DNA of 64,000 bases from Methylococcaceae bacterium (GCA_013141155.1 JABFRM010000145.1:6042-70041), one strand, 5' to 3'; positions 1 to 64,000 are shown, counted from the first letter of the stretch. The notes: a model not told the origin generated them from the sequence alone. Program-made: numbers and translations.

Positions 1-572
1 TTGGTGCAGCTAGCACTCTTACCCTGACTGTGGTCGGCAGCGATGTCGGCACAGGTTTGAATGGAGGCCAATACACTCTTGATGGTGGTGTAGCTATACC
101 GTTTGTAGGACTGAGTGCCTCGATAGCTACAAATACACTGTTGGCTGGTACTCATGCTGTAAGTGTTCGTTTAAAAGATTTGGCGGGCAATTTCAGTACA
201 GCAAGTAATGTGGCTTTAAATGTAGTCAGTGCCGTGAATGATTCCTATAACATTAACGCTAACACCAGCACCACTCAAAATGGTAACGTGAATGCAGCAG
301 CCGGTGTACTAGGCAATGACCAACCCTTGGGTGTGGCGGGTCGTACGGCAACGCTGGTCAGTGGGCCGACTAGAACTTTCGGAGCGGGTGCCGGTACTAT
401 TTCCTCGTTCACGCTTAACACGAATGGTTCGTTTATCTACACCCTTACCGGAGTGGGCGCGAACGGAACTGCCAGACAAACATCGAAACGGGGTACGTTC
501 CAATTCACCTACCGAGAAAACCTTAATGGCGTGCAATCAGCTCCTGCAACCGTCACCATAACAGTGAATTAA
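1..572 (+). CDS. C-terminal fragment of a large Ig-like/cadherin-like repeat surface protein (5' end lies outside the window)
   Basis: The frame is open from the window edge, and track ORF 30..572 is its internal part. The sequence is T/S/N/G/V-rich and beta-repeat-like, with motifs LKDLAGNFSTASNVALNVV and AAGVLGNDQP typical of bacterial Ig-like/VCBS adhesin repeats. A strong terminator follows it. Confidence 0.6.
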   Translation, partial: GAASTLTLTVVGSDVGTGLNGGQYTLDGGVAIPFVGLSASIATNTLLAGTHAVSVRLKDLAGNFSTASNVALNVVSAVNDSYNINANTSTTQNGNVNAAAGVLGNDQPLGVAGRTATLVSGPTRTFGAGAGTISSFTLNTNGSFIYTLTGVGANGTARQTSKRGTFQFTYRENLNGVQSAPATVTITVN

Positions 573-579
573 CAGGGTG

Positions 580-620
580 GGTGGGCAAACGATGTTATCG
601 TTTGCCCACCTTGTATTTTT
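580..620 (+). terminator. Rho-independent terminator
   Basis: A perfect 14-bp stem, GGTGGGCAAACGAT (580-593) pairing with ATCGTTTGCCCACC (597-610), has a 3-nt loop and is followed by TTGTATTTTT. Confidence 0.75.
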
Positions 621-642
621 ATAATATCCAGGAGTACAGAAA

Positions 643-1230
643 ATGATAAATCGATTCTCTATTCTCAACGATGATCACAGCGCCACTTTATCGTTACCTA
701 CTGCGGCAAGGCATTCAGCTAAAACCGCATCAAAAAACGCGGCTCACATGCAAACAAAATCAATGTCGCGTCACTTTGGGCAACTCCCTGTCATTTTGGC
801 TGCAATCGCCCTGCTCATTGGCGGCGGGTATTATTACAACCAACATGTATTACCAACACCCCCAACGATGGTTCAGCCAATAACCGGTTACCTTTCCAAC
901 GAGCAGTTGGAAGCCCAATACGGCATACGAATTACGCTTATCGCTGTGACGGCAGTGGGTGGTATCGTTGACTTCCGCTATAAGGTTGTTGACCCAGAAA
1001 AAGCCTCAAACTTACTGCATGATCCGGCGAATGCACCCACCCTGACTGCGGTAGACACTGGGCTGACGCTGTCGCCCACCCACATGGGCAGGCACCACAA
1101 CCAAATGACCATGAAGCGGGGGGCGGTGCCGTTTACTTTTTATCCCAATGTGCGCAATGCCGTGAAAGCCGGCACACCTGTTTCGGTAGCATTTGGCAAG
1201 ATTAAGGTCACGCCAATTGCCGCGCAATAA
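643..1230 (+). CDS. Hypothetical single-pass membrane-anchored periplasmic protein with a His/Met-rich patch
   Basis: The ORF is 195 aa. It has one hydrophobic helix (LPVILAAIALLIGGGYYY) followed by a beta-rich domain containing THMGRHHNQMTM. I recognise no family. The true start may be an internal Met. Confidence 0.5.
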   Translation: MINRFSILNDDHSATLSLPTAARHSAKTASKNAAHMQTKSMSRHFGQLPVILAAIALLIGGGYYYNQHVLPTPPTMVQPITGYLSNEQLEAQYGIRITLIAVTAVGGIVDFRYKVVDPEKASNLLHDPANAPTLTAVDTGLTLSPTHMGRHHNQMTMKRGAVPFTFYPNVRNAVKAGTPVSVAFGKIKVTPIAAQ

Positions 1231-1252
1231 TTTTATAGCTGAGGTTTGTGTC

Positions 1253-3892
1253 ATGAAAACTATTCTGTTTATCGCACTGGGTCTTAACTTGACTTGTTAT
1301 GTAACCACTAGCGTTGCGGCAAATTCAGCGTCGGTGAAAATTGCATCCGAAGTGCAGTCTGCACTGGTCTCTGCGCCTTTAACACAAGAAATAACCGTGA
1401 TTGTGCATTTAAAAGCCCAACCCAACCTTAAGTCTTTTCGATATTTAAAACGAGCTGATCGAATTAAGGGCGTAGTTGAAAGACTACAAAATAACGCCGA
1501 ATTTTCTCAACGTAATCTGAAAGCTGAACTGGAATTTCGCCAAGGTCAGGGACTGATCAAAAAATTCAAATCTTTCTGGATATTTAATGGCTTCTCCGTA
1601 ACCGCCACCCCGAATGTAATTATGGCATTGGCTAATCGCACCGATGTGGAAACGATTGAAGCGGATGAAATCAACATTGTGCCAGCAGCGATGCCCCCCG
1701 AACCCAATCTCTCTTTAATTAGGGTACCGGATATCTGGATCCAAAGTTTCAACGGTCAAGGCGTGGTGATAGCTAATCTGGACAGCGGCGTGGACAACAC
1801 CCATCCTGACCTCGCCAATCGTTGGCGGGGTGGCGCTAACAGTTGGTTCGACCCTTACGCACAACACGCAACGCCTTATGATCCAACTGGGCACGGCACT
1901 TGGACAATGGGATTGATGGTCGGTGGCGACGCTGGTGCAACCTCTATCGGCGTAGCGCCAGGTGCGCAGTGGATCGCTGCTAAAATCTTCAAGGACAATG
2001 GCACTGCTACCGCAACCGGCATCCATTTGGCTTTTCAGTGGCTTTTGGATCCGGATAACAATCCAACCACCGCCGATGCGCCGGATGTCGTCAACAATTC
2101 CTGGGCTTATGGTACGCCGGGCTGCAACTTGGCTTTTCAGCCTGATCTTCAGGCGTTGGTAGCTGCGGGTATTGTGCCAGTGTTTGCTGCTGGGAACTAT
2201 GGCCCTGGTAGCAACACCAGTGTCAGCCCAGCGAATTACCCAGAAGCCTTGTCGGTGGGTGCCACCAATAATCTCGATCAACTCTATGTTGGCAGCAGCA
2301 AAGGCCCCTCGGCTTGCGGTGAAGCCGCTACAATCTATCCAAAGCTCGTGGCGCCAGGTGTCAATGTATCCACCACCGATCTGTTTGGTTTTTATACCAG
2401 CCAAACCGGAACCTCCCTATCCGCACCCCATGTGGCGGGCAGCTTAGCTTTATTGCTTAGCGCCTATCCCCAATTAACCGTGGAACAACAACGCAATGCT
2501 TTACTGCTATCTGCGGTCGATTTGGGAGTGCTTGGGCCTGACAACAGCTTCGGTTATGGTCGCCTCGACTTAGCGGCGGCTTACGATTGGATAGCACACA
2601 ACGTCAGCAATCCTCCTCCAACCGATACTACTGGCCCTACAACTACTATTGTTAATGCAAATCCAAACCCCAACAACGGAACGCTGGGGTTTGATGCCAA
2701 AACTCCTGCGGTGCGCGTGACCGCTACGGTGAGCGATCCCGTCATTAACGGTTTGCAATCCAGCGTGAATGCCGCCGAAGTCTTCATAGACGCGGTGAGC
2801 AACAATGGTTCCGGCATACCCTTGCTTGCCAGTGACGGCGTGTTCAATAATGCCACTGAAGCCACCTATGCAAATCTTCCGCTTACGACTATTGCACAGC
2901 TCAGCGAGGGTTCGCATATTCTTTATGTACATGGTAAAGATTTGCTTGGTAATTGGGGGGCAATCAGTAATACCACCTTAAGCATCGACAAAACTCCGCC
3001 AACTATTAGCAATGTCAATACGACATCGAGCGGCACCGCCGTTAATTTAACGGCTATCGCTGTCGATCCCGCCTTGGGCAGTATTGCCTTGGCAGAATGG
3101 TTCGAGAACCCCGATCCAGGTGTGGGGCTTGGGCAAGCGATGTCAGTATCAGGTACCGCGATTACCGCCACGCTTAATACTAACACTTGGACTTCCGGCA
3201 ATCACGCCCTGTTGGTGCGCGCCCGTGATGCGGCTGGCAATTGGAGCGCCGCAGTGTCAACAAGCGTTACCGTACCCCCTGCGAATGCCGTTTTTGCTGA
3301 CAGCTTTGAGTCCAATAACTTTGCGGCCTGGAATAACGGCGTTGTCGGCACGCGTATTAGCGTTAATACTGCCGCCAATATGACCACTGGTATTTACGGC
3401 ATGCAAGCCACGCTTGGCAATGGCACTGTCCCCAGCTACGTTACCGACGGCACACCGACACTTGAAAAAAGCTACCATGCACGGTTCTATTTCAATCCGC
3501 ACAGCGCAAGTCCGGGTATCGGGCAAGTGACGATTTTCGCTGGATTGAATGCGCTTAATACGACGCTCTTTCAGGTACAATTCCAACGCAACGGCAGTAA
3601 CTATCAAATACGAGGCTCGGCGTTGCGGGCAAGCGGAACGATCAATACCGGCTGGTTTAACATTACCAATAACACCCATACTATCGAAATCGCCTGGCAA
3701 TCTGGCACCTCAGCGTCGTTTCAGTTATACACCGATGCCGTACTCAAACAGACGCTTAGCGCCCTGAACACCAGCGCTTATTTATTAGATACCGTACGAT
3801 TAGGGCCATCTGCGGGCCTTGTTAATGCAGCCAGCGGGAGCTTGTATTTCGACGATTTCGCCTCAACGAGGAATACCGTTATTGGGCCATAA
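1253..3892 (+). CDS. Secreted subtilisin-like serine protease (peptidase S8) with an N-terminal I9-type propeptide, Ig-like repeats and a C-terminal LamG/concanavalin-like domain
   Basis: The catalytic triad motifs are present: NLDSGVD (Asp), HGTWTMG (His) and GTSLSAPHVAG (Ser). Signal peptide MKTILFIALGLNL begins at ATG 1253, with GAGG 8 nt upstream, so the track start at 1193 is probably too long. The C-terminal part repeats D(L/A)xGNW...S Ig-like motifs. Confidence 0.9.
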   Translation: MKTILFIALGLNLTCYVTTSVAANSASVKIASEVQSALVSAPLTQEITVIVHLKAQPNLKSFRYLKRADRIKGVVERLQNNAEFSQRNLKAELEFRQGQGLIKKFKSFWIFNGFSVTATPNVIMALANRTDVETIEADEINIVPAAMPPEPNLSLIRVPDIWIQSFNGQGVVIANLDSGVDNTHPDLANRWRGGANSWFDPYAQHATPYDPTGHGTWTMGLMVGGDAGATSIGVAPGAQWIAAKIFKDNGTATATGIHLAFQWLLDPDNNPTTADAPDVVNNSWAYGTPGCNLAFQPDLQALVAAGIVPVFAAGNYGPGSNTSVSPANYPEALSVGATNNLDQLYVGSSKGPSACGEAATIYPKLVAPGVNVSTTDLFGFYTSQTGTSLSAPHVAGSLALLLSAYPQLTVEQQRNALLLSAVDLGVLGPDNSFGYGRLDLAAAYDWIAHNVSNPPPTDTTGPTTTIVNANPNPNNGTLGFDAKTPAVRVTATVSDPVINGLQSSVNAAEVFIDAVSNNGSGIPLLASDGVFNNATEATYANLPLTTIAQLSEGSHILYVHGKDLLGNWGAISNTTLSIDKTPPTISNVNTTSSGTAVNLTAIAVDPALGSIALAEWFENPDPGVGLGQAMSVSGTAITATLNTNTWTSGNHALLVRARDAAGNWSAAVSTSVTVPPANAVFADSFESNNFAAWNNGVVGTRISVNTAANMTTGIYGMQATLGNGTVPSYVTDGTPTLEKSYHARFYFNPHSASPGIGQVTIFAGLNALNTTLFQVQFQRNGSNYQIRGSALRASGTINTGWFNITNNTHTIEIAWQSGTSASFQLYTDAVLKQTLSALNTSAYLLDTVRLGPSAGLVNAASGSLYFDDFASTRNTVIGP

Positions 3893-3922
3893 CTTCAAAT
3901 TTAAATGCGCTTGGGTCAAATA

Positions 3923-5569
3923 ATGAAGCTAAAAAAATTGTTACTGATTTTAAGCATAATAAGTTTGTTGTGGTGTTCAAGCTTACTGATCGAGAAAGCA
4001 CGCATAACCGAGGATGCACAACTGCTCGAGGCAGGTAAAAGCCTCTATCGGGAAGGCGTTCTGACCAACGGACAGCCATTAAACGGTATTTCCATGGGCG
4101 AAATAGTCTTGACTGGCGCACAGGCCGCTTGCGTGAATTGCCATCGCCGCAGCGGCATGGGTGCCTCGGAAGCAGGGCAACGGGTGCTGCCCATAACCGG
4201 TGCAGCATTATACCAACCAGGGCCGCCGAGTCTTTGGTATCAGCATAACACCAGCCAGCCGAACGAAAACCCTTTGCGTCCCGCCTACACCGACAGCACA
4301 CTTGCCAAAGCGATACACGAGGGCATTACGCCGACGGGGCGCACTTTGCAGCCGGTTATGCCCCGCTTCAATTTAAACGCTGCTGACCGTAAAGCTTTGC
4401 TCGCTTACTTAAAATCGCTGTCCAATCCTTCATTAGCTGTCGATGCAGACACTATTCACTGGGCGACAGTTATTACGCCGGATGCCAATCCTGCCGAGCG
4501 CAGCGCTACCCTTGATTTAATGGCGGCATTCTTTAAAGACAAAAACGCCCAGATCAGTAATTACCTGCACAGCGGGCATATTCCACCTAATCGTGGCTAT
4601 GCCCCTTTGCGCAAATGGGTGCTGCATGTGTGGGAATTACAAGGGGAGCCAGAAACTTGGGGTAATCAACTTACGGCACATTTTAACAAACGTCCAGTTT
4701 TGGCGGTGCTTGCTGGGGTCGGCGGTGATCACTGTCTTCCAGTCCACACCTTTTGCGAAAACCAGGAAGTGGCTTGCCTGTTCCCGAATACCAACGTACC
4801 CCCGATACAAGACAATGACTTTTACTCGCGCTACTTTTCCAAAGGCCTAACTCTCGAAGCTGAGGTGCTGGCGGAATTCTTACGCACAAATCAGACGCAA
4901 CAACCAACGCACATCTTACAAGTATATCGCCAAGGGTTGCAGGGGGAGGTTCCGGCAACTATCTTCCGGCAAGTTATACAGCCGAACGGCAACATCAAAT
5001 TAGGTAACCGCCAGATTGCCCCTAAAGAAAAGCTCGATACGCTATTTTGGCACCGGCTGATAGAAACCGAACGTCCAGATGCACTGGTGCTTTGGCTGCG
5101 TGAGCAGGATTTAGCCAGTTTAGACTTAACTGCGCAACTACCGCATACCGTCTATCTTTCTGGACATTTGTTGAAAGGTCGAGCGTCCACTTTTGTGAAA
5201 CCACCCCTCAACAAGGTTTATCTCATTTCTCCTTGGGAGCCACAACAGGCGAACGTCGAGCGTTTTATTCGGATGCGTGAATGGATGGAAGATAAAAATT
5301 TGCAAGTTACTGACGAACTGTTACAAGGTAATATTTTGTGGTTTTTATGGTTGCTGGATGATGCCGTTGAGCAAATCACTCATCATTTCTCTTCAGATTA
5401 CCTTATAGAACGGATTGAAGACATAACGGGCGATTATAGTAGCGCGTCCCCGTACCCACGCATCAGTCTGGGTCTAGGGCAACGCTTCGCCGCCAAAGGC
5501 TGTTATATATTAGCGTTAGGGACGAACGGGCAATGGCAGCCCATCGGCAATCTTATCGTACCGCCTTAA
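3923..5569 (+). CDS. Secreted c-type cytochrome domain fused to a ~400-aa periplasmic-binding-protein-like domain
   Basis: The signal peptide is MKLKKLLLILSIISLLW. A single CXXCH haem motif (ACVNCHRRSGMG) lies in the first ~130 aa. The rest resembles type-1 periplasmic solute-binding folds (alternating beta-alpha pattern), which is a weak call. The start could be 3905 or 3923. Confidence 0.6.
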   Translation: MKLKKLLLILSIISLLWCSSLLIEKARITEDAQLLEAGKSLYREGVLTNGQPLNGISMGEIVLTGAQAACVNCHRRSGMGASEAGQRVLPITGAALYQPGPPSLWYQHNTSQPNENPLRPAYTDSTLAKAIHEGITPTGRTLQPVMPRFNLNAADRKALLAYLKSLSNPSLAVDADTIHWATVITPDANPAERSATLDLMAAFFKDKNAQISNYLHSGHIPPNRGYAPLRKWVLHVWELQGEPETWGNQLTAHFNKRPVLAVLAGVGGDHCLPVHTFCENQEVACLFPNTNVPPIQDNDFYSRYFSKGLTLEAEVLAEFLRTNQTQQPTHILQVYRQGLQGEVPATIFRQVIQPNGNIKLGNRQIAPKEKLDTLFWHRLIETERPDALVLWLREQDLASLDLTAQLPHTVYLSGHLLKGRASTFVKPPLNKVYLISPWEPQQANVERFIRMREWMEDKNLQVTDELLQGNILWFLWLLDDAVEQITHHFSSDYLIERIEDITGDYSSASPYPRISLGLGQRFAAKGCYILALGTNGQWQPIGNLIVPP

Positions 5570-5598
5570 TCTGGCCATGTGCGTCCCCCTAACCATAG

Positions 5599-5704
5599 GT
5601 GTCTACACAAGTTTTTTACAATTAAAATACAATGAGTTATAAAGCGTAACGCCATCATTCCGGCATCCATGCCGGAATGACGGGTTTGAAATTTGTGTAG
5701 ATAC
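5599..5704. repeat. 106-bp MITE/REP-like palindromic element between convergent genes
   Basis: The terminal inverted repeats are GTGTCTACACAAGTTT (5599-5614) and the reverse complement of AAATTTGTGTAGATAC (5689-5704), matching at 14/16 positions. An internal near-perfect hairpin reads TCATTCCGGCAT-CC-ATGCCGGAATGA. The CATTCCGGC and AAGCGTAAC modules are shared with the elements at 8.2, 9.2 and 13.8 kb. Confidence 0.55.
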
Positions 5705-5720
5705 TTATTGCCACCTAACA

Positions 5721-6377
5721 CTATTTTTTCAGTTTATTTAACCCCCATAAACCCGCAAAACCCACTAAAATAGCCAGCAACAAACTAACCCACGCTTGAA
5801 TATTCCAGGCCATGACATAGCTATCCGCTTTAACTGGCGCACTTACGCCTGGAATACTCGGCAGATCACCATCACCACCCGCTACTTTAAGCTGCGCTTT
5901 CATACCTTTTTCCATGTGCTGCGGCACTTCGCAATGCACCAGATAGGTTTTAGGGTCGCTGGGGACAATCAATGACGCTTTTTTCTCGCCTGGCCCATAG
6001 ATTTCCATGGTGAACATGCCATCTGAATACAGATAGCCCGGTAAACCGTGAATCATCAACTGGTGGCGGATATGATCATCATTAATGAAGGTAATGTTAA
6101 TGCGCGAACAGCCCGCCACGTCCCATTTTTGTTGATCAAAAGCAAACATTTTGCCATTGAATTTTTTGGCATGCTTATGTCCGGCGCGAATGGTCAAATT
6201 AACCTCACCGGCAATTTTGGGGCAATCTTTCGGCAAGTTGTTGGTATTTTCATTCATGATCATGCCTTTTTCATCCATGGTCATGCCGTGATGCTGCATG
6301 GTGATGGCGTGTGCAACAGGCAACAATAGGCCTAAACAACTGGTTAAAACTAATTTTTTAAGCAACATAACCATCAA
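5721..6377 (-). CDS. Membrane-anchored type-1 copper (cupredoxin, plastocyanin/amicyanin-like) protein
   Basis: It has a signal peptide, an N-terminal Met/His-rich stretch (MQHHGMTMDEKGMIMNE) and T1 copper ligands (HQLMIHG ... HCEVPQHMEKGM, i.e. C-x4-H-x4-M). A C-terminal TM helix is present (AWVSLLLAILVGFAGLWGL). Its start overlaps the upstream MCO stop by 4 nt. Confidence 0.75.
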   Translation of the reverse strand: MMVMLLKKLVLTSCLGLLLPVAHAITMQHHGMTMDEKGMIMNENTNNLPKDCPKIAGEVNLTIRAGHKHAKKFNGKMFAFDQQKWDVAGCSRINITFINDDHIRHQLMIHGLPGYLYSDGMFTMEIYGPGEKKASLIVPSDPKTYLVHCEVPQHMEKGMKAQLKVAGGDGDLPSIPGVSAPVKADSYVMAWNIQAWVSLLLAILVGFAGLWGLNKLKK

Positions 6378-8032
6378 CCTGCCTTTTTAGAGCCGCGAAT
6401 TAAAAACAGCAACAGTCCCAGCAATAACCCAACCACTAAACCGAATGCAATCAAACGCAAGGTGTCTGGCACTAAAACATCGGCATCGCCCAATAATTGT
6501 GCAAAATCACCTTCCGCCCACAACGGTTTTTCTTTGGCGTAATAGGCGGGCGAGAAATACTCATCCATGCCACTATGGCCTTTGGGCATGCCTTTGTCAT
6601 CCAAAAAGCTTTGGTAGGCGAGCAAAGCCATATTGCCACCCGGACTCATGCCATTAGTAGTAATACCGTTTTCGATATGGTCATGAAACATCCATAAGCC
6701 TTCACCATAGCTATGCAGCCCATCATTGACCGTTTGTAAACTAAGGTCAATACGCTGTGCCGGCGCAACATCAAAAACATCGCGGGTAATTTGTTGCGCC
6801 TCTGGCCGTTCCACGCCGTCATAATCGGTAATGGTCGCCTTATGCCCGTGGATATGCACTGCAATTGGCGAATTTTGCATATTGGCAATGCGTAATTTAA
6901 TGTTTTGGTTGGGCTTGGCGACAATCATGGCGTCCCGCATCGTATAAGGAAACGCGTGACCATTGAGTAAATACTGGTCTTCATGCGACTGGTTAATATC
7001 GTATACGCGGTGCATTTGTTTGTTGATCAAGCGCGGGTCATTGTATTGCTGGATGATGCCCGCCATTTGATTATCGACACTTTGATAGTGCAAATCATAT
7101 TCCTGATCGTATTTTTCAGCGCTGGCAACGGAAGCATGGCGCACCTGGCCTGCCCCGATATTAAAGGTTTGCACCCAATTATTCGGGCGATTCTCTTCAA
7201 TCACTATCATGCCGCCCAGCCCCATCATCATGTGTTTATCGGTTTGCACATGGCAATGATAGAGCATGGTACCGGTATGACGCGGCTGAAATTCATAGGT
7301 TTTACTGTCACCTGGAAAGACCGGCGCATGGTCAGTGCCATCATTATCCTCGCCCGCAGCGGTTTGAAAGGGATGATCGACCCCATGAAAATGAATGGTA
7401 TGCGGAAAGTAGTGGGTATTTTCCAGGGTGACGAAAACCTTATCCCCTTGCTCTACGCGCAACACGGGTGACGGCGCACGCAACATATACAAGGCTTCTT
7501 TTGAGCGAAAATTCTTGGTCGCCATGTCGCTGGTTTTAGGCGCAAACACCCATAATCCCGGCTGTATGCCCGGCGCGGTATTGTAAGTAAAGGCTAAAAA
7601 CTCGCCATCCGGTGAAAAACCATTCAGCTCAATAACTTCCAGTTTAATATTGATAATATCAGGGTCGCCATCACCATCCAAATCCTCTCCCAAAGTGAGT
7701 GCATCTTGTGCAAAATGCGTACTCATCAGCGTTTTCATCGACACATGATTGGCGCCTTTTGCTGCAAAAGCAATATCATAGGGGTTGTCAGGGTCACATA
7801 ATACCGATTCTGCAATTTTCACCCCATCAATCTCTTGTGCTTTACGCCAGTCAGGATGCTCATTTTTACACGGCGCTTCCTGCACTGTTTGCGTGGTGGT
7901 CTTAGGCGCAAGATTGGTTGCAGGCACAATCGCAGTGCTGCTGTTAATAAAATCCGGCTTTAACCAGATCGCTAAGGGTACAAGTAGTAGCAATAGCAGT
8001 GATGCAAACAGGCGGATTTTTTTAGGTGACAT
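6374..8032 (-). CDS. Two-domain multicopper oxidase (T1 site in the first cupredoxin domain), membrane anchored
   Basis: The copper motifs occur in the order HFHG, HCHVQTDKHMMMG, HIHGH, FHDH. There is an N-terminal signal/anchor and a C-terminal TM helix (LIAFGLVVGLLLGLLLFLI). It overlaps the downstream cupredoxin gene by 4 nt. Confidence 0.85.
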   Translation of the reverse strand: MSPKKIRLFASLLLLLLVPLAIWLKPDFINSSTAIVPATNLAPKTTTQTVQEAPCKNEHPDWRKAQEIDGVKIAESVLCDPDNPYDIAFAAKGANHVSMKTLMSTHFAQDALTLGEDLDGDGDPDIINIKLEVIELNGFSPDGEFLAFTYNTAPGIQPGLWVFAPKTSDMATKNFRSKEALYMLRAPSPVLRVEQGDKVFVTLENTHYFPHTIHFHGVDHPFQTAAGEDNDGTDHAPVFPGDSKTYEFQPRHTGTMLYHCHVQTDKHMMMGLGGMIVIEENRPNNWVQTFNIGAGQVRHASVASAEKYDQEYDLHYQSVDNQMAGIIQQYNDPRLINKQMHRVYDINQSHEDQYLLNGHAFPYTMRDAMIVAKPNQNIKLRIANMQNSPIAVHIHGHKATITDYDGVERPEAQQITRDVFDVAPAQRIDLSLQTVNDGLHSYGEGLWMFHDHIENGITTNGMSPGGNMALLAYQSFLDDKGMPKGHSGMDEYFSPAYYAKEKPLWAEGDFAQLLGDADVLVPDTLRLIAFGLVVGLLLGLLLFLIRGSKKAG

Positions 8033-8225
8033 CTTTATACTGGCTGGCTATGGAGTGATGGGGCTTAATGACTGCTTAAAAAGTCTTTGGCGTAAATGAG
8101 AGCCAGACTATTTCAAATAGTTCATTGTAATCCATTAACCTAAGCATAATCTCCCCCTAGCGGTTATTAAATGCGTAACATCAGTTAATTAAGATCATCA
8201 AGCGATATTAACGCTCCTATTGGCC

Positions 8226-8287
8226 CTATGTGAAATACAATGAGTAAAGCACCTTCAGCGAAACAGGGTTAAGCGTAAACCCGTTCG
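8226..8287. repeat. Left copy of a ~60-bp inverted repeat flanking the neuD-like gene
   Basis: The core at 8244-8287, GTAAAGCACCTTCAGCGAAACAGGGTTAAGCGTAAACCCGTTCG, matches the reverse complement of 9155-9198 at 39/44 positions. Weaker similarity extends outward (GCCCTATG...). Confidence 0.65.
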
Positions 8288-8462
8288 TCCGCGATTGTAT
8301 GGATGCAGGAGAGAGCGCGACGCAGGAGCAGTTGCAGATAGCTTGTCAAAGGGTTGAGCGCGCGTTGTGTGGTTCACCAAATAGGTTTCTTCACGCCCAA
8401 CTTATTTTTTAGGATTAATCATAATCACTTAAAAACTGAGCTAAAAACACCGCCATTCACAT

Positions 8463-9128
8463 TCACTTTTCATGTGTATTTATTGCCTGCGTATGCGAAC
8501 GTGCCGGATAAACAATTTGGTTACTTGCTACATCGCGCATCACCACGCTGCCCGCGCCGATAACACTGCCCGCGCCAATTTTGATGCCCTGAATGACTAT
8601 AGCCCCAGTGCCGATATGCACATGATCACCCACCTCAACCCCGCCACTTAGAACCACACCCGGGGCAATATGCACATGCTCACCGATGCGACAATCATGC
8701 TCGACAATCGCGCCGGTATTGATGATGCTGTTGGTGGCAATCTTGGCATCTGCCTGGATAATAACCCCCGCCATGACTTGTACACCTGTCATGAATTGTG
8801 CCGAAGGTGAAATAAGCGCGGTAGGGTCTAGCACAGTTTTAAAGACATAGCCTTGCGCACTAAAAGCCTTGAACAGACTAATACGCAAACCCCGGTCATT
8901 GGGGACTGAACCAATACCATTCACCAGTTCTATTTCATTGGGTTGATAGTTATTAACCACCTCATCCCCCCCTAATTTCGGCACGCCTAACAGTGTCGAA
9001 CCCATAACTGGGTAAGGATCGAGAAATCCCAGGAGCGGATGATGCAAACGCTGCAAAACTTCGATTAAGACTTTGGCATGTCCGCCGCCGCCTAAGAGGA
9101 TAAGGGGCTTAATCATTAAATAGCTCAA
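8463..9128 (-). CDS. neuD: NeuD/PglD-family sugar (sialic acid) O/N-acetyltransferase, left-handed beta-helix
   Basis: The N-terminal Rossmann-like segment is LILLGGGGHAKVLIEVL. The C-terminal half carries hexapeptide repeats (IGEHVHIAPGVVLSGGVEVGDHVHIGTGAIVIQGIKIGAGSVIGAGSVV). Confidence 0.8.
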   Translation of the reverse strand: MSYLMIKPLILLGGGGHAKVLIEVLQRLHHPLLGFLDPYPVMGSTLLGVPKLGGDEVVNNYQPNEIELVNGIGSVPNDRGLRISLFKAFSAQGYVFKTVLDPTALISPSAQFMTGVQVMAGVIIQADAKIATNSIINTGAIVEHDCRIGEHVHIAPGVVLSGGVEVGDHVHIGTGAIVIQGIKIGAGSVIGAGSVVMRDVASNQIVYPARSHTQAINTHEK

Positions 9129-9154
9129 ATAAATTGGTCTGTGTCATACGATTT

Positions 9155-9215
9155 CGAACGGGTTTACGCTTAGCCATGTTTCAATAAAGGTGCTTTACCC
9201 ACTGTAAATCATAGA
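9155..9215. repeat. Right copy (inverted) of the repeat flanking the neuD-like gene
   Basis: The reverse complement of 9155-9198 is GTAAAGCACCTTTATTGAAACATGGCTAAGCGTAAACCCGTTCG, which matches 8244-8287 at 39/44 positions. Confidence 0.65.
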
Positions 9216-9229
9216 GAGCCATAAAGTTT

Positions 9230-9901
9230 TTAAGCCTTAATTGCCATCAATGCAGGTTTACGACGGGCAACCTCTAATAAACCTATCAAGGCAGAAACAA
9301 AAAACCAAACCGCACCAGGGACGGGTACTGCACTTACATTTCCAGTGTAAGTGAAATTATCCATAGCAAATTGAGTGGTGTCATAGCCGGACGGCGAAAA
9401 CAACGAACTATATACGCCTCCCTCTGGGGCAAGGTATACAGTATCTATCCCCACAAAATTAAAACTAAAATAATTGGGGACATCGGCATTCACGGTAATA
9501 TCTTGGGCATATAACTGAACACCATTCTTAAGCCCTTGTGCATGTATAGTAAGACCATCTCTCCATGCCGCCGTAAAATAAGCGCCAATAAACGTAAAAT
9601 CAGTATTTGAAGAAACTACACCAGGATACCCATCTATGTTAAAAGCTACATTAGCCCCCGAAACTAAGCCATTAAAATATCCTACTTTACCTAAAGTAAA
9701 ATTAGCTGCATCAACATAACCCATAGTCCAGTTAAAGCCACCATAACTATTAGGTACTATATCTCCACCGACAGTCGAATGTGGTAAATCATCAAAAGTC
9801 AACACAGTAGCTTGAACAGTATTAACGCCCCACAAAAAAGAACATAACAAAACTGTTGCGACAGTATGTTTAAGTGACGATATCCAGTTAAATATGTTCA
9901 T
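9230..9901 (-). CDS. PEP-CTERM sorting-domain secreted protein
   Basis: It has a signal peptide, and the C-terminus VPVPGAVWFFVSALIGLLEVARRK is the classic PEP-CTERM layout (VPxP motif, TM helix, basic tail). Confidence 0.8.
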   Translation of the reverse strand: MNIFNWISSLKHTVATVLLCSFLWGVNTVQATVLTFDDLPHSTVGGDIVPNSYGGFNWTMGYVDAANFTLGKVGYFNGLVSGANVAFNIDGYPGVVSSNTDFTFIGAYFTAAWRDGLTIHAQGLKNGVQLYAQDITVNADVPNYFSFNFVGIDTVYLAPEGGVYSSLFSPSGYDTTQFAMDNFTYTGNVSAVPVPGAVWFFVSALIGLLEVARRKPALMAIKA

Positions 9902-10487
9902 TTTATTTCCTTATTTTGAGTAATGCGTTAACGTTGAATAACGAATTACAGTGTGTAAAATTAAATAATCTGTAATACAGGCTCTCATACAATAAAGCAG
10001 TCCTATTTAACAATTGAACCGCTATTGATGATTTTATTAATGCAATTTACATACCATTTAAAATTATTACAAAAAAATCAATGCAACAGCCAAAGCATCG
10101 CTCACCTAACATCTCGTCTAAAAATAAACAGAGTATTTAATTATTCACTGCATGGGTAGCGCTGCACTCTAACAGAATTAAAAACTCAGGAGTATGCACA
10201 AAACGAATTTGACAATTTGAAATGACAACTCCACCGGACTTGAGAGATTAATTTATAAATATTCAACTACCCACTGATTTTTTAAGGTAATAGGTATATT
10301 TTCATAACTAAGACAGTCTGTGACCAAACTTTGATGAAACGCTTTTGAGATTAAAACGTTAATAGTGTCGCCAATTAATTGGCAACCTGGTGCGTCACTT
10401 CATTGACAAACGATATTGAATCTGCGGTTACGAGAACTAACACTCGCCTCCATTTTAATGCCTGCTCTTAGCACATGTTCAAAATCG

Positions 10488-11165
10488 TCATTCAATGCAC
10501 TTAAGCAAATGGAAAGCTTCCGCATAGTCAACGCCAGCCGTTGCACCTCTATAGGTTGCCAATGCCTCAATATTTCTAATACTTCTTGGAAAAGGATGTT
10601 CCGCTAATTCGGAAGCATAAATACTCATCAACTCAATTTTTCGCTTAAAGTACGGGCTAATATCAACAAAATAATTGGGATAAAAGATATTTTCCGGTAG
10701 AGCGGCTGCGAATTCCGTTTCTGAAAGACACTCATACATTAAGATTTTTTTAATAAAGGGATAGCGAAAGCTTTTGGTACAGGCCATAACGGCTTGAAAC
10801 AAAACGCGGTGATCAGAATGTGCATCCGAACGATTAAGCACAAAAATGACTTCAGGCTTAAACTCCAAAAAACAGTGGCTAATCTTGCCAATTAATTGAC
10901 TGGGCGCAATGGCATCCAATTGTGTCGTTGGAAAATCTAATTGATATACTTTTTGAAAAGGAACTTGCTTGGCGACCTCAGCTATTTCTTGTTGCCGACC
11001 TTCTACTCTGGCTTTCGTATATCCTGCTGATTCACTCATATTCGTGGCAATAAGCCAAGCAATTTCAGCACCTTGACCCGCATATTTTAATAGCGTGCCA
11101 CCACAACCCAATACTTCATCATCTGGGTGAGCGGCTATTACTATAATTTTTTGTGCCCTTAACAT
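10488..11165 (-). CDS. PIG-L/LmbE-family N-acetyl-sugar deacetylase
   Basis: The N-terminal motif is VIAAHPDDEVLGCGGTL, and HSDH follows later in the protein. It overlaps the stop of the upstream neuC. Confidence 0.85.
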   Translation of the reverse strand: MLRAQKIIVIAAHPDDEVLGCGGTLLKYAGQGAEIAWLIATNMSESAGYTKARVEGRQQEIAEVAKQVPFQKVYQLDFPTTQLDAIAPSQLIGKISHCFLEFKPEVIFVLNRSDAHSDHRVLFQAVMACTKSFRYPFIKKILMYECLSETEFAAALPENIFYPNYFVDISPYFKRKIELMSIYASELAEHPFPRSIRNIEALATYRGATAGVDYAEAFHLLKCIE

Positions 11166-12331
11166 AAGTTTCGTTTAACCAGATAAGTTGAATCCTTTGC
11201 ATTAATTTTTTCCAACGTATTAACAATGATTTCAGCCGCATCCCCATTGCTATAAGGTGATATTAATTTGCTTACTTCATTTCTATAATCAAGATTGAAA
11301 CATGCGTTTTCAACTGCATGAACAATCAATTCCTTATTATGTGCTACAAATTCAACATTGCCTGCTTGTAATCTACCTTGTTGGCGATTGCCGATATTCA
11401 CGACTGGAATTTTATAAGTGGGCGCTTCTAAAATTCCCATGCTGGAATTACCAACCAGCGCTTTAGTATGTCTTAATAAATTAATAAACGCTAAACGCGG
11501 TAAGGTTTTATTAAACTTAAAATTTGGATTGCTCTCAAATTTTTTAATCACATTTAAAATATCACAAGCACCAGGATCGGTGTTAGGGTAAGACGCAACA
11601 ATTTTGAAATGATGTTTGACGGCAAATGTATTCAACGCGTCAAGCGTAATATCCATCTGTTCAGCCGCGTTATCTAACTCACTGGACAATGGATGCTTTA
11701 CCAAAACAATATAATTACCGTCAGCAATGTCAAAATTTAAATAGCTAGATAATTCATTTAAATCAAGAGGGGGGGTATTAATAATATTTTGAAGTGCCGG
11801 ATTGCCGCTAAATATCACCCGAAAATCATCTTCGTGTAAATGTTCAACCAAATTATCGGCATACAGTTGGGTAGTAGCAAAATGTAGATGAGCCAGTTTG
11901 GAACAAGCAACTCTAACAGGATCATCGGTATTTCCAAATACGGGGTCACCACCACCGATATGGACAGTCAGAATATTCATATAATTACCGACAATACACG
12001 TCGCAATACTTTCTTCACGATCCCCAACCACCAATAAAAAATCTGGCTTGACCCTTTCTACCGTTTGCGAAAGTGCGTAAATCAACATACCCACCCCTTT
12101 ACTGCGTTGCGTTTCACGATTGGTATTAAATAATGAATCAATTTTATCTGCAATCTTAAAACCGTCTTCTTCAATTTTTTTGTAGGTCAGTCCATGAAAA
12201 TCAGAAAGATGTGCAGAAGAGATGACCACTTCAACTTCAAACATATTGCTTTTACGCAGTTTGTCTATAACCGGAAATAAAATATCGTATTCACTTCTAA
12301 TTCCCGTAATTGCCAATACTTTTTTTTTCAT
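11159..12331 (-). CDS. neuC: UDP-N-acetylglucosamine 2-epimerase (hydrolysing), NeuC family
   Basis: The N-terminus KVLAITGIRSEYDILFPVI plus ...LVVGDREE... and ...HIGGGD... are typical of the NeuC/epimerase_2 family. It lies in the operon with neuB and neuA. Confidence 0.85.
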   Translation of the reverse strand: MKKKVLAITGIRSEYDILFPVIDKLRKSNMFEVEVVISSAHLSDFHGLTYKKIEEDGFKIADKIDSLFNTNRETQRSKGVGMLIYALSQTVERVKPDFLLVVGDREESIATCIVGNYMNILTVHIGGGDPVFGNTDDPVRVACSKLAHLHFATTQLYADNLVEHLHEDDFRVIFSGNPALQNIINTPPLDLNELSSYLNFDIADGNYIVLVKHPLSSELDNAAEQMDITLDALNTFAVKHHFKIVASYPNTDPGACDILNVIKKFESNPNFKFNKTLPRLAFINLLRHTKALVGNSSMGILEAPTYKIPVVNIGNRQQGRLQAGNVEFVAHNKELIVHAVENACFNLDYRNEVSKLISPYSNGDAAEIIVNTLEKINAKDSTYLVKRNLC

Positions 12332-13041
12332 TACAATACGATGTATGCAATATTAGGCTCAAAATAAAATTTATTTATTTTTAAATGATTTAACGAAAAT
12401 TTTTGCTCAAATAACGCTTTTGTCTCACCTGGCCAAGAAGCATTATTTATTTCATCGAATGCAATAATCCCTCCTTTAGGTACCCGAGTTAAAAAATATT
12501 CTAACGCAGCTTTTGTTGGTTCATATAAATCAAAGTCTAAAAATAATAAAGATATAATTAAATGCTGATTTTTTTCCATGAATTCTGGAATGGTTTTAGT
12601 TGCATCACCTTTTATTAATTCTACTTTATTAAATTGATTCAAAAATCTATTATCATCGAACTCAGTAATGGCATCATTAATATATTCAAAAGAGGATTTA
12701 CCTGCCGAAAACCCCCCAGTGACCAAATGATTATTTTCTTGAATATCGGTAAAATCGCTTTTATCCACTGATGGAAAACCTTCAAATGTATCAAAACCAT
12801 ACACTTTTCGGTGAATTGCCATAGGTTCTAGCCCAGCTGACATTTTAGCCCAAGCCATTAACCCACCGCCGTGATGAACGCCGCATTCAATTATGCTTCC
12901 CTTAACATCTAGGGTTTGCTTAAAAAGCTCGTAACGGGCAAGAAAACGCGTAAGACTTTGGCGTCTTACATATAATTCGAAATTATCCAGCTTACTTTGG
13001 ATAGAATAATGTGTATGTAAATTAAAATTATTTTCTTTCAT
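12331..13041 (-). CDS. TylF/MycF-like class I SAM-dependent (sugar O-)methyltransferase
   Basis: The SAM pocket reads GSIIECGVHHGGGL, followed by GFDTFEGFP and then LLFLDFDLYEPT (metal-binding DxD-like), as in macrocin-O-methyltransferase-type enzymes. Confidence 0.7.
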   Translation of the reverse strand: MKENNFNLHTHYSIQSKLDNFELYVRRQSLTRFLARYELFKQTLDVKGSIIECGVHHGGGLMAWAKMSAGLEPMAIHRKVYGFDTFEGFPSVDKSDFTDIQENNHLVTGGFSAGKSSFEYINDAITEFDDNRFLNQFNKVELIKGDATKTIPEFMEKNQHLIISLLFLDFDLYEPTKAALEYFLTRVPKGGIIAFDEINNASWPGETKALFEQKFSLNHLKINKFYFEPNIAYIVL

Positions 13042-13044
13042 TAT

Positions 13045-13722
13045 CTATTTCTCTAAAACAATATGAAAACGTGAATCAATGAGAACATTTTTTTCATTAA
13101 ATTCTTTTTTTGTATTTAACCATTTAATTTTCCAATTCGTTTCACTCAATAACTCTTTAACTCTCGCTATATCGTAGTAACTTTGGATCGTTCCTTTTTC
13201 ATGTAACGTGTCTACCACCTGATCATCAGCAATATTATTATTTACCTCAGCGGTAATTAAGGTTATAAAAAACAATTGACTGGTAGTTCGGTCAAACTCT
13301 TGAATTAATTTTTTTGCAACTTCAAAATTCATTGAATCCAAAACACTATCACATATCCCAAAGTCAAAAAAATCATCATCAAAATGTAATATTGGGTCTG
13401 AAATAGCTGTAAAGCTTATCTTTAACGATTCTTCAAATTTATTTTTCAATTCATTGGATGTCTGTATCGCGCCAGGTGAAAGATCTAAACCAAAAGCATT
13501 AAATCCAAATTCACTTAACAATATAGTTTGTCGTCCGACACCACAACCATAATCTAAAGCATTACCCGTTTTTATTTCAATTTTTTCAACATAAGTATCT
13601 ACCGAATTTTTTTTTCGTACAAATCTGTTCAGGAATTTAACCGTTTCATCTTTTGGATAATAAATATGATTCTCTCCGCGAGCGTAACTTTCATCCCAAA
13701 ATTTAGTTTTTAAATCAATCAT
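13045..13722 (-). CDS. Class I SAM-dependent methyltransferase
   Basis: Motif I is ALDYGCGVGRQT, followed by an acidic loop (FGLDLS). The gene is very AT-rich. Confidence 0.75.
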   Translation of the reverse strand: MIDLKTKFWDESYARGENHIYYPKDETVKFLNRFVRKKNSVDTYVEKIEIKTGNALDYGCGVGRQTILLSEFGFNAFGLDLSPGAIQTSNELKNKFEESLKISFTAISDPILHFDDDFFDFGICDSVLDSMNFEVAKKLIQEFDRTTSQLFFITLITAEVNNNIADDQVVDTLHEKGTIQSYYDIARVKELLSETNWKIKWLNTKKEFNEKNVLIDSRFHIVLEK

Positions 13723-13751
13723 AATATAATGCTTATTTAATGTTAGTTATT

Positions 13752-13961
13752 CCTGATTAGCAAGATGCTTCAGCCAGCGTCAAAAAAACCGTCATTCCGG
13801 CAAGGAAGCCGGAAGCCGGAATCCAGAGCCAGGGACGGTAAAATCCAGATACATTGCGCTCGATTTAAGCCCTATGCCAAATCATACATTCACATCCGTG
13901 TGACTGGATGCTGGCATCCCCCCAGTATGACGGTGTTGGCTGAAGCATCTTTATAATCAGG
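13752..13961. mobile_element. 210-bp MITE-like element inserted between two operon genes
   Basis: It has 27-bp terminal inverted repeats: CCTGATTAGCAAGATGCTTCAGCCAGC (13752-13778) and the reverse complement of 13935-13961 (CCTGATTATAAAGATGCTTCAGCCAAC), matching at 24/27. The interior is noticeably more GC-rich than the flanking AT-rich genes and contains CGTCATTCCGGC...GCCGGAAT hairpin modules. No transposase is present. Confidence 0.65.
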
Positions 13962-13969
13962 TGGTTATT

Positions 13970-14932
13970 TTAATTAGTATTTTTATAGATTTCAGAATAA
14001 TATCGAAACATAGAAACAGTATCGAAAGAACCCTCATCAATATTTAATTTAACAGGTTTTGATTTCAACAAATTTATAAAATTTTGTTTTAACGATGCAC
14101 AAGCCCGCAGTGATAAAATACTTCCACCACCAATTCTAGGATTTAAATCCGTAAGGAAGTAGCATCCTTTTTGTTCAATGAACTGAATACAATTAAATCC
14201 GCGAAAAGAAATTATGTTGCATATTTCTTTTACCAAATTAATTAACTCACTATTTTTAACAGTGGTTGCAGCCACTGCAATACCAGAATCAATTACCTCT
14301 CTTTTTCTAGGAACACAATTTAATAATTGCCCATCAAAATCACATAAAAAATCAACTGTAAACTCTTGTCCACGCAATTCTTCCTGAATAATATTTTTTT
14401 CATTCAACAGCGAATTATTCTGACTAAGATTATTTTTATTTAACAATTGAATACCCATGCTTCCGCGACCATTACGAGGCTTTAAAATCCAGTTTTTATT
14501 TCCACATACTGTTGCATTAAACTCATTCGCTAAATAAAATTCACCACAATTAAGTTTTTCGTTAACATTTTTATATAGTAAATATTTATCGGTTATAATT
14601 TTCAAAGCATTTAAATTAGGATGAAAAATATTACAGCTCAGCTTAGCAAATTCATGCTCATACTTAGCTAAATATAAAATTTCATTTTCAGGGCCTGAAA
14701 GTATACTTGACACCCTATTTTTCTTAATAATTTCTGAATATTTTTTTATTAAAAAGTCTTCATTTTCAACATTAGCTTTTGGCACAATATAGGCGGTATC
14801 AACGACATTTGCTCCGGCACTCATTAATGATAAGTCTGTACCAATAACCTGAATATTATTATCTTGCAATAACTGAATTATACCAACCGAAGGTAATGAT
14901 GAAATTGCTGAACGAATAACAGTATAATTCAT
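13970..14932 (-). CDS. ATP-grasp domain ligase
   Basis: The size and pattern fit an ATP-grasp protein (KPRNGRGSMGI, EELRGQEFTVDF, LTDLNPRIGGG). It overlaps the neuB stop by 4 nt. Confidence 0.7.
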   Translation of the reverse strand: MNYTVIRSAISSLPSVGIIQLLQDNNIQVIGTDLSLMSAGANVVDTAYIVPKANVENEDFLIKKYSEIIKKNRVSSILSGPENEILYLAKYEHEFAKLSCNIFHPNLNALKIITDKYLLYKNVNEKLNCGEFYLANEFNATVCGNKNWILKPRNGRGSMGIQLLNKNNLSQNNSLLNEKNIIQEELRGQEFTVDFLCDFDGQLLNCVPRKREVIDSGIAVAATTVKNSELINLVKEICNIISFRGFNCIQFIEQKGCYFLTDLNPRIGGGSILSLRACASLKQNFINLLKSKPVKLNIDEGSFDTVSMFRYYSEIYKNTN

Positions 14933-16092
14933 AATAAAACCAAATCTGTCATGTATATGACTTGCATTTTTTCAATAGAAGTATTAATAACCTTACCTTT
15001 AAGTTTTTCCCACTCCATCGGACTTATTCCATTACCAGGCCGACACGCAAAAACATTATCTTCACTTAATACATTACCCTTTTTAATAGCTGTTTTAGCA
15101 TGTAGGCTTTTGCGGCCTACTGACATATTAACCCGCTCACTGTTACTGGGCTGTTTAATACCATTACCTAATAACAGCTCTGTTGATCTAATTTGCTGCA
15201 CGTATTGTTTTAATTCATCCGGCTCTAATGAAGCCTTATGGTCAGGCCCCGGTAAATTTTTATCCAACGTAAAATGCTTTTCAATAACCACCGCGCCCAT
15301 TGCCACTGCGGCAATTGAAACATCCAATCCTGCGGTGTGGTCGCTATAGCCCACTGCGACATCGAACGCTTTTTGAATGGTTAGCATGGCACTTAAGTTA
15401 ACGTCTTCAATAGGTGACGGATACTGGCTATTACAGTGCAAAATCACCAGGTCGGCTTTTTTAACGCCAAAATCAAGAAGTACTTTTACCGCATTGCGAA
15501 TATCTTCCATATCGCTCATGCCGGTTGACAAGACAATCGGTAGACCTTTTTGGGCAATATTGCGTAAATAAAAATAATTGGTGATTTCTCCCGAAGGCAC
15601 TTTAAAAAAATCAATGCCCAGTTTAAATAAAAACGCAATACTTTCTTCATCAAAAGCAGTCGATAGAAATTTAATATGCTTACTTTCTGCATAGGCTTTT
15701 AGCACATAATGATCTTCATATTTAAGCTCCAGGCGCTTTAACATTGCAAACTGCGTTTCTTCACCACCCGTGTTTTCTTTTTGGTATGCGGCCTGCTCAG
15801 CGGTTTGGGTTACTAATTGTTCCGTTTTATAGGTTTGAAATTTCACATAATCAGCGCCCGCTTCAGCCGCAACATCAATGAGTTTCTTTGCCATTTCAAT
15901 GTCACCATTATGGTTAACGCCGGCTTCCGCTATAAACATCACTTTTCTCTTGGACACTATTAATCTCACTATATTGTCAATTTGGGCCATAAAGGCAGGA
16001 ATGCCACTCGGTATATTCACCACCCACTCAGCGTTTCTTAAATCCCCGTGCGTGTAATGTTGGTCAATTGCCAAACGGTACATAGAACTCAC
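14929..16092 (-). CDS. neuB: N-acetylneuraminate (nonulosonate) synthase
   Basis: The motif FIAEAGVNHNGDIEMAKKLIDVAAEAGADYVKFQT is present, together with a C-terminal SAF/antifreeze-like domain. The true start may be an internal Met (about 15990 or later). Confidence 0.9.
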   Translation of the reverse strand: MSSMYRLAIDQHYTHGDLRNAEWVVNIPSGIPAFMAQIDNIVRLIVSKRKVMFIAEAGVNHNGDIEMAKKLIDVAAEAGADYVKFQTYKTEQLVTQTAEQAAYQKENTGGEETQFAMLKRLELKYEDHYVLKAYAESKHIKFLSTAFDEESIAFLFKLGIDFFKVPSGEITNYFYLRNIAQKGLPIVLSTGMSDMEDIRNAVKVLLDFGVKKADLVILHCNSQYPSPIEDVNLSAMLTIQKAFDVAVGYSDHTAGLDVSIAAVAMGAVVIEKHFTLDKNLPGPDHKASLEPDELKQYVQQIRSTELLLGNGIKQPSNSERVNMSVGRKSLHAKTAIKKGNVLSEDNVFACRPGNGISPMEWEKLKGKVINTSIEKMQVIYMTDLVLL

Positions 16093-16126
16093 ACGGGGCA
16101 GGTCATTACCCTTGTCGTCATTTGCT

Positions 16127-16828
16127 TTATCCTACTAAATAAGCCTGCACAAAAGCTTCAGCCATTGCCCAATCCGTTAAGGTATCAATATCCAGGCTCA
16201 TCATGGCATCCATAACCAACGGCAAGGTTTTTTCTGCATAGACAGATTTTTTTTCCAATATCACTGCGGTTTTACATAAATACAGTGCGCCATTGGGGGT
16301 CAATAATGGCGCTATATCTTGTCTGCGCGTTTGGGTCACTTTGTCGGACAATGGCCTTAAAAAACCCGCTTCGAGATTAAACAGCGTGGTTAAATCCCGA
16401 TGAATTTCTTTACACCCAATGACGCCATCGGCTTGAGAGGTTTGCATCATCTCTAATGCTTGGTTAAGCATACCTGGTGCGCGAAAGGGCGAAGTCGGTT
16501 GTAATAACATCACTTGCTCGGGCAGATAGTGATATTTTTGTTCAAACCACTGCAAGGCATGTTCAGCTACCGCAAGGGTTGAGGTGCTATCTTCTGCATA
16601 AATTGGCGGTCGAATAAAGGGTACTGCTAAGCCTGTCGCTAGCCCTACTTCGGCATAACGATTGGAGTCTGTCGATAATATCGCCAAACAATTATCCAGC
16701 TTAGCGGTCTTTATTGCCTCTGCTGTCCAAGCGATTAAAGGCTTACCGCCCAATAATTTAATGTTTTTATCGGGAATGCCTTTTGAACCACTGCGGGCAG
16801 GAATAATAATGAAGGTTTTGATCAACAT
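16127..16828 (-). CDS. neuA: Acylneuraminate (nonulosonate) cytidylyltransferase
   Basis: The N-terminal motif IIPARSGSKGIPDKNIKLLGGKPLIAWT is characteristic of CMP-NeuAc synthetase-family enzymes. Confidence 0.85.
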   Translation of the reverse strand: MLIKTFIIIPARSGSKGIPDKNIKLLGGKPLIAWTAEAIKTAKLDNCLAILSTDSNRYAEVGLATGLAVPFIRPPIYAEDSTSTLAVAEHALQWFEQKYHYLPEQVMLLQPTSPFRAPGMLNQALEMMQTSQADGVIGCKEIHRDLTTLFNLEAGFLRPLSDKVTQTRRQDIAPLLTPNGALYLCKTAVILEKKSVYAEKTLPLVMDAMMSLDIDTLTDWAMAEAFVQAYLVG

Positions 16829-16946
16829 ATAAACGTCTATGAATGTCTACATCATTAGTGACTTGGATGGAATTTACACAATCTGTATTCCATTACTTGG
16901 TATTTCAGAAGCTTCATATAGGCTACCTGTGCGTATTTAGGTTTTT

Positions 16947-17879
16947 TTAAAGGTAATCAAATAACGACAACTTCTGCACTTTTGAAAAAGATTGCTGCGC
17001 AGCTTGCAACGTCGTTTCCTGTTGATTAAAACGACTCATGGCTTCGGCGTAATCCAAATCTTGAATATTAGATAAGCTGGATTTCATATCGACCATATAT
17101 TTTTCATTTTGATTTTGCTGTACATCGAGCGCATTCAAACGCGCACCTGTTTTTGCTTGGGTAGCCGTTATCGTTTGCAAGCCGGAATCCAGATCATTTA
17201 ACACTTTAGTCAACACCGCCTGATCAGTCGCTGGATTAGGATTGGCTAACGCTTCTCTAAAGGTACTCAAGGCATTGAAAATATTTTGTGCGTTGCCATT
17301 CACATCCTTAAAGGCAAATACATCAGAACCAGGATCACTGTCAGCAATTTGACGATCAGCCGACACCTGCAAAGATCTTTGCTCGGTACCGCCTTTATAA
17401 TCATACGTTTTAGGCGCTGTTGCGGGAATCGCTTCTTTAAAAGCAGCGGTTTTAGTCTGATAGCCAGAAAAAATATACTCGCCGCTCGCATTAGTGGTAT
17501 TGGCAAGTCCCTGCATATTGCCTAAAATTTGATCTATTTCATGCCCTATCGCCTGCTTATCCGTATCCTGTAAAGTGCCACTGTTTAAACTTTGTACCGC
17601 TAAATCACGCGCTCGTTGCAGAACATCCACCGCATTACTGAGTGTTGAATCTTCCAAGGTATTGTTCGTTTTCGCCGCATTAATATTTTCCTGATATTGC
17701 GTTGCTTGTGCCAACGTACTATCAAGGCTCAAAGCTTTAGCCGCTGCAACCGGATCATCAGCGGGCGTTAAGTTTTTTAAAGCACTGGCTAACTGCAATT
17801 CTGTTTTCACCATTTTTGCCTGCTGATTTTGCATGGCTTTAACGTTTAATTGCTGCGACCACGCTGTTGATATGCGCAT
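16947..17879 (-). CDS. flgL: Flagellar hook-associated protein 3 (hook-filament junction protein)
   Basis: The flagellin-like N-terminus is MRISTAWSQQLNVKAMQNQQ and the C-terminus is ...TLQAAQQSFSKVQKLSLFDYL. The track ORF extends to a GTG at 17933, but the MRIST Met (19th codon) is the likely start. My own nucleotide count around it may be off by 1. Confidence 0.85.
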   Translation of the reverse strand: MRISTAWSQQLNVKAMQNQQAKMVKTELQLASALKNLTPADDPVAAAKALSLDSTLAQATQYQENINAAKTNNTLEDSTLSNAVDVLQRARDLAVQSLNSGTLQDTDKQAIGHEIDQILGNMQGLANTTNASGEYIFSGYQTKTAAFKEAIPATAPKTYDYKGGTEQRSLQVSADRQIADSDPGSDVFAFKDVNGNAQNIFNALSTFREALANPNPATDQAVLTKVLNDLDSGLQTITATQAKTGARLNALDVQQNQNEKYMVDMKSSLSNIQDLDYAEAMSRFNQQETTLQAAQQSFSKVQKLSLFDYL

Positions 17880-18080
17880 AACCTTTTCCTCTTTTAATCT
17901 TAATGTGGATTGACTAAGCTCTCCGACGCTCACGACTACCGGATGAACCTAGAAAGTATTGTATAAAAACCTGTAGCCGTTTTTGCTATAAAGCACTTCA
18001 CATAAGTGTAGGCAATTTCCAGGATTTTGCACGATAAGGCACTCGACTATTATGGTTTTTTATGCTTTATCGCTCTTTAT

Positions 18081-18107
18081 ATATCGACATCTGAGCGTTT
18101 ATCTTTA
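18081..18107 (-). promoter_or_regulatory. Candidate sigma-28 (FliA) promoter for flgL
   Basis: The minus strand reads TAAAGATA-N11-GTCGATAT, against the consensus TAAAGTTT-N11-GCCGATAA. It lies about 200 nt upstream of flgL. Coordinates are +/-1. Confidence 0.3.
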
Positions 18108-18491
18108 ATAAATACCAGCACTTAAAATTGATCACCTCGGTTGAATGAGATGTTTTTGACTGTAAATTACTTAAGCAAAGTGTCGCATAATTTGCGTTTC
18201 TAAACGGTTATCGCACAACCATATCAAGCTAGAAACCGCTATTCCACACAACAAATTCATAATACTGAAAAATTAATTGCGCAATCCAAAACATCGTTTA
18301 ATCTAGGCTTGTCAAAAGTCAGTTGCAAAAGCTGAATTGTAAAAGTCTGCGTGACAGCGGCACCGGTAATCCGTATAATTAAGCGGTTTTGCCGCATAAG
18401 TACTGATTGCAAAAATTAGCAACCATTGCCGCACAAGGGTTTACTGAGGGAATACAGTGATCCCTGAATTAATATCAATTAGAGGTGACTA

Positions 18492-21400
18492 ATGAGTCAA
18501 AGTAATCTACCGACTAGACAAGGTTTATATGATCCGCGCAATGAACATGATGCGTGCGGCGTGGGTTTTGTCGTACATATAAAAGGTCACAAGAGCCATG
18601 CAATTGTGCGTCAGGGTTTAGAGTTACTGACCAACTTGACCCATCGCGGTGCAGTCGGCGCAGATGCTCAGGCAGGCGACGGCGCAGGCATTTTAATTCA
18701 AATGCCGGATACATTTTTGCGTGCCGAATGCGTGAAATTAAACATCGCTTTACCGGTAGCAGGTGATTATGCAGTCGGCATGGTGTTTTTACCGCAAGAG
18801 TCCAGTGACCGCGCCCGCTGTGAAGCGGTGTTTACGGATATTATTGCGCGTGAAAAAGCGGTATTACTTGGCTGGCGTGATGTGCCTGTAGATAACACGG
18901 AGCTGGGCTATTCAGTCAAACCGGTTGAGCCGTTCATTCGGCAAATTTTTATTAAAAAAGGTGCAGATTGCGCCGATCAAAATGCTTTCGAGCGTAAATT
19001 GTTCGTGATCCGCAAACAAGTCGAAAACACCATCCGTGATTTGAATTTAAAACAGGGCAGCTTTTTTTACGTGCCGTCACTGTCATCGCTAACCATCGTT
19101 TATAAAGGCATGTTGTTGGCGGAACAAGTCGGCAGCTTTTACCCCGACCTGAGCGATGAACGCATGGACAGCGCCTTGGCACTGGTACATCAACGTTTTT
19201 CCACCAATACTTTCCCTACGTGGGATCTGGCGCATCCGTTCCGCATGATCGCGCATAACGGCGAAATTAACACCTTGCGCGGCAATGTCAATGGCATGGC
19301 GGCACGGCGGCATTCGATCGCCTCCAAAATATTGGGCGAGGACATTCATAAGCTTTGGCCATTGATTGCCGAAGGACAATCAGACTCTGCGAGTTTCGAT
19401 AACGCATTAGAGTTATTGGTCGCAGGCGGCTATTCCATGGCACACGCGATGATGCTGCTTATTCCAGAAGCGTGGGCGGGCAATGATTTGATGGATGAGA
19501 AATTGCGCGCGTTTTATGAATATAACGCGGCATTGATGGAACCTTGGGATGGTCCTGCGGCAGTGGCGTTTACCGATGGTCGCCAAATTGGCGCGACCTT
19601 AGACCGTAACGGTTTACGTCCTGCACGTTATCTGGTGACGGATGACGATTTTGTGATTATGGCCTCAGAAATGGGCGTACTGGACATTCCGCAGCATAAA
19701 ATTATTAAAAAATGGCGCTTGCAACCTGGCAAAATGCTGTTAATTGACACCGTACAAGGCCGTATTATTGATGATGCCGAATTAAAAGCCGATTTAGCCA
19801 CCCGCCATCCTTACGCTGACTGGCTAGACAAAACCCAGATTTTACTGGCGAAATTGCCGGCTGAAGTTTCAGCCATGCCGCCGGATGCCAATACCTTATT
19901 GGATAGGCAGCAAGCGTTTGGCTATACCCAAGAAGACTTAGAGTTTTTATTAAAACCGATGGCGCTCACTGGCCAGGAAGCGATCAGTTCAATGGGGATT
20001 GATGCCGCGTTGGCCATTTTGTCCAAACGCTCACGGATGCTCTACGATTATTTCAAACAAGGCTTTGCACAAGTCACCAATCCCGCTATTGACCCGATTC
20101 GGGAAGAGCTGGTGATGTCATTGGTGTCATTCATCGGGCCGCGTCCGAATTTATTGGGATTGGATGAAGGCGGCACACACATGCGCCTGGAAGTGGAACA
20201 ACCGATTTTGAGCAATCAAGATTTGGAGAAAATTCGCCGCATTGAAACCCGTACTGCTGGCGCGTTTAAAACCAAAACCTTAAGCCTGTGCTACGCCGCT
20301 GATCTAGGCGCAAGCGGCATGGAGCAAGCACTGGACAAATTATGCTTAGCCGCCAAACGCGCGGTTGAAGAAGGCAGTAATATTTTGGTACTGTCTGACC
20401 GCGATGTTGATGCGGCTTATGTTGCGATTCCTGCGCTGTTAGGTACGTCGGCGGTGCATCACTTCCTCACCCGCGAAGGCTTGCGCACGCAAGTAGGCTT
20501 AGTAATCGAAACTGGTGAGGCCCGCGAAGTACATCATTTTGCTCTTTTAGCAGCCTATGGCGCGGAAGCCATCAACCCTTATCTGGCATTTGACACCTTG
20601 TCGTCCATGTGCGTTAAGTTAGGCGGTATCAGTGTTTATGAAGCCCATAAACACTACATCAAAGCCACCTCTAAAGGTTTGTTAAAAGTCATGTCCAAAA
20701 TGGGTATTTCGACTTATCAATCCTACTGCGGCGCACAGATTTTTAATGCCATCGGTCTTAGCGAGCCGTTTTTGAACCGTTATTTTACCGGCACGACCAG
20801 CACCACTGAAGGCGCTGGCTTAACTGAGATCAGCGAAGAAACCGTGCGTCGCCATCAACAGGCGTTTGGCAATGCACCGCTGTACCGCGACGCACTGGAT
20901 GTCGGCGGCGAATATGCGTATCGCATCCGAGGTGAAGCACATTCTTGGACACCGGAAACCATCGCTAAACTGCAACATGCCACACGCAGCAACAGCCGCG
21001 AATTGTTTGCCGATTTTACGCGTTTGATTGATGAACAAAACGAATCGTTGCTGACTTTGCGTGGCTTAATGACCTTTAATGAAGACGCAGAACCCGTGCC
21101 TTTAGAGGAGGTGGAATCTGCCGCCAGCATCGTGAAACGTTTTGCGACCGGTGCGATGTCGTTTGGTTCGATCTCTTACGAAGCGCACACCAATCTGGCG
21201 ATTGCCATGAACCGCATCGGCGGCAAATCGAATACCGGTGAAGGTGGTGAGCTATCCGAACGCTTTAAGCCTTTAGCCAATGGCGATTCCATGCGTTCGG
21301 CAATCAAACAGGTTGCCTCTGGTCGTTTTGGTGTCACCACCGAATATTTGGTCAATGCTGACGATATTCAAATCAAAATCTCGCAGGGCGCGAAACCTGG

Positions 21401-23120
21401 CGAAGGCGGTCAATTACCCGGGCATAAAGTGGACGCGGTGATTGCTCAGGTACGTCATGCAACCCAAGGCGTAGGCTTAATCTCACCACCGCCACATCAC
21501 GATATTTATTCGATTGAAGATTTAGCGCAGTTGATACATGACCTGAAAAACGTCAACCCTGCCGCACGTATCAGCGTTAAGCTGGTGTCGGAGGTCGGAG
21601 TTGGCACTGTTTCCGCAGGCGTTGCCAAAGCCCATGCTGATCATGTAACCATTGCGGGTTATGATGGCGGTACCGGCGCGAGTCCGATGACTTCCATCAA
21701 ACATGCTGGTTTGCCGTGGGAAATTGGCTTAGCGGAAACCCACCAAACTTTAGTCTTAAATAAACTGCGTGGGCGTATCGCCGTGCAGGTCGATGGTGGC
21801 TTACGCACGGGTCGGGATGTCATCATAGGCGCGTTATTGGGCGCTGATGAGTTCGGCTTTGCCACCGCGCCGCTGATTGTGTCAGGCTGTATCATGATGC
21901 GTAAATGCCATTTGAATACCTGCCCCGTCGGCGTTGCGACACAAGACCCCGAACTGAGGAAACGCTTTACCGGTCAACCTGAGCATGTGGTGAACTATTT
22001 CTTCTTGGTCGCTGAAGACGTCCGTCAGTGGATGGCAAAACTGGGCTTTCGCACCATCAACGAAATGATTGGGCGTTCAGATAAACTGAATATGCAACCG
22101 GCGTTGTCGCATTGGAAAACGCAAGGGTTGGATTTCAGCCGGATTTTCTATAAACCGGAAGTTGACAGCAATACTGCCGTGTATCAAACCGAGCTGCAAG
22201 ATCATGGTTTGGAACACGCGCTGGATCACACCTTAATCGCACAAGCCCAGCCTGCGTTGGAAAGTGGCAAACCGGTGATTATCCATACGCCCATTCGGAA
22301 TATCAACCGCACCTTTGGCGCGATGCTATCCGGCGAAGTGGCTAAACGCTATGGTCACAAAGGCTTGCCGGATGACACCATTGCGATATACGCAAAAGGC
22401 ACGGCAGGCCAAAGTTTCGGCGCATTTTTGGCGCAAGGCATCAGCATCCAGCTTGAAGGCGACGGCAACGATTATGTCGGCAAAGGCATGAGTGGCGGAC
22501 GCATTGCGATTCTGCCTTCAAAAGATTGCAAAATTGACCCCGCCGACAATATTATTGTCGGCAACACGGTACTTTACGGCGCAATCAGCGGCGAATGTTA
22601 TTTTAACGGCATTGCTGGCGAGCGCTTTGCGGTGCGTAACTCCGGCGCGATTGCGGTCGTCGAAGGCGTGGGCGATCATGGCTGTGAATACATGACCGGC
22701 GGCGTGGTGGCGGTGCTGGGCAAAACGGGGCGTAACTTTGCGGCGGGGATGTCCGGCGGTGTGGCCTATGTGTTGGATGAGGACGGTAGCTTTAGTAAAC
22801 GCTGCAATATGGCGATGGTAGAACTGGAACCCATAACGGCTGAAGATGACGCGCTTGAGGCACTCGCGCACCAAGGCGGCGACATGGAAATGCACGGTCG
22901 TGTTGACATTATGACTAATATGTCCCGTGATGATGCACAACGGTTGAAAAACTTGATCCAAAACCATAAACACTATACGGGCAGCAAACGCGCCGCGCAT
23001 ATTTTGGAAAACTGGTCAGCTTATCTGCCCCGTTTTGTTAAAGTCATGCCAGTCGATTACCGTGATGCGCTGAAAAAAATTGAAGCCGCACAAAACTTAA
23101 CTGCAACCGCGTCAGCGTAA
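18492..23120 (+). CDS. gltB: Glutamate synthase (NADPH) large subunit
   Basis: The ORF is 1542 aa. It has the N-terminal amidotransferase Cys (HDACGVGF), FMN and 3Fe-4S regions and a C-terminal GXGXG beta-helix domain. Confidence 0.97.
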
Positions 23121-23134
23121 TAGAAGGTACACAG

Positions 23135-24577
23135 ATGGGTAAACCAACCGGTTTTATGGAAATCTCACGCAGCGAACGCAAATACGCGGCGCCGAGTGAA
23201 CGTATCAAAAATTATCGCGAATTCACCCTTGCGCCCAGCGATGCCGATATGGCACAGCAAGGCGCGAGATGTATGGATTGCGGCATTCCGTATTGCCACA
23301 ATGGCTGTCCGGTCAACAATATCATTCCAGACTGGAATGAGTTGGTGCATAAGGGTGATTGGCAACAAGCGCTCGCCGTCTTGCACAGCACCAATAACTT
23401 CCCTGAATTTACCGGACGCATTTGTCCCGCCCCTTGCGAAGCGGCCTGTACTTTGAATTTGACCGACCAACCGGTGACTATCAAGTCCATCGAGTGCGCT
23501 ATTATCGACAAAGGCTGGGAAATGGGCTGGATCACCCCGCAAATTCCGGCGCAACGTTCCGGTAAGCGCGTGGCCGTCATTGGTTCTGGTCCTGCGGGTT
23601 TGGCTTGTTCGCAACAATTGGCGCGTGCCGGTCATGAAGTGGTTTTGTATGAAAAAAATGACCGTATCGGCGGCTTGCTACGTTATGGCATCCCCGACTT
23701 TAAGATGGAAAAACAGCTGATCGACCGCCGTATCGCGCAAATGCAAGCGGAAGGCGTGCGCTTCAGACCGAACAGCCATATTGGCAAAGATCTGTCTGCC
23801 CAAAAAATTCTCGCGGATTTCGATGCGGTCGTACTAACCGTTGGTTCAGAAAAACCGCGTGATTTGGAAGTAGCTGGTCGCAACGATGTTTCAGGTATTC
23901 ATTTTGCGATGGATTTTTTACGCCAGCAAAATAAACGCAACGCGGGCGATACCATCGCCACAGATGTTGCCATCACCGCGACCGGTAAACATGTTGTAGT
24001 GATCGGCGGTGGCGATACCGGTTCTGATTGTATCGGCACCTCCATTCGTCAAGGCGCTGCATCAGTCACGCAAATTGAAATTTTGCCGAAACCGCCGGAA
24101 AAAGAAAATAAAGCCATGACATGGCCGTTATGGCCCAATAAATTTCGCACCTCTTCATCACAAGAAGAAGGTTGCGTTCGACGTTTCAGCGTTAATACCA
24201 AAAGCGTAACGGGTGAAAATGGCAAAGTGACGCAATTAAACACCGTAGAAGTGGAATGGAAACAAGAAAACGGCCAATGGAAAATGAGCGAAAAAGCCGA
24301 TAGCGCCGCGCCCGTAAAAGCCGAGTTAGTGTTGTTGGCGATGGGCTTTGTACACCCGGTGCAAGAAGGATTGCTCAAAGAACTCGGTGTAGAATGCGAC
24401 GGTCGCGGGCAAATTAAAGCCAACGATAAGCAATATCAAACTTCCGTGGATAAAGTGTTTGCGGCAGGTGATGGAAGGCGCGGACAATCTTTAGTCGTCT
24501 GGGCGATACGTGAAGGCAGACAGGCTGCGAGGGCTGTTGATGAATACTTGATGGGTTCATCGGAGTTGCCGCGATAA
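23135..24577 (+). CDS. gltD: Glutamate synthase small subunit
   Basis: It has Fe-S cysteine clusters ([23 protein letters not shown]) and an FAD/NAD(P) GxGxxG motif ([10 protein letters not shown]). It lies directly downstream of gltB. Confidence 0.95.
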
Positions 24578-24673
24578 TTATCGCTCAAAAACTCATCGTA
24601 AACTAACCTTAAAAACTGACTATTTCTAAGGCATGCCTACCCATCTACTGACCGCCCGCCCAGCCAAAATCTC

Positions 24674-24712
24674 GTAATAAAATCAAGATAATAACTTGAT
24701 TTTATTACTTTT
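24674..24712 (+). terminator. Probable rho-independent terminator of gltBD
   Basis: A perfect 14-bp (AT-rich) stem, GTAATAAAATCAAG pairing with CTTGATTTTATTAC, has a 7-nt loop and is followed by TTTT. Confidence 0.5.
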
Positions 24713-25258
24713 AAGCAATAACGCCCCATGCACGCCATTTACTTTTACTTGGCAGATTTTCGTAAAGTATTTTTAATGCTGCTTAAACTAAAAAATCAGT
24801 TACGCAATTCAAAACGCCCCCTGGCAAACAAAAAAACCTAAAGATTTTAGTTTACTCACGGCGAACAGCCCTCCGCTACCTTAAAGATAATATTTAGTTT
24901 CAACAATTTTTTTAGACTCGCTAAATTTGCCTAATTGCCATCCAGATTAAAATTTTTTGTGACGGAATCGACACTTTTTCTTTAAAAATCATAAAAATCC
25001 CTACTTTTGGAGGATATGCAAACTTAGTAATAACGTATACTATGTTTATGTTGACAAATAGGTTGGATGGTGACTTATCGTCTAGTCAGAGGCTTTTAAA
25101 AAAATTCTCCGTAGGTCGTTTCATACCTACACAAAATAATTTTTAGAGTATCTGCTTAACGCGAAGGTTAAGATTATTTTTAACCCTAAATTACAATATA
25201 CAACTATTTTTACTTTAATTTTTTTGTAACACTGTTAGGACAATAAAGGAATGCCTCT

Positions 25259-27187
25259 ATGAACTTTAAAAAATCGTTACTCAGTTGTGTTATTCTGAGC
25301 GGCTCTTATCTTTCAACGGGTCAGACCCAAACCTTACAAGAAGCGGTGCAACTAACCCTCAATGAAAATCCTGAAATTCAAGAGGCCCGATCTGTCCGCA
25401 TGGCTTATGAACAGGAAATCGATCAAGCGGCAAGCACCTACTTACCAACCATTGACGTATCCGCAGGCTACGGTCTTGAACAAGCCAATACTAATGCTAC
25501 TCGAGGTAGGGCATTTAATGGCCCATCAGGAACTGGGGTTGGCACACAACAGCTTGGTCGTACAGATAGCAACGTGAAGTTCAATCAAATGATTTTTGAT
25601 GGCTTTAAAACTCCGCATGAAGTGGCGCGCTTTACCTCTAAAACCGATGCCCAGGCCTATACCGTTTTTGGGCAGTCTGAGATTATCGGCTTACAAGCTA
25701 CTCAAGCTTATATTAACGTCTTGCTTAGACAAGCGTTGTTTGATCTGGCGGCCTCTAATTTAAGTTTGCATAAAGGTTTTTATGATCAAATCAAAATGCG
25801 CACCGAACGGGGTATTGGCAGAGTTTCTGATTTAGATCAAGCTACTGGCCGCCTTGCCAGAGCCGAGTCAAATTTACAAGCCGAGCAAGGTAACCTTAAA
25901 GATGCTCAAACCTCTTATCTACGTGTGATTGGCGTGCTACCCAATCAATTGAGTGAAATACAAAGACCCACCCAAGCATTACCAGCGAGTTTGGAAGAAG
26001 CCACTGATCTGGCTTTGGCAAATCATCCCACTTTAAAAGCCGCCAATGCTGACATTACCGAATCTTTAGCGCAACACAATACCGCCAGCGCACCTTTTTA
26101 TCCAAAACTTAACTTTGAAGTTAATTATGATAATAACGACGATGTCGGCGGCTTTAGAGGCCGATATGAAGATTTAACCGCCATGGTGAAAGTGAATTAT
26201 AATTTATTTAATGGCGGAAAAGATAAAGCCAGGCGTAACCAAACTGCTTATGAAATGTATCAATCCAAAAATATTCGCGACAATACGTATAGGCAAGTAG
26301 TTGAAACGTTGCGTTTATCTTGGGTTGCGTATAAAACCGTTGGCAGTCAATTAGAGTTTTTTAAAGCCCATCGCGACTCTAGCACTAAAGCCTTAAATGC
26401 TTATAAACAGCAGTTCAATATTGGCCAAAGAACCTTACTGGATTTGCTCGATTCAACCAATGAGATGTATTTGGCGAATATCAATTATACCGAAGCCAAA
26501 TATAAGGAACTAGGTGCCCGTTATAGAATACTAGCGTCTATGGGCAGGTTAAATAAATATTTGGGGACAACTTTACCAGACGAAGCAAAGCCGATTACAC
26601 CTGACAAAAAACAACCTGAGATGCTCTATACTGCGGCTACTGAAACTAAAACCACAGAAGAGCCAAATAATGATACCTATAAAGATATGCAACTGGCGGA
26701 AACCAATCCGGTTGGCACTGAGCCAAAATTAGACAGTCCTGTTACAAAACCTTTAGAATCGAAACCAAGCTACGCGCCAGTTAATGCCCCAGCAGCGTTT
26801 TCTAATGGCGGCGCAGACGAAAACAACACCAGCAACGATCCTGAATCAACCTTAAAACAGCGCCTTAACGACTGGGCCGCCGCGTGGTCGAAAGGCAATA
26901 TCAAAGCTTATTTAAGCTACTACGAAAGCAATTACACTCCAGACGCCACCGCCGTTAATCACGCGGCGTGGAAAAGAACGCGGGTTAGTCGCATTAGTCC
27001 AACCAAACAAATACAGGTTTTGTTGTCGGACATCAACATTAAAAAAAGTGGGGCTGGCGATACCGCAACAACCTCGTTCCGCCAAGTCTATAATTCAAAA
27101 AATTATCATGACGAAAGCAAAAAAATTATGGTGTGGAAAAACGTGAATGGTGCGTGGTTAATTCACGAAGAACGCAGTGTTGAATAA
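25259..27187 (+). CDS. TolC-family outer-membrane channel with a low-complexity linker and an extra C-terminal NTF2/SnoaL-like domain
   Basis: It has a signal peptide and a ~450-aa TolC repeat architecture (LQEAVQLTLNENPEIQ...). A P/T/E/N-rich linker follows, and then a ~120-aa domain (LNDWAAAWSKGNIKAYLSYYESNY...WLIHEE). Confidence 0.85.
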   Translation: MNFKKSLLSCVILSGSYLSTGQTQTLQEAVQLTLNENPEIQEARSVRMAYEQEIDQAASTYLPTIDVSAGYGLEQANTNATRGRAFNGPSGTGVGTQQLGRTDSNVKFNQMIFDGFKTPHEVARFTSKTDAQAYTVFGQSEIIGLQATQAYINVLLRQALFDLAASNLSLHKGFYDQIKMRTERGIGRVSDLDQATGRLARAESNLQAEQGNLKDAQTSYLRVIGVLPNQLSEIQRPTQALPASLEEATDLALANHPTLKAANADITESLAQHNTASAPFYPKLNFEVNYDNNDDVGGFRGRYEDLTAMVKVNYNLFNGGKDKARRNQTAYEMYQSKNIRDNTYRQVVETLRLSWVAYKTVGSQLEFFKAHRDSSTKALNAYKQQFNIGQRTLLDLLDSTNEMYLANINYTEAKYKELGARYRILASMGRLNKYLGTTLPDEAKPITPDKKQPEMLYTAATETKTTEEPNNDTYKDMQLAETNPVGTEPKLDSPVTKPLESKPSYAPVNAPAAFSNGGADENNTSNDPESTLKQRLNDWAAAWSKGNIKAYLSYYESNYTPDATAVNHAAWKRTRVSRISPTKQIQVLLSDINIKKSGAGDTATTSFRQVYNSKNYHDESKKIMVWKNVNGAWLIHEERSVE

Positions 27188-27211
27188 CCGCATTCGTTAT
27201 CGTCAACCTCA

Positions 27212-27246
27212 GGGATGAGGGATGAGGGATGAGGGATGAGAAATGA
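27212..27246 (+). repeat. Tandem heptamer GGGATGA x4 (plus one degenerate copy)
   Basis: There are four perfect GGGATGA copies at 27212-27239 and a fifth, GAAATGA. Together they form G3-N4-G3-N4-G3-N4-G3, located 25 nt after the tolC-like stop. Confidence 0.9.
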
Positions 27247-27274
27247 TGCATCAAATAAATATATTAGCGCTTGA

Positions 27275-27299
27275 TGAGGCATCCGTGCCTCACTTTTTT
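27275..27299 (+). terminator. Rho-independent terminator of the tolC-like gene
   Basis: A 7-bp stem, TGAGGCA pairing with TGCCTCA, has a TCCG loop and is followed by CTTTTTT. Confidence 0.6.
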
Positions 27300-27311
27300 C
27301 CTTACAAACCG

Positions 27312-28541
27312 CTATTCTGCAATCATTCCAACATAGCGATCCAATTGGCTGGCAGCAAGCGTTAAACCCTGCTTATAAACATCAGCCGCCTTATCCTTTT
27401 CCCCTTCTTTAAATAAGGCATCTCCAAGCAGTTGTAATGCTTGCACCGTAGGTTCTTGCGCAATACTTTTTCTTAAGTATTGTTCTGATTTTTGCAGATC
27501 ACCTAACTTTAGATTTAATCGTCCTAACAAATTCAGCAATTGCGTATCATTGGGATGCGCAGCCAGCCAACGTTCAGCAATAACAAGCTGCTGATCAATG
27601 TCCTGTGCTTGCAGATTACTATATAAGGATAATAGTGTTGCATTCCAGCGATTACTTAAGGCATTCACTAAGTCGCTTTCAATCATCTGTCCAGAGCCAG
27701 CATCAATCATCGCAGCAAAATAAACAGCCACAACACCCGGCATACTTTTAATATGCGCCGGAACTGTAGCCCAGACCTCCTGAATACTGCCTACATTAGC
27801 CGTACCTGCAGCATCCTTTAATTTTTCGCTATAAACTTCCGTTTCCAATAATTTTACATCCGCTTCCATTAACACTTTTTGTTCATTAAGCGTAGGCAAT
27901 AAATTACGCAAGCCTTCCCAATCACCTACTTTTTTGTACGCTTGATGCAATAATTTTAATACCGTCGCATGGGTGGGGTTAATCGAATGCAATCGAGACA
28001 AGGTTTCCACCGCCTGATGGAATTGATTTTCGGATAAATGTAACTCTGCCTGCGTTAAACCCACGGCAATCTCTGAACTTGGCGAATGATTAGCTGCCTG
28101 ACGCAAATATTCATCTCTTTTAGCTAATGCACCGCGGGACTGTGCCGCTCTTGCGGCAGTCAAATAATGAATTAAAGGCGCGCCACTGTGGCTAACATGT
28201 TTAATCAAGATTTTTTCAGCTTTTTCCCAATTACCTTCAGCTGAATCAACCAACCCTGCAATTAAGGCCTCTTGCGAACGATTAAATTTAATATTTTTAC
28301 CGCGCACTTTAATACTGCCAGGCATTTTCAAGAGCCAGCCAAGCACCCTAAAAAACAAGTAAAATAGGCAAAAAGCAATTAGCATGGTCACTACAAACAT
28401 TACAAACGAAATTTCAATCGACCAACTATTAATGCCGATCAATACAGAGCCATGATCGGGTAAGCTTTGAACCCAGCTAAAGATCCAATAACCAATCAAT
28501 ACAACGGTTACCACCAGCAACAAATACAATACCTTTTTCAT
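27312..28541 (-). CDS. hemY: HemY-family TPR membrane protein (haem biosynthesis associated)
   Basis: It has two N-terminal TM helices, the HemY_N pattern (ALIAGLVDSAEGNWEKAEKIL) and TPR repeats. It is the last gene of the hemCDXY cluster. Confidence 0.85.
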   Translation of the reverse strand: MKKVLYLLLVVTVVLIGYWIFSWVQSLPDHGSVLIGINSWSIEISFVMFVVTMLIAFCLFYLFFRVLGWLLKMPGSIKVRGKNIKFNRSQEALIAGLVDSAEGNWEKAEKILIKHVSHSGAPLIHYLTAARAAQSRGALAKRDEYLRQAANHSPSSEIAVGLTQAELHLSENQFHQAVETLSRLHSINPTHATVLKLLHQAYKKVGDWEGLRNLLPTLNEQKVLMEADVKLLETEVYSEKLKDAAGTANVGSIQEVWATVPAHIKSMPGVVAVYFAAMIDAGSGQMIESDLVNALSNRWNATLLSLYSNLQAQDIDQQLVIAERWLAAHPNDTQLLNLLGRLNLKLGDLQKSEQYLRKSIAQEPTVQALQLLGDALFKEGEKDKAADVYKQGLTLAASQLDRYVGMIAE

Positions 28542-28554
28542 TATAATTTCCTGA

Positions 28555-29853
28555 CTAAGGCTTGGCAGGCACAGTTGCCGGTGCTACGATCACTGGTACA
28601 GGTGGCACGGTGGTCGGTGCAACGACTACCGGCGGCGCATCAGGTACGGATTTAACTGGCTCAGGCTTATTTGTCGGCGTAGGCCCAGCCACAGGTGTTT
28701 TTATTTCAGGTTGTACTTTTGGCAAAACCTTATCCGTTTCAACACGCATTTTAGTAATCGCTTTCAACATATTTAAAGAGTCACTAATGGTAGGCAATTG
28801 ACTACGAATTTTTATACCCGCCAACTCGTTAAGCTGCTTTAAAAAATCGTTACCGGCCGCATTTTGGGTGAAATTTTCGTTTAACCATTGTTTTACATCG
28901 CTAATACTAGCCAAATAGAGCACTTCATTTTGCTGTAACAAGGACATTTTGACCATATCCAACCTGACTTTAATTTGTTGCAAGCTGAATTGCGCTTCTT
29001 CTTTACTGATAATACCTGCAACTGGCACGGCTGAATGCTTAATCGAAACAATATCCTTCATACTGACCAATGCCTTATCAATTAACCCTCCTTCAGTTTC
29101 ATCAGAAACCTTAGCTTGAGCGGGTTCAGGCGACTTATCCTGTTTACCAACATACGGCAAAATAAAGGTCAATTTATTAGCAGCCTGCTGCAAAGCAGTA
29201 ATTTTAGCGTAAAGCCCCACCACATCCAGGACACTGACTTTACTTAGCTCAGCGATTTCTTTGACGAGTTGCTCACGCACCTTAAAAACCGCGGTATCTT
29301 CGCTTTCGCGTAAACGGGCATCAGCGGCTTCCATTGCCTGTTTTGCAGTAGCCACATCGCCCATCAACAATAAGCGTTGATTCGCCACACTCAACAAGTA
29401 TTCGGCATCGGCGATCATCCAATCACTACGGGTTTTACCTAATAAACGTTGCACTTGATCAATAGAGGTCTTTAATTCGTTACGCGTCACATCTAGTTTT
29501 TCGGTGTACAACTTTGAAAAGTCATCCAAAGCTTGATCAAAATGGCTATCCTTACCACTAGAGGCTTGTTGCACATTGGCTAATTGCGATTGGATGGCGG
29601 CAATTTGGGTTTGATAACCACTAATCTGTTGCGTCAATTCCATCATTTGTTGATTTTTTTGCGTCAGTTCCGCGGTCACTTTTTCAGTCAAGCCTTTTTG
29701 CTGTCCCTGATGCTGTACATCAAAATAAAAAATCAGCGCACCCAAAGCCAGCAAGCCTAGCAAAACCAAAAAAATCCACACCCAGCCCCAAGAACGCTTT
29801 TGCCTGATAGATTTTGCATCGATCTGCTGTTGTTCTTTACCTAATTCAGCCAC
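28555..29853 (-). CDS. hemX: HemX-family membrane protein
   Basis: It has one TM helix, a long coiled-coil, a conserved mid region (DWMIADAEYLLSVANQRLLL) and a Pro-rich tail. It lies between hemD and hemY. Confidence 0.8.
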   Translation of the reverse strand: MAELGKEQQQIDAKSIRQKRSWGWVWIFLVLLGLLALGALIFYFDVQHQGQQKGLTEKVTAELTQKNQQMMELTQQISGYQTQIAAIQSQLANVQQASSGKDSHFDQALDDFSKLYTEKLDVTRNELKTSIDQVQRLLGKTRSDWMIADAEYLLSVANQRLLLMGDVATAKQAMEAADARLRESEDTAVFKVREQLVKEIAELSKVSVLDVVGLYAKITALQQAANKLTFILPYVGKQDKSPEPAQAKVSDETEGGLIDKALVSMKDIVSIKHSAVPVAGIISKEEAQFSLQQIKVRLDMVKMSLLQQNEVLYLASISDVKQWLNENFTQNAAGNDFLKQLNELAGIKIRSQLPTISDSLNMLKAITKMRVETDKVLPKVQPEIKTPVAGPTPTNKPEPVKSVPDAPPVVVAPTTVPPVPVIVAPATVPAKP

Positions 29854-30616
29854 TGTCTTCTCCGCTCACTAAATTTATAATTATTTTTAAAACTGCACCA
29901 TCACTGACCCCATCACTGACGACAACGTGGATAAATCCCAAAGTGCTTGCAATTAAGCAAAGTCTATCACTGATCACCACTAAGGGGATACTTAACAACA
30001 GCTTCCGCCAGGGATCTGTCGGCAATAATGCCAGCAGGTTATGCAATGCCTCAGCACTGGTAATCGTGATCACGTCCAGCATCTTTGTCTGCAATAAGCT
30101 GACGATCCTCTCAGGATCGATCAAAGGTGCTTGCCGCTCATAGACATCCAGATAATCAACTTCTGCGCCGCGCGCGCGCAAAGTATCAGCCAATACTTCA
30201 CGCCCCCCTACACCCCGAACAATAACACAACGCTGGCCTTGCACATTTTGCAATTCTGGCCTGGCTAACAAAGCTTCACTATTAAAGCCTTGTTCAGGTA
30301 TAGCGCTCACCACCAATCCTAATTGTTGCAAGGCATTAGCGGTTGCTTGCCCTACCGCCGCAATTTTGGCTTTGTGACAATATTCGCGTATTTTGCCATC
30401 ATTCCCGATTAGCGCAAAATTTACAGCATTGGCACTGATGAATATAATCCAATCAATATCAGGTTTACGGCTTAGCACCTGCAACGCCTTATCCGCCAGT
30501 TTTAGTGGTTTAATCTCAATTAATGGCATCCGCACAGCAGTATACCCTTGCCGTTCCAACAATTGACACAATGGTTCCGCTTGGTGCTGCGGCCTTGTTA
30601 CCAATACGGTGGTCAA
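29846..30616 (-). CDS. hemD: Uroporphyrinogen-III synthase
   Basis: It is HemD-sized, begins VLVTRP, and overlaps the hemC stop by 4 nt. Confidence 0.85.
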
Positions 30617-31545
30617 TGGTAAAGCTCTTGTAAAACCTTATCAGCCCCAAGGCTCAGCAATTCCTCGGCAATCGCAATACCAATCGCATCCGCTTCTGCA
30701 ATACCGCCGCTTCGTTGCGCCCGAAATATCCTTAAGCCATCGGGACTGCCAACCAAGCCACGCATAAATAACTGCCCGGCCTGTAATTGCGCAAAACCCG
30801 CTATAGGAACCTGACAACCACCATTTAGCCGAGCATTCATCGCGCGCTCTGCCCGCACACAAACACCGGTATCGGGATCATGCAGTGCTTGTAAAATCTG
30901 ATTAATCTCCCTATCATCGCTACGGCATTCAATACCAATTGCGCCTTGCCCAATTGCCGGCAAACTAATTTCTGGGGGCAACGTTTCGGTAATACGTGCC
31001 GCCATCCCTAAGCGCTTTAACCCGGCTGAAGCCAGAATAATCGCATCGTATTCACCCGCATCCAATTTCGCCAAGCGAGTATTGACATTACCCCGCAACG
31101 CGAGAATTTGCGCCTGTGGGAAATGCGATTTAATTTGCGATTCACGCCGCAAGCTAGAAGTGCCGATACGCGCATTAGCAGGCAACGCACTTAAAGCAGC
31201 ATAACGATTGGACACCAAGGCATCGGTAGGATCTTCACGACACAAAATCGCCGCCAAATGTAAACCATCAGGAAACTCAACCGGTACATCTTTCATAGAA
31301 TGTACCGCTATATCGGCGATTCCTTCCAGCATACCTTGCTCCAATTCTTTTACAAACAGCCCTTTTCCGCCTACTTTAGCCAACGGTGCATCCAAAATTT
31401 TATCGCCACGCGTCACCATCTTAACCAATGCGGTGGTAACCTCTGGAAAAATACGCTCTAAGGCACTGGCAACATATTCTGCCTGCCACAAAGCCAAAGG
31501 GCTTTGCCGAGTTGCAATCCGAATTATTTTTTTAGCCAAAACCAA
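30613..31545 (-). CDS. hemC: Hydroxymethylbilane synthase (porphobilinogen deaminase)
   Basis: It carries [39 protein letters not shown] and the dipyrromethane Cys region (GGCQVPI). Confidence 0.95.
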
Positions 31546-31745
31546 CTCCTCACGCTATAAAAAATGCCCATTGTACTTGTTTTTAATCACCTGATTTCGA
31601 TAATGTTGCGGATTTCCGCATTGATATAGACAGCACAAATAATTAATATTATTGTTAAATCCCCCTCATATACTGCCCCTTGAAACGCTTAAGAAGTTAA
31701 TCAGGTTATAATCAACATAATTAAAATGCCATTACCAACGGTACT

Positions 31746-33974
31746 ATGAATTTAACAATAACACTAAGCAATACAATTCTGTTTTATGTAAAAAAATACT
31801 GGTTTGAAAATGTTATCTTTATCTTATTGCTATTTTATACGCTATTTTATTTTACCCCTTCCTCTTACGGAAAAGCCCTTGAAATGCTGGGCATCCCTAA
31901 CACTGGCTTAATTTTTGGCACACCACAAGCCGCTCGATCTGATGAATGGGCAGTATGGACCCCCTATTTACAAGCGTTAGTCAACAACCATTTTCAGCGT
32001 TTTAACGCGTATTCAATCTACCATGAAGACTTTCGTAATTTTAACGCCTTACCTATCTACGACTGGGCATTATTTTTTAAACCACAATTTTGGTCTTTTT
32101 TAATCGCCGAACCCGCACGGGCATTTTCTTTTCATCATGGTTTTTTAATTGCGGCGTTTATCATTGGCTGGAAACAATTAATAGAAAAAATAATGCTGCC
32201 TTATCAATACGCGTCACCTGGCATTGCTATTGGTTTTTCATTATTGTTGTTTTTTTCTGGATTTGTCCAAACGTTTTGGACAACAGTCGGGCCGATTATT
32301 GCGATTTTTCCTTGGTTGCTGCTGGTTTTATTAGCCTGGAAACAGCACTCAATCACTTATTATGCTTTGCTAATTTATGTTACAACCGTCTGGTTACTTT
32401 CACATACTTATCCGCCTTTAGTTATCTCTTGTATATATATCGGTTTATTTATTTTAGGCGCATTTAAAACTGACTTCTTTTCAAATTTTAAACGGTGTTT
32501 TTTTAGCTTATTTGCTTGCTTGGCCGCCGTTGCGATCGTGGTTTATTATGATAAGGATGTCATCATAAAGATGATGTCCACTGTTTACCCTGGAAAACGG
32601 CAATCACTGGGAGGAGAAGGCAATTTCTATATGTGGCTAAGCACGATTATTCCTTATATCACGCATTCAACCAGTAGGACAGTCACAATAGTTAACAGCT
32701 TAAACATTTGCGAAGCAACCGCCGTTTCCAGTTTATTACCATTAATGAGCCTGTGTTTTGCGGATTTTAAAAGCATCAAGGACTTGTTTAGAAAAGAAAT
32801 CGTTATCTTAAGCTGTGCATTAGTTTTCTTTACCGCCTGGTGGTTATTTCCAGTGCCACAGTTGATAGGTGAATTATTGCTGTTGACCAAAGTTCCTGCA
32901 CACCGTTTAGTTTTTTCACTGGGATTGGCGATTAATATTAAGGCATTATTTATTCTAGTCGAATATGGTGTCAGATTAAATTTTAAACGACTCCTGATCT
33001 TTACATTTTTGCTACTCTTTTGTTGGTGCTTACCCGCCATTTTCTCTCATTATAATTATTTTTCGAAATTTGATATTTCAGATGGCGCCGCACCCTTTGA
33101 AAAATCTACTTTAGAGCTAATTGTAATACCCTTGATAACCACGTTATTAATTTCATATCGTTTCAAATGGCTAAATAATACCGTAACAGTACCGGTTATC
33201 GTATTTACGGCAATGCTGCCGAATATATTGTATTTCTCAACTTTTAATCCAATACAATCCGCAAAATCTATTTTTACGGCAAAAAACAGCGAAATTGTTG
33301 CGGCTTTAAAAAAAATGCAGCATGAAGATAGTCGTGACTGGCTGGTCTTTCCGGTAATACCGGGCGCGGTGCTCAATGGCTTAGGATTAAGATCGTTTTC
33401 TCATGTTTTAATTCAACCACAACTCGACTTTTTTAGGACATTATTTCCCGAAATACCCGCCAACGAATTTAATCACATATTTAATCGCTATGCGCATATA
33501 GAATTATATGACATCCCAAAACCAGGCTCACCTTATTCAGATAGAATAAGCATTCCCATTAAAAAAATAAGGGAAAAAAGCAGCAACCAAGAAATCAACA
33601 TTGGTTTTTCTGACTGTAATATTAAAGTAGCCCGCAATGGTTATTTGGAAGCAGTGACTCTCGATAACAAAAAACTCTATCTAAGTGGGTGGATTACCAA
33701 TAATGATCATCGGTATTTAACCAACCTTAAAAGCTCTAAATTGATCGCCTATCACGAAAGGCCTCGACTAGATATAGTGGGCGTACAAAAAGATGCACCA
33801 TTAAAAGACTTGTTAGTCGCTGGAATTGGTTTTGAAATAATGCTTTCCGAAGACGATATAAAAACCATTCGCAATGAAGGTTTTTGTTTATTTAATGATA
33901 ATAAACAATATGGCATTACCGAGTTATTTCATTTTTCAACTGCTGATATTGAAGCTTTTATGCGAAAAAAATAA
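31746..33974 (+). CDS. Large polytopic membrane protein, putative GT-C-type periplasmic glycosyltransferase
   Basis: About 14 hydrophobic helices span the first ~520 aa, followed by a soluble ~220-aa C-terminal domain. An acidic motif (ARSDEWAVW) sits in the first extracytoplasmic loop, as in GT-C enzymes. The gene is AT-rich and lies beside a divergently arranged GT2 plus small flippase pair. I recognise no specific family. Confidence 0.5.
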   Translation: MNLTITLSNTILFYVKKYWFENVIFILLLFYTLFYFTPSSYGKALEMLGIPNTGLIFGTPQAARSDEWAVWTPYLQALVNNHFQRFNAYSIYHEDFRNFNALPIYDWALFFKPQFWSFLIAEPARAFSFHHGFLIAAFIIGWKQLIEKIMLPYQYASPGIAIGFSLLLFFSGFVQTFWTTVGPIIAIFPWLLLVLLAWKQHSITYYALLIYVTTVWLLSHTYPPLVISCIYIGLFILGAFKTDFFSNFKRCFFSLFACLAAVAIVVYYDKDVIIKMMSTVYPGKRQSLGGEGNFYMWLSTIIPYITHSTSRTVTIVNSLNICEATAVSSLLPLMSLCFADFKSIKDLFRKEIVILSCALVFFTAWWLFPVPQLIGELLLLTKVPAHRLVFSLGLAINIKALFILVEYGVRLNFKRLLIFTFLLLFCWCLPAIFSHYNYFSKFDISDGAAPFEKSTLELIVIPLITTLLISYRFKWLNNTVTVPVIVFTAMLPNILYFSTFNPIQSAKSIFTAKNSEIVAALKKMQHEDSRDWLVFPVIPGAVLNGLGLRSFSHVLIQPQLDFFRTLFPEIPANEFNHIFNRYAHIELYDIPKPGSPYSDRISIPIKKIREKSSNQEINIGFSDCNIKVARNGYLEAVTLDNKKLYLSGWITNNDHRYLTNLKSSKLIAYHERPRLDIVGVQKDAPLKDLLVAGIGFEIMLSEDDIKTIRNEGFCLFNDNKQYGITELFHFSTADIEAFMRKK

Positions 33975-34042
33975 CCATTTTGAAGTTGGTTTTTTGTTAG
34001 CATTCAAATCAGGGCATCTGCAAAAAAAAACTGCTACTTTGG

Positions 34043-34384
34043 TCACGCCCTAACGGTAATAAGAATACCTAATATAATTAAAGTAATTCCAGCAAAGTAT
34101 TGTGGCTGGAAGCGTTCTCCGAAAATAAAATGGCTACCTATGGGTACCAAAACAAAAGCCAAAGCCATCAGTGGATAAACTTTTCCAAGCTCAACTTTCT
34201 GCAATACCCATATCCAAGCAATTGACATAATGCCGTAAAGGCACAGTGCTGCAACTAATTTTATGAACGTTTGAAGTGCAAAAAAACTACCCGTTTCCGC
34301 CAATGACACGGCACCTATTTTGAATAATATCTGTCCAATTGCCAAACCAATGACACAAATAAGCGCAACAACATAAACTAACAT
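34043..34384 (-). CDS. Small 4-TM DMT/SMR-like protein (ArnE/ArnF/GtrA-type lipid-linked sugar flippase candidate)
   Basis: It is 113 aa with four hydrophobic helices and an EamA-like pattern, and lies immediately downstream of the GT2 gene. Confidence 0.6.
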   Translation of the reverse strand: MLVYVVALICVIGLAIGQILFKIGAVSLAETGSFFALQTFIKLVAALCLYGIMSIAWIWVLQKVELGKVYPLMALAFVLVPIGSHFIFGERFQPQYFAGITLIILGILITVRA

Positions 34385-34471
34385 TATTATTTCTCCGGTT
34401 TTCTAAAATAACTGTAGCGCATCTCTAATGAATCACTTTTAATAAGCGATACAATTTCAAAATGATTGGCA

Positions 34472-35479
34472 TTAGTCCTGTTTATTTCGCAACTGCAACA
34501 CTTGATGCTTGACAGAGCGGCGCAACACATGCAGCGGTCTCCGCGGAATAGAGGCTATATCATAGCCGAGGAACGCCAATATCAATTGTAATCCAATTAG
34601 AATAGGCAACGCTGCCAACATCACCGTACCAGCGGGTGTAGCGACACCCGCTTTCAATGAAGACATCCAATGAAACAGACCAAAACAACTGCCGGACATC
34701 ATGAACACGATACCCAAGGGTAGCTCTATGGAAGCCAAGGATAAATCCCGCAAATAATAATTGTAAAAAATACGCTTTAAAAAATTACGCACATGTTTAA
34801 AAAGGAATTCCCCAATAATTTTAGAAATTTTTAGATTACTTACCTCCTCACCATATTTGGCATCCATTGGAATATCTATAACCACGGCACGCAACGTATT
34901 AAGTCGAAACAACATATCTGTTTCAAAAAAATAACGGCAGCTAATCTTTTCAAAGGGAAGCTGTCGAGCAACATCTGCATGTATCGCCGTATACCCATTG
35001 GTTGGGTCGAACAAATCCCAATACCCAGAGGACAATTTCGTCATAAACGACAGTATAGCGTTACCAAATAGGCGAATTTTGGGCATGGCTCGAATCGCTT
35101 CCAAATAAAAAAAACGATTTCCCTTGGTGTAATCTGCTTCGCCAGCGAGAATTGGAGCGACGAAATCAAAAATTAAAGCCGGATCCATCTGCCCATCACC
35201 ATCAACTTTTACGATAACATCCGCACCCTGCGCAATAGCCGCACGATAGCCCGCCATTACCGCCCCACCGACGCCAAGATTTACGGGATTGCGAATCACT
35301 CTTACCCTAGGATCCTTAACATTTAACTCAACAAACGTGCCGGTTTGCTCAGGACAGCAATCATCAACAACAAAAATATTGGCCACTTCGGCGCCAACGC
35401 CGTCCAAGACACCCAGTATTTGCCTTTTGACACAAAAACAAGGTATGACCACAGCAACTATTGGAACATTATTTTGCAT
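34472..35479 (-). CDS. GT2-family polyprenyl-phosphate glycosyltransferase (ArnC/GtrB/DPM1-like)
   Basis: It has the VAVVIPCF start, the FVVDDCCPEQTG (DxD region) motif, VKVDGDGQMDP and two C-terminal TM helices, typical of Und-P sugar transferases. Confidence 0.85.
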   Translation of the reverse strand: MQNNVPIVAVVIPCFCVKRQILGVLDGVGAEVANIFVVDDCCPEQTGTFVELNVKDPRVRVIRNPVNLGVGGAVMAGYRAAIAQGADVIVKVDGDGQMDPALIFDFVAPILAGEADYTKGNRFFYLEAIRAMPKIRLFGNAILSFMTKLSSGYWDLFDPTNGYTAIHADVARQLPFEKISCRYFFETDMLFRLNTLRAVVIDIPMDAKYGEEVSNLKISKIIGEFLFKHVRNFLKRIFYNYYLRDLSLASIELPLGIVFMMSGSCFGLFHWMSSLKAGVATPAGTVMLAALPILIGLQLILAFLGYDIASIPRRPLHVLRRSVKHQVLQLRNKQD

Positions 35480-35576
35480 TGCCTATAATCCTTAAAATCG
35501 TTTAGCAGTGTATATATGAATGTTTAGCCGACACCTTCGACACACCAATCCCTTTGCCATAAATGCAATATAACCG

Positions 35577-36092
35577 TTAGGGCAACGGTGCCGGTATCGT
35601 AAACACATGATCCTTATCTTTAACAGCGGCATGGCAGCTCACGCACTCCTCCGCAAAATCAGCCGTTTCGCCATAGGGTTTTTGATCCATTCCCAGCCAG
35701 CGGGCAAAACCCCAGCCGGCGGTACTTTTATATTTTTGCTGATCTTTAAGCATAAATTCAGCATGTTCAAATTGCCCTGGAACTATCGCCTCCGGCCAAG
35801 CGGGGTGCTGCGTTTCTTTCCAAACCAATTTCGCCAGAATGGCACCGTCAGGCCAGGGATTGGTTTGATGATTGTTAACCGCATTAATGGCAATCTGATT
35901 TCCGAGAACAACTCGTAACGAATGCTTATCAAGGCGATGCGCAACACCAATCATTTTCCAGTTTTTATAATTTACTGGAATTTCAATACCGTTTAATGCA
36001 TGAGCAACCGTTTTTTGCAGTTGCGCCGCATTTAAAGTGCCGAAAGTTAAAAGCATTAAAGGCGTAAGTAAACATTTGACCATTGTTTGCAT
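35577..36092 (-). CDS. Cytochrome P460-family protein
   Basis: It has a signal peptide, the NYKNWKMIG pattern and a single C-terminal CXXCH (ECVSCHAAVKDKDHVF). GGAG lies 6 nt upstream of ATG 36092 (MQTMVK...), whereas the track start is 36104. Confidence 0.8.
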   Translation of the reverse strand: MQTMVKCLLTPLMLLTFGTLNAAQLQKTVAHALNGIEIPVNYKNWKMIGVAHRLDKHSLRVVLGNQIAINAVNNHQTNPWPDGAILAKLVWKETQHPAWPEAIVPGQFEHAEFMLKDQQKYKSTAGWGFARWLGMDQKPYGETADFAEECVSCHAAVKDKDHVFTIPAPLP

Positions 36093-36144
36093 AACTAACT
36101 CCAAAAATAATAATTAAATTGAATATTGAATAGCGTAAGGTCGC

Positions 36145-36417
36145 TTAAATGATAATAAATCCAGGCGCCAAATCAACCGTATCAACATCCGTAACAGTCA
36201 CCCCGTCAACCCGCGCGAAAATAGGCCCGGCATGACACCAACTAATCAAATGTTCAAGCTGTTGGGCTTCTGCGCACGCCCTGATTTCAACACAACCATC
36301 GGGCAGATTTTTAACCCAACCCTGTATATTATGCGCCTTAGCGATTTTTTGAGTGCTGGCTCGGTAACAGACGCCCTGCACCCTGCCGCTGACGATGATT
36401 TGTACCGTTTTGATCAT
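36145..36417 (-). CDS. acyP: Acylphosphatase
   Basis: The signature VSGRVQGVCYRASTQKIAKAHNIQGWVKNLPDGCVEI is present. The likely start ATG at 36417 overlaps the rlmL stop (ATGA). Confidence 0.85.
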   Translation of the reverse strand: MIKTVQIIVSGRVQGVCYRASTQKIAKAHNIQGWVKNLPDGCVEIRACAEAQQLEHLISWCHAGPIFARVDGVTVTDVDTVDLAPGFIII

Positions 36418-38612
36418 TCCTGAATTTTCCAACAAGTATGAATTCTGGGGTTACGGGCAAAGTCTTCTGGAATGGTCGCCGCAGTGATGTCTTCTATGAT
36501 TAAATCAGCCAAGGCGTGAGTATCCAATTTAAAGCGCCTGAAATTGGTCGAGAAATATAATACGCCGCCTACCGCCAAGAGTGTTAAAGCATTCTCAATT
36601 AATAACACATGATCCCTTTGAATATCAAAGACATCTTCCATACGCTTAGAATTAGAAAAGGTCGGCGGATCTAAAAAGATTAAATCATATTGGCGCGGAT
36701 AAGGCTGCGTGACTTCCGCTGCGAGCCAAGCCATACAATCTGCCTGAATGAACTCATGATCGCCCTGCAAAAGCTTATTGCAGTGCAGATTTTTTTTCGC
36801 CCAATCCAAATAAGTATTCGACATGTCCACACTGGTGGTTGCTTTCGCGCCGCCTTTGGCAGCGTGAACCGTGGCACTACCGGTATAGGCAAAAAGATTC
36901 AGGAAGCGTTTGTCTTTGGCTTGCTGTTGTATCATTAAGCGCATCGGTCGGTGATCCAGAAATAAACCGGTATCGAGATAATCTTCAAAATTAACCCGCA
37001 GTTGGCAGCCCCCTTCATTAATAAGATGGAAATGCCCTTGATCATTGTGCTTTTGGTATTGATCAGTACTTTTTTGCTTGCTGCGAATTTTCAGGAACAC
37101 TTGGGCTTTATCAATACCTAAAACTTTCGGAATTTCCACCAACACCCCCGCTAAACGCTGATTCGCCTTAAAGGGATCAATATTTTTAGGCGGCGCATAT
37201 TCTTGTACGTTAACCCAGGTTTGTTCGCCCTGGTACAGGTCAATCGCCACGGAATATTCGGGAAGATCGGCGTCATAAACGCGATAGCAACTAATCTGCT
37301 GTTGCCGCGCCCATTGCGCCATTTTTTTAACATTTTTTTGCAAACGATTGGCAAACATTTCAGCGCCAGTGTCAGTTTCTTCAAGCGCAGTGGTCTGGGT
37401 AATTTGCTCTAGGCGTTGCTCGGCACTTTTCGCCTTTGGGATAAAAAACTGTTCGGGTTCAATATCCAGACGCAATAATTTGCATTCCAAAGCACCGTTA
37501 TACAGCGTAATCGGCTTATGCGAGCGTATGCCTAAGCGAAAGCCCAGCTCGGGATTGCTGATAATCATGACGGCTTTCCAGCCGATAAACTGCGCCTTGA
37601 GGGTCTCTCCAAAACGCTGATACAAGTCAGCAGTTTCCTGTTCATCGCCTAAGCGTTCACCATAAGGCGGGTTACAGATAACCAAGCCAACCAGCGAGCT
37701 GTGCGGCGCTTTGGCATCAACAATGTCGCGCTGTTCGACATGAATATACGATTGCAAGCCAGCCTTTTTAATATGGGTTAATGCGGCATTGACTGCATGG
37801 CTGTCCTGATCAAAACCGACGATAATCGGCAATTGTGCCAAACCAACCAGTTTGCGTTGCAGCGCTTCGGCTCTTAGGCTTTCCCAGCAAGCAGCATCAT
37901 GTTTTTTCCAGTTAATAAAACCGTAATAGTCGCGCAGTAAGCCTGGGGCATAATCAGCCGCGATCATGGCGCCTTCCAATAATAACGTACCCGATCCACA
38001 CATCGGATCAAGCAAACTACCTTGTTGTGCGGCGATTTTCGGCCAACCAGCGCGCAATAACATCGCCGCCGCGAGATTTTCTTTAATCGGTGCTTTCAGA
38101 TTAACGTCACGGTAGCCACGGCGATGCAGGCTTTCACCAGAAAGATCAATGCTTAATTGGGCGTTTTCGCCGTTTAAATACACATTAATGCGCAGATCGG
38201 GCTGTTCGGTATCAATGTTGGGGCGCTTATTAAATTTGGCGCGCATTTGATCGACAATGGCATCTTTTACTTTTAACGCGCCAAAATGGGTATTATTAAT
38301 CGCTTTGGAATTTTTGGCGCTAAACGAAACGGCAATGCTGGCTTCCGGTTGAATATGCTCAAACCAGTTGATTTTTTGGACAGCTTTATAAAGATCCTCT
38401 TGTGACCTTACCTCAAAACGACTGAGAACCAACAGAATACGGTTAGCCGTTCTTGACCAAAGACAGAGTCGGTAGGCGGTTGCCAGCGACCCTTGGAAAG
38501 CAATCCCAGCCATCGTCGCTTTAGTGTGCCCAACACCCAAAGATTTAAGTTCCTCAGCCAAAATGTCTTCCATGGCTTTGGGTGTGGTAGCGAATAGTTC
38601 GTATTGAATCAT
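36414..38612 (-). CDS. rlmL: Bifunctional 23S rRNA m2G2445/m7G2069 methyltransferase RlmKL
   Basis: The ORF is 732 aa. It has an N-terminal THUMP domain plus a methyltransferase domain (LLDPMCGSGTLLLE, NPPYGERL) and a C-terminal second methyltransferase domain (FLNLFAYTGS, DPPTFSNS). Confidence 0.92.
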   Translation of the reverse strand: MIQYELFATTPKAMEDILAEELKSLGVGHTKATMAGIAFQGSLATAYRLCLWSRTANRILLVLSRFEVRSQEDLYKAVQKINWFEHIQPEASIAVSFSAKNSKAINNTHFGALKVKDAIVDQMRAKFNKRPNIDTEQPDLRINVYLNGENAQLSIDLSGESLHRRGYRDVNLKAPIKENLAAAMLLRAGWPKIAAQQGSLLDPMCGSGTLLLEGAMIAADYAPGLLRDYYGFINWKKHDAACWESLRAEALQRKLVGLAQLPIIVGFDQDSHAVNAALTHIKKAGLQSYIHVEQRDIVDAKAPHSSLVGLVICNPPYGERLGDEQETADLYQRFGETLKAQFIGWKAVMIISNPELGFRLGIRSHKPITLYNGALECKLLRLDIEPEQFFIPKAKSAEQRLEQITQTTALEETDTGAEMFANRLQKNVKKMAQWARQQQISCYRVYDADLPEYSVAIDLYQGEQTWVNVQEYAPPKNIDPFKANQRLAGVLVEIPKVLGIDKAQVFLKIRSKQKSTDQYQKHNDQGHFHLINEGGCQLRVNFEDYLDTGLFLDHRPMRLMIQQQAKDKRFLNLFAYTGSATVHAAKGGAKATTSVDMSNTYLDWAKKNLHCNKLLQGDHEFIQADCMAWLAAEVTQPYPRQYDLIFLDPPTFSNSKRMEDVFDIQRDHVLLIENALTLLAVGGVLYFSTNFRRFKLDTHALADLIIEDITAATIPEDFARNPRIHTCWKIQE

Positions 38613-38620
38613 AGTCTTAC

Positions 38621-38650
38621 AATAAAAAAGCCTTGCGTGGGCAAGGCTTT
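38621..38650 (-). terminator. Rho-independent terminator downstream of the FKBP gene
   Basis: The minus strand reads AAAGCCTTGC-CCAC-GCAAGGCTTT followed by TTTATT. Confidence 0.7.
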
Positions 38651-38709
38651 TGGAGAGAAGCCGTCAATCGTATGGTGCGGATAAATCCGCACTGACACGA
38701 AACGATGGC

Positions 38710-39192
38710 TTACTGGATTTTGATCAGCTCGACATCAAAAATCAACGCCGAATTAGGCGCGATGGCACCGCCTGCACCCCGTTCACCATAGGCTAAACCA
38801 GAGGGAATATAAAAGCGATATTTATCCCCTTCTTTCATTAACTGCACGCCTTCTGTCCAGCCTGCTATAACGCCATTTAAAGGGAAAGATGTCGGCTCAC
38901 CGCGCGAATAAGAACTATCAAACTCCTTACCGTCAATGGTGGTGCCTTTATAATGCACAGTCACATTATCAGTCGCTTTAGGCGACACTTTACCTTTACC
39001 CGCAGTAAGCACTTCATATTGCAAGCCACTTTTCGTGGTTTTAATGTTAGGTTTTTTAGCATTCGCTGCTAAAAAAGTTTCACCTGCTTTTTTGCTTTCT
39101 TCAGGCGTAGCGGCGTTAACCGATGAGAACATGGTAAATCCTATAAAAATAAGGGTTAATAAAGCGACAAAACGACGTTGCAGTAATTTCAC
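38710..39192 (-). CDS. Periplasmic FKBP-type peptidyl-prolyl cis-trans isomerase
   Basis: It has a signal peptide and an FKBP domain (VTVHYKGTTIDGKEFDSSYSRGEPTSFPLNGVIAGWTEG...LIFDVELIKI). Confidence 0.9.
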   Translation of the reverse strand: MKLLQRRFVALLTLIFIGFTMFSSVNAATPEESKKAGETFLAANAKKPNIKTTKSGLQYEVLTAGKGKVSPKATDNVTVHYKGTTIDGKEFDSSYSRGEPTSFPLNGVIAGWTEGVQLMKEGDKYRFYIPSGLAYGERGAGGAIAPNSALIFDVELIKIQ

Positions 39193-39266
39193 GATTTTTC
39201 CTTTAGCGTTATATTCAAGAGTAAAGCCATTAGTGTATCAAAAAAACCACCACTGCCGCCAAATTC

Positions 39267-39833
39267 CTATTCGCAACGGCTTAATTGATCACGGTAATTA
39301 TTCGCACGCCACGCGACTTTTTTAGCAGTACGCATTAACCAGTCTTTTTTCAGAAAGGTTTGACGTGCATAGCCACCATGCCCTTCATGGTAGGCTAAAT
39401 ACAAATTGCTCGCATCCCATTTTGATACATTCAGCTTTTGGTAGCTAAGATTACAATACCAACCAATAAAATCGGAAGCATCTGCGAAATTATCACGATC
39501 AGCACTGGCTCGGTGTGAGTGATGAAGAAAATGTTCCCAGGTTTCATCTTTCGCCTGCGCATAACCAAAGGCACTGCTCTGGATTTCGCGAGCGGGATTA
39601 AAAGGAGGGCGGGCATCCGCAATAAAGCTGGACTCTTGAAACATAATCGCCATTTGCACATGCACCGGCACCCCCCACCTCTGTTGCGTAGCCAAAGCAG
39701 CGTCATACCAATCGCCTTGCTCACTAAAGAGTGCACAAATATTTTCTTTATTTTGCGGCGGAGTGATACTGCACGCATTGATCAGCAGCAACAAAATAGC
39801 AAGGCATAATCGAGGGGTTAATACGTTTCGCAT
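39267..39833 (-). CDS. Lipoprotein, possible SLT-like lytic transglycosylase family
   Basis: It has a lipobox (LLINAC), and a MFQESSF segment resembles the catalytic Glu-Ser motif of SLT domains. The family call is weak. Confidence 0.45.
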   Translation of the reverse strand: MRNVLTPRLCLAILLLLINACSITPPQNKENICALFSEQGDWYDAALATQQRWGVPVHVQMAIMFQESSFIADARPPFNPAREIQSSAFGYAQAKDETWEHFLHHSHRASADRDNFADASDFIGWYCNLSYQKLNVSKWDASNLYLAYHEGHGGYARQTFLKKDWLMRTAKKVAWRANNYRDQLSRCE

Positions 39834-40130
39834 AAATATAATGGCTTAAAATATAGCGTACGATGATAAAACTTATAAAATGCTAAAGTCAAATTTTGAA
39901 TTCTGGCCATAACCCAAAAAAATTGTTAAGTAACGCCCCATGCACTTGAAATACAATTAAAATATGAAAAAAACCCTCACAATTCATACAATAATTAATA
40001 TGTTACGCTGTAATATTTGTATTTTATATCAATTTTTACTATTTTAAACTTGCAGGATTTAGGTAATTTACTATACTTAGGTACCTAGAGGTGTGCTTTA
40101 AATTCATTATCATCAATACAGGTTTCCGCC

Positions 40131-40736
40131 ATGTCAGAAAGTAGGCAATATTACCGCAAGAATTTAACCTCGCATGGCTTCATCTACTTAGCGGGTGAGG
40201 AGCTGAAGATTGAAGTTAAAAACTTTTCAATAACTGGCTTGCTAGTTGAGTTGCTGCCTAATCCATTCATTAACGATATTACTGACTTTTATCGCGCGAT
40301 TGAATCAAACAATCTGGTCGATATTTATTTGGAAGAAATGCGCCTGGCTGGCGAAGTTTCTGTAGTCCGCGCGGACATGGTGGATGAGGGTCTGCAAGTT
40401 GCGATGGAATTCGTGCATATTTCTTACGATGTCGATGCGATTTTTTATAAACGCAAAGCGTATCGTAAAAGTTTAGTCGAGCCTGGAGAGATTTTTTTGA
40501 ATGGTTCATTACATCCTTTCAAGACGGTGAATGCTTCCGTTAATGGCTTAATGATCTATTTTGAAGGCAAAATAACGGCAACTTCGGGATTAATAACCAC
40601 GATTGAAATCGAAAGTGCACAGTTATCTGGAGAAACTGAAATCGTGTGGGTAGAGGATGATCCTGAAGGGGGAACCTTAATGGGCTTAAATTACATCCAC
40701 ATGCAAAAGGATAGCGGATCATCCGTTACGCCTTAA
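40131..40736 (+). CDS. Tandem (double) PilZ-domain protein, c-di-GMP receptor candidate
   Basis: Two RxxxR...(D/N)xSxxG motif pairs are present: RQYYR (aa 5-9) with NFSITG (31-36), and RKAYR (108-112) with NASVNG (134-139). Confidence 0.75.
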   Translation: MSESRQYYRKNLTSHGFIYLAGEELKIEVKNFSITGLLVELLPNPFINDITDFYRAIESNNLVDIYLEEMRLAGEVSVVRADMVDEGLQVAMEFVHISYDVDAIFYKRKAYRKSLVEPGEIFLNGSLHPFKTVNASVNGLMIYFEGKITATSGLITTIEIESAQLSGETEIVWVEDDPEGGTLMGLNYIHMQKDSGSSVTP

Positions 40737-40756
40737 CTCAACAATAGGTTAAATGT

Positions 40757-41392
40757 ATGCCAGAACACCAACGCTATTATCGCAAAGCTTTAACGACCAA
40801 AGGTTTAATTTATTTAGCAGGTGCAGAGCTGGAAATAGCGGTTAAAAATTTTTCGGTAACTGGCCTATTGGCTGAACTCTTAAGTAATTCGGTAATTCAT
40901 AATGTAACCGATTTATTTAAAGCCATTGAAAACTCCTCTTCGTTAGTGGACATTTATTTGCCGGACATGCGCCTCGCTGGTGAAGTACGAATTGCGCGCG
41001 CGGATATGCTGGATGAAGGTGAAGGATCGCTGTTAATGGCATTGGAGTTCATCCACATCGCCTATGACATTGATGCGGTTTTTTATAAACGCAAGGTGTA
41101 TCGTAAAAACATAGAGGCCACAGGAAGTATTTTTTTAAATGGGCGTAAGCATTCATTTAAGACCATTAACGTTTCTGTCGAAGGCTTAATGATTTCCCTA
41201 CCAGGTAAAATTGACTTTATCGCCGGATTGGTTGCCGCTTTTGAATTTGAATACTTAGGCTTATTAGGCGAAGTCGAAGTGATGTGGATAGATGACGATG
41301 CCAATGACGGAACCTTAATGGGCTTAAGGTATGTGCGCATGGAAAAAGAATCTATTAAAGGTATTCCCAGCTTCTCTAAAATAGCGGCCTAA
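40757..41392 (+). CDS. Tandem (double) PilZ-domain protein, paralog of the upstream gene
   Basis: By eye it is about 55-60% identical to the 40131..40736 product. Its motifs are QRYYR (first Arg displaced by one) with NFSVTG, and RKVYR with NVSVEG. Confidence 0.75.
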   Translation: MPEHQRYYRKALTTKGLIYLAGAELEIAVKNFSVTGLLAELLSNSVIHNVTDLFKAIENSSSLVDIYLPDMRLAGEVRIARADMLDEGEGSLLMALEFIHIAYDIDAVFYKRKVYRKNIEATGSIFLNGRKHSFKTINVSVEGLMISLPGKIDFIAGLVAAFEFEYLGLLGEVEVMWIDDDANDGTLMGLRYVRMEKESIKGIPSFSKIAA

Positions 41393-41409
41393 TCTAACCG
41401 CTCTGAGCC

Positions 41410-42435
41410 TTACCTCAGCGGTAAGGTTTGCGTTTGGCGATTTTGCCAAAAAGTATTGGACATGGCTTGTGCCGCATCCAATGAATCAGCCTTACCTAAT
41501 AGCCGCAGCGCGACCGCACAGGTGCCAGTAATACTGGCTAGCGCAAATTCCTCTTCCTGCTTACCCTGCCACACCCTTAAAAGCGCCTGTGGATCTAAAT
41601 GCTCAGCTTTTACATGCCTATGTTCAAATAAAGCGGGCCAGTGTTCATCCGATAAGATGCCTTCATGTACACTTTGCACCAAACAAGTCATATCAGGATT
41701 ACGTTCGGTTTCCCCTCCCTCACCTTTTAACACCGCCATGTGCTGCTGACCAAGTTGCGCGGCGGCGAGCTGATGCACCGCACGATAACTGGGATGAAAA
41801 ATCCCTTGAATGCTATAAGGCGCATTAAAAGGATTTAACAGCCTAACCAAAGTATGTACCGGCGAGCGCAAGCCCATCAAGTTGCGCAATTCAATAATGT
41901 CATACAGCTTTGGGCTAATGATTTGCAAAGGCAAATAACAAAAATTGTACTGTTGCAGGTGTTGTTCTGCCTCCTGAAAAGACTGCGCGGTTTTAATCCC
42001 TAACTGCTGCAACACCTCCTCGGTATACAATCTGCCCTCTGTTTGCCCAGCGGAACCGTGCATAAACACTTTAATGCCATTTTCGCTCAACAGTAAGGCC
42101 GCTAATAAAAACCACGGTAAATGCCGCCGCTTTCCGGCATAAGATGACCAATCCAAATCAACCTGAGTCGTTTCTGCGACCACGGGTAAAGATTCACGCG
42201 CCGCTTGCACAAACCCAACCAGCTCTTCGGCGGTTTCTTCTTTAATGCGCATCAGCATCAAAAATGCCCCCAATTGCTCAGGCTCAACCGCATGGCTTAA
42301 AATCATCTGCATAGCACGGTAGGCTTCATCTAGCGTCAAATCACGCGCGCCTTTTTTGCCTTTGCCTAAAATACGAATAAATTCAGCAAAAGGATGTGCC
42401 GGTACACGGGTTTGCTCATGATGCCCTATATTCAT
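41410..42435 (-). CDS. YbiB/TrpD2-family protein (anthranilate phosphoribosyltransferase-like, nucleic-acid binding)
   Basis: The N-terminal region FIRILGKGKKGARDLTLDEAYRAMQMIL...LGAFLMLMRIKEETAEELVGF matches the YbiB-type GT3 fold pattern. Confidence 0.7.
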   Translation of the reverse strand: MNIGHHEQTRVPAHPFAEFIRILGKGKKGARDLTLDEAYRAMQMILSHAVEPEQLGAFLMLMRIKEETAEELVGFVQAARESLPVVAETTQVDLDWSSYAGKRRHLPWFLLAALLLSENGIKVFMHGSAGQTEGRLYTEEVLQQLGIKTAQSFQEAEQHLQQYNFCYLPLQIISPKLYDIIELRNLMGLRSPVHTLVRLLNPFNAPYSIQGIFHPSYRAVHQLAAAQLGQQHMAVLKGEGGETERNPDMTCLVQSVHEGILSDEHWPALFEHRHVKAEHLDPQALLRVWQGKQEEEFALASITGTCAVALRLLGKADSLDAAQAMSNTFWQNRQTQTLPLR

Positions 42436-43337
42436 AACGTAAACCTATAGTAATGATCACCCAATAAACCTGCAAATAAAACAGTAATGTAAACAATGGA
42501 ATACCAAAAAGTTTGCATAGCGGTTTTATTGCTTTTAGTTCGCATCATTAAGATAGCAAAACCCATAAAGCCCAACCCAAATAATACGGCGGTTGTCAGA
42601 TAAACCAGGCCACTCATGCCGGTTAGATACGGTAATAAAGTGACTAGCAACAACAAAATAGACCACAACAGAATTTGCAAGCGTGTATACGCTAAGCCAT
42701 GCGTAACCGGTAACATACGGATGCCATGTTCTTCATAAGCTTTTTTTAATTTATCATAACGGGCAATGGCCAACGGCCAGAAGTGCGGCGGCGTCCATAC
42801 AAATATAATTAACACCAGCAATAACCCATAAGGATGCACTTCATTGGTGATCGCCGTCCATCCCAGCAATGGCGGTGCTGAACCAAAAATCCCCCCAATG
42901 ACAATATTTTGTGAAGTCATTTTTTTAAGGAATGAGGTGTAAATGAAGGCATATCCTAGTAATGCAACAAAAGACAATGTCGCCGTTAAGCCATTGACTT
43001 TAAAAATCAAAATCAGCATGGACAAAACGCCCAAGATCACGGCAAAAATTATCGCCTGTTGCGGGCTAATGCGGCCACTGGGGATGGGACGGTGTGCATT
43101 CAGGTAAATATCCATATCACGTTCAACATACTGATTAACTGCCGCCGCTGAAGCCGCCGCCAAACCAATCCCAAACAGACCATACAATACTTTATCCAGC
43201 GTAGGGAAATCAGGTACCGCCAATAACATGCCCACCCATGCGGTAAATATCATCTCCGCAACCACATTAGGTTTACAAAGTTCAACATAGCTTTTCCAAA
43301 CTGGCGGATGAACAGATACAGATGAGGCGTTTATCAT
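42432..43337 (-). CDS. cyoE: Protohaem IX farnesyltransferase (haem O synthase)
   Basis: It is a UbiA-family polytopic protein with the NQYVERDMD (Asp-rich) motif and 8-9 TM helices. Confidence 0.9.
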   Translation of the reverse strand: MINASSVSVHPPVWKSYVELCKPNVVAEMIFTAWVGMLLAVPDFPTLDKVLYGLFGIGLAAASAAAVNQYVERDMDIYLNAHRPIPSGRISPQQAIIFAVILGVLSMLILIFKVNGLTATLSFVALLGYAFIYTSFLKKMTSQNIVIGGIFGSAPPLLGWTAITNEVHPYGLLLVLIIFVWTPPHFWPLAIARYDKLKKAYEEHGIRMLPVTHGLAYTRLQILLWSILLLLVTLLPYLTGMSGLVYLTTAVLFGLGFMGFAILMMRTKSNKTAMQTFWYSIVYITVLFAGLLGDHYYRFTL

Positions 43338-43437
43338 GGTTTAATCAATCCAATTTTCTTATTTATCGTATAGAATACAGGGAACACGTTATTTTTGAAA
43401 TAGCTCAACTCCCTAACATTGCCAACCAGAGGACATT

Positions 43438-44781
43438 ATGAAGTTTAAATCACTGTTGATTTTACCGTTTTGCTTACCCCTACTCGCAAATAGTGCTGAA
43501 GTAAAAGTGCAAGAACAAGTCTTGAAAAATGGCTTAAAGGTATTGGTTAAAGAAGATCATCGCTCCCCGGTAGTGGTATCACAGGTTTGGTATAAAGTGG
43601 GGTCGAGTTATGAACCTGGAGGCATTACCGGCGCTTCACACATGTTGGAACACATGATGTTTAAAGGCACCGACAAACATCCAGCAGGGGAATTTTCGCG
43701 CATTATTGCTGAAAACGGCGGTGATGAAAATGCCTTTACCGGTCGTGACTACACGGCCTATTTTCAGACTATGGATAAATCAAAATTACCCATTAGCTTT
43801 GAACTGGAAGCGGATCGTATGCGTAATCTGCATTTGTTGCCGGAAGAATTGGTCAAAGAATTAGAAGTGGTGCATGAAGAGCGACGGATGCGTACGGATG
43901 ATAAGCCGCGCGCCAAAACCGAAGAACATTTTATGGCGATGGCATTCAGTAACAGCCCATACAAACATCCAGTTATCGGTTGGCCAGCGGATATTGAAAA
44001 CTATAAAGTGCCTGATTTACAAGCCTGGTATCAGCGCTGGTATGCACCGAATAATGCAACTTTGGTGGTCATTGGTGATGTGCAAGCAGCAGAAGTATTC
44101 GCACTGGCGGAAAAATATTTTGGCGACTTAAAAACCAGCGAACTCAATCCGTTAAAACCGCAAACAGAAATAGAGCAATTGGGCGAACGCCGCATGACCA
44201 TTAAATTGCAGGCACAACTGCCTTATTTAATGATGGGTTATAAAGTGCCGACTTTAAAAACCGCCACCAATCCCGATGAAGCCTATGCTTTAGAAGTATT
44301 GGTAGGCGTTTTGGATGGTGGCAGTAGTGCGCGCTTGTCTTCTAAATTAGTGCGTGGCAAACAATTAGCGGTTTCAGCAGGTGCCGGTTATGATTTGACC
44401 GCACGCTTACCGGAATTATTTATGCTGGAAGGAACACCCGCTAAAGGCAAAAAACTACCTGAATTAGAACAAGCCTTTAAAAATGAAATTACCCTATTAC
44501 AAAAAGACCTCACCACGACCGCAGAATTAGATCGCGTCAAAGCACAAGTTTTGGCGCAATCAATTTATGAACAAGATTCCATGTTTTATCAAGGCATGAA
44601 GCTGGGCATGTTTGAAACCGTTGGTTTAGGTTGGCAAAAAGCCGATGAGTATGTCAACAAAATCAATCAGGTTACGCCTGAACAGGTTCGTGACGTGGCT
44701 AATAAATATTTATTGGAAGATCAATTAAATATTGTGTACATGCAACCGTTAGGAATGGCAAATAAAACGGCAGTGCAGTAA
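43438..44781 (+). CDS. M16-family zinc peptidase (active subunit)
   Basis: It has a signal peptide and the inverted zinc motif HMLEHMMFKGT (HxxEH). Confidence 0.9.
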   Translation: MKFKSLLILPFCLPLLANSAEVKVQEQVLKNGLKVLVKEDHRSPVVVSQVWYKVGSSYEPGGITGASHMLEHMMFKGTDKHPAGEFSRIIAENGGDENAFTGRDYTAYFQTMDKSKLPISFELEADRMRNLHLLPEELVKELEVVHEERRMRTDDKPRAKTEEHFMAMAFSNSPYKHPVIGWPADIENYKVPDLQAWYQRWYAPNNATLVVIGDVQAAEVFALAEKYFGDLKTSELNPLKPQTEIEQLGERRMTIKLQAQLPYLMMGYKVPTLKTATNPDEAYALEVLVGVLDGGSSARLSSKLVRGKQLAVSAGAGYDLTARLPELFMLEGTPAKGKKLPELEQAFKNEITLLQKDLTTTAELDRVKAQVLAQSIYEQDSMFYQGMKLGMFETVGLGWQKADEYVNKINQVTPEQVRDVANKYLLEDQLNIVYMQPLGMANKTAVQ

Positions 44782-44806
44782 TTAACACACGTTAATAGAG
44801 GTATCT

Positions 44807-45355
44807 ATGGCCTTACCACAACTAAAACCAGCAACGTACCAAGACTTATGCGCCGCGCCTGAACATTTAGTCGCGGAGCTTATCAAGGGTACTTTATATA
44901 CCAATCCCCGTCACGCACACGCATCTTCATCATTAGGTGGAGAGCTAATGACCCTTTTTGATAAAGGCAAAAATGGCCAGGGTGGCTGGTGGATTTTAGA
45001 TGAGCCAGAAATTCATTTAGGCTTTGACGTGGTGGTGCCGGATATAGCTGGTTGGCGACGCGAACGGATGCCACGCTTGCCTGATACGGCGTATTTTGAA
45101 CTGGCGCCCGATTGGGTGTGCGAAGTTCTATCGCCCGGCACCGCACGACAGGATCGGGCATTAAAAATGCCGATTTATGCCGCCCACGGCATGCTGCATA
45201 TTTGGCTGATTGATCCTCTACAACGCACGCTGGAAGCGTTTGAAAATACCTCGGGGAAATGGTTATTGCTACAGGTTTTGGAAAACGATAACGCGGTATC
45301 TTTACCGCCCTTTGACGCCATCAGTTTTAATCTAGCCGATTTATGGGCAGATTAA
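44807..45355 (+). CDS. Uma2-family (DUF820) PD-(D/E)XK-like endonuclease
   Basis: The pattern YQDLCAAPEHLVAELIKGTLY ... VVPDIAGWRRER ... APDWVCEVLSPGTARQDRALKMPIYAAHGMLHIWLIDP is typical of Uma2 proteins. Confidence 0.75.
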   Translation: MALPQLKPATYQDLCAAPEHLVAELIKGTLYTNPRHAHASSSLGGELMTLFDKGKNGQGGWWILDEPEIHLGFDVVVPDIAGWRRERMPRLPDTAYFELAPDWVCEVLSPGTARQDRALKMPIYAAHGMLHIWLIDPLQRTLEAFENTSGKWLLLQVLENDNAVSLPPFDAISFNLADLWAD

Positions 45356-45404
45356 CGGCTATTTCGCGCATTAAATACATTAAGCACTTTAATATTGGAT
45401 AAGT

Positions 45405-46736
45405 ATGATGACTAAAATTTTAGGATTACTCTTTTTATTACTCACCCAAGCGGTAAACGCTAAGGTAAACATTGAAAACTGGCAAACCACGCAAGGCAGT
45501 CAGGTGTATTTTATTCAAACCACGGGTTTACCAATGGTTGATGTGCAGGTGGTTTTTGATGCCGGTAGCGCCCGAGATGGACGGCAATTCGGTATTGCAG
45601 GCTTTACCGCAGCATTACTGGATACTGGCGCAGGCACATGGAACGCCGATGTCATTGCACAACGTCTGGAAAGTGTCGGTGCACAATTAGGCGCGGGCGT
45701 AACCACCGATATGGCGACAGTGTCACTACGCAGCTTAACCGAACCCAAGCTGTTAAATAGTGCCTTAGAAACCATGCAAACGGTACTCTCTAAACCACGC
45801 TTTACAGCCACCGATTTTAAACGCGATCTTAGTCGCACCTTGGCGGGATTAAAACAACGTGAAGAATCTCCTGCTGCGCAAGCAGATATTGCCTTTAATA
45901 AAGCGTTATATGGCGAGCATCCTTATGCACACGACAGCGATGGTGACCTTAAAACCGTAAGCGCCTTCACCGTCGCCAAAGTGCGGGATTTTTACCAACG
46001 TCATTATGTTGCAGCCAATGCGATGGTGGTGATGGTTGGTAATGTAGACAAACCACAAGCGACACAAATCGCCGAAAAACTCATGGCGAGCTTACCCGTA
46101 GGTCAAAAGCCAGCACCTTTGGCAGAAGTGGTGTTGCCTAAAAAAAACCCGCCGCAACACATCGAGTTCCCTTCTTCGCAAACCCATGTTTTAGTCGGCT
46201 TGCCTGTGTCTTTCCGGCAAGATCCCGATTATTTTACGCTTTATGTCGGCAATCATATCTTGGGCGGCAGCGGGTTAGTATCAAAATTATTTGATGAAAT
46301 TCGTGAAAAAAGGGGCTTAGCCTACAGTGCTTCCAGCCATTTTGCCGCCTATCTGAAACCCGGCCCATTTGAAATCAGTCTTCAAACCCGTAATGAAAAA
46401 ACCACGGAAGCGCTGGAAGTTTTAAATAAAACCCTCGCCGACTTTATTGATAACGGCCCGACAGAAGCCGCTTTAAAAGCCGCCAAACAAAATATTACCG
46501 GCGGCTTTGCCATGCGTTTTGATACCAACAAAGAATTGGCAGGCTATGCCGCCATGATCGGCTTCTACCACTTACCCTTAGATTATTTAGACACCTTCAC
46601 GCAAAAAATTGAACAGGTCAACGTTGCTGATATTAAAGCTGCTTTTAAACGCCGACTACCCGTTGATTTGTTACAAACCATCACCGTTGGTAAAACTGTT
46701 CCTCAAGCAGCGACGGTTAAAAGCAGTGCAAAATAA
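45405..46736 (+). CDS. M16-family peptidase-like protein (non-catalytic partner, no HxxEH)
   Basis: It has a signal peptide and an M16 fold pattern, but the zinc motif is absent. It pairs with the 43438 gene. Confidence 0.85.
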   Translation: MMTKILGLLFLLLTQAVNAKVNIENWQTTQGSQVYFIQTTGLPMVDVQVVFDAGSARDGRQFGIAGFTAALLDTGAGTWNADVIAQRLESVGAQLGAGVTTDMATVSLRSLTEPKLLNSALETMQTVLSKPRFTATDFKRDLSRTLAGLKQREESPAAQADIAFNKALYGEHPYAHDSDGDLKTVSAFTVAKVRDFYQRHYVAANAMVVMVGNVDKPQATQIAEKLMASLPVGQKPAPLAEVVLPKKNPPQHIEFPSSQTHVLVGLPVSFRQDPDYFTLYVGNHILGGSGLVSKLFDEIREKRGLAYSASSHFAAYLKPGPFEISLQTRNEKTTEALEVLNKTLADFIDNGPTEAALKAAKQNITGGFAMRFDTNKELAGYAAMIGFYHLPLDYLDTFTQKIEQVNVADIKAAFKRRLPVDLLQTITVGKTVPQAATVKSSAK

Positions 46737-47286
46737 ATTACGCATTATTGGCGGCGAATGGCGTAGTCGGGTCATTAGTTTTGATGATGACCCTGATTTG
46801 CGTCCAACCCCTGCGCGGGTGCGGGAAACACTTTTTAATTGGCTACAAGAAGACATAGCCGGTAGCCATTGCTTAGATTTATTTTCCGGCAGCGGTGCAT
46901 TGGGCTTTGAAGCGGCATCCAGGGGCGCGAAAAAGGTGACCTTGGTAGAAAACAATCCCAAAGCTTGCCTGAAGCTCCGAGCGAATGTCGAGCTGTTAAA
47001 AGCCACACAAGTGCAAGTGGTCAGCGGTGATGTACTACGCTATTTGGCGAGTGATGCTGAAACTTATGATTTGGTGTTTCTTGATCCACCGTTTGCGCAT
47101 AATTGCACCGTGGAAGTTTGCCATCTTTTAGAAGATAAGGGTTGGCTAAAACCCCATACCAAAATTTATGTAGAAACGCCTGCATCGCTTATTTTAAAAG
47201 GTTTACCGAAAAATTGGCAGGTATTACGCCACAAAACGGCGGGAGAGGTCGGGTATCACCTATTGGCGCATAAATCAAACAGCTGA
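46726..47286 (+). CDS. rsmD: 16S rRNA (guanine966-N2)-methyltransferase
   Basis: It carries LRIIGGEWRSRVISF, RPTPARVRETLFNWL, LDLFSGSGALGFEAASRGA and FLDPPF. The likely GTG start at 46726 is in frame within track ORF 46609 and overlaps the upstream stop. Confidence 0.85.
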   Translation: MQNKLRIIGGEWRSRVISFDDDPDLRPTPARVRETLFNWLQEDIAGSHCLDLFSGSGALGFEAASRGAKKVTLVENNPKACLKLRANVELLKATQVQVVSGDVLRYLASDAETYDLVFLDPPFAHNCTVEVCHLLEDKGWLKPHTKIYVETPASLILKGLPKNWQVLRHKTAGEVGYHLLAHKSNS

Positions 47287-47375
47287 CTGAGGATATTTTT
47301 GATACAGAAAGAATTCCTGCTGAAATATCACCCATACAATACTAATAATAAGATCTAATTTAAGGGGAATAAATC

Positions 47376-47981
47376 ATGAATGAGCAAGTAAAAAAAGTAT
47401 TTAATCTGTTTTTAATCGGGGTATTAGCGTTTCTGCCGGTTTTCTTAGTGACACAAATTGTTATTTTTGTTAAACGCTTGATGTCTAACACTTATGGCAT
47501 GGTATTTGGTTACACCGATAATGCGCTAATAACCATTATTTTATTTATATTTAGTTTTTTGGCATTCACCTACATTGGTCACCGCGTCAGAATAGGCAAA
47601 TCTTTTATCATTGAAATGATCGATGCCGTTATTGAACGTATCCCCTTGTTAAATAGCGTGTACCGTATCACCAAAAAAATCGTAGATATGTTTTCAGGCA
47701 GTGGTCAACAAGGTATGCGGGAAGTGGTCTATGTTGAATATCCAAAAGACGACGTATGGGTACCCGCTTATGTCACCAACAAAAACAAAGAGATGTATAT
47801 TTTATTTGTCCCCACCTCACCTAATCCTACCTCTGGTTTTACGGTGATTGTGCATGAATCAAAAGTGGTAAAATCAAAAATGGATATTGAAGAAGCCACC
47901 AGTTTTATCGTCAGTGTCGGGGTCGATTTTAATCGTATAGCTGAAATTACGAGCTTACCGCAATCAAATGCCCTGAGTTGA
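47376..47981 (+). CDS. DUF502-family membrane protein
   Basis: It has two N-terminal TM helices and the conserved PLLNSVYRITKKIV and PTSPNPTSGF motifs. Confidence 0.75.
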   Translation: MNEQVKKVFNLFLIGVLAFLPVFLVTQIVIFVKRLMSNTYGMVFGYTDNALITIILFIFSFLAFTYIGHRVRIGKSFIIEMIDAVIERIPLLNSVYRITKKIVDMFSGSGQQGMREVVYVEYPKDDVWVPAYVTNKNKEMYILFVPTSPNPTSGFTVIVHESKVVKSKMDIEEATSFIVSVGVDFNRIAEITSLPQSNALS

Positions 47982-48068
47982 CAAGAAGGGCCCTGGAGCA
48001 TCTGGTTAATCAGGAAAAGAATTAACGTAACTTTTTATGCTCATTTTAACTTAAGCAGGCAACGCTAA

Positions 48069-49475
48069 ATGACACTGCAAATATTTCGTACTAAACCGAT
48101 TCAAACTTCTGAAGATAGCGTCGACCAAGGTCTTAAACGCTGCCTGTCAGCTTGGGATCTGGCTTTTCTCGGTATTGGCGCTATTATCGGCACCGGTATT
48201 TTTGTGTTGACCGGCATCGCTGCTGCAACCCAAGCAGGGCCTGCGGTGGTGCTATCGTTTATTATTGCCGGTATTGCCTGTGCGTTTGCAGCGCTTTCCT
48301 ATGCCGAGTTATCGGCGGCAATAGGCGGTTGTGGCAGCGCTTATGGGTATAGTTATGCGGCTTTTGGGGAGCTGTGTGCGTTTATCATCGGCTGGGATTT
48401 ATTGCTGGAATATGGTATATCGGTCGCTGCGGTTGCTAATGGTTGGTCAGGTTATTTTAATAATGCACTAACAGCGATAGGCTTCCCGCTACCAGAAGCA
48501 TTAACCAAAGCACCGAAATTAGGTGGGTTAATTAATCTACCCGCGACAGTCATTATCCTGTTATTAATGGGCTTGCTGATCATGGGTGTAAAGCAAAGCG
48601 CCAAAGCCAACAATGCTATGGTGTTCGTTAAGCTAATTACCATCAGTATCTTTATCGGCGTGGCGATGTTTAATGTGCATCCCGAAAACTGGCATCCGTT
48701 TATGCCGTTCGGCTGGTTTGAAACGCTGCCTGACGGCAAAACCACTGGCGTATTAGCCGGTGCATCGCTGGTGTTTTTTGCTTATGTCGGTTTTGATGCG
48801 GTTTCCACGGCGGCTGAAGAGGCGCAAAATCCGCAACGCGACCTACCCTTTGGCATTATTACCTCGTTATTATTTTGCACGTTTGTGTACATCGTTGTTG
48901 CAGGTTTATTAACTGGCGTGGTTAATTACAAAGATTTAAATGTTTCTTCACCGGTTGCCCATGCCTTAACTCTAATTGGCTTTGATTGGGCGTCTGCCTT
49001 AATTTCAACAGGGGTTATTGCTGGCTTAACCACCGTTATGTTAGTGTTATACTATGGCTTGACACGAATTATTTTTGCCATGTCCCGTGACGGCTTGTTA
49101 TCGCCTTTTTTCAGCCAAGTGCATACCACCACACAAACGCCGGTGCGTGCGATTGTAGTATGCGGAATTTTTATGGCGTTGATTGCAGGCTTTATACCAC
49201 TGGGCGATCTGGCAGAGCTGGTTAATATCGGTACCTTGGCGGCGTTTGTATTGGTGTGTTTTGGGGCGCTGGTGTTACGCATCACCAAGCCGGATTTGCC
49301 CAGACCGTTCCGCACCCCATTCAGTCCCTTATTTCCTGCGTTAGGTATGCTGTCTTGTGGGGCATTGATGGCATTTTTACCGTCACTCACTTGGTTACGT
49401 TTTGTTATTTGGTTAACGATAGGCTTAATTGTGTATTTTGCTTATTCTATTCATAACAGTAAATTGGTTAAATAG
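48069..49475 (+). CDS. APC-superfamily amino-acid permease
   Basis: It has about 12 TM helices and an N-terminal LKRCLSAWDLAFLGIGAIIGTGIFVLTG signature region. Confidence 0.9.
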   Translation: MTLQIFRTKPIQTSEDSVDQGLKRCLSAWDLAFLGIGAIIGTGIFVLTGIAAATQAGPAVVLSFIIAGIACAFAALSYAELSAAIGGCGSAYGYSYAAFGELCAFIIGWDLLLEYGISVAAVANGWSGYFNNALTAIGFPLPEALTKAPKLGGLINLPATVIILLLMGLLIMGVKQSAKANNAMVFVKLITISIFIGVAMFNVHPENWHPFMPFGWFETLPDGKTTGVLAGASLVFFAYVGFDAVSTAAEEAQNPQRDLPFGIITSLLFCTFVYIVVAGLLTGVVNYKDLNVSSPVAHALTLIGFDWASALISTGVIAGLTTVMLVLYYGLTRIIFAMSRDGLLSPFFSQVHTTTQTPVRAIVVCGIFMALIAGFIPLGDLAELVNIGTLAAFVLVCFGALVLRITKPDLPRPFRTPFSPLFPALGMLSCGALMAFLPSLTWLRFVIWLTIGLIVYFAYSIHNSKLVK

Positions 49476-49486
49476 GTCGTTATAGA

Positions 49487-49990
49487 ATGAGTATTGGCAA
49501 ACGCCTCCTCTTGATTTTTATAGTGTTGGTTTTATGCGTTGGTTGCGATCAAACGACTAAATTCGCCGCCGAATCCTATTTGCCTGACTACGGTATATTA
49601 TCATTTTTGGGCGGCACTGTTCGGCTACAACTTGCGCATAATCACGGTGCGTTTTTAAGGTTGGGCGCATCCTTACCAAATGTTTGGAGAAATGGGCTGT
49701 TATCATTCGGTGTAGGCATGATGTTATTGATGTTGCTAAGTTATGCCGCGCTTTCAAAATCGGCCACCCGACCTGAACTATTGGCTTTTGCATTGCTGCT
49801 GGGAGGGGGCGTAAGCAATCTTGCAGATCGCTTAATGTACAATGGTTATGTAATTGATTTTATGAATGTCGGCATCGGCTCTTTACGCACGGGTATCTTT
49901 AATGTCGCCGATATTGCGGTTATGGTTGGAATAATCCTACTAATCGCCAACGGCTCAAATGATCGAAATAAATCTGTAGAATCGGCTTAA
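49487..49990 (+). CDS. lspA: Lipoprotein signal peptidase (signal peptidase II) paralog
   Basis: It carries CDQTTK, NHGAF, GGGVSNLADRL..GYVIDF and FNVADIAV motifs and has four TM segments. Confidence 0.8.
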   Translation: MSIGKRLLLIFIVLVLCVGCDQTTKFAAESYLPDYGILSFLGGTVRLQLAHNHGAFLRLGASLPNVWRNGLLSFGVGMMLLMLLSYAALSKSATRPELLAFALLLGGGVSNLADRLMYNGYVIDFMNVGIGSLRTGIFNVADIAVMVGIILLIANGSNDRNKSVESA

Positions 49991-50065
49991 CTTAAGGCAC
50001 TTTAGCCGCTAAAAATTTTTTCATACATAGCTTAAATTTTAATTGACCAAACAGAGGGATTAACA

Positions 50066-50269
50066 ATGGGAATCAGTGTAACAAAGCTGCTTATTATCTT
50101 AGCTATCGTGATTATCTTTTTTGGCACTAAGCGCTTAAAAAATGTCGGTTCTGATTTAGGTGCCGCGATTAAAGGTTTTCGCGCGGCAATTAAAGATGGC
50201 GAAGACGATACTAGCACTGCTAATTCTGAGGCGACGGATACCAAATCCAAACAGGATGAAAAAGGATAA
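50066..50269 (+). CDS. tatA: Twin-arginine translocase TatA/E subunit
   Basis: [39 protein letters not shown] has the classic TatA layout of a TM helix followed by an amphipathic helix. Confidence 0.9.
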
Positions 50270-50789
50270 GCAATTGACCCTCATGCTATTTAAAAAATGC
50301 TTTACCACCTTAAGCCTGCTTGTGCTGCTGAGTTTATCCGCGCAAGCCGAACAACCCGCTTTAAATGCCTTCACTTCCGGTAGTTATCGGCAAATACTGG
50401 CGAAACATACGCAAGAACCCTTCATGCTGGTTATTTGGTCTACAACGTGTCCTTCTTGTGTGAAAGACATGACCTTGTTAAACGCACTGCATAAAAGCTG
50501 GCCGAAACTGAAAATGGTGCTGTTGGCTACGGACGTTATTACTGACGCTGAACAGGTGCAGACGATTTTAGCAAAGCACGAATTGACCGGACTTGAAAAT
50601 TGGGTATTCGCCGAAGATAACACCCAAAAACTGAATTATGAAATTGACCCAGAGTGGTATGGTGAATTACCCAGAACCTATTTTTTTGATGCCGCGCATG
50701 GTCGCCAAGGCATGAGTGGAGTCTTATCCAAACAAGACTACGAAAGCTTGTTTGCAAAAATACTTAAACCGTCGGTTAAAGCGTATTAA
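50256..50789 (+). CDS. TlpA/ResA-like periplasmic thiol:disulfide oxidoreductase
   Basis: It has a signal peptide and a thioredoxin-fold CxxC ([12 protein letters not shown]). The start could be 50256 or 50283; track start 50160 is too long because it overlaps tatA. Confidence 0.7.
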
Positions 50790-50850
50790 ATCAATTAATT
50801 TAGTTTTTAATGCTTACCCTAAAACCTTTTAAAACAATCATCAATCCCTA

Positions 50851-51585
50851 ATGCAGGTACAATTTTACCAATTAACGTCGGTAGGTGATCGTGCCACCAA
50901 TGAAGACTGCATGGCACGTATCATTAGCGATGATTATGTATTATGTATGGTTGCCGATGGTCTGGGTGGACATCAAGGCGGGGAGCTAGCCTCGCGTTAT
51001 TTTTGCCAAAGCATGCTGGCATTAGCGCCGCAATATCATCAATCAATGCAACATGCACCGCAAGCAACGATAATGGCTTGGGTGGATAATGCCGTAGATG
51101 AAATGCAAAAATTATTTGCGGATGAAGTTGTTGCCAATGAAGCGCATACCACCTGCGCGATTTTATACTTAGACGAACACCAGGTTGTAACTGCGCATTG
51201 TGGTGATTCACGGATATATCGGTTAAATGCGGATGAGGTACTTTGGCGGACGCAAGATCATTCTTTTCTGCAAAAAATGTTCGATCGCGGCGAAGTGACC
51301 GAACAAGAAATGGGGAGCCATTCTGCTCAAAATAAATTGACGCGTAGTATTAATGTTGCAAAACAACAATCGGTTGAAGTATTTACATACCCGGCTGCAC
51401 AAAAAGGTGAAACTTTCGTCTTGTGCAGCGACGGTTTTTGGGGGGGCATAAAAAGCCATGAGTGGTTGGAACTGGCGCAACCGGAGAGTGATCGTCAAGA
51501 GCTGGCAAAACTGGCGCAAATGGTGGTGCTAAGGGCAGAGGGGAAAAGCGATAACGTGACCGTGCAATGGCTGCGCTGCTTATGA
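50851..51585 (+). CDS. PP2C-family Ser/Thr protein phosphatase
   Basis: The PP2C metal-binding aspartate motifs are present: ATNEDC, VADGLGGHQGGELAS, GDSRIY and LCSDGFW. Confidence 0.8.
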   Translation: MQVQFYQLTSVGDRATNEDCMARIISDDYVLCMVADGLGGHQGGELASRYFCQSMLALAPQYHQSMQHAPQATIMAWVDNAVDEMQKLFADEVVANEAHTTCAILYLDEHQVVTAHCGDSRIYRLNADEVLWRTQDHSFLQKMFDRGEVTEQEMGSHSAQNKLTRSINVAKQQSVEVFTYPAAQKGETFVLCSDGFWGGIKSHEWLELAQPESDRQELAKLAQMVVLRAEGKSDNVTVQWLRCL

Positions 51586-51625
51586 AATGATTTTAAAAAT
51601 CACTTCATAAGCCGTTATTTATTAT

Positions 51626-52591
51626 TCAATGGGAAGCTAAGCCATGTTTTTGAATACGATAAAGCAAGGTATCTCGGCTAAGCCCTAGTAAACGTGCAGA
51701 TTTGCTGCGATTGCCATCAGTGCGCAGTAACGCCTGATGAATCATGTCTGCTTCAAAAGCATCCAGTTGCAAACCCACCTCAGGTAAAGTGAAGCTAGTG
51801 GTATCAAAACTGGATGAGGAAACTCCATTGTTGGTGAATTCCAAGGGCAAATTCTCCGGCTCAATAATTCGACCTGCGACTAATATACTCAATCTTTCAC
51901 ATAAGTTACGCAGTTCACGAATATTTCCATACCACGGGTGTGTGCGTAAAAGCCTTAATGACGAACGGCTAAACGTGGCAAGCGGTACATTATAGTCCTC
52001 AGAAAAACGTTGCATGAAATGCCGGGCTAACAAATCAATATCTTCAGTGCGTTGGTTAAGGGGGGGAAGTTCCAAAGGCACAACATGTAGGCGGTAAAAT
52101 AAATCCTGTCTAAAATTGCCGGCAGCTATCTGCTCATGCAAATCGGTGTTAGTGGCGGCAACGATACGCACGTTTACATAATAAGGTTTGGTATCGCCGA
52201 CCGCAAGACACTCGCCCGTTTCAAGAAAGCGCAGCAGTTTAGCTTGAATGCCAATAGGTAAAGAATTTATCTCATCTAAAAATAAGGTGCCACCGTCAAC
52301 ACTCTGTAAAATTCCTTGTTTATTACTATTGGCGCCAGTAAAAGCCCCTTTTTTATGACCAAACAATTCAGATTCTACCAAGCCCTCCGGTAACGCTGCA
52401 CAATTCAGGGTAATAAAGGGTTTATCGGCACGGCTGCTATGCTTTTGGATGGCTGTTGCAAGGATTTCCTTACCCGTGCCAGTTTCACCTTTAATAAGAA
52501 TCGTCACATCGGTGGCAGCAACGATTTTAGCGCTACGCAATAAGGATTCAAAAGCAGGTGATTGACCAATAATCGTGTTGAAATAATTCAT
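51626..52591 (-). CDS. Sigma-54-dependent transcriptional activator lacking any N-terminal sensory domain (AAA+ plus Fis-type HTH only)
   Basis: It starts MNYFNTIIGQSPAF, directly at the AAA+ core. It carries Walker A (GETGTGKE), the GAFTGA loop and a C-terminal HTH (KSARLLGLSRDTLLYRI). The track start at 52639 adds 16 implausible residues. Confidence 0.85.
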   Translation of the reverse strand: MNYFNTIIGQSPAFESLLRSAKIVAATDVTILIKGETGTGKEILATAIQKHSSRADKPFITLNCAALPEGLVESELFGHKKGAFTGANSNKQGILQSVDGGTLFLDEINSLPIGIQAKLLRFLETGECLAVGDTKPYYVNVRIVAATNTDLHEQIAAGNFRQDLFYRLHVVPLELPPLNQRTEDIDLLARHFMQRFSEDYNVPLATFSRSSLRLLRTHPWYGNIRELRNLCERLSILVAGRIIEPENLPLEFTNNGVSSSSFDTTSFTLPEVGLQLDAFEADMIHQALLRTDGNRSKSARLLGLSRDTLLYRIQKHGLASH

Positions 52592-52645
52592 AAAACAACC
52601 TACCGTAAACTTGAAGATGAAACTAAAAACTGCCGCCAATTAAGA

Positions 52646-53368
52646 TTACATAGAATGATGCTGTATGCGCATTGGGTAAAGCCAAGGAAATGCCGCAGCC
52701 AACGCTAACAAAATCATCAAGACCCCCACTACCTGCCTAAAACGATTTTGCCTAGCCAATTTTTGTAACCATGAGGTCATTATACCAATACCAATAACTG
52801 CCGGTAAAGTGCCTAATCCAAATAAAAGCATGGTCAAGGCGCTTCTAAGAATATCACCGGTTGTTGCTGACAGCAGTAAGGCGGAATAAACCAAGCCGCA
52901 AGGGAGCCAGCCCCATATCATGCCAAATAAAAACGCATTCAGGCGGGTTTTGACCGGTATTAATTTATGTCCAAACGGCTCAAGTTTTTTCCACAGGAAT
53001 ATTCCCGCTTTTTCAATATACGCAAAGCGTGGAAACCATCCTGCAATGTATAAACCCGCAGAGGCCATTATTAAGGCAGAAAATATTTGTAAGACTCGGT
53101 ACCCAACGCTGTTGTCGAAAGGGACTTTCAATACCGTACTTAATAAACCCGCTAAAGCGCCTGCTAACGTGTAACTGGTAATGCGCCCGAAATTATAGTT
53201 AAACACAAAGGCAAACAAACGTGCCTTATTGCTGCGTACATTTGCATCCAGACTCAAAGTAAGTGTGCCAATAATTGAGCCACACATGCCGATACAGTGC
53301 ATGCTGCTAAAAAGCCCCATGATAAAAGCCATGAGATAAGAAGTGGTAAAATCAGAATGTATTAACAT
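52646..53368 (-). CDS. TauE/SafE-like polytopic membrane protein with an HCxxMCG motif
   Basis: It has about 7 TM helices and an N-terminal SSMHCIGMCGSI motif, characteristic of a TauE-like subfamily often linked to metal/cytochrome oxidase maturation. Its stop lies only 7 nt above track ORF start 52639 of the activator gene (54 nt above the preferred ATG at 52591). Confidence 0.65.
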   Translation of the reverse strand: MLIHSDFTTSYLMAFIMGLFSSMHCIGMCGSIIGTLTLSLDANVRSNKARLFAFVFNYNFGRITSYTLAGALAGLLSTVLKVPFDNSVGYRVLQIFSALIMASAGLYIAGWFPRFAYIEKAGIFLWKKLEPFGHKLIPVKTRLNAFLFGMIWGWLPCGLVYSALLLSATTGDILRSALTMLLFGLGTLPAVIGIGIMTSWLQKLARQNRFRQVVGVLMILLALAAAFPWLYPMRIQHHSM

Positions 53369-53423
53369 AGTCTGCGCACCTTAACATAAAGCATTATTTT
53401 AATAAAGGTGGCGACGCAGTTGT

Positions 53424-54167
53424 TTAAGAATCCTTATTGGTAGCTTGAAAGTGCACTAAAATCTGCTGCTGAATTTTTTCTGCCATGGCTTTACGATTTT
53501 CAGCGTCGCGTATTGGACGCCCCACGACAATATAATCGGCACCGTTTTGAAATGCCTGCTCGACACTGACCACGCGTTTTTGGTCATCTTCTTCGCGATT
53601 ATCAACCGGTCTGATGCCGGGGATAATCACCAACAACCGATGATCCAATTCTTCCCTGAGCATACTCGCTTCAAGACCTGATGAAACAATCCCGTCACAA
53701 CCTATCTTTAAGGCACGTTTGGCACGAGAAAGTACCAGCTCGCGCACATCGCATTGAAAACCCAGATCATCTAAATCACCACGATCCAGACTGGTGAGCG
53801 CGGTAACCGCCAATACTTTTAGATTACCTTTAGCTGCCGCCGCCGCTTCCATAATCGCATCGTTACCATGAATAGTTGCCAGATCGACCCCGCGATTACT
53901 TAAAGCCTTAATGGCACGCCCCACGGTTGCCGGCACATCGAAAAACTTCAAATCAACAAACACCTTTTTGTGCCGCGCTTGCAGCCATTCAATAAAACCA
54001 AAATAATCGCCGCACATAAATAATTCCATGCCGACTTTGTAAAACAACACCGCATCCCCCAGCTCTTCAACTAAGGCTTGCGCTTCCGCAATACTGGGTA
54101 CATCTAAGGCCATAATGAGCCGTTCGCGGGTGGGAATGGGGTTGGCTGAAAGATAAGATTGCGTCAT
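53424..54167 (-). CDS. pyrF: Orotidine-5'-phosphate decarboxylase
   Basis: It carries LIMALDV, VDLKFFDVPATV and IVVGRPI motifs. Confidence 0.92.
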   Translation of the reverse strand: MTQSYLSANPIPTRERLIMALDVPSIAEAQALVEELGDAVLFYKVGMELFMCGDYFGFIEWLQARHKKVFVDLKFFDVPATVGRAIKALSNRGVDLATIHGNDAIMEAAAAAKGNLKVLAVTALTSLDRGDLDDLGFQCDVRELVLSRAKRALKIGCDGIVSSGLEASMLREELDHRLLVIIPGIRPVDNREEDDQKRVVSVEQAFQNGADYIVVGRPIRDAENRKAMAEKIQQQILVHFQATNKDS

Positions 54168-54224
54168 GTTTTTTTTAAAAAAAGAAGGTTACACAGATAT
54201 ATAAAATTCAACGTATTGTACGTC

Positions 54225-56456
54225 TTAAAATTTCGATTTAGCTTTTAAAACCTCAAGCAAATAGCGACGTTTCGGTTCTTCATAAGCAAGTTTATCTGGA
54301 CAGCTAAGTGATTCTTCCACTTTGATTTTAAGCTTATTATATTTTTCTTGCGAATGTTCATTATTCCCTAGGTCAAATATATAGATACAAAAGGCAATAG
54401 TCACTTCAACGTAATACATCTGCTGCTCAGGGTTAGGGTAATATAATTTAGATAATTTCATTACATATTTTTTAACGATGCTTTCATCATAATATTCTTT
54501 ATTTTCAATAAGTTTAATGAATATAAATAATGACCCTATTAACGCATAAATCTGCCGTTTTAAATGTATTGAAATAGGTGTTTTATCAGCTGCATACCCT
54601 TCTAATTTTTCTGCTAACTGAAGCAAGGTATTCCATGTATCCTCTAAACTGGGTATTTCTGGTAATTCCTCATCAACACAAATGGGCTTAAAGTACCCAT
54701 AGTTATAGTAAACAACAAATTGATGGCACCGCTCCACCTCAAAACGAATTGCCTCTAAAGTATTAGATTCATCATTATGCTGCTGTCGCCAAAGAACATT
54801 TGCTTGCTCTAGCTTATCAAAAGCCTCTTTAAATTGTTCGCACTTCGTATAGTGATGCCGAAGTGCAACCGCATAAAGATAGTACGCTTCAGGCGCAATA
54901 GTGGCATCTTCCTCAGCATAGTCTGCCGCACTGTTACAAAAGCTTTTAACTTGCTCCCAAGCACTAGCCTCGGCCGCAATCAATGCACAGATCAAATACA
55001 TTTTCCCTTTAGACAGCGGCTCTCCCGTTTGTAACAAACTAAAGATAGCGGCATTATTTCCTTTATCTAATTCCTGACGAATAGCTTCAAATAACCCATC
55101 GGGTTGCCCGTTTCTATAATACGACACTAAAGGCACGGGTAAACGATGCCAACCTTGCAAACGTTCTCCTCTATGCAATTTCAATGCCTCTAAGACGTGC
55201 ATATTTGTCATGCCAATGCTTAAATAGACCCTTTCAAAATTAGCATAGGTTGATTCCCATTTTGCTTTTAATGACGCTTGAATTTTAACTAGTAATTCTT
55301 CCGATTCGCCAAGAATTTTTTGTAACCAAAGTTTAAGCTTCTCTTCTTCATTTTGAATACTTTGATTTAATGCGGCAATTTTAAAAAAATCATTGCGCAT
55401 CGCCGTGATTTTTTCATCTACATGCCCACAACATTGATAACTTGCCCCTCCTCCCTTAACGATCGCTTCTAAATTGGCAATATACATGACTTCGTTGCCA
55501 TCAGCATTCAGTAAAAGTGGCATAAAAAACTTGTCCAACATCTTGCTATAAGCATCCAGTTCTTTTTGTAAAACACTTTTATCATCTAAATAATTAAACA
55601 ACTTGGTGAAAGAACGATATATGCGCGGATGACGTATCGGAACTTCTGCCTTTATATTGGATGATTCAGCCGCAATAACTTTATGGATGCCTTTATCGCC
55701 GGTTATAAAATACAATTTTTGTTTACTTCCCGCTGCTTGTAATGCGCGATTAACTAAAGCAACATAAGCCAAAGTTTTGGCATCATCAAGAATTCTATGT
55801 AAAGGCCTGTCTGGACGAACTTTGCGCAGCTTTTCATACCACGGTTTACTCTCAAGATATAAAGCGGCTAGTGATGGTTTATCATGAAACCACGCTTGGC
55901 TTTGAATATCAGCAAGCTTGTTACTGTCTACAAGCTCACCAATCCGCTGTATTTCTGTATCGGAATCAGTAGCCGATGCGTCATCTTGCACCAAATAACG
56001 ACACAGCGTGTCGCAGTGCCTTAACATGCCCGCGACTAATTCCTCTATATCCAGTGTTGTTTGGTAGGCTTTAAACAACGCTTCTAGCTCAGCTAATTGA
56101 CCCTGAGCTACTTTATGACCCTCGTGATGATCCTTCCATATTGCTTCAAAAATATAAGTAAATTCAGTATAAAGTGTCGGCAATGTTAGTAAAGGCTCAT
56201 TGGCTAAATGCTTGAAGATATACTCCGCTAAACTGTAAGCGGAAAATTTTAAGTCTTTCAGCTTTTCATCGTCAAAAATCTGAGCATATTCCCGCTTACC
56301 TTCAGGATTTGAATAAAGGATGATGACGTTATTATCAACCGCATAAAAAATATGCCCACCCGCTTTTTGATACGCCAAATCATCCAAGACAATTTTTAAA
56401 TCCAATCTAATTTGGGCGAGATTTTTATAATACTTTTGTAGTTTTTTAGTAGACAT
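54225..56456 (-). CDS. Hypothetical 743-aa cytoplasmic protein with PIN-like acidic motifs in the N-terminal ~270 aa and a helical-repeat (TPR-like) C-terminal half
   Basis: It is a long AT-rich ORF and the last gene of a 4-ORF operon. Motifs are IFYAVDNNVIILY (D41), RILDDAKTLAYVALV (D224/225) and LYFITGDKGIHKV (D254). There is no signal peptide, TM helix or P-loop. Confidence 0.6.
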   Translation of the reverse strand: MSTKKLQKYYKNLAQIRLDLKIVLDDLAYQKAGGHIFYAVDNNVIILYSNPEGKREYAQIFDDEKLKDLKFSAYSLAEYIFKHLANEPLLTLPTLYTEFTYIFEAIWKDHHEGHKVAQGQLAELEALFKAYQTTLDIEELVAGMLRHCDTLCRYLVQDDASATDSDTEIQRIGELVDSNKLADIQSQAWFHDKPSLAALYLESKPWYEKLRKVRPDRPLHRILDDAKTLAYVALVNRALQAAGSKQKLYFITGDKGIHKVIAAESSNIKAEVPIRHPRIYRSFTKLFNYLDDKSVLQKELDAYSKMLDKFFMPLLLNADGNEVMYIANLEAIVKGGGASYQCCGHVDEKITAMRNDFFKIAALNQSIQNEEEKLKLWLQKILGESEELLVKIQASLKAKWESTYANFERVYLSIGMTNMHVLEALKLHRGERLQGWHRLPVPLVSYYRNGQPDGLFEAIRQELDKGNNAAIFSLLQTGEPLSKGKMYLICALIAAEASAWEQVKSFCNSAADYAEEDATIAPEAYYLYAVALRHHYTKCEQFKEAFDKLEQANVLWRQQHNDESNTLEAIRFEVERCHQFVVYYNYGYFKPICVDEELPEIPSLEDTWNTLLQLAEKLEGYAADKTPISIHLKRQIYALIGSLFIFIKLIENKEYYDESIVKKYVMKLSKLYYPNPEQQMYYVEVTIAFCIYIFDLGNNEHSQEKYNKLKIKVEESLSCPDKLAYEEPKRRYLLEVLKAKSKF

Positions 56457-56466
56457 GATTCAAAAT

Positions 56467-56940
56467 TCACGCATAAATAACTATTTGATCATTAGGTGGA
56501 TTTTGATGCCTTTCATTAATCGGCTTAAAAACCCTGTCAATCTTATCAAGTAACTCAATCAGCGTATCTTTTTCTTTTTGAGAAAAATCCTCTATTCGTT
56601 TATTTTCAAAATATTCATTTAACCACCAATTAAGCTGATAATTATCTCCCCATTTATTTTTTGAAATCTTTGATTTTTGCTGACCACAACAAATATAATC
56701 GCTTTCCTTGCCTCGCATAAATGTAATCGCCGATTCCTTATCAAAAAGCATTCTAAGCAACCACCGCTCATTATCAATCTCATTAGGCTTTAAAAGTACT
56801 ATATCTGGAATGTATAAATCCGGCAAATACCGCACCAAATTCTCCAAATCCATTTTGTCAACTAACCCTAATGTCAACGAACGAACATAAAGCTGATCTT
56901 CTTTTTCCAGTGCTAAAAAATAACTTCTGCTGCTCAGCAT
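56467..56940 (-). CDS. Hypothetical protein (157 aa as called, possibly the C-terminal part of a frameshifted or fused gene with 56858..57493)
   Basis: This ORF overlaps the upstream ORF by 83 nt in a different frame. An alternative ATG at 56853 lies 4 nt after the upstream stop. I recognise no motifs. Confidence 0.5.
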   Translation of the reverse strand: MLSSRSYFLALEKEDQLYVRSLTLGLVDKMDLENLVRYLPDLYIPDIVLLKPNEIDNERWLLRMLFDKESAITFMRGKESDYICCGQQKSKISKNKWGDNYQLNWWLNEYFENKRIEDFSQKEKDTLIELLDKIDRVFKPINERHQNPPNDQIVIYA

Positions 56941-57493
56941 ATTCAGATAATTTTTTTGGATGTACTTTAAGTAAATTTAAAAAAATTATTGGAATATCCG
57001 TTTTATCAAAGTAATCTGGTTTTTTAAGCAATTGCTCAAATTCTTGAGTTACTAAAGGCTCTTCCATCCAACTGGCTAAGATATTAATAACATAGGCTCG
57101 AGATCGTAAAGCTTCTTTAGATTTAGCCACTTTCAGGAATCCCTTTAACCGAAAAAATATAGGCTGTAGTGCATCTGCAACCTTAAGGGTTTTTGCCAAC
57201 CAAACCATGTTACGCAAAACGCCTTGCCATTCATCGACATCGCGGCAACGGGTAATGCCATGCGCCAACCCTTTTCTAAACCTTGTTTGTGTCGGTGCAT
57301 CGAGCTTTTCATAAACCGCTGCCAATTGCACGCCAATATCTTCATGATGCGTTAACAATAACCCAATAGGCGTAAATGGAATGTTTTTAGGCGGTGATTC
57401 CTCCCAACAACGCAATCCTTCTAACAACCAATCGGCTAAATCATCTGCTGACATTTTGTTAAGTGTGCCCAAATATTCGTTTGGTATTTTCAT
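56858..57493 (-). CDS. Hypothetical all-helical protein (211 aa as called)
   Basis: Its ATG lies 5 nt after the upstream stop. The last ~20 residues (STGKRRSALCSFVDIRVS) look out-of-frame, whereas the overlapping frame reads naturally. Confidence 0.55.
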   Translation of the reverse strand: MKIPNEYLGTLNKMSADDLADWLLEGLRCWEESPPKNIPFTPIGLLLTHHEDIGVQLAAVYEKLDAPTQTRFRKGLAHGITRCRDVDEWQGVLRNMVWLAKTLKVADALQPIFFRLKGFLKVAKSKEALRSRAYVINILASWMEEPLVTQEFEQLLKKPDYFDKTDIPIIFLNLLKVHPKKLSEYAEQQKLFFSTGKRRSALCSFVDIRVS

Positions 57494-57498
57494 AACTG

Positions 57499-58422
57499 TT
57501 AAATGTTATCGTTAAGCCAAGTAACGAATTCAGACCGCAGATCAAATGTGCCAACGAATTCATTCTGCATATTCAATATAGCAGCTTCATCGTTAGGATC
57601 AACCCATTCAGCATGTTCTGTGGTCAAACCAATCGCTTTTAATTGCCCATTTGCTTTATAGAGTGGAACTTGCCTCGCAAAAAGCTCAGACTCACCTGTT
57701 CTTATACCCTCTTTATACGACCGTTGTAAATACACAGTACTTCCCCATCCCTCATTATCTGCTGGATTGTTATGTGCTTTAAAACGCTGATGTGCTTCGG
57801 CTTCAATAAAAGTCGGAGTTGCTTTATTATTAGGGTGAATTGCTGTTGCCAAAAAACAAAGCTCAAATAAGGCAACATTACTATTAAAATGAACCAGCCC
57901 CAATATATCACGCACTTGATTTGCTAGATTTGCGGGCTTAGCATGTCTTAGTTTTTCAATCCAATCAGAAGGAGTAATCCAAAATTGTCCGTCGTTATAG
58001 TCTAAATACCCATAAGTCCCGTCATTTAAAATTTTGGGATGTTCGTCAAATGCAGCGGCTACTTTAGTAAAAAAATGTTCCTCATATTCTGCACTATTAC
58101 TAACTTCAATGCCCATTTGATTCAATTCGATTATATTCAAATTTTTATGTAAAATTTCCCAACGAATAATGGTACTTACCTTATCTGGCATTTGCGGCTT
58201 AGCTTTATGTTGAAAGCGATATTTAACTTCTTTATCGGCAATGTTATGAATAAGATTAATAATTTCTTCTACATAAATTGGAGCATAGCTAATATAAGCA
58301 GCTTTCCATGCTTTTAAAAAACTAATCAATAGATCACGTTCAATATGTTCATGATCATAGGCGCATTGAATATTTGCCAAGACAATTCGCCCTAAAGGCT
58401 CTTTATTTAAAGTTGAAAACAT
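57499..58422 (-). CDS. Hypothetical 307-aa cytoplasmic protein, first gene of the unknown operon
   Basis: It is an uninterrupted ORF with no TM helix or signal peptide. I find no recognisable catalytic motif (checked for P-loop, HxK PLD, HNH, HExxH). Confidence 0.6.
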   Translation of the reverse strand: MFSTLNKEPLGRIVLANIQCAYDHEHIERDLLISFLKAWKAAYISYAPIYVEEIINLIHNIADKEVKYRFQHKAKPQMPDKVSTIIRWEILHKNLNIIELNQMGIEVSNSAEYEEHFFTKVAAAFDEHPKILNDGTYGYLDYNDGQFWITPSDWIEKLRHAKPANLANQVRDILGLVHFNSNVALFELCFLATAIHPNNKATPTFIEAEAHQRFKAHNNPADNEGWGSTVYLQRSYKEGIRTGESELFARQVPLYKANGQLKAIGLTTEHAEWVDPNDEAAILNMQNEFVGTFDLRSEFVTWLNDNI

Positions 58423-58602
58423 CCACCCCCCGATTCATTGTTTACAGCGCCTTAAATCAGTTCAGTATTTCAATTGCAGTAAACTATTTGCAAAGCGTTA
58501 CTTTTTTGAGTCATTCTTGGAAAAACCAGTGCCGCATAGTATCAGACACAGGTGGCAAGGTCTAACACTTGTTAACAGCATATTCCCTGAACGACTGATG
58601 CC

Positions 58603-58636
58603 GGTGAATGATAAAATGAGCGATTTATCATTCACC
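58603..58636 (+). promoter_or_regulatory. Perfect 13-bp inverted repeat (operator or 5'-UTR hairpin) abutting the AEC transporter start
   Basis: GGTGAATGATAAA (58603-58615), N8, then TTTATCATTCACC (58624-58636). It ends 12 nt before ATG 58648. Confidence 0.4.
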
Positions 58637-58647
58637 TCCCAGCATCA

Positions 58648-59562
58648 ATGACTTCAACCCTGCTACAAATGTCCGTAATCATCGCCTGTGGTGCGATATG
58701 GCGATTTTTTACCCCATTAGGCATAAGCGCCCAACAAACCCGGCAAGTACTGACCACGGTGGTTTATTATTTGTTGCTACCCGCCCTGGTGCTTGAGGTT
58801 TTATGGCATGCAGATATAGGCATCCACTCCCTGTATTACACCGGCTTAGGCATTGCCTGCATTGTTGTGGCAGGCTTGTGTAGCTGGTTACTTGGGCGAT
58901 TATTTAAGTTTCAGGCCAAGCAGATGGGGGCAGTGCTGTTGGCGGCGGCATTTGCCAATGTCACTTTTTTAGGCTTACCGGTACTGGAGCAACTGTTCGG
59001 CAGTTGGGCAAGATCGGTTGCTATCCAACTGGATTTGTTTGCAGTGGCGCCTTTTTTGTATACGTTTGGCATCTTGGTGGCGCGGCATTTTGGCCGGGAT
59101 GGATCGGTAAAACCGAAATCCGTACTCTTATTTTTAAATACGCCCCCATTTTGGGCGGCATTTCTGGCGGTCATCCTCAATTTAAATAACATCTCTACCC
59201 CTCTTTGGCTTACGGGCATATTGCAAAAATTAGCCGCAGCCGTGGTGCCGCTGATGTTACTATCACTGGGCTTGGCGTTAAGCTGGCAGACCCTTAAAAT
59301 ACGGCAATTACCCTATATATTAGTGGTTAGTGGCATTAAACTCTTGTTAATGCCCTTGGTTGCCTTAACGCTGGTCACGCATCTGGATTTACCCACACCA
59401 TTTAAAGCGGCGGCGATCATGGATTTAGCCATGCCCAGCATGTTGATGGGCGTAGTCTTGTGTGATCGTTACCATCTGGATAGTAGCCTATATGCCATGC
59501 TGGTCACTGTAACCACCGCCTTAAGTTTAATCACCTTACCTTTTTGGTACGCCTTATTATGA
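58648..59562 (+). CDS. AEC (auxin efflux carrier)-family transporter
   Basis: It has about 10 TM helices and the typical two-repeat AEC architecture, with LLPALVL and FANVTFLGLPV motifs. Confidence 0.85.
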   Translation: MTSTLLQMSVIIACGAIWRFFTPLGISAQQTRQVLTTVVYYLLLPALVLEVLWHADIGIHSLYYTGLGIACIVVAGLCSWLLGRLFKFQAKQMGAVLLAAAFANVTFLGLPVLEQLFGSWARSVAIQLDLFAVAPFLYTFGILVARHFGRDGSVKPKSVLLFLNTPPFWAAFLAVILNLNNISTPLWLTGILQKLAAAVVPLMLLSLGLALSWQTLKIRQLPYILVVSGIKLLLMPLVALTLVTHLDLPTPFKAAAIMDLAMPSMLMGVVLCDRYHLDSSLYAMLVTVTTALSLITLPFWYALL

Positions 59563-60800
59563 CTGTAACCATCGAAATATTTTCGCAGGGCGAAGAAATT
59601 ATCACTGGGCAAACGGTAGACAGCAATTCTGCCTGGTTGTCTGAACAAGTCGTTGCACTGGGTTTTAAAGTTACGCGGCACTCAACCGTCGGCGATGATT
59701 TAAACGACCTAACGACATTACTAAACGAAATCGCGCAACGGGCAGATTGTTGTCTTTGTACCGGCGGTTTAGGTCCTACCAGTGATGATTTAACCGCAGA
59801 AGCTGTTGCCAAAGCGTTTGCGCTACCGCTGACATTTGACGCAGTTGCTTATGCACAAATTGCCGTATTTTTTGAACAGCGCAACCGACCCATGCCCGCC
59901 TCTAACCGTAAACAGGCAATGCTGCCGCAAGGCGCACTTCGCATTGATAATACCTTAGGTACTGCACCAGGGTTTGCTGTAAAGCATGGACGCTGCTGGT
60001 TTGCCTTTATGCCAGGTGTTCCTGCGGAAATGAGGCATTTATTTAAGGCCACCATCAAAGCTTATTTGCAGCAACACTTTAAGGTGCAGCCCAGCCACTT
60101 AGTGACCTTAAAAACCGTTGGCATCGGTGAGTCAGCGCTGCAAGAACGCATTAAAGATATTCCACTGCCCCCTTCAGTGCAATTAGGCTTTAGGGCTGGC
60201 ACAGAGGACGTGCAAACAAAATTACTGTTTCCTTTTGCCTATCCAAGCGATGATAAGCAGCGTCTGGTTACGCAATTTGTGGCACAAATTGGAGATTTTG
60301 TTTTTGCAATTGATGGTTTGGAGCAACCTGCCAGCAATTTGGTAGCGGTTATTGCCGCAGAGTTAAACGCCACTCGGCAAACGGTGGCGGTTATTGAAAC
60401 GCTTAGCCAGGGATTGATTGCGGCTAAATGTATCGGGCAACCGTGGCTGATACAATCACTGTATCAGCCCACATTAGAACGGTTAACAGCGCAATTTGGA
60501 TTGGCGCTCAATCAGATGGATTTAATGGATACCGCACTGCGTTTAGGGCAGTTAGTAAGACAACAAAGTGGCGCGGATTTTGCGTTAGTGCAACTGCTCG
60601 ATAGCAGTGCTTCCAATGCCCAAGATGAACCGATGGTTTTATACACGGTGCTGGCAACCGCACATGGCGCGTATCCGCAAACCTTAACCGTAAGCGGTAA
60701 ACTGCAACGCAAACAAAATCAGGCGGCATTGATGGCGCTGGATTTACTGCGACGATTTTTACAAGGTAAACATACCATCGTCTGCCATGAATATGCTTGA
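59559..60800 (+). CDS. cinA: CinA-family competence/damage-inducible protein (MoCF-type domain plus CinA C-terminal domain)
   Basis: It carries IEIFSQGEEIITGQTVDSNSAWLS and CLCTGGLGPTSDDLT motifs. ATG 59559 overlaps the upstream stop (ATGA). Confidence 0.8.
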   Translation: MTVTIEIFSQGEEIITGQTVDSNSAWLSEQVVALGFKVTRHSTVGDDLNDLTTLLNEIAQRADCCLCTGGLGPTSDDLTAEAVAKAFALPLTFDAVAYAQIAVFFEQRNRPMPASNRKQAMLPQGALRIDNTLGTAPGFAVKHGRCWFAFMPGVPAEMRHLFKATIKAYLQQHFKVQPSHLVTLKTVGIGESALQERIKDIPLPPSVQLGFRAGTEDVQTKLLFPFAYPSDDKQRLVTQFVAQIGDFVFAIDGLEQPASNLVAVIAAELNATRQTVAVIETLSQGLIAAKCIGQPWLIQSLYQPTLERLTAQFGLALNQMDLMDTALRLGQLVRQQSGADFALVQLLDSSASNAQDEPMVLYTVLATAHGAYPQTLTVSGKLQRKQNQAALMALDLLRRFLQGKHTIVCHEYA

Positions 60801-60903
60801 GAATGAGGCTACTTGGTACTGATATGTTAACGTAAAACTCAATATAAAAATAAGGGCAGACACACAGGTCCGCCCCCTTGGGTATACTTTGATCCTGATG
60901 CCG

Positions 60904-61185
60904 CTATTTAACCAGCAAAGGATTGATTTGCGCCTTTGCTTTCGCAGCAGCGATGCGCGCTTGCCATTTTTGGGCAATGATTTTATCCCTTTGTATGACA
61001 TGTGCTTGCACGGCTTGCGTCTCAATAGCGCTTAATTTAACCAGCGCTTGCGGATCATCGTCTTGCATAGTGATGGTTTTGGTGACTAGCGCTGCTCGCA
61101 TAGCTGCCGTTGGTTGTGGCGCGACTATTGCAGCCAGTGTTGAAAAAGAAATGCTGGCGCATAAGATTGCAATGAAAGTTTTCAT
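60904..61185 (-). CDS. Small secreted/periplasmic helical protein
   Basis: It is 93 aa with a signal peptide (MKTFIAILCASISFSTLAA). GAGGA lies upstream of the ATG. The mature part is Ala/Gln/Lys-rich and helical. It lies downstream of the MCO gene. Confidence 0.5.
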   Translation of the reverse strand: MKTFIAILCASISFSTLAAIVAPQPTAAMRAALVTKTITMQDDDPQALVKLSAIETQAVQAHVIQRDKIIAQKWQARIAAAKAKAQINPLLVK

Positions 61186-61322
61186 GGTTTTATCCTCAAT
61201 TTTAAATTCTAAAAGTCGTTAAAGGTTGATTGCAGTTTAACGGTGTTTAATTTGGTTTGGTTAACTGCCAACAGTAGGTTACGTTTGCGTAGCGATGCCA
61301 TTGGCAGGACTGTAATATCGCC

Positions 61323-63662
61323 TTAAGGATGTACAATCATAGGGCGCATCATATCGTGATCTTCATGTTCCATAATGTGACAATGCCAGACAAATTGACC
61401 AGGGCCTTCAAATTGCATATTAATCCGAGTTACTTCGCCGGTTATGACATCACCTGGCAGAGGTGCAGGATTGGCGCCTTTAGTTCCAGGATTAGCAATA
61501 ACGGTTTCTTTCCAGCCTCGTTCAGTAATTAAAGCGGGCGTAGCTGGAGTAACGGGTGGGCAGACTCCAGCCACTTCTGGCGCAAGAGAATAACAAATAT
61601 GGGTGAGTTCGCCGCTTGCCCCTAAGATAGCACTGAATGGTTGCCGCTCTATGACCTGAAAATCCCCATCATGAATATGGATTGGGTGCGCATCGACCGT
61701 GGTGTTGAATATTTCCCAAGTTTCTACCGTATTTTTCATGGGATGTTCGGTAATCGGATCCATCCAGCCACGGATACCATCAGCAACTGTACCCAATATG
61801 GGTAAAATCCGTCCAAAATTATCGGTGGTTTCCGCTAACAAAACCCTGTGCGCTGGCGCGTTGCCATTTGTCGGCACCAAAGGCTGTATGGGTACACGCA
61901 ATGCCGCAGGAAGGGTAACGACGGGTGCCGCAGACTGTGGCAAATTCACTTTAAACAGCATTAATTGATCATGCAATCCAGGGGTTACTGGCGCTGGATT
62001 AAGACCTCCAAACGGTGTGCCTGCGCTATTGGTTAAGGTGATATTTTTTCCGTTCAGGGCAGCAAAGTCTACGATGATGTCATAACGTTCCGCAGGCCCC
62101 ATGGTCAGCGTATCGACAGTGGCCGGTGCATTAAGAAACCCACCTTCAGAGCCAATGACTTGGAAAGGAATAGGCGCATCCCCTACAACCCCAGTTGAAA
62201 GTGCCAATTTATAGAATCTAGCATTAGAACCGTTTAACAACCGGAACCGATATTTGCGGGGTTCAACTTGTAGATACGGCCAGGCAACGCCATTCACGAC
62301 CATCACATCACCAAAAAATTCAGGGACAATGCTAGGCGTAGCGCCAGTACCGGTAACATCGACATCAGGATAGGCCAATGAACCATCGGTATGAAACATG
62401 CGGTCTTGCAGCACCAACGGTATCTCATGAGGGCCGGAGGGCAATTGATTGGCGGCAACCATCGCCATTTCATTGTCATCCCGCAGCATGTACAAACCGG
62501 TAAGGCCTGCGTAAGCATTCAGACGGGTTATCCCCATAGTGTGATCGTGATACCACATCAATGTTGCTTCCTGATTATTGGTGTAATCAAAAGGGTTTGA
62601 GTTATAAACCAGCGGAGAAGTCATCGGCACACCATTTTCCCCCGTCGGCGCATGCCAAGTTTCTGGATAACCGTCATTAATCTCATCAATGATTTTGGCA
62701 CCATGCAAATGCGCGACACTGCGGATATCCGGTTCGCCATGGTTGGCACCATGAATGGAATGATCCACTGGCAGTAGATGCCCCGTCGAGTTAAGCGTGT
62801 TCAGATACTGCACATTAACATGCTTGCCCAATAGCGAAAGATTATTGTCCGGTTTGGTAGAGCGCGCTTCAATGGTGTGCGCTGGAAAGCTAAACGTATC
62901 AGGCCTGGCAGGATCACCATAAGCAAACACGTCGGTCGCTGGGAAACCCGGCGGCAGAATCTGCGCTTTGACTTTTTTAATATCCAAGGTGTAAGTATCA
63001 GTGCCTGGTTTCGTAACCGTATCTGGGATATGTTTAAAAAAAGCCGCGTTGGGATTTGGCAGGGGCAATTGATACTTAGGAATGCTGGTGGCGTCCAATA
63101 CCGGCTGACTGTAAGTGCCGCTGGGATCAACCACGCCTGTTAGCGCCAATGCCATCACTGGCAATATGGGTAACATATTGAACGTGTTGTTAGTCAGATT
63201 AATTTCGCCAGCGACGGGTGCAACATTGGCACTAAAAGTCCCTGAAATATTGCCGATACTGCCGGGCGTCACGGGAATGCGGAGTATGGTGGTTTTTCCT
63301 ATACCTAACGCTTGGTCATAAGTGCAGTTAATAGCTTGCCCAGCGCTTAAACACAGCCAATGGTCGGCAAGCCGGGAAAATTTCAGCGGTGCGGTTACGC
63401 CTTGTGGCAAAGTGAAGGTTAATTTGATCGGCGCATTAACGGTGCCGCCAATATTAATCACTCTTACCGCTATTTGACTCATGGCCGTTGCTTTTAGGAT
63501 CGGTGATGGCGGCTCAACCAATACAAATAGGTCTGGCGGTAGATTAAAATTAGGCAACACTTTGCCATTAATCACGCTGGGGATTGGTATTGCTGCGCCA
63601 GCGAAGCCTGAGGAAGTCGCGGCGATTGCGGTTAAAGCGATGGTTTTAATCAAGTAGTTCAT
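61323..63662 (-). CDS. Three-domain multicopper oxidase (CotA/bilirubin-oxidase/CueO-like) with a ~170-aa N-terminal DUF11/CARDB-like extension
   Basis: It has a signal peptide and copper motifs VAHLHGA, WYHDHTMG, HPIHIHDGDF and WHCHIMEHEDHDMM. GGAGA lies upstream of ATG 63662. Confidence 0.88.
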   Translation of the reverse strand: MNYLIKTIALTAIAATSSGFAGAAIPIPSVINGKVLPNFNLPPDLFVLVEPPSPILKATAMSQIAVRVINIGGTVNAPIKLTFTLPQGVTAPLKFSRLADHWLCLSAGQAINCTYDQALGIGKTTILRIPVTPGSIGNISGTFSANVAPVAGEINLTNNTFNMLPILPVMALALTGVVDPSGTYSQPVLDATSIPKYQLPLPNPNAAFFKHIPDTVTKPGTDTYTLDIKKVKAQILPPGFPATDVFAYGDPARPDTFSFPAHTIEARSTKPDNNLSLLGKHVNVQYLNTLNSTGHLLPVDHSIHGANHGEPDIRSVAHLHGAKIIDEINDGYPETWHAPTGENGVPMTSPLVYNSNPFDYTNNQEATLMWYHDHTMGITRLNAYAGLTGLYMLRDDNEMAMVAANQLPSGPHEIPLVLQDRMFHTDGSLAYPDVDVTGTGATPSIVPEFFGDVMVVNGVAWPYLQVEPRKYRFRLLNGSNARFYKLALSTGVVGDAPIPFQVIGSEGGFLNAPATVDTLTMGPAERYDIIVDFAALNGKNITLTNSAGTPFGGLNPAPVTPGLHDQLMLFKVNLPQSAAPVVTLPAALRVPIQPLVPTNGNAPAHRVLLAETTDNFGRILPILGTVADGIRGWMDPITEHPMKNTVETWEIFNTTVDAHPIHIHDGDFQVIERQPFSAILGASGELTHICYSLAPEVAGVCPPVTPATPALITERGWKETVIANPGTKGANPAPLPGDVITGEVTRINMQFEGPGQFVWHCHIMEHEDHDMMRPMIVHP

Positions 63663-64000
63663 AGCTGTTCTCCAGATTTATCATAATAAATGCCAGGTGA
63701 TAATCGTTTTTTCGATTTCGGCAGAAAGCATCAAAAATCAATGGGGCTATAGGATTAGGATACACCGCCATCCCCTTAGTTTTTTCAATGTGCTGATAGC
63801 TTAACTAAGGCTGTAAGCATAGTCGGTGACCTAGGTACGCATTGATGGTGATTTATGACCCAAATAATATGTCTGTAAAACAATCGATACTTTAAACAAC
63901 CCAATTTAAATGCGTGGTTTGCTTGGTATTTTGAGCGTAGGCTTCTATACACTATACTGTTGTATATAGTGAATATTAACCGCCTTAACGCATCGGAGCC

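Follow-up and report, generated by a model that had tools for sequence, protein, structure and literature searches.

The window analysed here, a 64,000-nucleotide stretch of a Methylococcaceae bacterium genome, contains a block of four open reading frames (ORFs) on the minus strand, consisting of gene A, two overlapping pieces of gene B, and, as the last gene, gene C. The 743-aa ORF of gene C on which the original prediction was based is real; its strand, which the prediction did not give, is minus, and the three quoted motifs lie where they had been placed (IFYAVDNNVII at residues 36–46, RILDDAKTLAYVALV at 221–235, and LYFITGDKGIHKV at 248–260). The locus has the following features:

54183–58647, no strand: low-GC inserted island with A-B-C, between pyrF and the gene for an AEC-family transporter (composition, congeners)
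57499–58422, minus strand: gene A, encoding a 307-aa protein whose fold was not recognised (alignment, co-occurrence with C)
56858–57493, minus strand: N-terminal fragment of gene B, 211 aa, ended by a frameshift (B profile, 6e-104)
56467–56940, minus strand: C-terminal fragment of gene B, 157 aa, +1 frame, starting at an ATG of its own (B profile, 4e-41)
54225–56456, minus strand: gene C, encoding a 743-aa PIN-like/helical/TPR-like protein (ORF and homologues)
55581–56360, minus strand: predicted PIN-like nuclease domain of gene C, residues ~33–292, with D41, E98, D225, and D254 (model, Foldseek, conservation)
55812–56159, minus strand: helical insertion in the PIN-like domain, residues ~100–215, with strand 3 (181–183) and W206 (DSSP of the model)
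55137–55580, minus strand: middle helical linker, residues ~293–440 (long helices in the full-length model, low confidence)
54228–55136, minus strand: TPR-like alpha-solenoid, residues ~441–743 (pLDDT 70–88, Foldseek, conservation)

The GC content of the island is 0.32–0.41, compared to mostly 0.42–0.50 in its flanks. Two genomes of the same genus (G001 and G004) lack the cassette and have 85–120 bp between pyrF and the gene for the AEC transporter, as opposed to ~4.4 kb here. The A-B-C block in this genome is a recent 4.4-kb horizontal insertion. In two close relatives, it is a three-gene block in which B is a single frame of 329–346 aa. Relative to the loci L002 and L015, gene B of the window has a 2-nt deletion between positions 56931 and 56930, and the sequence indicates that the break reflects either a mutation that shifted the frame or an error of the assembly and not an evident programmed shift. 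We also considered programmed frameshifting, which is unlikely given that the deletion is outside a homopolymer run and that the relatives have B in a single frame.

The three genes, of which the original prediction considered only C, form a unit that is conserved across phyla. We compared A-B-C loci from eleven Pseudomonadota genomes (twelve loci), contigs of Thermoguttaceae (Planctomycetota), and metagenome contigs, in which the encoded proteins have about 310, 340, and 750 aa and the stops and starts of adjacent genes overlap or abut, an arrangement that is translationally coupled. With iterated profiles, A and B were detected directly upstream of C wherever a locus extended far enough upstream, with the exception of L092. 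Six of seven long contigs carry A-B-C; the seventh, L092, has a weak match to B, and its first gene encodes a different protein of 558 aa. Of 401 evenly sampled Pseudomonadota genomes, 15 carry C, 14 carry A, and 13 carry both, so that A and C are nearly always found together. The distribution of gene C, which covers about 4% of the sampled Pseudomonadota, is sporadic, and just two of 61 close relatives encode it. A scan of the cassette for promoters and terminators was uninformative.

A word-indexed protein search retrieved only two relatives of the gene C protein (56% and 41% identity), and a 60-sequence profile added none. An exhaustive HMMER search with a profile built from these two relatives recovered 380 representatives at E ≤ 1e-3, each standing for a cluster at 50% identity. 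The homologues are mostly 740–830 aa long and match end to end in HMMER. The family spans several phyla, and members are also found in Cellulophaga, Krumholzibacteria, and Magnetococcales. The gene C protein itself had no matches in PADLOC, NCBIfam, or the PDB sequences, the PHROG scan yielded nothing, and profile searches against the PDB returned only noise. The Pfam scan at E ≤ 10 gave two matches (E 0.039 and 0.13), both below their cut-offs (14.3 and 12.6 bits vs. 28.1 and 27), and no PIN family; nor was a PIN family among the 25 families listed for 60 gene C members scanned at E ≤ 0.1. PADLOC-DB v2.0 searched with 60 diverse members produced single stray matches, all with E > 1e-3, and full-text searches of the literature found no description of the protein. 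The original prediction did not recognise this protein as a described family, which agrees with the searches of Pfam, NCBIfam, PADLOC, and PHROG.

The N-terminal part of the gene C protein has a confident structural model. Residues 1–300 were modelled by AlphaFold on a 31-sequence alignment (26 further homologues and the proteins from three loci), with a mean pLDDT of 89.1 and a pTM of 0.84. The model contains five strands (35–40, 89–91, 181–183, 246–251, and 274–275): D41 directly follows strand 1, E98 belongs to the helix that comes after strand 2, D225 lies at the start of a long helix (219–241) ahead of strand 4, and T252-G253-D254 directly follow strand 4. We take this layout of strands and acidic residues to be the canonical PIN arrangement, as in VapC-type structures. 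The helical insertion that had been proposed between the motifs is also seen in this confident model, in which helices span residues 93–213, and the insert amounts to ~115 residues. In a Foldseek search of the model against the PDB, the top six matches were chains of HARP (8ssg/8ssf), a PIN-like protein-only RNase P (E 0.03–0.19, probability up to 0.97, target-normalised TM 0.39–0.48), with the VapC structures 5ecw and 3dbo lower down the list. No PDB match reached E ≤ 1e-3, and a viral structure library gave no significant match. The PIN-like N-terminal fold first suggested from the motifs is supported by the five-strand model and by the HARP chains at the top of the Foldseek list, the latter at marginal E-values no better than 0.03.

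The acidic residues of this domain are strongly conserved. We aligned 134 full-length gene C homologues, which share 18%–27% identity with the window protein, using MAFFT, and the three aspartate positions proposed beforehand fared differently: D41 and D225 are each present in 134 of 134 sequences and D254 in 101 (75%; S, A, or T in the others), whereas D224, the alternative to D225, occurs in 31 and is not conserved. D254 corresponds to the fourth acidic residue, which is also the most variable of the set among PIN families known to be active. E98 (129 E, i.e. 96%, and 5 D), overlooked in the original prediction, is the second PIN acidic residue and completes the classical acidic quartet, and the positions of D41, E98, D225, and D254 relative to the model strands are those expected for the PIN superfamily. 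Further conserved positions are W206 (99%), N236 (96%), R275 (99%), and P277 (93%), and the consensus of the first motif is Y-A-V-D-T-[DN]-[VI]. Of the two outcomes that the original prediction named as refuting it, a different N-terminal fold and a lack of conservation at the Asp positions, neither was observed.

Profile comparisons place the domain at a distance from the established families. Using hhalign, the comparison with a VapC profile, compiled from 30 matches to PF01850, had a P of 0.006, which is not significant, and D41, D225, and the TGD motif were aligned in order only after the insert had been spliced out. The alignment with PIN_8 (PF18476), likewise not significant (P 0.07), is collinear between residues 37–257 and PIN_8 positions 1–220; the four acidic motifs all line up, and a comparable helical insert is found at the same place. 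With no hmmscan match and no significant hhalign score, gene C falls outside both PF01850 and PF18476. We read the N-terminal domain as too divergent for any existing Pfam PIN family, and its predicted PIN-like fold has good support from the model.

The remainder of the protein is helical. In the full-length AlphaFold model, which was built on a 3-sequence alignment, residues 1–440 have a pLDDT below 50, and the C-terminal ~300 aa form 13 stacked helices (pLDDT 70–88). The nearest PDB folds of this stack are the TPR proteins NprR (4gpk), KLC1, and LGN, at weak E-values (7e-3 to 8e-2), in line with the TPR-like C-terminal half that had been deduced from residue periodicity. Pfam TPR matches were found in two to three of 60 gene C members, under their cut-offs. 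The stack carries a conserved polar set (W500, E523, R533, R571, and E575; 97%–100% of the 134 homologues), in which W500 and R533 are invariant. The proposed layout of a nuclease head fused to a repeat sensor is supported for the predicted PIN-like head and the predicted TPR-like fold, and the latter may act as a sensor. We also inspected R533-H534 as a possible HEPN motif and rejected it, as H534 is conserved in only 56% of the homologues and residues 535–548 are all below 70%, leaving no Rx4-6H motif; HEPN and Las1 Pfam matches in the family were limited to single stray members.

Genes A and B had no match in Pfam, PADLOC, or PHROG, and PDB sequence and profile searches with them gave noise only. 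The A, B, and C proteins of the close relatives were likewise unmatched in PADLOC. The alignment of A contains an invariant set of residues (R171, L174-G175-L176, P203-T204, R213, G227, E246, and G265), a pattern that looks enzymatic or ligand-binding, and gene A probably encodes an enzyme or ligand-binding protein. Conservation of gene B is weak: one position is invariant, and another five are nearly so. A likeness of A to ADP-ribosyltransferases, suggested by its R...G.T...PE motifs, was considered and dismissed: a spacing of 16–17 residues is too short for this, and none of the tools supported it.

Comparison with known systems clarifies what is distinct about gene C. HARP, to which the N-terminal model is structurally closest, is a PIN_5-type protein-only RNase P with a PIN-like metallonuclease core and an inserted helical element; it is a standalone protein of about 170–190 aa and processes tRNA 5′ ends. 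Compared to HARP, gene C has a far longer insert and an extra helical/TPR region of 450 aa, shares 9%–12% identity, and is part of a mobile three-gene cassette. PIN_8 resembles gene C in the hhDTNV strand, the P..va.E helix, a helical insert of at least 100 aa, the GD...W helix, and the hhhTDD motif, but the PIN_8 proteins sampled are open frames of about 260–520 aa and thus shorter. VapC shares the D/E/D/D acidic constellation and the strand order, but is a protein of about 130 aa that lacks an insert and has a small DNA-binding antitoxin as its partner, in contrast to a C protein of 743 aa that is accompanied by A (307 aa) and B (~340 aa), with B disrupted at two loci. A further relative in architecture is the group of TPR-GreA/B-C-PIN proteins, which are mostly standalone and combine a variable N-terminal effector, TPR, GreA/B-C, and a C-terminal PIN domain (Kaur, Iyer, Burroughs & Aravind 2021, eLife e70394, PMC8195603). 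These predicted counter-invader proteins unite TPR repeats and a divergent PIN domain, as gene C is predicted to do. In gene C, however, the PIN-like domain is N-terminal, the TPR-like part is C-terminal, and there are two obligatory partner genes, and Pfam scans of the gene C protein and of 60 members found no GreA/B-C or effector domain. Gene C is not a TPR-GreA/B-C-PIN protein, although by analogy it may work in a similar way to PIN-nuclease effectors with repeat sensors. We conclude that gene C probably represents a new PIN-like branch with two unannotated partners.

Defence or conflict genes are found within 10 kb of the cassette in six of ten Pfam-annotated contexts. These contexts comprise a type III CRISPR-Cas operon; SLATT/DUF4231 with DUF4145; a GAAD/GASH/DO-GTPase/GAP1 system with DUF4062; XhoI, a Cap4 nuclease, HipA, an integrase, and conjugation genes; DndB, a BglII restriction-modification pair, and ParE; and Mrr/NA-iREase, an AAA-S8 pair, and an SNase. 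The other four contexts and the window contain no defence genes, and the large neighbours sampled at ten genome loci have housekeeping or signalling functions, with no defence genes among them. The association of the cassette with defence genes is suggestive, not proven.

Taken together, the cassette moves between distant bacteria and probably constitutes an anti-phage or conflict system that has not been described before, and the reading that we favour, if by a modest measure, is that gene C encodes a divergent PIN-like metallonuclease with a TPR-like half, acting within a mobile A-B-C conflict or defence cassette. The stronger version, in which A-B-C is a self-contained, undescribed anti-phage system whose effector is a new PIN-like branch and whose partners have folds or activities new to defence, is more tentative, and we give it somewhat less than an even chance. 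An alternative use of a PIN nuclease in mobile DNA would be a toxin-antitoxin-like addiction module that stabilises the element and does not defend against phage, with C as the PIN toxin and A and/or B as antitoxins. The classic VapC toxins are PIN nucleases, and at least 20 PF01850 matches occur in this genome; the tight coupling of A, B, and C, their location on an inserted island, and, in some contexts, nearby conjugation genes and toxin genes (HipA, ParE) would also fit. We consider this reading improbable, however, as all three proteins are large (300–800 aa), unlike type II systems, and A, B, and C lack Pfam matches to DNA-binding domains. Moreover, B has been broken twice independently, by the 2-nt deletion in the window and by an ISL3 transposase inserted within B at L096, with A and C intact in both cases. 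Were B the antitoxin that restrains a constitutively active toxin, such losses would kill the cell, and they argue against B being essential in that role.

The broken B gene also means that the cassette copy here may be impaired. Whatever the family does elsewhere, the window copy could be a decaying remnant without present function, a possibility that is raised by the deletion (relative to two relatives) that splits B into ORFs of 211 and 157 aa and that we regard as real but rather unlikely: A and C are full-length and keep all conserved residues, the second B fragment starts at its own ATG within the overlap, so that a split B could still be made, and the assembly is a 354-contig draft. For the family as a whole, the N-terminal domain might have a PIN-like or Rossmann-like shape and yet not be a nuclease, with the acidic residues binding a metal or a nucleotide in an accessory role such as RNA maturation or signalling. 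The marginal structural E-values, the loss of the fourth acidic residue in a quarter of the members, and the many contexts made up of housekeeping or signalling genes are compatible with such a role, to which we assign only a small likelihood, since a D-E-D triad conserved at the PIN catalytic positions across ~20% identity is the signature of an active PIN domain. In addition, the distribution in ~4% of the sampled Pseudomonadota genomes and the horizontal insertion argue against a housekeeping role.

The analysis establishes the gene itself, its conservation, a confident N-terminal model, the operon, the co-occurrence, the insertion, and the defence neighbourhoods. Under the favoured reading of a nuclease in a conflict or defence cassette, we infer nuclease activity, its substrate, complex formation, and an immune role for A-B-C, which could be connected as follows. 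The A, B, and C proteins, made from one coupled operon, would form a complex whose nuclease has a putative catalytic core of D41, E98, and D225, joined by D254 in most members and interrupted by the ~115-residue helical insert. The TPR half and/or A-B would keep this nuclease inactive. Once a foreign protein or a foreign nucleic acid is detected, these same parts may release or aim the nuclease, and one possibility is that gene A encodes an enzyme making or sensing a signal. The PIN head would then cut RNA or a structured nucleic acid with Mg2+ or Mn2+, and cleavage would either stop phage replication or kill the cell. How this scheme would sense and regulate is guesswork, given that no fold could be recognised for either A or B.

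In this Methylococcaceae genome, the island marks a recent horizontal insertion beside pyrF, with one partly damaged gene. Beyond this genome, the gene C family is not small, with 380 clusters at 50% identity, yet it is unmatched in Pfam, NCBIfam, PADLOC, and PHROGs, and D41, E98, and D225 are a clear candidate catalytic set for a mutational test. If A-B-C is an immune system, it would add a new branch of PIN nucleases and two partner proteins to the catalogue of bacterial defence.

The low-GC island that carries the three-gene cassette A-B-C was delimited in the window, and relatives of the cassette were compared on other contigs:

Window 54168-54225 and 58423-58647: edges of the inserted island
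Window 56858-56990, minus strand: gene B split region, two overlapping ORFs of 211 aa and 157 aa
L092 7057-9938: divergent cassette variant
L001 10828-16503, Methylobacter MAG: lipase genes downstream of the cassette
L096 7411-10001, metagenome contig: gene B and an ISL3-family transposase

Within the window, no integrase, tRNA gene, or transposase adjoins the island. The whole genome to which the window belongs contains at least 20 matches to PF01850, the Pfam PIN family of VapC-type toxins, at E ≤ 1e-8 (e.g. C13:7336-7710 and C277:2348-2710), four of them with internal stop codons.

The cassette in L092 begins with a 558-aa protein with faint Pfam matches to FAD/NAD oxidoreductase in place of the normal A, and a SLATT/DUF4231 gene directly follows C. 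In L001, a histidine kinase/response regulator pair lies downstream of the cassette; beyond this pair, at a distance of a few kb from the cassette, are genes for two proteins, one of the Lipase_3 type and the other, 1403 aa long, of the Lipase_3/patatin type.

Compared with two relatives (L002 and L015), gene B of the window lacks 2 nt between 56931 and 56930, a site without a homopolymer run, and this deletion breaks it into the 211-aa and 157-aa ORFs, the downstream 157-aa piece having its own ATG at window 56940. In L096, the ISL3-family transposase lies inside gene B, with A and C intact; this interruption is a second disruption of gene B, independent of the 2-nt deletion in the window.
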